Counted from the stretch's first letter, positions 1 to 32,000 are shown. The stretch is DNA of 32,000 nt from Candidatus Saccharimonadota bacterium (GCA_025349965.1 CP075337.1:660001-692000), one strand, 5' to 3'. The notes: generated from the sequence alone by a model not told the origin. Numbers and translations are program-made.

Positions 1-819
1 ATCGTAGCGATAGACACTGGGGGGACGAAGACGCTGATTGCTGGGTACAATGAGCGTGGTGCCATCACCACACAGTATAAGTTTGAAACACCAAAGAAAC
101 CTTCAGAATATATAGACACTTTACTCACCCACCTCACTGCTCTTTTTGGGGACAAAAAGATAACCGCGCTATCTCTTGCCGTCCCGGGCATCGTACGGAA
201 CGGAGTTGCGGTTCACTGCCCAAACCTTGGGTGGAACAACTTTCCAATCGTACGTGAGCTAAAAAGCGCGCTAGGGCCTAAGCTCCCTATCTTCCTCGAG
301 AACGATGCAAACCTTGCGGGCCTCGCCGAGGCACGTTCTTTTAGAACAATCCCCGATTCATGCCTCTACGTAACCATCAGTACCGGGATTGGAAGCGGTA
401 TTATTATTGACGGCAAGATTGACCGCGGCCTTGCTAACAGCGAAGCTGGACATGCACTTATTGAATACGATGGCGTCGTGCGTGAATGGGAATCATTCGC
501 TTCTGGCCAGGCGGTTTACAAAACCTATAAGAAAATGGCAAAAGATATCAAAAGCAAACGCACCTGGATGCAAATCGCCGACCGCATAAGTCGAGGTTTC
601 CTTGCAGTTATCCCAATCCTTCAACCTAATGTGATTGTGATTGGCGGAAGTATGGGTAGCCATTTTGAGAAATATGAACTATTCCTTAACGAAAAACTTA
701 AAAAGCACCTCCCAGACATGATTGCAGTTCCGAAAATCGTCCAAGCAAAACATCCAGAAGAGGCCGTTGTCTATGGCTGCTACTACCATGCCCTTGACCA
801 ACTTGCTGCAAAAGCTTAA
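1..819 (+). CDS. ROK-family sugar kinase (glucokinase-like), 5' end cut by the window edge
   Basis: Frame 1 is open from base 1 to TAA at 817-819. The translation starts IVAIDTGGTKTL (DxGGT phosphate-1 motif) and contains LENDANLAGLAEA and STGIGSGIIIDG, typical of ROK/glucokinases. The ORF track lists only the part from the in-frame GTG at 478. Confidence 0.85.
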   Translation: MVAIDTGGTKTLIAGYNERGAITTQYKFETPKKPSEYIDTLLTHLTALFGDKKITALSLAVPGIVRNGVAVHCPNLGWNNFPIVRELKSALGPKLPIFLENDANLAGLAEARSFRTIPDSCLYVTISTGIGSGIIIDGKIDRGLANSEAGHALIEYDGVVREWESFASGQAVYKTYKKMAKDIKSKRTWMQIADRISRGFLAVIPILQPNVIVIGGSMGSHFEKYELFLNEKLKKHLPDMIAVPKIVQAKHPEEAVVYGCYYHALDQLAAKA

Positions 820-1234
820 GTTAGATTTCCCACACCTCACCTTTGAAGAAGGGGCTGATTTCTTGTGGTCTCCAGAGAAATCAACAGTAACCTATAAAAA
901 AGAAGGCGACCCCGCCCTACTTCTTCACGAAATTGGACACGCACAGCTTCAGCACTCTGAATACACCCGCGATGTAGAGCTTATATCTATGGAACGATCT
1001 GCATGGGAAAAGGCAAAGGAGTTGGGCGCAGTATATAGGATTGTTATCTCTGACGATACAGTTGAGGACCACCTTGACACTTACCGCGACTGGCTTCATG
1101 CACGGAGCACGTGCCCATCATGCACTGCTGTTGGATATCAAACTGGACAATTCACCTACGCTTGCCCGGCCTGCAGCCAAGAGTGGCGCGTCAACGAGGC
1201 CCGCGTTTGTGGCTTACGAAGAACAAAACTATAA
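773..1234 (+). CDS. Hypothetical HExxH metallopeptidase-like protein with a C-terminal Cys4 zinc ribbon
   Basis: ORF 722..1234. It has an HEIGHAQLQH motif (HExxH, resembling the ImmA/IrrE DUF955 style) and CPSC...CPAC near the C-terminus. The start is uncertain: ATG 773 follows a gaagagg SD-like element, and ATG 788 or TTG 794/803 are also possible. The gene overlaps the ROK 3' end. Confidence 0.5.
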   Translation: MAATTMPLTNLLQKLKLDFPHLTFEEGADFLWSPEKSTVTYKKEGDPALLLHEIGHAQLQHSEYTRDVELISMERSAWEKAKELGAVYRIVISDDTVEDHLDTYRDWLHARSTCPSCTAVGYQTGQFTYACPACSQEWRVNEARVCGLRRTKL

Positions 1235-1239
1235 AAAAT

Positions 1240-1268
1240 AACCCCTCAAACACGAGGGGTTATTTTTT
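1240..1268. terminator. Bidirectional intrinsic terminator between convergent genes
   Basis: aacccctc-aaacac-gaggggtt hairpin, with an A-run upstream and a T-run downstream. It sits between the stop at 1234 (+) and the stop at 1286 (-). Confidence 0.7.
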
Positions 1269-1285
1269 ATTGAGATGAACTGGGA

Positions 1286-1483
1286 CTATTTATCCTCAGT
1301 CTTGCGGCGACGCGAAATACGTCCACCCTTTGCACCTGCAATACGTGCAAGTTCAGGGTTTGCTGCGAATCCACCAGTACGTCCAAGCTTTCCGCCCTTA
1401 CGTCCGATTTCAGCGTAAAAATTAGGGTTCTTTGCTAGGTTCTTTGCTGCTGCCTTCTGTCCGCCTGCTTTTGTTCCTGCCAT
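1286..1483 (-). CDS. KGG-repeat general stress protein (YciG/Con-10-like)
   Basis: ORF 1286..1519. The likely start is the internal ATG at 1483, preceded by aggag 8 nt upstream. The sequence MAGTKAGGQKAAAKNLAKNPNFYAEIGRKGGK...NPELARIAGAKGGRIS shows the repeated NPxxAxxxGxKGG stress-protein motif. Confidence 0.7.
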   Translation of the reverse strand: MAGTKAGGQKAAAKNLAKNPNFYAEIGRKGGKLGRTGGFAANPELARIAGAKGGRISRRRKTEDK

Positions 1484-1703
1484 GGGGTTATACTCCTGTG
1501 GGTTCACTTTCCCACACAATTAAAAAGATTTCCACACACCAAATGGCGTGGAAACCCTCATTTATACCTCACATATGCGATATCACTCGCAATGCTTATG
1601 ATTCCATAATATCATAGCTTATGCTTTTTGTCAAGTTTTACATGAGCATTATTTTATGGTTTTATATTATTTGCTATTTCACACTATTATGTTTATGCTA
1701 GTG

Positions 1704-1732
1704 TTGCATATATGCGAATCATGGGATATTAT
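1704..1732 (+). promoter_or_regulatory. Candidate sigma70-type promoter (TTGCAT-17-TATTAT)
   Basis: ttgcat at 1704-1709, a 17-nt spacer, tattat at 1727-1732, in an AT-rich intergenic region upstream of the 1926 gene. Confidence 0.35.
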
Positions 1733-1867
1733 AGATATAAGCCTTTGCGGTTCATATATCATATATGAAGTCAGTAAAGACGGCACCTGTTTGAATCTTT
1801 CTCAAAAATAAAGAAGATTCGTCAAAAAGCTTCTGGTTCGCAGCAACCACCACAAGAAGCACAAATG

Positions 1868-1904
1868 AAAACACCCGATCTGCGAGACGGGTGTTTTTGC
1901 TTTT
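1868..1904 (+). terminator. Intrinsic terminator-like hairpin 22 nt upstream of the M14 peptidase start (possible attenuator)
   Basis: acacccg (1871-1877), loop atctgcgaga, cgggtgt (1888-1894), followed by ttttgctttt. Confidence 0.55.
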
Positions 1905-1925
1905 GTTATACTATATGTAAGGCTT

Positions 1926-3845
1926 ATGGTTAAGAAAAACGCCCGCAATAGACCAAAAATAAATACCACAAAGAAATATACGTGGCCTTTATTAATAGGT
2001 GCACTCACGCTTGGCGTAGCAGTATATGGTTTTATCTTTCTTATACCTAAATCTATGACTCTCGCCTACGCGGATGACACTTGCGTGTCGCAGCTAACAA
2101 TCCTCCCCGGAATTCATAAATATAGTGCAGATACATATACTCTTCGAGTGGAAGGTGTTGTAAAGGCAGGAGAATTACCACTTGTAGCAACAACTCTCTG
2201 TGCCACACCAAAGACAGCGCCAACACCCGGAAACGCGACCGTAGCAGTTGCACCATTTAACGGCTGGTTATTTAAGAAATCTTTTATTATTACGGCGCCG
2301 GAACTGCCAAAAATGCAGTCAGCAACACTAGCAGACAAGCCAGTCTCGGCCGCGTTACCTCTTTCAATCCCCCTCTCGACAAAGGATACGCTCCATACCT
2401 ATCAACTCTCCGTAGCCAACAAGAGCACACCGTGCCACAACTCCGATAAAGATAGCTCTCTATCCTGCGATGTCGCACAGCTCCACCTTGCGCCAGGTAC
2501 GGAGTACTCAGCAAAGCTTACGAGAAGTTACAACGAGAAGGACACGACAACCCTTATAACAGATGATTTAAAAACCCTCCTCCCGCTCACTCTCCAGAAA
2601 GCAGATATTGAGACCGACCAGACCATCTACACCACTCCAGAGGGGACATCTTTTACTTTTGACAAACCACTGAAAGAGGCAGATGCAACACTGTCAAAGA
2701 AAGACAGCTCAGATACCATCAAGATACAAACCCTTACAGAAGGTGCCACACTACGTATCCAATTTCCCGAGAAAATGGAACGAAAAACTACTTACACGCT
2801 CGCGATACATCAGGCAGTAAGTGAAGATGGAAGCTCACTCGCGGAGCCAATTATGCGCACCTTTACTCTATCGGGAGGGCCAAAAGTAACTGGTATTTCA
2901 ATCGGTGCAAATAACATCCCTCAATCCGGCACAGCGACTATCACCTTCGACCAACCCATCCATGAGTCGATTGATATCGCTAAATTCATCTCCATCAAGG
3001 GCGTGCCTGGGGTAATTAAGCGCACAGGAGCCACTACTGCGAGCGTTACGCTTCAGAGCGCACCACTCTGCGCGCCCTTTACTATTACAGTAGCAAAGGG
3101 TATGAAGAGTGGTTCAAACGAAGAGGTCGCCGATACAGACTGGAGACACGACGGGCGCATTATATGTGGCACCTCTGCAGTTATTGGCTACTCCGTAAAG
3201 GGTCGCCCTATCGTTGCTTATTACTTTGGAAGTGGCGCAACAACCATTCTGTTTACGGGTGCTATCCACGGGAATGAAACAAGCGCCTACAGCACGATGA
3301 CAGGCTGGGTGAATCACCTTCAAGTGAACGCACATAAAATACCCGCCGGAAAACGCGTAGTAATTGTACCGAATATGAGCCCTGATGGTATTACCTCGGG
3401 CGCTCGCAACAATGCAAATAACGTTAATTTGGGACGTAACTTCCCTACCGCTAACTGGAAAGCTGATATCGAGACGGCCAACGGTGTCTTGAAGAACGGC
3501 GGCGGCACCTCGGCACTTTCTGAACCTGAAGCGAGAGCTTTAGCGAATCTCACCCGACAACTTCGCCCTCGTATCGAGATTTCCTTCCATGCGCAGGGGC
3601 GATTGGTTGGGGCGAATAAGTTTGGTGACTCGGTGCGCATTGGTGACATCTACGCCAACACAGTGGGATACAGAACTATGTACACTAACGCGGAAGCAGT
3701 GATGGGATATCCGATGACCGGTGAATATGAAGACTGGATGGGAGAAAGCATGGGGCTCCCGGCTATTTTAGTTGAGCTTCCGAGTCACTCGGGGAACTAT
3801 GTACAGTCGCAGTTAACGGCGCTTTGGAAGATGGTAACTATTTAA
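1926..3845 (+). CDS. Membrane-anchored M14-family zinc carboxypeptidase (gamma-D-glutamyl-DAP/cell-wall peptidase-like) with a long Ig-like N-terminal region
   Basis: 639-aa ORF with an N-terminal TM segment (WPLLIGALTLGVAVYGFIFLI). About 400 aa of beta-rich repeats follow. The C-terminal domain has AIHGNETS (HxxE zinc motif), NPDG, SFHAQG and a terminal ELP segment typical of M14 peptidases. Confidence 0.8.
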   Translation: MVKKNARNRPKINTTKKYTWPLLIGALTLGVAVYGFIFLIPKSMTLAYADDTCVSQLTILPGIHKYSADTYTLRVEGVVKAGELPLVATTLCATPKTAPTPGNATVAVAPFNGWLFKKSFIITAPELPKMQSATLADKPVSAALPLSIPLSTKDTLHTYQLSVANKSTPCHNSDKDSSLSCDVAQLHLAPGTEYSAKLTRSYNEKDTTTLITDDLKTLLPLTLQKADIETDQTIYTTPEGTSFTFDKPLKEADATLSKKDSSDTIKIQTLTEGATLRIQFPEKMERKTTYTLAIHQAVSEDGSSLAEPIMRTFTLSGGPKVTGISIGANNIPQSGTATITFDQPIHESIDIAKFISIKGVPGVIKRTGATTASVTLQSAPLCAPFTITVAKGMKSGSNEEVADTDWRHDGRIICGTSAVIGYSVKGRPIVAYYFGSGATTILFTGAIHGNETSAYSTMTGWVNHLQVNAHKIPAGKRVVIVPNMSPDGITSGARNNANNVNLGRNFPTANWKADIETANGVLKNGGGTSALSEPEARALANLTRQLRPRIEISFHAQGRLVGANKFGDSVRIGDIYANTVGYRTMYTNAEAVMGYPMTGEYEDWMGESMGLPAILVELPSHSGNYVQSQLTALWKMVTI

Positions 3846-3858
3846 CGAACTAAATATA

Positions 3859-4479
3859 TTAGCGCTTATAATAGAGTGTTCTAGCTTTTACCAGGGCGTC
3901 AAATGCAATATCTTCCGATTTAACGATCGGGTACTTATACACCTCCGCGTTACGGGGCGCCTCTATTGTAGTGTAAAGCTCGGGGGCAATACCTGCACTA
4001 TTCGCCTGCGCCATTCGGAACGCTTCCGCATGACCAACGACGAGCACCCTCTTACCCGTTGCAATCAACCCTAGAGAGATGTTTACTCGCTTCAGTCGAT
4101 CAGAGAAGTCCGCAAGCGACTCACCGCCTGCGACAACAATATCATTATCACTAGCCGCATAAAATTCTTGAATATCCCTACCCTGAAAGGTGCCGCCATT
4201 ACGCTCCTTTAGATCTTTTAAAGTAACGATGTCGCCCGTATACCCAATAGTATCGGCAATTTCGTAGGCAGTTTGCTGCGCTCTTATAAGTGGCGAGGTG
4301 ACAATTTTATCAAATACTACGCCTTTCTCAAGAAGCTGCGCGCCTGTCTCTCGAGCCTGTCGAATTCCTTCTTCTGTTAACTCGACATCCTTTTGACCAG
4401 CAAGGAAGCCGGCGGCGTTTGCCTCGCTTTGGCCATGCCGTGCAAAAAGTATTTCAGATGATAGATTTGTGTTTTTCAT
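3859..4479 (-). CDS. Histidine phosphatase family protein (phosphoglycerate mutase-like)
   Basis: 206-aa ORF. It has LFARHGQSEAN (RHG catalytic motif) near the N-terminus and VVGHAEAFR (second catalytic His) later. Confidence 0.85.
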   Translation of the reverse strand: MKNTNLSSEILFARHGQSEANAAGFLAGQKDVELTEEGIRQARETGAQLLEKGVVFDKIVTSPLIRAQQTAYEIADTIGYTGDIVTLKDLKERNGGTFQGRDIQEFYAASDNDIVVAGGESLADFSDRLKRVNISLGLIATGKRVLVVGHAEAFRMAQANSAGIAPELYTTIEAPRNAEVYKYPIVKSEDIAFDALVKARTLYYKR

Positions 4480-4590
4480 TATATTTATGTAATGATATCA
4501 TAAAATTACATAAAAGTCAACTATCTCCAGTGTTAGATGACACATTGATTAACCAAAAGGAAGAGCTTTCGGAGGGTATCCGGGGAAGAG

Positions 4591-4628
4591 AAAAAGACTA
4601 CCCTATTCGGATAGTCTTTTTATTTTTC
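4591..4628. terminator. Second (tandem) hairpin terminator downstream of the rRNA unit; readable on both strands
   Basis: aaagactaccc / ggatagtcttt stem with one mismatch. It is flanked by an A-run and ttttatttttc. Confidence 0.5.
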
Positions 4629-4675
4629 AACGAAATGAGCGAATAGATAGCTTGCTAGCTTTTCCGAATGAGGCA

Positions 4676-4707
4676 GAAAATGACAAAACCCCAGGTATTA
4701 CCTGGGG
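4676..4707 (-). terminator. Intrinsic terminator after the 5S rRNA
   Basis: Minus strand reads ccccaggt-aat-acctgggg followed by ttttgtcatttt, about 12 nt after the 5S 3' end. Confidence 0.75.
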
Positions 4708-4718
4708 TTATTGTATAA

Positions 4719-4830
4719 TTCGGCATCGTGCTAGTTTCCCACTTGTGGCAGTATAATCGCCGCTACTGAGCTTGACTTCTGTGTTCGGAATGGGAACAGG
4801 TATTTCCTCAGCGCCATGGACACCGAGGTA
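4719..4830 (-). rRNA. rrf: 5S rRNA
   Basis: The minus strand contains the universal 5S core cctgttcccattccgaacacagaagtcaagc. The terminal helix pairs tcggtgtc with gatgccga. Confidence 0.85.
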
Positions 4831-5055
4831 AGGTTTTCGACACTTTGCGCTGATATAACTTCATCAGTGGGTCAAAACCTCGCCTCGATGCCAATAGTTC
4901 TATGACTACTGTATCGATGCTTGCTGTAAGAACGCTTAAAATTGACGTTCTATAGTGAAAACTTGTGATTTTCACCAATTACTCGTTAAGTCTACCTAAT
5001 CTTCTCTAGTTAACTGGATCCTGTAACGGACGGAGTTAACTTTGAAGATAAGGAC

Positions 5056-8350
<3,295 letters not shown>

Positions 8351-8725
8351 ATTGACTTAACGAGTAATTGGTAACAACCAACTATTCGTAACCGTCAACT
8401 TTAAAAATAAATGTTTAACTAATTTTCATTAATTAAACGATATCGTTTCTTACATTAGTTGAATTGTTAATGTTCCTCCGCTCTCACTTGAGTGCGCATT
8501 TCGATCCACCAGAACTTATTAAGTTGGGTTTGGTGAGTCCCGTTCGCAATCAAGCTTTCTAAGCTTACCACTCTACGCATACTGTGTAAAGGGGTTTTTT
8601 GTTTTATTTTTTTAGATTTTTACTCGCACTTTTCATAAAAGAAAACCTCCTGCGATAATGTGTGCATTTGGTTTCACTTTTATTACCGCCAGAGGTTCTA
8701 TTGAACGTACGCTTAACTGTTCTTT

Positions 8726-8754
8726 ACTATAGCTGATTCATCAGAGTTTTGCAA
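8726..8754 (-). promoter_or_regulatory. Candidate promoter for the 23S-5S unit (TTGCAA-17-TATAGT)
   Basis: Minus strand reads ttgcaa aactctgatgaatcagc tatagt. It lies immediately downstream of the NUDIX stop and about 370 nt upstream of the 23S 5' end. Confidence 0.5.
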
Positions 8755-8804
8755 TAGTTTTTAAGGATTTCATTTAAATAATTCAGTTCCACCCCTAATA
8801 GCCA

Positions 8805-9233
8805 CTACTCCCCAAGAACAGTAAGTATATAGTCTGTATATTTTCCGGCGGGAATAACACCAGCTTCAATGTCCTGCCGAGACACCCAAGTCACCTCTTT
8901 CACCTCTACTGGATCTGCCGTAATAACAACGTCTTCTGCCAGTACGCCCGTATACATCAATATAATGCGGCTATCAAACCGAAGAAACTCACGGCGAACA
9001 ACATCAGTATACTCACCTTTTGAGAGGCCGAGTTCTTCAAAGAGTTCCCGCTCCAATGTATCGTCTGGTTGCTCCAACCCTTCAACATGACCACCAGGCA
9101 ACCCAAAACCACCACGTGGCAGTACAGTCATGAGTGCCTTGTCCCCCGTTTCATTCAAAAGAATGATCTTTGACGAGACCGGGTGACGTGGATAGGTTAA
9201 TTGTTTTACGGTTCTGCGGATTTTTTGATACAT
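8805..9233 (-). CDS. NUDIX hydrolase
   Basis: 142-aa ORF with a complete Nudix box, GGHVEGLEQPDDTLERELFEELGL (Gx5Ex7REUxEExGU). Confidence 0.85.
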   Translation of the reverse strand: MYQKIRRTVKQLTYPRHPVSSKIILLNETGDKALMTVLPRGGFGLPGGHVEGLEQPDDTLERELFEELGLSKGEYTDVVRREFLRFDSRIILMYTGVLAEDVVITADPVEVKEVTWVSRQDIEAGVIPAGKYTDYILTVLGE

Positions 9234-9299
9234 ATATATGTAGGCCTATTTTTAGGGTAATTATTAAAATGTCATTAAGAAATAAAAAACACCACAGAG

Positions 9300-9376
9300 T
9301 GGTGGGCGATGAGGGACTTGAACCTCCGACCTCGTCATTATCAGTGACGCGCTCTAACCAGCTGAGCTAATCGCCC
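9300..9376 (-). tRNA. tRNA-Ile (anticodon GAU), CCA encoded
   Basis: Minus strand reads gggcgattagctcagctggttagagcgcgtcactgataatgacgaggtcggaggttcaagtccctcatcgcccacca. The cloverleaf arms pair correctly and the anticodon loop is cuGAUaa. Confidence 0.9.
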
Positions 9377-9449
9377 ACGAATCCGTGGTGTCTTGGAAAG
9401 CTGTTCTGGTGGAGTGATGAAGACTTTCGCCTACTTCACCCCATACGTT

Positions 9450-9526
9450 TGGTGGAGCGTCGGGGACTCGAACCCCGGACCCCCTGCTTGCAAAGCAGGT
9501 GCTCTAGCCAACTGAGCTAACGCCCC
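9450..9526 (-). tRNA. tRNA-Ala (anticodon UGC), CCA encoded
   Basis: Minus strand reads ggggcgttagctcagttggctagagcacctgctttgcaagcagggggtccggggttcgagtccccgacgctccacca. It has the G3:U70 pair and the anticodon loop uuUGCaa. Confidence 0.9.
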
Positions 9527-9545
9527 ATTCGTACAGAACTCTATT

Positions 9546-9574
9546 ATTTTAGCGTATATCAGAGAGAAAGGCAA
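9546..9574 (-). promoter_or_regulatory. Candidate promoter for tRNA-Ala/tRNA-Ile (and possibly NUDIX) (TTGCCT-17-TAAAAT)
   Basis: Minus strand reads ttgcct ttctctctgatatacgc taaaat. The -10 element ends about 20 nt upstream of the tRNA-Ala 5' end. Confidence 0.5.
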
Positions 9575-9610
9575 GGTCTATTTGGTAGTTTAACAGTTTA
9601 ATTTCAAATA

Positions 9611-9644
9611 AAAAACTCCGGATCTGTTCCGGAGTTTTTCTTTT
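9611..9644. terminator. Strong hairpin terminator directly after the 16S trailer (bidirectional shape)
   Basis: aaaaactccgga-tctg-ttccggagttttt, with U-runs on both strands. On the minus strand it immediately follows the 3' half of the 16S processing stem. Confidence 0.65.
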
Positions 9645-9811
9645 GACAAATTAGTAGTGCAAACCGTATCATCGTCGGTTGTTTGCGAGATTTTTTGAAC
9701 TTAGTCCTATTCCAGTAAACTGGAATGAAATTAGTAAGTAAGCTCATCTCACTAAAAGGACCGACCTAGCTTCATACATAGATTGCTCGTATGTATGGCA
9801 TAACTCTCCCT

Positions 9812-11289
<1,478 letters not shown>

Positions 11290-11505
11290 AATGTGTCTCT
11301 TTCAGACACAAGACTCGCTAAACATAATTAACTGACGATGATAATTTCGCATAGAAATTATACAAAGGCGCGAAGCCCGTATAATCTCTATCGAAATAGA
11401 TTTGCACTACTAAATTGTCAAAGTTCAACTTTGTCTTTTTCTAACTCCACGTTAGAGTGGCGGGCTTAGGGGCTTTTTATTTGCCGTGCCGCTCAGACTT
11501 TACTT

Positions 11506-11534
11506 ATACTACCTGATGTTTTTACTTTGGTCAA
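11506..11534 (-). promoter_or_regulatory. Candidate 16S promoter (TTGACC-17-TAGTAT) with an upstream A/T-rich UP-like tract
   Basis: Minus strand reads ttgacc aaagtaaaaacatcagg tagtat, preceded by aaataaaataaaaaaatc. It lies about 215 nt upstream of the 16S 5' end. Confidence 0.5.
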
Positions 11535-11569
11535 CACCTAAAACGAAGATTTTTTTATTTTATTTGAAA

Positions 11570-12298
11570 TCAACGCACGTCGAGGCGAATAAAACCTTCC
11601 GCAAGACCATAGCCCGCTCGCTCGCCCACCACTTCCGCCATATGTCGGAAAAGCGTTTTTACTTGCTCCATTTCCGTAAACTGACTGGGGTGGGCTTCGA
11701 TTGCCCTGTCTTTAAGATGAAATACTTCAGTCACATCCTCGTAGTAAGTGGCCGAGTCAAAGTCGACTAATAACACCGTACCCACCTTGTGTGGAGCGAG
11801 CCCCTCAATAGCATGCTCTGGAAAAGTTAATCTGTCGCGCGCTAGTGGAAATACCGCATCGAGTACCGCCTGCCCAGCAGCACGATGATCTGGGTGATTA
11901 ATGCGGTGCGTCGTCTTTGAATAAATAACTGTTGGATCAAGTGTAATGACTGTATCCGGACGAAAGCGGCGAATCTCACGAACAATATCTCGCTTCAGGG
12001 CAAGTGTATTTTCAAGCTCACCATCGCCGTACGGCAAGAAAGTAACATTCTCGGGATTGCCACCAACTGCCTTCAGCCCATTGCGCTGCTCTTCTTGGCG
12101 GGTCTTAATAAGATTTTCCGTTGTCATATTGAGGTCATCAGACCCTTTACCACCGTCTGTCAGGATAAGGTACTCAACTTCGGCACCCTGCTGAATGTAT
12201 TTTGCAATAGTAGCCGCTGCCGTAACATCAAGATCATCCGGATGCGCGACAATACCCATCACACGCTTTGGCTGTAGTGGCTCAAATGCCTGATTCAT
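11570..12298 (-). CDS. PIG-L/LmbE-family N-acetylglucosaminyl deacetylase
   Basis: 242-aa ORF with VMGIVAHPDDLDV (AHPDD motif) and HPDH later. Its start overlaps the upstream stop by 1 nt (TAATG). Confidence 0.85.
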   Translation of the reverse strand: MNQAFEPLQPKRVMGIVAHPDDLDVTAAATIAKYIQQGAEVEYLILTDGGKGSDDLNMTTENLIKTRQEEQRNGLKAVGGNPENVTFLPYGDGELENTLALKRDIVREIRRFRPDTVITLDPTVIYSKTTHRINHPDHRAAGQAVLDAVFPLARDRLTFPEHAIEGLAPHKVGTVLLVDFDSATYYEDVTEVFHLKDRAIEAHPSQFTEMEQVKTLFRHMAEVVGERAGYGLAEGFIRLDVR

Positions 12299-12747
12299 TA
12301 GAACATTCCATTCGTTGAAATATGAAGTGCGTATGCAGCCATACCAACAAGAACACCCACAAAAGCGCCAACCGCCACTTCAAGTGGCGTGTGACCCTTT
12401 GCTACCCGAGGAAGGCGAACGGCACTTTTCTGCTCTTTAATAAGTGCCGTCAGCGATGCGCCCTGTTCGCCAGATGAACGGCGAACCATGACCGCGTCAT
12501 AAAGAACGACACTGGCAAACACAAGCGCAAGGCCAAAAAGCCCCGAAGTAATGCCATCGATAAGCCCGATTACTGTCAACACACCGACAACAGTGGCGCT
12601 ATGCGCGCTCGGCATATTTCCCGACCCATAGAGCTGACGGGGCGATACAAATCGACCCCGTTTCGCGCTAATAATAAGGTACTTGGCAGTCTGGGCAACT
12701 ACCCACCCTAAAATCCCTGCGATAATATATGGTGAGAAAATTGCCAC
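12298..12747 (-). CDS. Divergent PAP2-family membrane protein (DUF212)
   Basis: 149-aa ORF with multiple TM segments and a GNMPSAHSATV motif characteristic of DUF212/acid-phosphatase-related proteins. Confidence 0.75.
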   Translation of the reverse strand: MAIFSPYIIAGILGWVVAQTAKYLIISAKRGRFVSPRQLYGSGNMPSAHSATVVGVLTVIGLIDGITSGLFGLALVFASVVLYDAVMVRRSSGEQGASLTALIKEQKSAVRLPRVAKGHTPLEVAVGAFVGVLVGMAAYALHISTNGMF

Positions 12748-12757
12748 GTCCTATGCC

Positions 12758-15325
12758 CTACCCTTCTTTTTTAGTTTCTTTAGTGTCTTCGTTTTCGTCT
12801 TCTTCAGTTTTCTTTGGCACAAAGCCGAATGATGAAACGATATCGTCATCGCCGGTGCGCATGATGCGAACACCCTGTGTAGTGCGGCCAATTACCGGGA
12901 TATCCTTAAGGCCAACACGGATTGCCTGCCCCTTATTTGAGATGAGTAATACTTCTTCCGTATCTTCTTCAAGCGAACGCACCGCGACAATTGGACCGGT
13001 CTTTGCAGTCACTACTGCTGCCTTGATACCAACACCACCACGCTTATGCGCGGGGAATTGCGCCGACTTAGTAATCTTTCCGTATCCCTTTTGGCTAATC
13101 ACGAGAAGGTTCACCTTATCATTGGCAACAATATCCATACCAACAACGCTATCATTTGGACGGAGGCGAACTCCGCGAACACCACGAGCGTTCCGTCCCA
13201 TTGGGCGAGCGTCAGCTTCATTAAAGCGGATTGCCTGCCCGGCAGAGGTTGAGACGATAACATCATCTTGACCAGTCGTGCGCTTAATCCAGCGAAGTTC
13301 ATCACCATCATCAAGTTTGATCGTAATGAGACCGTTTGTACGGATGTTTGCATAGTCCTTGAGTGGTGTCTTCTTAATAGTCCCCTTTACGGTTGCCATA
13401 AAGAGGTAACCATCATCACCTGCATCTTTTTCATGCTTAATGATAGAAGTAATCTTTTCTTCCGGCTGAAGCGCAAGAAGGTTTACCGCTGCAACGCCCT
13501 TGGCTGCAAGACTTGCCTGTGGCACTTCGTAGGCCTTGAGGCGGAAGACGCGACCCTTATTTGTAAAGAAGAGGAGCCAATCATGTGAGTTCGCTGGAAT
13601 CAGCTGGTCAATGACGTCTTCTTCCTTAGTGGTCATACCACGCTTGCCCTTACCGCCACGATTCTGGCGGCGATATTCAGTCACAAGCGTACGCTTGATG
13701 TAATTCTCTGTTGTAAGTAGGACAACACTCTCTTCCTCTGGAATGAGCTCTTCATCACTGAACTTACCGAGTTCATGGTTAATCATCTGTGAACGACGCT
13801 CGTCACCATGTTTTTCTTTCATCTCAAGCAGTTCAGTCTTAATGATCTTAAGAATTTCCTGCTCATCGGCAAGAATTGCCTCAAAGCGAGCGATCATCTT
13901 AAGAAGTTCGTTCAGTTCGTTTTCAATTGCTTCACGCTCAAGTCCAGTAAGGCGGCGGAGCTGCATAGAAAGGATTGCCTTAGCCTGAATTTCACTCAAT
14001 TTAAACTTTGAGATCAAGGCTTTTTCGGCTTCGTCCTGTGTTTTACTAGCACGGATTGTCTTAATCACTTCGTCGATATGATCAAGTGCAATTTTGTACC
14101 CTTCAAGAATATGAGCACGCTCGCGAGCCTTGCGAAGCTCAAACTCGGTGCGACGACGCACAACTTGCTGACGGTGCTTCACGAATTCAGAAAGCATTTC
14201 CTTGAGTCCAAGAATGCGTGGCTGCACGCCATCAACAAGCGAGAGCATATTAAAGTTAAAGCTACTTTGCAGTGCGGTGAGCTTGTAAAGTTGGTTGAGC
14301 ACCTTCTTCGGGTAGCCGTCCTTCTTTACTTCTACTACAATACGCACCTTACCACGTGAAGACTCATCACGAAGACCACTAATGCTAATCTTTTTATCCT
14401 TGTAAAGTTCAGCGATTTTCTCAACAATACCTGCCTTATTCACACCGTAAGGAATCTCGGTGATGACGATTTGGTGGCGTCCACCCTTTGTTTCAACAAT
14501 CTCAGCAACCGCACGCATCGTTACACTTCCGCGGCCAGTCTGGTACGCTTGCTTCATTGGCGCACCACCGTACACCGTTGCACCTGTTGGGAAGTCTGGA
14601 CCCTTTACGTGCTGAAGGAGATCCTCAACTGTCGCCTCTTCATTGTCAATGAGTTCAATTGTCGCGTCGACAAGTTCACCAAGGTTATGCGGTGGAATGT
14701 TTGTCGCCATACCCACAGCAATACCGATCTGACCGTTCAAAAGAAGATTTGGAAGTTTCGCTGGAAGCACTACAGGCTCTTGCTCGGAACCATCGAAGTT
14801 ATCACGGAAATCAACTGTTTCCTTGTCGATGTCCATAAGAAGCTCTTCAGCAGGCTTTGCCATGCGAGCCTCGGTATAACGGTGTGCCGCTGGCTCATCG
14901 CCGTCCATCGAACCAAAGTTACCCTGACCCTGTACAAGTGGGTAGCGAAGCGCCCACGGCTGCGCCAAACGAACCATCGAGTTGTAGATTGCCGAGTCAC
15001 CGTGCGGATGATACTTACCCATTACGTCACCGATGATACGGGCGCTCTTTACGAACTTAGCCGTTGAACGGTTACCGTTTTGGTGCATCGAGTAAAGAAT
15101 ACGGCGGTGCACTGGCTTGAGACCGTCACGTACGTCTGGAAGTGCACGGTCAATAATCACGCTCATTGAATAGCGGAAGAAGCTTCGCTCCATCACCGAT
15201 TCAAGTGTGTCATTCTCTACGCCCGACACTTCAACCATTTCGTCTACAGGTGTGTATTCTGACGGATCAACGTTCTGTTGCGCGTCATCATTGATTGGTG
15301 TATTCATCTTATCTTCGTCCATCAT
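12758..15325 (-). CDS. gyrA: DNA gyrase subunit A
   Basis: 855-aa ORF with [23 protein letters not shown] and the active-site [10 protein letters not shown] region. The C-terminal beta-pinwheel repeats are present. Confidence 0.97.
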
Positions 15326-15332
15326 CTAACCC

Positions 15333-17429
<2,097 letters not shown>

Positions 17430-17542
17430 TTAGTAATAAAAAATGTATTCAATTACAGTATAACTCTATTGCTTTGAGTATATTTATTATGCTAATCTTA
17501 ATTTTAAGAGGTAGAAACAAAAAATAAAAAGGTAGATACAGT

Positions 17543-19159
17543 ATGTTCAAGAAAATCGTGTCACGAATCTCGTTCAGCCCCGCTTTGGTGGCTCAGCTTG
17601 GCTTTTATGCGAAACGGCTTCGCAAGGAACAAGCAACACGACGGCTTGGTCTTATTTTCGTTGCGCTTGCGCTTGTTGTTCAGAGCTTTGTCGTCTTTCA
17701 GGCACCCGAACCAGCGAACGCCGCACACCCAAGCGATATGATTCCAGGGGGGCTCGGCTGGAGCAACCCAAGTCTTAAAAAATTCCTTGACGCGTACGAT
17801 ACAAACTGGGGGCACACCCAGCATGCCGCTCATCAGTTCGGCATTACACGTGCTGAAATTGCCGCTGCGAAGTACGGCACGTTCAAGGTGGGTACTGCTG
17901 TAGGTTGGGGTTGGGATACTCAAATGCCTAACTCACGCCTCATGAAGGTATATGACTACAATGGTAAGTACGTCCGCAATCTATACGGACGACAGATGAA
18001 CCAATACTACCCAATGAACAAAGATATTCCTGCATTTATTGGACATTCAAAAATACGCGGCTGGTTCGCGATTGCCGTAGAATGCGGAAATATCGTTACT
18101 AAAGATTTCGTAAGCTATCCCGAGCCGAAACCTGCAAAAATCGTTGCTTCAAAAAGCGCTGTTAACGTTACCCAAGGCAAGGTAAACGCTACTAAAGTTT
18201 CCGCCAAAGAAAAAGATACACTCACCTACACTGTTAGCCTCACGAACACGGGCGGAAAAACCACTTCCGTCACTCCGGTTGATAACATCAAGAGCGTGCT
18301 TCAGTACGCAACCATCACCGATGCTGGAGGTGGAACACTTAATAAGACAAAAGGCACCCTCACCTGGCCAGCAGTGACACTTACTCCGGGCAAGTCAGTA
18401 ACAAAAACCTACTCGGTCAAGATGATTAATAATCTCGGCAATAGCAAGACTAACTGTACGATGATTAATACCTTCTTCGACAAGAAGGTAACGACGCCAG
18501 TTGGGTGCTACACGCCAGAAACTCCGAAACCACCTGAGCCTGAACCAAAGCCAGAAACACCTGAAGTAAATGTTAGTGTTGCAAAAAATGCAACAAACAC
18601 TTCACAGGGCAATACTGATGCAACAAAAACAACAGCTCAAGCAAGTGACCGTATTACTTTCACGCTAACAGCAACAAACTCAGGCAACACGGCAACTGAT
18701 TTCACATTCAAGGATGATCTCACCGATACACTTGAATACTCAACGCTTATAGACAATGGTGGCGGCAGCTTTGACGCAACAAGCAAAACGCTCAGTTGGC
18801 CGACTATCAAGCTCGCAGCGGGTGCGAAAGAAGTGCGTAGTTTCACTATCCAGGTACTTTCATCAATACCGGCAACACCAGTAGGTGCAACCCAAGGTGC
18901 ATCCTATAACTGTAAGATGGAAAATAGCTTTAGTGCTGACGATGATACAGACGCTTCAACTATCATAAAAGTTAACTGCCCTACTCAAAAAGTAGTTGTA
19001 GAGCAAACAGTAAGCGAATTACCGAAGACCGGTGCTGGTACAAATATGATCTTTGCAGGAATTGTTCTTTCACTCGCCGCATTCTTCTACTTCCGCTCAC
19101 GACAACTCGGTAGCGAAGTGCGACTTGTCCGCCGAAATATCAACGAAGGAGTATTCTAA
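17543..19159 (+). CDS. Cell-surface protein, paralogue 1: extended signal peptide, unassigned N-domain, two DUF11-like repeats, LPKTG sorting signal
   Basis: 538-aa ORF. A 35-aa charged N-extension, a TM segment and an ANA/AH cleavage-like site come first. Two repeats follow of the type TxxxAKxxDxLTYTxxxTNxGG...GTLxWP. A PEPEPKPETPE linker is present. The C-terminus is LPKTGAG, a hydrophobic segment and a basic tail. Confidence 0.8.
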   Translation: MFKKIVSRISFSPALVAQLGFYAKRLRKEQATRRLGLIFVALALVVQSFVVFQAPEPANAAHPSDMIPGGLGWSNPSLKKFLDAYDTNWGHTQHAAHQFGITRAEIAAAKYGTFKVGTAVGWGWDTQMPNSRLMKVYDYNGKYVRNLYGRQMNQYYPMNKDIPAFIGHSKIRGWFAIAVECGNIVTKDFVSYPEPKPAKIVASKSAVNVTQGKVNATKVSAKEKDTLTYTVSLTNTGGKTTSVTPVDNIKSVLQYATITDAGGGTLNKTKGTLTWPAVTLTPGKSVTKTYSVKMINNLGNSKTNCTMINTFFDKKVTTPVGCYTPETPKPPEPEPKPETPEVNVSVAKNATNTSQGNTDATKTTAQASDRITFTLTATNSGNTATDFTFKDDLTDTLEYSTLIDNGGGSFDATSKTLSWPTIKLAAGAKEVRSFTIQVLSSIPATPVGATQGASYNCKMENSFSADDDTDASTIIKVNCPTQKVVVEQTVSELPKTGAGTNMIFAGIVLSLAAFFYFRSRQLGSEVRLVRRNINEGVF

Positions 19160-19752
19160 TGAATAGCGAACAATTTCACGCCAATAACCCTGAGGTAACC
19201 GCTAACAAGGAGCCTAACCTTGAAGCTGAAAAGCAATACGAAAAAGTCGGCGAAGCGTATGAGCAGGCTGCCGAGAAGGCAGGTATTGAAAATGGCGAAC
19301 AGGCTGCCGAGAAAGCAAAAGTAGAGGCTCTCGAGCAAGCTGTTAGTGTTGAGCGTGGTAGTGCCGAAAAGAAACGCAAAGAACCGAGCAGTAGCCCCGC
19401 ACAGCGCCGTCACGGAGTTGTAAGCAAGAAAGAGCGCGAAGCAAGCTACAAGCAGCACCTGAAGCAAATTCGAACCGAGATGCCCGCCTCACAGCGCGCC
19501 TTCAGCAAGTTCATCCACTCCCCTGCGGTAGAAAAAGTAAGCGAGGTAGCCGGAGCAACCATTGCACGGCCAAACTCTATTCTTGCAGGTGCAATCGTCG
19601 CCTTTTTTGCGGTACTTGCAGTGTACCTTATTGCAAAACACTACGGCTACCCACTCTCGGGCTTTGAAACTATCGGCGCGTTCATTGCGGGCTGGATAAT
19701 CGGAGCACTCTACGACTTCTTCCGCGTCATGATTACCGGTAAGCGTAGTTAA
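19159..19752 (+). CDS. Hypothetical membrane protein (K/E/A-rich N-terminal half, two C-terminal TM helices), translationally coupled to paralogue 1
   Basis: 197-aa ORF. Its ATG overlaps the upstream TAA (TAATG at 19157-19161). The C-terminal segments ILAGAIVAFFAVLAVYLIA and TIGAFIAGWIIGALYDFF are hydrophobic. Confidence 0.65.
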   Translation: MNSEQFHANNPEVTANKEPNLEAEKQYEKVGEAYEQAAEKAGIENGEQAAEKAKVEALEQAVSVERGSAEKKRKEPSSSPAQRRHGVVSKKEREASYKQHLKQIRTEMPASQRAFSKFIHSPAVEKVSEVAGATIARPNSILAGAIVAFFAVLAVYLIAKHYGYPLSGFETIGAFIAGWIIGALYDFFRVMITGKRS

Positions 19753-19777
19753 TTACCTATCAACAGGAGCCTCGGGC

Positions 19778-21334
19778 ATGTTTAAGAAAATTGTTTCAAG
19801 GATTTCATTTAGCCCCTCGTTAGTGGCTCAGTTAAGCTTCTATGCGAAACGCCTTCGTAAAGAACAGGCTACGCGCCGCTTAGGGCTTATTTTCGTTGCC
19901 CTCGCCCTTGTTGTGCAAAGTCTCGTAGTATTCCAGGCACCCGAGCCAGCAAATGCAGCCCACACCAGCAATATGATTGAGGGTGGCCTTGGCTGGAGCA
20001 GCCCCGATCTTGGAAGGTACCTCCGCGCATACGACTCCAACTCTGGATACACACGTAATGCTACGAGCTATTTTGGCATTACACGCGCCGAATTAGCGGC
20101 GGCAAAGTACGGAAGCTTCTCAATAGATTCAAAGGTAAGTTGGGGCTGGGACTATCCAATGCCAACCTCTAGAGCCGTTGCAATTACAAATGATCAAGGC
20201 CAAAAGGTACGTACGCTCTACGGAAGGTACATGAAGGATAATGCCTCAAACCCACCAACAGTAACTGGATTTATCGGACATTCAAGCCGTATCGGATGGT
20301 TTGCCATATCCACCGCCTGCGGAAATATCACTACCGTTAACTTCCCAGAGCCACCGCCACCGCCCCCTGCACCAGCAAAAATTGTCACGACAAAGACGGC
20401 AGTTAATACATCGCAATCAAATATTGACGCCACGAAAGCAACTGCGAAGGAAAATGACCTCCTCACCTACACTATCTCCGCGAAAAACGAAGGTGGTACA
20501 GCAAAGCAGGTCGAGCTTGTTGATAAGATTGGTGACGTACTTCGCTTCGCTACACTCACCGCAGCGAATGGTGGCACGCTTGACTCAAAAAAAGGTACGC
20601 TCAGCTGGCCAGATGTCACGATAGGTCCCGGACAAACAGTGAAGCGACAATACACCGTGAAAATGAATAGCTCTCTCATATCTCCTGATAGCTGCTCCAT
20701 GACAAATACCTTCACGGATAAAAAAGTGACGGTTGCTGTTGGCTGCTCTACCCCACCGGCGCAGATCGTCGCTAAAAAGGAAGCCCTTAATGTAAGTCAG
20801 GGCAACATAGATGCGACCACAACAGTTGCACGAGCAAAAGATACGATTAGCTTTAGTTTATCAGCCGTAAATAATGGCGGAACAGCAAAAGAAGTTGCTT
20901 TTGATGATTACATTGGCGACGTACTCGAATATTCCACCCTTGTTAATACTGGTGGTGGGCAGTATAACGAAAAAACTAAAATGCTCAGTTGGCCAAAAGT
21001 TCTCCTTAAGCCTGGAGCAAAGGAAGTGCGCACATTCACAATTGAAATGCTCGCAACCATACCTGCAAGCTCAAAGAATGTCAGTGAAACTTCATCATAT
21101 AACTGCAAGCTCGAGAATACCTTCCTTGGGTCAGATACTGTTATCGATGTAGATTGCCCTGCTCCAAAGGTTATCGTAGAAAGCACCGTGACAGAGCTCC
21201 CGAAGACAGGCGCAGGCGCTAATATGGCATTTGCCGCACTCGTATTCGCTACGGCAACGTTCTTCTACTTTAGGTCTCGACAGCTCTCAACAGAAGTCCG
21301 CCTCGTTCGCCGTAATCTTCACGGCAATATCTAG
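19778..21334 (+). CDS. Cell-surface protein, paralogue 2: same architecture as 17543..19159, LPKTG sorting signal
   Basis: 518-aa ORF. The first 62 aa are 59/62 identical to paralogue 1. It has a PPPPPP linker, two DUF11-like repeats, and LPKTGAG plus a TM segment plus the RSRQLSTEVRLVRRN tail. Confidence 0.8.
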   Translation: MFKKIVSRISFSPSLVAQLSFYAKRLRKEQATRRLGLIFVALALVVQSLVVFQAPEPANAAHTSNMIEGGLGWSSPDLGRYLRAYDSNSGYTRNATSYFGITRAELAAAKYGSFSIDSKVSWGWDYPMPTSRAVAITNDQGQKVRTLYGRYMKDNASNPPTVTGFIGHSSRIGWFAISTACGNITTVNFPEPPPPPPAPAKIVTTKTAVNTSQSNIDATKATAKENDLLTYTISAKNEGGTAKQVELVDKIGDVLRFATLTAANGGTLDSKKGTLSWPDVTIGPGQTVKRQYTVKMNSSLISPDSCSMTNTFTDKKVTVAVGCSTPPAQIVAKKEALNVSQGNIDATTTVARAKDTISFSLSAVNNGGTAKEVAFDDYIGDVLEYSTLVNTGGGQYNEKTKMLSWPKVLLKPGAKEVRTFTIEMLATIPASSKNVSETSSYNCKLENTFLGSDTVIDVDCPAPKVIVESTVTELPKTGAGANMAFAALVFATATFFYFRSRQLSTEVRLVRRNLHGNI

Positions 21335-21355
21335 AAACAACAAGTGTCAATTGGG

Positions 21356-24286
21356 CTAGCGAAGCTTAATTGATACCCCATCATCTTCACCCGCGCCACC
21401 ACGGATGCTTAATTCTTCTTTCTGAACCTTTACGGGGGCTACTGGTTGCACAGACTGCGGGTGTGGGTGTGGCTGTTGCTGTTGCTGTACAGGAACTCCG
21501 CCAAGCTGAGTAGTCGGACCAAACGCGGGGTTAGGCTCGGCGCTTGGCCGCGCCGGGACCGAAGATGCATTCTGTGGAGCAGTCATCTGCCCTGCACTTT
21601 GATTATTAGACGAAGGCTGAGGTGCTTGATTTATAATTTGCTGACGTTTTGCGAGCCACTCGTCAAGGAATGACGGTTTGGTAGACATCCCAGAGCCTGC
21701 CGGCATACGCCCAGACGCCGCAGGAGCACCTCCTGGAGCGTTTGCAACACCTGGACCACCTTGCAGTGCTCCGTTCGGACCACCCGCCTTAAACGCAGCC
21801 ATACGCTCATCCTGGGCCTTTTTAAGCGCCGCCATCTTCGCCTTCTTTGCTTCATCGCCAGCGCTCATACGCTTAAAGAACTCCTGCTCTACAACTGCGC
21901 GCTGTTTGCCGTATTTTGTTGCAGAAAGATTCTTGAGCGCATCACGCAATTGCGGGTTTGATTTTCCAAGTGGTGGAATAAGCGACATACTGAATGAGGC
22001 TGACGGCACATCCTGAATCATCACAGAGGCAATCGTTTGGTAGTTTGGAAGACGCGTTAAGTCTTCTGCGTCAAAGGTTGGCGCGAACTTTTTCACCAAA
22101 ATATCTGCATCAGTGATACCAATGCGACCGCTAATAATTGTGCCGATGTTACCAAGAATCGCTTCACGAATCTGATCAGTGAGCTGTGTCATGAACTGAT
22201 TGGCAAGAATAAGGCTAAGGCGATACTTACGAGCCTCAGAAAGAATCGTGGCAAATGAGTCGGTGGCAAAGTTCTGGAACTCATCCACGTAAAGGCTGAA
22301 GTCTTGACGCTGATCCTCTGGCATGTCGGCGCGACCCATCGCGGCAGCGTTAAACTTCATCACAAAGATCATACCGAGGAGCTGCGAGTTCAACTCACCT
22401 ACCCTACCCTTAGAAAGGTTAACGAGGAGAATCTTCTTGTTATCCATAATGTCGCGAAGATCAAAACCGCTCTTTGTCTGACCAATGATATTTCGCATCA
22501 TGTCATTTGCAAGGAACGCACCGAACTTGCTGGCAAACCACCCGAGCATCTCACCCTTGGCAGACTCGGTTGTTTGCGCCATCTCCTTGTGCCAAAAATC
22601 GAGCACCGTCTGAGTTCGAACATGCTTAATCTTTTCATCAGCGAAGGCCTGGTCGATAAATACTTGTTGAACGTCAAGGAATGATGAACCGTTAGGGTCC
22701 GACATGACTGTCAGCGCGGCGTTGCGGAACCATGACTCAAAGCGCGGACCAATAATACCCGTGTGGCCTGGGTCGTAGAGGCGGTACAGCATTGCAATTG
22801 TTTCTTGAATAATGAAATCTCGCTGGTCTTGGTTGTCAAACTCAAACAGGTTGAGACCAATTGGCATCTCCATGTCGCCAGGGCTGAAGTAAATAACATC
22901 CTCAACACGCTCTTTTGGCACCATACCAAGGAGCTCTTCAGCAGAGTCACCGTGCGGGTCAATGAAAGCAAAGCCACGGCCATCCATCATATCTTGGTAG
23001 GCGAGGTTTTCAAGAAGTTTTGACTTACCAGTACCAGTCTGTCCAATGATGTACGCGTGGCGACGACGGTCTTTTGCGCCGAGCCTAATTGGCTTCTTGG
23101 TGCCACGGAATTCGTTATAGCCCAAGAGGAAGCCGTCATCCATCACTTGCGTTGGACCATCAACCTGACGCGTTGCTTGGCGCTGCACCTGTGAAGTTGG
23201 AATAGAGTTCTGAGATGGGAGATGGAAAATCGTTGCAAGCTCAATAGTATTGAGAATGTTAGTCCGCACTTCCTGCGGGAAGAAGCGGAAGATATAGGCC
23301 GTGACAAACTCATTCATATCTTTTGCGACCGCAAACTTGAAGCCGTTATTCTGTGGAGAGTCAAACAGCGCAAAAGCAGATACGACATTACTCATCAAGG
23401 CTTGAGAACGTGCCGAAGTGTTGGAAGAAGCCACTACACGAATCAGCGTTTCATAGCCTGGGTAGCGCGTTTTGTCTTCAATTGCATCAACTACCGTCTG
23501 CTCAACTGAGCTAAGCTGCTTGTCTTCAGACTTAACCTCTTGAGACTCTGGCGGCTTCCAAAGTGCCTCCATAACACCCGTCATAATAGACTGGGGTCCA
23601 GATTTTTTACCCTTGTCCTTCTTCATGCCTGAAGCAATGTCGGCTGCCACCTTAGACCAACCTGAATCAGCCGGACGAAGCAGAATTTGAATCCCCACGC
23701 CATCTTCACGTGTTGCGCCAGAGAGCGCATTAAGAAGTGCGCGGCTTACATCACGCTTTGTCTCCTGGTAAGTTGCAATCGGATAGCCAAATTCTTTCTT
23801 AAGCGTAAACTCACCACCAATAGTGGCGCTCATTTTTCCGGCTGGATTAAAGATGTTGCGTTCGCTCACCTCTTCAAGACGGGCCGCTGGATATGCCGCC
23901 GCTACCGCCTGGCGAACAACATCAACCAATGAAACAGGTACCACGGCATAGTAGTGCACTAGCCCTTCATGCGCCACAATCTCAAATGACATATGTCGCT
24001 GGCCATACACCTTACTCTTAAAGCCTTTGGTGGCAGTGCTGGCAATGATGTTGTACATTACCTGCGCCTGACTGAGTACCTCTTCAGTGACGTCGCGCTC
24101 ATCACGGCCACCACCCTCAATATCAGAACTAATTGGCGGGATATGAATATAGAGTGGTACCATCTTGAGGCCACGTTCATAATTTTTTGCCTCGCGAATA
24201 ACACGACGATACTGGAACAAAGCAAACACTGCCACGCCAGCAACGACGAGCACAATGATTAGAACTGTCACAAGGAAGGCTACCAC
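21356..24286 (-). CDS. Type IV coupling protein-like P-loop ATPase (TrwB/TraD/VirD4 family) with an N-terminal TM anchor, an unassigned N-domain and a P/Q-rich tail
   Basis: 976-aa ORF with a GTG start. HAYIIGQTGTGKSKLLENLAYQDMMDGRGFAFIDPHGD aligns by eye with the remembered TrwB segment HLLVNGATGTGKSVLLRELAY...VIVDPNGD. It has a Walker B motif (FSLYVDEFQNF) and a RKYRLSLILANQ sensor-like motif. The first roughly 400 aa have no motif I recognise. The last roughly 150 aa are low complexity (QQQQQPHPHPQ). Confidence 0.8.
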   Translation of the reverse strand: MVAFLVTVLIIVLVVAGVAVFALFQYRRVIREAKNYERGLKMVPLYIHIPPISSDIEGGGRDERDVTEEVLSQAQVMYNIIASTATKGFKSKVYGQRHMSFEIVAHEGLVHYYAVVPVSLVDVVRQAVAAAYPAARLEEVSERNIFNPAGKMSATIGGEFTLKKEFGYPIATYQETKRDVSRALLNALSGATREDGVGIQILLRPADSGWSKVAADIASGMKKDKGKKSGPQSIMTGVMEALWKPPESQEVKSEDKQLSSVEQTVVDAIEDKTRYPGYETLIRVVASSNTSARSQALMSNVVSAFALFDSPQNNGFKFAVAKDMNEFVTAYIFRFFPQEVRTNILNTIELATIFHLPSQNSIPTSQVQRQATRQVDGPTQVMDDGFLLGYNEFRGTKKPIRLGAKDRRRHAYIIGQTGTGKSKLLENLAYQDMMDGRGFAFIDPHGDSAEELLGMVPKERVEDVIYFSPGDMEMPIGLNLFEFDNQDQRDFIIQETIAMLYRLYDPGHTGIIGPRFESWFRNAALTVMSDPNGSSFLDVQQVFIDQAFADEKIKHVRTQTVLDFWHKEMAQTTESAKGEMLGWFASKFGAFLANDMMRNIIGQTKSGFDLRDIMDNKKILLVNLSKGRVGELNSQLLGMIFVMKFNAAAMGRADMPEDQRQDFSLYVDEFQNFATDSFATILSEARKYRLSLILANQFMTQLTDQIREAILGNIGTIISGRIGITDADILVKKFAPTFDAEDLTRLPNYQTIASVMIQDVPSASFSMSLIPPLGKSNPQLRDALKNLSATKYGKQRAVVEQEFFKRMSAGDEAKKAKMAALKKAQDERMAAFKAGGPNGALQGGPGVANAPGGAPAASGRMPAGSGMSTKPSFLDEWLAKRQQIINQAPQPSSNNQSAGQMTAPQNASSVPARPSAEPNPAFGPTTQLGGVPVQQQQQPHPHPQSVQPVAPVKVQKEELSIRGGAGEDDGVSIKLR

Positions 24287-24374
24287 GCTCTTTGTTTTCC
24301 TATTCCCTTACACACCTTTTGTCTTATTATGCGCCTTTTGGCTACTTTTGGCGACCCCTTTTCACCTATCTTCG

Positions 24375-24803
24375 CTACTCTGTATCTACTCCGACGGTTT
24401 TCCCGTACCGCTTCTGGAGGTAACTCCGCTGTAATTCACTCACCTGAGCGCTACGAGCGTAGGGATCATCTCCGGTGCGCTGGATGATTTCTTTTGCCTT
24501 GTCCACCCACTCTTTCTCGATAAGATCCTCGTCAGCTGCCACCATTGGCGAGCCAACGGTTGGTTGTGTCACCGGGACAGCCTGCGGAACTTGAGGCGCT
24601 ACCGGCTGCTGTGTCTGATACTGTGGCGCCCCTGAGTTCTGTGCGCCGCCTGCCGTATCCGCTCGCTGTTCGTACGCCTCCTGTCCTCTGCCAACTTGCA
24701 CTTCAATTGGCGGGAGACTTGGGATATTTTCAGGTCCAATAGTTGGCTGCACCGGCAGTTGCTCGGCGCCCGTTGAAACAGATTGGTGGCTCTCAGGTTG
24801 CAT
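24375..24803 (-). CDS. Hypothetical protein, P/Q-rich N-terminal half and a conserved-looking C-terminal helix region
   Basis: 142-aa ORF on the same strand, immediately upstream of the ATPase. No recognisable motif; it is called only on ORF length, context and strand coherence. Confidence 0.5.
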   Translation of the reverse strand: MQPESHQSVSTGAEQLPVQPTIGPENIPSLPPIEVQVGRGQEAYEQRADTAGGAQNSGAPQYQTQQPVAPQVPQAVPVTQPTVGSPMVAADEDLIEKEWVDKAKEIIQRTGDDPYARSAQVSELQRSYLQKRYGKTVGVDTE

Positions 24804-24832
24804 AGCTTAAATTATAGCATATACCGCTTATG

Positions 24833-25219
24833 CTAACGTATCCTTTTACTTACATATATACAAGCAACGACCTCGAAGAGCGTCACAAGAATAAATTCAC
24901 GAAGCCCTATTGGGCTGACAGACTGGAGGCCAATCAACATCACTGGCGCGGCCGCCAGCGGCACGGCGAAGTGGTACGCTCGCCGAAACGTCAGCGGACG
25001 AAGCGGCACGCTCCGAGGTACGCCAGAAAGAACAACCACCATGAGACGCCTGAAGCCATACAAAGCAGCGCTGATTACCCCCACGGACGCAATGTACGCT
25101 GACACGAAAAGCAGCAACAAGCCAAATGGCCCCGCATTCGCCGGTGAGGTAAGGAACAAAAGCAGGAGCAATACAAATATGCTCACAACAGTTGAAATGG
25201 TAACGACACGAATAAACAT
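24833..25219 (-). CDS. Hypothetical small integral membrane protein (about 4 TM)
   Basis: 128-aa ORF with four hydrophobic stretches separated by short basic loops. It is the first gene of the minus-strand run ending in the ATPase. The overlapping plus-strand ORF 24830..25102 is highly basic and looks like an antisense artefact. Confidence 0.55.
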   Translation of the reverse strand: MFIRVVTISTVVSIFVLLLLLFLTSPANAGPFGLLLLFVSAYIASVGVISAALYGFRRLMVVVLSGVPRSVPLRPLTFRRAYHFAVPLAAAPVMLIGLQSVSPIGLREFILVTLFEVVACIYVSKRIR

Positions 25220-26008
25220 TATTATTACTGTAGCATAGTGCCTATGGTTTAATTGTTTTTAGTATGCAAAAGCACCCCTAAAATAAGGGGTGCTCGGGAG
25301 CAGAAAAAATGACTATCTTGGAGTCCTAGCGACATCATTATAATGCCACGGTATCGAACATGCGCCGCTAAAAAATTACTATTAGGCGTGTGAACCGAAT
25401 GGCGAATGAGCCGCTAGAGACTTTTGACCGCTCCGGTAAAAACCGGGGCAACCGTTTTTGCTCGAGGTCTTATTCCACACACTTGCGTCAAGTAGTCTAC
25501 CAATATACAGGGGTTCGGACCCTATTTTCAGATACCTTTTGGACAGGTTCTGGTGATATACAAGGATTTACTTGACACAAGCATGGTACTAAAAACCAAC
25601 GCTTTTGGCGGAGCATCGGCGACGGCGTCTACTTATAGGGATACGTCCCACGCTGTAAATATTCTAAAAGAAGATTTATGGTATGAACGTTTGTTCTCTT
25701 GATGCTTTCTAAAACTGACGAGTGTTGTCACAAAATCCCATAAGGTGCGTTACCTTTAAAAGGCAATAAGAAGGAAGCTGTGCAGTACTACACTCAGGTA
25801 TACGGCATGCGTATACAGTTTAGTAAGCGGGTGTATTTACCAGGATGGTACATACGAGAGAGATTTATCTCTACAGGAGGCGTCACCGACTTTTCCGTCA
25901 AAATAGTCTTGTGAGTATATGTTCTTTTCTTTGAACGTTGCCGAATTGTTAAGGTGTTTTTTGTGGTGGCTTTTTTGAATGTTTTTGTTTTTCTCAAAGC
26001 TTACCTTT

Positions 26009-26037
26009 ACTTTAGCATAAGCATATCATTGGGTCAA
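26009..26037 (-). promoter_or_regulatory. Candidate promoter (TTGACC-17-TAAAGT) pointing into the 0.9-kb ORF-free region
   Basis: Minus strand reads ttgacc caatgatatgcttatgc taaagt. It is the best -35/-10 pair I could find on either strand of 25220-26141. Confidence 0.3.
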
Positions 26038-26141
26038 TAGTTTTGTTGTATTTGATGCGTGTATTTTATACAACACATTTTTTACATCTGTTCTGAATGA
26101 TTACGTTGATATATATACAACGTTGTATAAACTGTCGTTTA

Positions 26142-27095
26142 CTACGGCGTACAAATGGAATACGAGTCGTCAGGCGCACCACTCCAAGCGCATCCAGCAC
26201 TTGATCCGTCCCTAAATGGATAGAGGGTCTCACCTTCGGTTACCATAACTCCATCAACATCCACAGAAGAGTCCGACAGGCCAATTTGCATTCTTGGTGC
26301 GCTCGTTCCATTCCAATTAGTCGGTGTCGTCACTGTATGTGATATGCGCGTCCATGCCCCACCTCTGACGTTTCGATTCTGAATGATAGCCATAGCCGTA
26401 CCCGATTGGTTCGGGAAGGTCACCGTTAGACGATAGTTTACATAGACATCAGACCCATAGTTATGGCGAACATACATACTGATGGTATATTTCTTATTAG
26501 GCTTAACGAGGATATAGTCAACAGAATGCCCGCCCAGTGATATACCACCGCTACCAGAGGGAACAGTAATTCTTGCGTACGATGGGCCGAACATACCTCC
26601 GTTCGTCATAAACTGACCAGAGGCTGTACCGGTCGTAGCAATAACACCTGTCAATGCCATATTAGGGTTCTTGAAGTAGTTCACGATCATTGACTGTCCG
26701 TCAACACCATGACCGACACACGTACCTTGCTTCGGCAAGCTATTGCCGCTCTCTATATACCACGCCTCCCCCTTCAGAGATGCTGTTACGCAGAATGTAT
26801 TTGTAATAGGATTACCGTCATACTGTATAGCAGACTCACTACTTGGGAGTGTAATCCCATTAAGATCCCAAGGGTACTTGCCGCTTTCGCTGCGATACTT
26901 CATAACCGCAGCTGCCACACCGCGCGCATCGGTCTTTGCGGTCTCCTGACGACTGTCTTTAATAATCGCGTTATATGCAACCGTCACAATGCCAGCCAAA
27001 ATACCTATAACAACAATCACAACAACAAGTTCAACGATTGTAAATCCATGTATACGTATATTTTTCTGTAGCATATTAGATACCCGTTTATTCAT
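26142..27095 (-). CDS. Type IV pilin-like protein (prepilin N-terminal cleavage/methylation domain) with a large C-terminal beta-rich domain
   Basis: 317-aa ORF. The leader MNKRVSNMLQKNIRIHG is followed by FTIVELVVVIVVIGILAGI (G/F cleavage site, Glu at +5). Cys pairs occur at about 102/126 and 302/315. The start could instead be the ATG at 27074. Confidence 0.85.
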   Translation of the reverse strand: MNKRVSNMLQKNIRIHGFTIVELVVVIVVIGILAGIVTVAYNAIIKDSRQETAKTDARGVAAAVMKYRSESGKYPWDLNGITLPSSESAIQYDGNPITNTFCVTASLKGEAWYIESGNSLPKQGTCVGHGVDGQSMIVNYFKNPNMALTGVIATTGTASGQFMTNGGMFGPSYARITVPSGSGGISLGGHSVDYILVKPNKKYTISMYVRHNYGSDVYVNYRLTVTFPNQSGTAMAIIQNRNVRGGAWTRISHTVTTPTNWNGTSAPRMQIGLSDSSVDVDGVMVTEGETLYPFRDGSSAGCAWSGAPDDSYSICTP

Positions 27096-27186
27096 ACTTT
27101 TTATTTTAACACGAGCAGTATCCTGAAGCTTTCCACAGGCATGAAAATCGTGGTATTTTTTACTAAAAGATTATTAATAAAAGTCA

Positions 27187-27215
27187 TTGACATAAGCGTG
27201 ATTCCGTCATATTAT
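27187..27215 (+). promoter_or_regulatory. Near-consensus sigma70 promoter (TTGACA-17-TATTAT) with an upstream AT-rich tract
   Basis: ttgaca at 27187-27192, spacer taagcgtgattccgtca (17 nt), tattat at 27210-27215. Confidence 0.5.
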
Positions 27216-27221
27216 AGGGGT

Positions 27222-27319
27222 AGCTTCTGAATAAAAAACTTGTACAGAAGCCAAAAACAAAAAATAGACAAAAACTCCACGAAAAACGACCGTTCCTCGC
27301 AGGCGGTCGTTTTATTTTG
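27222..27319 (+). ncRNA. Candidate small RNA of about 100 nt, bounded by the promoter above and an intrinsic terminator
   Basis: It has no ORF or start codon with an SD. An internal hairpin pairs gcttctg with cagaagc. The terminal hairpin aacgaccg-ttcctcgcagg-cggtcgtt (27285-27311) is followed by ttattttgt. The same hairpin could alternatively act as a second minus-strand terminator for ssrA. Confidence 0.3.
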
Positions 27320-27389
27320 TACGTACATTCGGGTCATAAAGCACCAAGCGCCACATATAGTGCCGCGAACCAATCCCAAGCCCCAATAA

Positions 27390-27420
27390 AACAAAAAAAC
27401 ATTCCACAATGGGAATGTTT
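27390..27420 (-). terminator. Intrinsic terminator after the tmRNA
   Basis: Minus strand reads aaacattcc-cattgt-ggaatgttt followed by a U-run (tttttgtttt), starting about 13 nt after the ssrA CCA end. Confidence 0.7.
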
Positions 27421-27432
27421 TATTTTTCTGAT

Positions 27433-27833
27433 TGGTGGAGCTGCCGGGTACTGCCCCCGGGTCCAAAAGGTAACCTGATATTCCTCTACAAGCTTATTCT
27501 TTTGCGAATGACTTTAAAACCTATCAGACCTAAACAAAAGACAACCATAGTCTGAGCGGTTTCGCTGAAAAGTGTCCCCTGTGACGGCAGCTGCCCCGTC
27601 AAAGAGTAAGAAATGTGAATATAACACCGTCTGCCCTACATTTCATCGGGAAGAGCGATGGCTGCTAGTAATTAAGCAGCTAGTGCGAAAGCAGCTTGCT
27701 TCGGTGCGAACACCTGAGCAACCATAGCTTTCACGTTTGCAAGTTTTTCTGCAATTATGTAAACACCTTACGGGTGTGAAACGACTTGCCAAATATCCTG
27801 TTAAATTCCTCTTGTCGAAGCTGGGTCAGCCCC
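27433..27833 (-). ncRNA. ssrA: tmRNA (SsrA), one-piece, about 401 nt
   Basis: The 5' end reads ggggctgacccagcttcgac and the 3' end reads ggacccgggggcagtacccggcagctccacca. The acceptor stem has the G3:U pair and CCA. An internal tag frame ends ...gct ttc gca cta gct gct taa (…AFALAA stop). Confidence 0.85.
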
Positions 27834-27849
27834 ATCCACAGATGTATTC

Positions 27850-27878
27850 ATTGTAGCAAATTACCCCTATTTTAGCAA
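27850..27878 (-). promoter_or_regulatory. Candidate ssrA promoter (TTGCTA-17-TACAAT)
   Basis: Minus strand reads ttgcta aaataggggtaatttgc tacaat. The -10 element ends 16 nt upstream of the mature tmRNA 5' end. Confidence 0.55.
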
Positions 27879-27979
27879 TATATAACAGGGGTGATGCGCT
27901 CTTTCCAAAAACGTCTCTCTATTTAAAGACTTTTTCTTTATTTGGTTGGTATAGTCAGGGGCTAAGGAGGATACTTTCA

Positions 27980-29506
27980 ATGAAAAAACGGACCATCGCC
28001 TCAATACAGACAGTAGCACTCCACGGATTTAGCGGGGTACCGGTGCGCGTCGAAACCGATATACGCGCTGGATTACCCTCCCTTCAGATTGTCGGGATGG
28101 GAAATAAAGCAATTGACGAAGCCCGGCAACGAGTGCGAAGCGCAATTCTTAATAGCAGCCTTCAATTCCCCTCTCAAAAAGTCATTATCAACCTCGCCCC
28201 AGCTGAACTCCCAAAAGACGGAGCTCACTTTGACCTCCCTATTGCTATAAGCATCCTGCGCGCTAGCAATCAATTAACAGAGAGGCAGACACGCGAAGTG
28301 GCATTTATTGGCGAACTCTCCCTTAACGGCGACCTCCTCCCCGTACGGGGCGCCATCCTCTTCGCCGAAGCCGCGAAGGAGGCGGGTGCAACAAAACTTT
28401 TTGTACCTGTAGAGAGTTACGCTCAAGCCACGCTTGTTAAGGGGGTGGAAATTATCGCCACCACCTCATTGAAAGAGGCATTTCAGTGTCTCCGAGGGGT
28501 GCACACCCCTTCACCTCCCCATCCTGAACCAGCACCTCCGGCATCCTCCTCTGCACCCCTTCTCACGTTCAATAGCATCACAGGGCACGAAACAACCAAA
28601 CGTGCACTTACACTGGCCGTAGCAGGTCATCACAATATACTCCTCCATGGCCCACCCGGAAGCGGCAAAACCCACCTAGCCAAAGCGGCAACAGGGCTCC
28701 TGCCGCCCCTTACACCTCAAGAGGTTATAGAGGTAACAAAATTACACAGCCTCGCTGGAATAACCGATTCGCTCATTACAAATCCCCCGCTTCGTAGCCC
28801 ACATCACTCAGTCACCCGAACTGCGTTCATTGGTGGCGGCTCCCACCCCCGCCCAGGAGATATCAGCCTTGCCCACAGAGGTATCCTCCTGCTTGATGAA
28901 CTGCCCGAGTACCCTAGAGCAACACTTGAAGCACTCCGCCAACCCCTAGAGGACCGCCGCATCACCCTCTCGCGACTCTACGGCTCTATCACGTTTCCGG
29001 CAGACATGCTCCTCATCGCTACGATGAACCCCTGTCCTTGTGGTTTTTACCAAGATTCAGAGCGCACGTGTCGTTGCTCCATGGGACAAATCGCAGCCTA
29101 TACCAAAAAATTATCAGGTCCATTACTAGATAGAATTGACTTGCATGTATCGGTGCCACGCACGACAGATGAATACTATTTTGATACAAAACCGTTGACA
29201 AAAAATCAACAACAAACAGGGGCAGAAATGGTGCTAAACATAAGAAGAATACAAAAGTTGCGCTATAAAAGTAGTGTTTATTACAACGGAAATGCAAGCC
29301 CCGAAGTAATCAAAAAGTATTTTAAAGTCGAGCAGGCCGCTCACGCACTTGTTCAAAACGCTCAGAAGAATTTAGGCCTTTCAGGACGTGGCGCGCTGCA
29401 TACGCTGCGGGTTGCGCGTACCATTGCAGACGCAGCTCAATCATCCACCGTAAAAGCCGAGCATGTCGCCGAAGCGCTCCAGTTCAGGAGCGCCCTTCAT
29501 GTATAA
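27980..29506 (+). CDS. comM: YifB/ComM-family Mg-chelatase-like AAA+ ATPase
   Basis: 508-aa ORF preceded by the aaggagg SD. It has an N-terminal Lon-protease-like ChlI domain (GFSGVPVRVETDI..GLPSLQIVG), Walker A (GPPGSGKT), Walker B (GILLLDELPE) and a CPCG zinc-finger-like insert. Confidence 0.9.
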   Translation: MKKRTIASIQTVALHGFSGVPVRVETDIRAGLPSLQIVGMGNKAIDEARQRVRSAILNSSLQFPSQKVIINLAPAELPKDGAHFDLPIAISILRASNQLTERQTREVAFIGELSLNGDLLPVRGAILFAEAAKEAGATKLFVPVESYAQATLVKGVEIIATTSLKEAFQCLRGVHTPSPPHPEPAPPASSSAPLLTFNSITGHETTKRALTLAVAGHHNILLHGPPGSGKTHLAKAATGLLPPLTPQEVIEVTKLHSLAGITDSLITNPPLRSPHHSVTRTAFIGGGSHPRPGDISLAHRGILLLDELPEYPRATLEALRQPLEDRRITLSRLYGSITFPADMLLIATMNPCPCGFYQDSERTCRCSMGQIAAYTKKLSGPLLDRIDLHVSVPRTTDEYYFDTKPLTKNQQQTGAEMVLNIRRIQKLRYKSSVYYNGNASPEVIKKYFKVEQAAHALVQNAQKNLGLSGRGALHTLRVARTIADAAQSSTVKAEHVAEALQFRSALHV

Positions 29507-29530
29507 CCCTCAGATCCCCTTCTCCACCCC

Positions 29531-29559
29531 TTGTGTTACATCAAGAAATTTGCTAAAAT
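29531..29559 (+). promoter_or_regulatory. Candidate promoter for infC-rpmI-rplT (TTGTGT-17-TAAAAT with an extended -10 TGC)
   Basis: ttgtgt at 29531-29536, a 17-nt spacer ending in tgc, and taaaat at 29554-29559. Confidence 0.45.
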
Positions 29560-29645
29560 ATAAGGCGAGTAACAGCACAAAAAGAAGCTGCTCAATTACA
29601 GCCGATTCAATCGGCGTGCTAAACAAAACGGGTAAAGGAGCGTAT

Positions 29646-30155
29646 ATTAGCAACCAATCAATTCGTACCAATGGACAGATACGGGCAACCGAACTTCGTG
29701 TTATTGGTCAGTCAGGCGAACAACTCGGCATCATGAGCCGCCAAGAGGCACTTAAGCTTGCAGAGGAAGCGGGACTTGATTTGGTTGAGATATCTCCAAA
29801 TGCCGCCCCGCCTGTTGCAAAAATCGTGGACTGGGGTAAATTCCAGTACCAAAAGATGAAGGAGGATCGCAAGAACCGCCGTAGCAACAAGCAGAGTGAA
29901 CTAAAGCAAATGCGCTTCGGGCTTAAGATTGGACAGGGTGACCTTGAAATCAAGCTCCGAAAAGTACGCGAGTTCCTCGAAGAAGGTCATAAGGTTCGTA
30001 TTCAAATCTTCTACCGCGGTCGTGAGATGGCGCACAAAGAACTCGGATACGACATGATCCAAAAAATTGGCACAATGCTTGAAGAAGAAGCTGTATTTGA
30101 ACACCAGCCGCAAATGGCCGGCCGCAACTTGAGTGTTGTAGTTCGGAAGAAATAA
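29646..30155 (+). CDS. infC: Translation initiation factor IF-3, probable AUU start
   Basis: The ORF-track frame 29463..30155 contains IRTNGQIRATELRVIG...VAKIVDWGKFQYQ...IQIFYRGREMAH, typical of IF-3. aaaggag lies 5 nt upstream of in-frame ATT at 29646. AUU initiation of infC is a well-known autoregulatory feature. The upstream ATG at 29463 lies inside comM and would add about 60 unrelated residues. Confidence 0.85.
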   Translation: MSNQSIRTNGQIRATELRVIGQSGEQLGIMSRQEALKLAEEAGLDLVEISPNAAPPVAKIVDWGKFQYQKMKEDRKNRRSNKQSELKQMRFGLKIGQGDLEIKLRKVREFLEEGHKVRIQIFYRGREMAHKELGYDMIQKIGTMLEEEAVFEHQPQMAGRNLSVVVRKK

Positions 30156-30343
30156 CCGAACACCACCCTGGTAAACAGGGTACCAATGGAATTCTGGGAG
30201 GGATTCCGGCGCCGCTATGCCTACTCCGCATATGCGCAACTTACTCCAGCTACCTCCATGCGTTTCGTATGGGGCCGAAGGCGAAGAGTTAAAGATGACG
30301 AAAAGATTCGCATCTAAAAAAGTACTAACAAAGGAGCATAACA

Positions 30344-30538
30344 ATGCCTAAGCTAAAGACCCACAAGGGAACAGCAAAGCGTATCAAGGTTACCAGCACT
30401 GGTAAGCTTACACGTCGTCGCGCGTTTGGCGCTCACCTTCTCGCAAAGAAGAGCAAGAGCCGCAAGCGTCGCATCAACACTACCGCTGAAATCACTGGTG
30501 GTGAACGTAAAAATATTAAACGAGCCCTAGGAATTTAA
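30344..30538 (+). CDS. rpmI: 50S ribosomal protein L35
   Basis: 64 aa, [21 protein letters not shown]..., preceded by the aaaggag SD. Confidence 0.95.
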
Positions 30539-30540
30539 TT

Positions 30541-30885
30541 ATGCGAGTCAAACGAGGAGTTACAGCACGTAACCGACACAAAAAGATTTTGGCACAAGCA
30601 AAGGGTATGCAGCACAACCGCACCCGTAGTTTCCGTCTTGCGAAGCAAGCAGTAACTCGTGCGCTTGAATACCAGTACCGCGACCGTCGCAACAAGAAGC
30701 GCGACCTCCGCTCGCTCTGGATTACACGTATCAACGCTGCTGCGCGCCTAGAAGGTACTACTTATGGAAAGCTTATCGCTGGCCTTAAGGCTTCTGGTGT
30801 AGAAGTTGACCGTAAGGTGCTTGCAGAGCTTGCAGTAAACGAACCTGCAGCTTTCAAGGCTATCGTTGCAACAGTAATTAAGTAG
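30541..30885 (+). CDS. rplT: 50S ribosomal protein L20
   Basis: 114 aa, [17 protein letters not shown]...[23 protein letters not shown]. Confidence 0.95.
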
Positions 30886-30904
30886 TTCTACTTCTTACAA
30901 CTAA

Positions 30905-30932
30905 AAAGCTCCGCTGAAATGCGGAGTTTTTT
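30905..30932. terminator. Bidirectional intrinsic terminator shared by rplT (+) and rnpB (-)
   Basis: ctccgc-tgaaat-gcggag hairpin flanked by aaaaag and tttttt. Confidence 0.75.
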
Positions 30933-30934
30933 AG

Positions 30935-31320
30935 TTGGCAGCAGGCCTATAAGCCGGGTTTTGTCGTGGACGATCATCTATCTAGTTACACCATTGCTGA
31001 TATACTCAAGCGGGTATCGGTTCAGCGAGCGGAACACTCTTCATGCTGGACCTCCTTGCAGCCGACAGGGTTTACCTTCCCCCCATGTCACCATGGGGCG
31101 CTGTGGGCTCTTACCCCACTCTTTTCACCCTTACCTCAGGTGTGCTCGCCGAGCCTTCGGTGTTAAGCCATTGACCTTGCGGGCGCCTGTTACGAGGCGG
31201 TATTGTTTCTGTGGCACTTTCCCTAGGGTTACCCCCGGTCGCCGTTAGCGACTGTCGTATCCTTTGCTGCCCGGACTTTCCTCTTGCAGTAGCTGCAAGC
31301 GATCGCCTAGCGAGCTGCCT
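30935..31320 (-). ncRNA. rnpB: RNase P RNA (bacterial type A)
   Basis: The minus strand contains gaggaaagtccgggc (CR-I), acagaaacaataccgcc, ggtaagggtgaaaagagtggggtaagagcccac, ggtaaaccc and acaaaacccggcttat. The P1 helix pairs ggcagc with gctgcc. An extended -10 (tgctaaaat, 31328-31336) sits just upstream. ORF-track entries 30919..31248 and 30966..31166 are artefacts. Confidence 0.88.
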
Positions 31321-31339
31321 ATGATTTATTTTAGCACAA

Positions 31340-31981
31340 TTACAGGGTCGTGAGGACCTGCTCGCCTACCGCTTTCATCTCTTTAATATGTTGATCAAGC
31401 ACCTTATTCACCACACCATCCGCAAGTTGGTTGTAATTTCTCGTAACATGGGCAAAGCGCACGCGATCAAATTGCTCGGTCAGAAGACGAATGCGTTCAT
31501 GCACCGGCCAGAGTTCGCGGTTCTTTATTTTATAAATACCCTTCATCTGGTTCACAACAAGCATACTATCGAGCCGACACTCAAGTGTGCGATACCCAAG
31601 CTCAAGTGCCTTCTCTAACCCAAGCAAGAGACCGTGGTACTCGGCGACATTATTTGTCGCGACGCCCAAATACTCACCGCCTGAGGCGAGCTGTACACCA
31701 TCACCGTCCATGATGACAAACCCTGCCGCCGAAGGCCCGGGATTCCCTCGAGACCCACCATCGGAGTATAAAATAATATTTGATTCTGTTGTTTTTTTAT
31801 CAGCATTTTTATCTGATTTCGCTAATGCTTTATCTGTTATTTCTTCTTGTTGGATAATCCCAAGTAAAAGCTGCGTTAAATCAGTTAATTCATTCTGTTG
31901 TAAATTTGTCCCAGAGTACCATTTGTACTTATTGTAGTTTCCACTGAGTTGCATAGGGTGCCGCTGGGGCGAAAGTGTCAC
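31340..31981 (-). CDS. rnhA: RNase HI-family protein (type 1 RNase H domain) with an unassigned N-terminal extension of about 70 aa
   Basis: 213-aa ORF. YSDGGSRGNPGPSAAGFVI...NNVAEYHGLLLGLEKA...DSMLVVNQ...NQLADGVVN matches the DEDD RNase H core pattern. The start is uncertain (ATG 31981 or 31954). Confidence 0.75.
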   Translation of the reverse strand: MTLSPQRHPMQLSGNYNKYKWYSGTNLQQNELTDLTQLLLGIIQQEEITDKALAKSDKNADKKTTESNIILYSDGGSRGNPGPSAAGFVIMDGDGVQLASGGEYLGVATNNVAEYHGLLLGLEKALELGYRTLECRLDSMLVVNQMKGIYKIKNRELWPVHERIRLLTEQFDRVRFAHVTRNYNQLADGVVNKVLDQHIKEMKAVGEQVLTTL

Positions 31982-32000
31982 ATTATATACTAAAACACCA

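Follow-up and report, generated by a model that had tools for sequence, protein, structure and literature searches.

The six genes examined here are best read as two separate transcription units placed tail to tail, which form neither a mobile element nor a single apparatus, a reading to which we assign a probability of roughly 0.55. They lie in the genome of Candidatus Saccharibacteria TM7i, an ultrasmall epibiont, within a window of 32,000 nucleotides that is the whole stretch of DNA analysed. The minus-strand unit (TM128, PQ142 and the ATPase) would be the operon of an essential, orphan motor of the coupling-protein (T4CP) type, and the plus-strand unit (S1, M197 and S2) would provide fast-evolving adhesins with DUF11 Ig-like repeats together with a membrane partner. 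An initial annotation had taken the two halves for one host-interaction or transfer apparatus; the synteny of neighbouring housekeeping genes, the parting of the halves in a deeper lineage (loci L084-L098) and the opposite transposon phenotypes of their orthologues in a related species argue against this.

Table 1 Features of the two convergent units, in coordinates of the window
Feature	Position	Strand	Description
S1	17543-19159	+	538 aa ORF; sortase-type surface protein
M197	19159-19752	+	197 aa ORF; small membrane protein, partner of S
S2	19778-21334	+	518 aa ORF; S1 paralogue, between M197 and ATPase
Stem-loop	21344-21376	+ (RNA)	14-bp stem; spans convergent gap and ATPase stop codon
ATPase	21356-24286	-	976 aa ORF; VirD4/TrwB-type NTPase
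PQ142	24375-24803	-	small P/Q-rich protein, 142 aa
TM128 (4-TM protein)	24833-25219	-	128 aa; first gene of minus-strand run

All six ORFs called in the initial annotation are present (Table 1), and the stop codons of the two runs lie 21 bp apart, as it had described. Because the units are convergent, they are not co-transcribed. G+C content is flat across the region. The claim that no terminator hairpin separates the runs stands only in part: the 14-bp hairpin is there, with three G-U pairs and a minimum free energy of -24 kcal/mol in its 101-nt context (z = -2.57), but it has no U-tract, and as minus-strand RNA it is weaker. Likewise, genes for VirB4, a relaxase or an integrase were not found in the window, nor were boundary repeats or a sortase gene, but a type IV pilin-like gene at 26142-27095 runs counter to the statement that pilus-assembly genes are absent. 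Three of the six genes had been said to lack a recognisable family, which is true of M197, PQ142 and TM128 with respect to Pfam and NCBIfam profiles; all the same, each is a conserved Saccharimonadia family.

The region is a core-genome block of the Saccharimonadia chromosome. We compared 80 loci from Saccharimonadia species representatives, 74 of which are informative in that no contig end cuts them. The gene order across these species-level loci is infC-comM-…-TM128>PQ142>ATPase> <M197 <S gyrB>gyrA>, where S denotes the S1/S2 family, and it is intact in 74/74 uncut loci. The co-conservation check proposed with the initial annotation thus finds the ATPase half and the surface half adjoining in every informative relative, with S and M197 convergent to the ATPase, usually less than 60 bp away (median gap 15 bp), and the adjacency is universal in Saccharimonadales. 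However, because the flanking gyrB/gyrA, comM and infC genes are equally syntenic with the two halves, we read this adjacency as lineage-wide synteny rather than as a specific link. Orthologues of the ATPase are 62-86% identical, those of S only 27-64%, with lengths from 259 to 735 aa. TM128 is detected by blastp in 69/80 loci, and in 75 the next gene upstream of the ATPase is PQ142 (gap -11 to +55 bp). In the deeper lineage, a PQ142 homologue (HMM E 4e-13 to 1e-3) is found immediately upstream of the ATPase, followed by gyrBA, and at L084 the two ORFs overlap at the ATPase start; S and M197 are absent from these loci, and same-strand coiled-coil proteins stand in their place. In the other CPR classes sampled the ATPase-surface adjacency is also absent, and the ATPase homologue lies beside dnaX rather than gyrBA.

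Published Tn-seq data for Southlakia epibionticum ML1 cover the orthologous genes SEML1_0140-0144, which the main text of that paper does not discuss (Wang et al. 2023, Cell). Orthology between ML1 and TM7i was assigned by gene order, gene lengths and annotation, and the essentiality data are those of ML1. The ML1 genes match the window in all three respects and are flanked by comM-like, gyrB, gyrA, PAP2 and 16S genes; ML1 has one S gene as against two in TM7i. The ATPase orthologue SEML1_0142 is class I essential (ES/ES/ES), its insertions falling from 114 in the input to 11/11/9, and the PQ142 orthologue SEML1_0141 is essential (GD/ES/ES) with 0 insertions, the TM128 orthologue SEML1_0140 shows a growth defect (NE/GD/GD), and SEML1_0143 and SEML1_0144, the orthologues of M197 and S, score NE (Wang et al. 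2023). Transposon fitness, which had been suggested as a check on the proposed single apparatus, therefore splits the region into an essential ATPase and PQ142 and a non-essential S and M197, and the surface unit is not needed for cultured growth on the host. That S and M197 are non-essential in a single laboratory co-culture is compatible with a shared accessory role. A recent census calls 'the' ML1 t4cp non-essential (Quinonero-Coronel et al. 2025), a statement that fits the paralogue SEML1_0293 (NE) and not SEML1_0142 (ES).

Sequence and fold both assign the ATPase to the VirD4/TrwB/TraD family, in agreement with its first description as TrwB/TraD-like. A single strong transmembrane (TM) helix (residues 1-25) is followed by basic residues, a soluble DUF8128 domain of ~350 aa (PF26449, ~40-385), a VirD4/TrwB-type P-loop NTPase domain with an all-alpha insert (~395-800) and a P/Q/A/G-rich tail (811-976). 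The Walker A motif is GQTGTGKS (415-422) and the Walker B motif LYVDEF (665-670), with G415, G418, G420, K421, D668 and E669 invariant in 82 sequences. Public annotation starts the protein 41 codons later (935 aa), but orthologues conserve the N-terminal helix and the residues that follow, which favours the 976-aa start. Among Pfam models, TraG-D_C passes at 23.7 (cutoff 22) and DUF87, a weak hit, at 23.8 (cutoff 23.2), and TrwB_AAD_bind, also weak, stays below its cutoff (15.2 against 20.5); the NCBIfam T4CP models all fall far under theirs, the TraD match being weak, and PF10412 and PF02534 occur in CPR relatives at a greater distance. A profile search of the PDB returned DotL (1.9e-7) and TrwB (1.8e-4). 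In the AF2 model (pLDDT 81.9), helices occupy 486-601, after Walker A and ahead of the Walker B strand; VirB4 has a helical insert too, and the feature does not discriminate alone. Foldseek matched this model to TrwK/VirB4, TrwB, HerA, DotL and Cag-beta, with a TM-score of 0.57-0.63 over ~420 columns for TrwB (TrwBΔN70). Judged by its sequence and predicted structure, the ATPase is a Patescibacteria-wide chromosomal variant of the T4CPs. The distant Magasanik-, Kerfeld- and Parcubacteria homologues may be orthologues either of the ATPase or of the Saccharibacterial paralogue SEML1_0293.

With the T4CPs (VirD4, TrwB of R388, TraD, DotL and Cag-beta) the ATPase shares the RH-x-(I/V)-x-G-x-TG-x-GKS Walker A context, an all-alpha insert of ~115 residues separating Walker A from Walker B and a predicted N-terminal membrane anchor, and its long, variable C-terminal tail resembles the adaptor-binding tails of TraD and DotL. 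It departs from them in having one TM helix and a cytoplasmic DUF8128 domain instead of two TM helices with a periplasmic loop, in being chromosomal, core and far from virB4 with no relaxase nearby, in being growth-essential in a related species, and in missing most curated HMM cutoffs. The two-domain layout, an N-terminal alpha/beta domain followed by a C-terminal NTPase, is also that of VirB4/TrwK, and the best Foldseek E-values for the whole model are those to TrwK (1.5e-14, ~900 aligned columns). However, the global TM-score to TrwK is only 0.30 with an rmsd of 16 Å, profiles favour T4CP over VirB4 (TraD 3.3e-11 against 1.6e-4 for NCBIfam VirB4_CagE), and a separate, bona fide VirB4 is encoded in the Saccharibacterial T4SS cluster. 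The 'DUF87/ATPase-like' proteins of Bacillus phages and plasmids (PHROG 5156, E = 1.1e-83) match residues ~75-815, covering both the DUF8128-like and the NTPase parts, but they are only 20-24% identical and, unlike the chromosomal ATPase, reside on mobile elements. A 65-kb B. subtilis plasmid carries a distant full-length homologue, and Tcp-like conjugation genes lie 3 kb downstream of it. An anti-phage defence ATPase was considered and rejected: the matches are to generic NTPases only (mad8, 1.5e-17; HerA, 1.5e-9), the five neighbours match no defence-system model, and the ML1 orthologue is essential.

The view that the ATPase is not part of an obvious conjugative element is borne out by its surroundings. 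T4SS genes are missing from the window, and in three CPR loci annotated with Pfam the 8 kb on either side of the gene hold neither these nor a relaxase gene. Patescibacterial T4SSs are of the monoderm MPF-FATA type, and that of ML1 (SEML1_0006-0019) is essential and 'lacks recognizable coupling and relaxase proteins'; SEML1_0142 sits apart from it. The census finds T4CP homologues throughout Patescibacteria and seldom close to virB4 (Quinonero-Coronel et al. 2025): only 148 of 5,713 are so placed, and the ATPase itself never is. They occur in 2,918 of 3,035 genomes (96%), as against 2,417 (80%) for VirB4, a difference that would suit a T4SS-independent, essential and membrane-anchored housekeeping translocase of the FtsK/HerA/VirD4 superfamily lying beside an unrelated surface operon, although genome incompleteness could account for it. 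We consider such a translocase unlikely but deserving of serious attention. Its substrate could be nucleic acid or protein, either the cell's own or imported. The class I essentiality of the ML1 orthologue, shared with gyrB, primase and RpoD where most T4SS genes are class II, points in this direction, as do the replication genes that always surround the gene (gyrBA in this block, dnaX in the other sampled CPR classes), the presence of HerA hexameric DNA translocases among the fold matches, and the uptake of host RNA by Patescibacteria, for which there is no known motor. Yet ML1 already possesses a canonical, essential FtsK, the closest characterised relatives by sequence and fold are conjugative coupling proteins, and the distant full-length homologue on the Bacillus plasmid keeps company with conjugation genes.

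Under the preferred reading of two juxtaposed units, we suggest that the N-terminal helix would anchor the ATPase in the membrane and leave the remainder in the cytoplasm, with DUF8128 where a second TM helix and a periplasmic loop would normally be. The motor, presumably hexameric, would spend ATP to drive a macromolecular substrate into an envelope channel, and PQ142, possibly also the P/Q-rich tail of the ATPase, may serve as an adaptor or regulator. P and Q together make up 24% of PQ142 and 32% of its first 90 aa; the N-half, rich in these residues, is disordered, and a helical C-terminal region of ~50 aa is conserved (DxDxIEKEWVxxAKxI…LQxDYxxKRYG). TM128 has four hydrophobic segments by hydropathy. 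The most likely channel would be the essential Patescibacterial T4SS-like machine, encoded elsewhere and served in trans, a proposal that we make tentatively and at somewhat less than even odds. In its favour are the lack of a coupling protein in the ML1 T4SS, the conjugation genes near the B. subtilis plasmid homologue and the MPF-FATA type of the Patescibacterial T4SS; the distance of the ATPase from virB4, the wider occurrence of T4CP homologues than of VirB4 and the class I essentiality, most T4SS genes being class II, count against it. It is a long shot that the DUF8128 ATPase and its disordered partner are the missing motor of a Patescibacterial host-feeding machine. If they were, a phylum-wide and essential T4CP derivative encoded on the chromosome would energise the transfer of host RNA, DNA or protein through a T4SS-like pilus channel, its function turned from conjugative export to acquisition from the host, and the S/M197 pair of Saccharimonadales would be an accessory, host-specific docking factor.

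The surface proteins S1 and S2 are indeed twin paralogues (56% identical, both with LPKTG, their first 60 aa almost identical), and their description as sortase-type repeat proteins also stands, the repeats being of the DUF11 type. In S1 a long, conserved putative signal region (residues 1-60) and an uncharacterised N-domain (61-195) precede two Ig-like repeats of the DUF11/DUF7927 type with a P-rich linker between them; LPKTG, a TM helix and a conserved tail of 21 aa follow. DUF11 and DUF7927 score above threshold in both S1 (48.4, 1.3e-12; 47.6, 2.6e-12) and S2 (44.2; 41.2), and both match 19/20 aligned members (the two window paralogues and 18 orthologues). The TIGR01167 LPXTG anchor model scores 18.0 on S1 against a cutoff of 15.9, and among the 70 S orthologues listed, 57 carry LPxTG, 5 a looser LPx[TA][GN] and 8 no motif. 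An essential sortase, SEML1_0327, is encoded in ML1 (Wang et al. 2023).

S proteins resemble LPXTG sortase substrates with DUF11/isopeptide-type Ig repeats, that is, Gram-positive adhesins and pilins such as the PrgB-type T4SS adhesins, in their putative signal region, tandem DUF11/DUF7927 repeats, LPxTG, hydrophobic helix and basic tail, and in a repeat number that varies by species. They differ in several respects. The hydrophobic segment (32-56, followed by A-N-A) is preceded by a long conserved n-region of 30 aa that is atypical of signal peptides, the tail after the anchor helix is conserved over 21 aa, a C-G-N motif in the N-domain is invariant, and the next gene of the operon always codes for a small membrane protein. 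The best-conserved parts of S are the N-terminal 60 aa and the LPxTG-TM-'EVRLIRR' tail, and 'EVRLIRR' is kept even where LPXTG has decayed; as far as sequence conservation can tell, these cytoplasmic-side termini imply a cytoplasmic or membrane partner. We infer an adhesin role for the S proteins, and their unit probably modulates attachment or host range.

M197 overlaps S1 by TAATG, as had been noted, with the S1 stop TAA at 19157-19159 and the M197 start ATG at 19159-19161, and a GAAGGAG Shine-Dalgarno sequence lies 8 nt upstream of that start; translational coupling of the two genes is likely. The start-stop overlap is found in TM7i and some relatives, and in 72 loci the M197 start lies at -17 to +28 bp relative to the stop of S. 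M197 had been called bitopic, but hydropathy indicates two hydrophobic helices, a strong one at ~139-160 and a weaker one at ~172-192, and a C-terminal helical hairpin is more likely. The preceding N-region is E/A/K-rich and cytoplasmic, with a conserved juxtamembrane motif ahead of the helices. None of 1047 homologues carries a Pfam domain, and those with a taxon name are all from Saccharibacteria except one MAG labelled Dongiaceae.

That the ATPase and its small partners work with S and M197 as one apparatus, S acting for example as a transfer-machine adhesin like enterococcal PrgB while M197 and the cytoplasmic ends of S contact the motor, seems to us quite improbable. The convergent arrangement in all 74 informative loci and the conservation of both ends of S speak for it, and Gram-positive T4SSs rely on surface adhesins, whereas a survey of Patescibacterial T4SSs reported none. 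Weighing against it are the opposite ML1 phenotypes, the loss of adjacency in L084-L098 although PQ142-ATPase-gyrBA stays, its absence from the other CPR classes sampled, and the equal synteny of the neighbouring housekeeping genes. The universal Saccharimonadales adjacency and the conserved termini of S also sit uneasily with full separateness of the units. A remnant of an integrated conjugative or mobile element, with a decaying ATPase and LPXTG proteins as cargo, would account for the T4CP-family annotation and the relatives on plasmids and phages, but uniform composition, a window in which no integrase, relaxase, VirB4 or boundary repeats were found, and orthologues that are 62-86% identical with invariant catalytic motifs count against it, and the position identical in 80 species and the essential ATPase of ML1 effectively refute it.

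The pairing of S genes is a peculiarity of TM7i: one S is found in 68/80 loci, two in 1 and none in 11, most of these last being loci where S is lost, or reduced to a fragment, at a contig end. Because relatives nearly always have one S, the second copy is a lineage-specific duplication. The first 180 nt of S1 and S2 are 77% identical, but their third codon positions only 42%, and by this measure the duplication that gave rise to S2 in the TM7i lineage is old.

The analysis favours two juxtaposed units, A (the 4-TM protein TM128, PQ142 and the ATPase, on the minus strand) and B (the paralogous surface proteins S1 and S2, members of the family S, and the membrane protein M197, on the plus strand). 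The layout given in the initial annotation is largely borne out: all six ORFs and the TAATG overlap of S1 and M197 are as claimed, the convergent stop codons are 21 bp apart, S1 and S2 share 56% identity and carry an LPKTG sorting signal each, and M197, PQ142 and TM128 match no curated family, all three being conserved. Other details need revision. M197, described as bitopic, has a second, weaker hydrophobic segment and is therefore probably a hairpin. The convergent gap, said to have no terminator hairpin, is covered on plus-strand RNA, together with the ATPase stop, by a 14-bp hairpin that has no U-tract. The window also contains a type IV pilin-like gene, 900 bp past the 4-TM gene. Its product joins a prepilin N-methylation motif to a CBM_4_9 carbohydrate-binding domain, and seven relatives (loci L001, L005, L006, L008, L014, L015 and L064) have homologues, 28-33% identical, at the corresponding site. 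Ahead of the six genes lie an rRNA operon, a PIG-L deacetylase, a divergent PAP2 protein, gyrA and gyrB; the pilin-like gene, tmRNA, a comM-type Mg-chelatase ATPase, infC and RNase P RNA follow them, with even G+C across the region. A protein of Candidatus Saccharibacteria bacterium TM7i, a cicada-derived epibiont of Leucobacter, matches the ATPase ORF at 100% identity; the TM7i paper gives no data on these genes.

Table. Features of the window and of related loci, with the counterparts in Southlakia epibionticum ML1 and their published Tn-seq results
Feature	Position	Strand	Size	ML1 gene	ML1 length (bp)	Tn-seq T0/T1/T2	Insertions in ML1
23S rRNA match	5055-8347	minus
NUDIX hydrolase ORF	8805-9233	minus	142 aa
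S1	17543-19159	plus
TM helix and tail of S1	19040-19159	plus
M197	19159-19752	plus		SEML1_0143	582	NE
S2	19778-21334	plus
TM helix and tail of S2	21215-21334	plus
S (DUF11) in ML1				SEML1_0144	1608	NE
[quoted passage not shown]
ATPase start region	24164-24286	minus
PQ142	24375-24803	minus		SEML1_0141	420	GD/ES/ES	0 of 9 input sites
TM128 (4-TM protein)	24833-25219	minus		SEML1_0140	354	NE/GD/GD
First non-coding block	25363-25455
Terminator-like hairpin	25430-25458	plus
Second non-coding block	25943-26044
Pilin-like protein	26142-27095	minus	317 aa
Membrane-anchored protein, deeper lineage	L084 3833-5596; L086 5755-7503; L095 5714-7387		557-587 aa
Conserved protein near dnaX	L081 11182-11931; L082 11375-12022; L083 10698-11393		215-249 aa

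By sequence, the ATPase is a remote relative of the coupling proteins, matching TraG-D_C, DUF87, TrwB_AAD_bind and NCBIfam TraD-type models, and a profile search of the PDB found DotL and TrwB. A single TM helix leads into DUF8128 (PF26449 in Pfam, the N-terminal 350 residues), followed by a type IV coupling protein (T4CP)-type NTPase domain with invariant catalytic residues and a P/Q/A/G-rich tail. The full-length protein, modelled with AF2 from a shallow alignment of 56 close orthologues, gave a pLDDT of 51, and residues 1-810, modelled from 82 diverse sequences (some only 38% identical), gave a pLDDT of 81.9 and a pTM of 0.68. The best Foldseek match in the PDB was full-length VirB4/TrwK (E 1.5e-14 over about 900 columns, with a TM of only 0.30), followed by TrwB (TM 0.57-0.63, about 420 columns) and then HerA, DotL and Cag-beta. 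Family, profile and fold matches thus support the TrwB/TraD-like label first given to the protein, and the model predicts a further likeness to TrwB, some 115 residues of all-alpha structure inserted behind Walker A in the NTPase domain. With 21,307 clusters (50% identity, E <= 1e-3), this is a very large family. Distant full-length relatives occur in Bacillus phages (PHROG 5156) and are also plasmid-borne; one of them has Tcp-like conjugation genes 3 kb downstream. A defence-system reading was rejected, PADLOC having yielded generic NTPase matches only. The public TM7i annotation begins the ATPase at Met42 (935 aa), which drops the N-terminal TM helix and the next motif, nearly invariant in orthologues (Y26, R31-K41); an AGGA precedes the GTG start at 24286 by about 14 nt.

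The same gene block is present in ML1, with gyrB, gyrA, PAP2 and 16S after it (Wang et al. 2023, Table S1), and the main text of that study does not discuss SEML1_0140-0144. Its class I, the genes essential at T0, has only 61 members. The evidence favours unit A as an old and essential operon for a coupling-type motor, anchored in the membrane, and its small partner. We tentatively propose that the ATPase works in trans to couple or energise the essential T4SS (SEML1_0006-0019), which has no recognisable coupling and relaxase proteins (Wang et al. 2023). We consider this the most likely role of unit A, at a probability of roughly 0.4. Saccharibacteria live on their hosts by means of a T4SS-like machine, from which the coupling ATPase that would select and feed substrates is apparently missing, and if the ATPase is that energiser it offers a concrete route to what the T4SS moves. 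Against such a role, the ATPase gene is never linked to virB4, its family is more widespread than VirB4, and its loss is harmful sooner than the loss of most T4SS genes. An essential translocase working independently of the T4SS is consequently a serious rival, if on our estimate an unlikely one, and would mean that a quarter of bacterial diversity has a new essential motor with a housekeeping role.

In a 2025 census of 3,035 Patescibacterial genomes (Quinonero-Coronel), 2,918 had T4CP homologues (5,713 in total, only 148 of them near virB4) and 2,417 had VirB4. The census calls the ML1 t4cp non-essential; we infer that this call matches SEML1_0293, the second, non-essential T4CP-like paralogue, and not SEML1_0142. 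ML1 also has canonical FtsK and sortase, both essential. None of the genes studied here is new to databases, since the census and the Tn-seq table already include them; what has been little noticed is that, of the two coupling-type paralogues in Saccharibacteria, one is essential, and so is its small upstream partner. A recent preprint reports that another Patescibacterium takes up host RNA through T4SS-like tubes, with no motor known for it, so that transfer by the T4SS may run in either direction. A homologue of nucleic-acid motors is then an obvious candidate, and that the ATPase drives such uptake is a speculation that we rate as quite improbable.

The initial annotation had tentatively joined units A and B, from their adjacency, into one host-interaction or transfer apparatus. 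A scan of species-representative genomes gave 80 Saccharimonadia loci, and in all 74 that are not cut by a contig end the two halves are adjacent, as that reading would have it: M197 and the ATPase converge across a median gap of 15 bp, S lies behind M197, and gyrB-gyrA comes after S. PQ142 lies upstream of the ATPase (gap <=55 bp), with the 4-TM gene ahead of it in 69 loci. This adjacency, universal in Saccharimonadales, and the oddly conserved cytoplasmic-side ends of S speak for one apparatus. However, infC, comM, gyrBA and the PAP2 gene keep their positions equally well, so adjacency alone says little on function, and the transposon data from ML1 argue against the link, as the ATPase and PQ142 are essential while S and M197 are non-essential. 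The deeper lineage (loci L084-L098) also has the PQ142-ATPase pair without S or M197. Here the ATPase is 42-45% identical, the PQ142 homologue is directly upstream (overlapping the ATPase start in L084), and gyrBA is 2 kb downstream, with same-strand coiled-coil proteins between. HMMs of M197, S and TM128 found no match in 18 deeper or distant loci beyond Saccharimonadales. Judged by these comparisons, the PQ142-ATPase pairing predates its adjacency to S and M197. We therefore hold a single apparatus to be improbable; in the favoured arrangement of two units, unit B is dispensable in co-culture. A mobile-element origin is effectively excluded by synteny, composition and essentiality. In L084, L086 and L095, a membrane-anchored protein upstream of the PQ142-ATPase pair ends in SHGC(V/I)N, a motif typical of L,D-transpeptidase (YkuD) domains.

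More distant ATPase homologues in Magasanik-, Kerfeld- and Parcubacteria (38-39% identical) are chromosomal and near dnaX, and the ±8 kb around them contains no T4SS genes. Tightly ahead of each is a protein of 183-207 aa whose N-half is disordered and whose C-half is helical and conserved; hhalign showed no similarity between this protein and the PQ142 family (probability 0.3%); the two partners are analogous in architecture only. The same loci (L081-L083) encode a further conserved protein on the same strand, 0.1-0.8 kb downstream of the DUF8128 ATPase, which has the motif GVFDGxxMxGxDGKxYxVPxNYASKSKLVEGD and no Pfam match.

S1 and S2 each combine two DUF11/DUF7927 Ig-like repeats with LPKTG, and 58 of their 60 N-terminal residues are identical. 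The first 180 nt are 77% identical, with third codon positions at only 42%, which rules out recent gene conversion as the source of this identity and points to an old duplication and to strong purifying selection on the signal region. One S is found in 68 of the 80 loci, two, differently ordered, in 1, and none was seen in 11, mostly because S is lost or fragmentary at a contig end; the order S1-M197-S2 is thus peculiar to TM7i. Among 70 aligned family members, conservation peaks at the first 60 residues (MFxKxVSxLxFSPALxGQLxFYAxRL…ANA) and the last ~45 (LPxTG-helix-RSRQLxKEVRLIRRxLNxGTI), with variable repeats between and a total length of 259-735 aa. The N-domain (61-195) has invariant residues, among them C181-G-N, and no match in Pfam or PDB. 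Short versions with a degenerate LPXTG (L026, L030, L036, L050, L051 and L079) retain the TM helix and 21-aa tail 'RSRQ..EVRLIRR..N.G', and from this retention the tail seems to have a role besides that of a sortase signal; other LPXTG proteins, sought in the loci to judge whether so long a tail is generic, were not present. None of the 1047 homologues of M197 has a Pfam domain, and the few taxon-named ones are almost all from Saccharibacteria. The evidence favours unit B (S and M197, with S duplicated in TM7i) as an operon for fast-evolving adhesins that have a sortase-type anchor. Its rapid evolution, varying repeat number and TM7i duplication make it a candidate host-range determinant, and the unusually conserved end segments of S point to a further partner.

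The ORF-poor 920 bp upstream of the 4-TM gene contain two non-coding blocks with 72-83% DNA identity in many Saccharimonadia loci, the first ending with a terminator-like hairpin and T-run; Rfam at permissive thresholds gave no credible match for either block. The rRNA operon contains a NUDIX hydrolase ORF (Pfam 4.9e-12), placed between the genes for tRNA-Ile and 23S rRNA. The 23S match extends over 3293 nt where the model has 2925 positions, indicating roughly 370 nt of insertion(s), and it encloses no long ORF.
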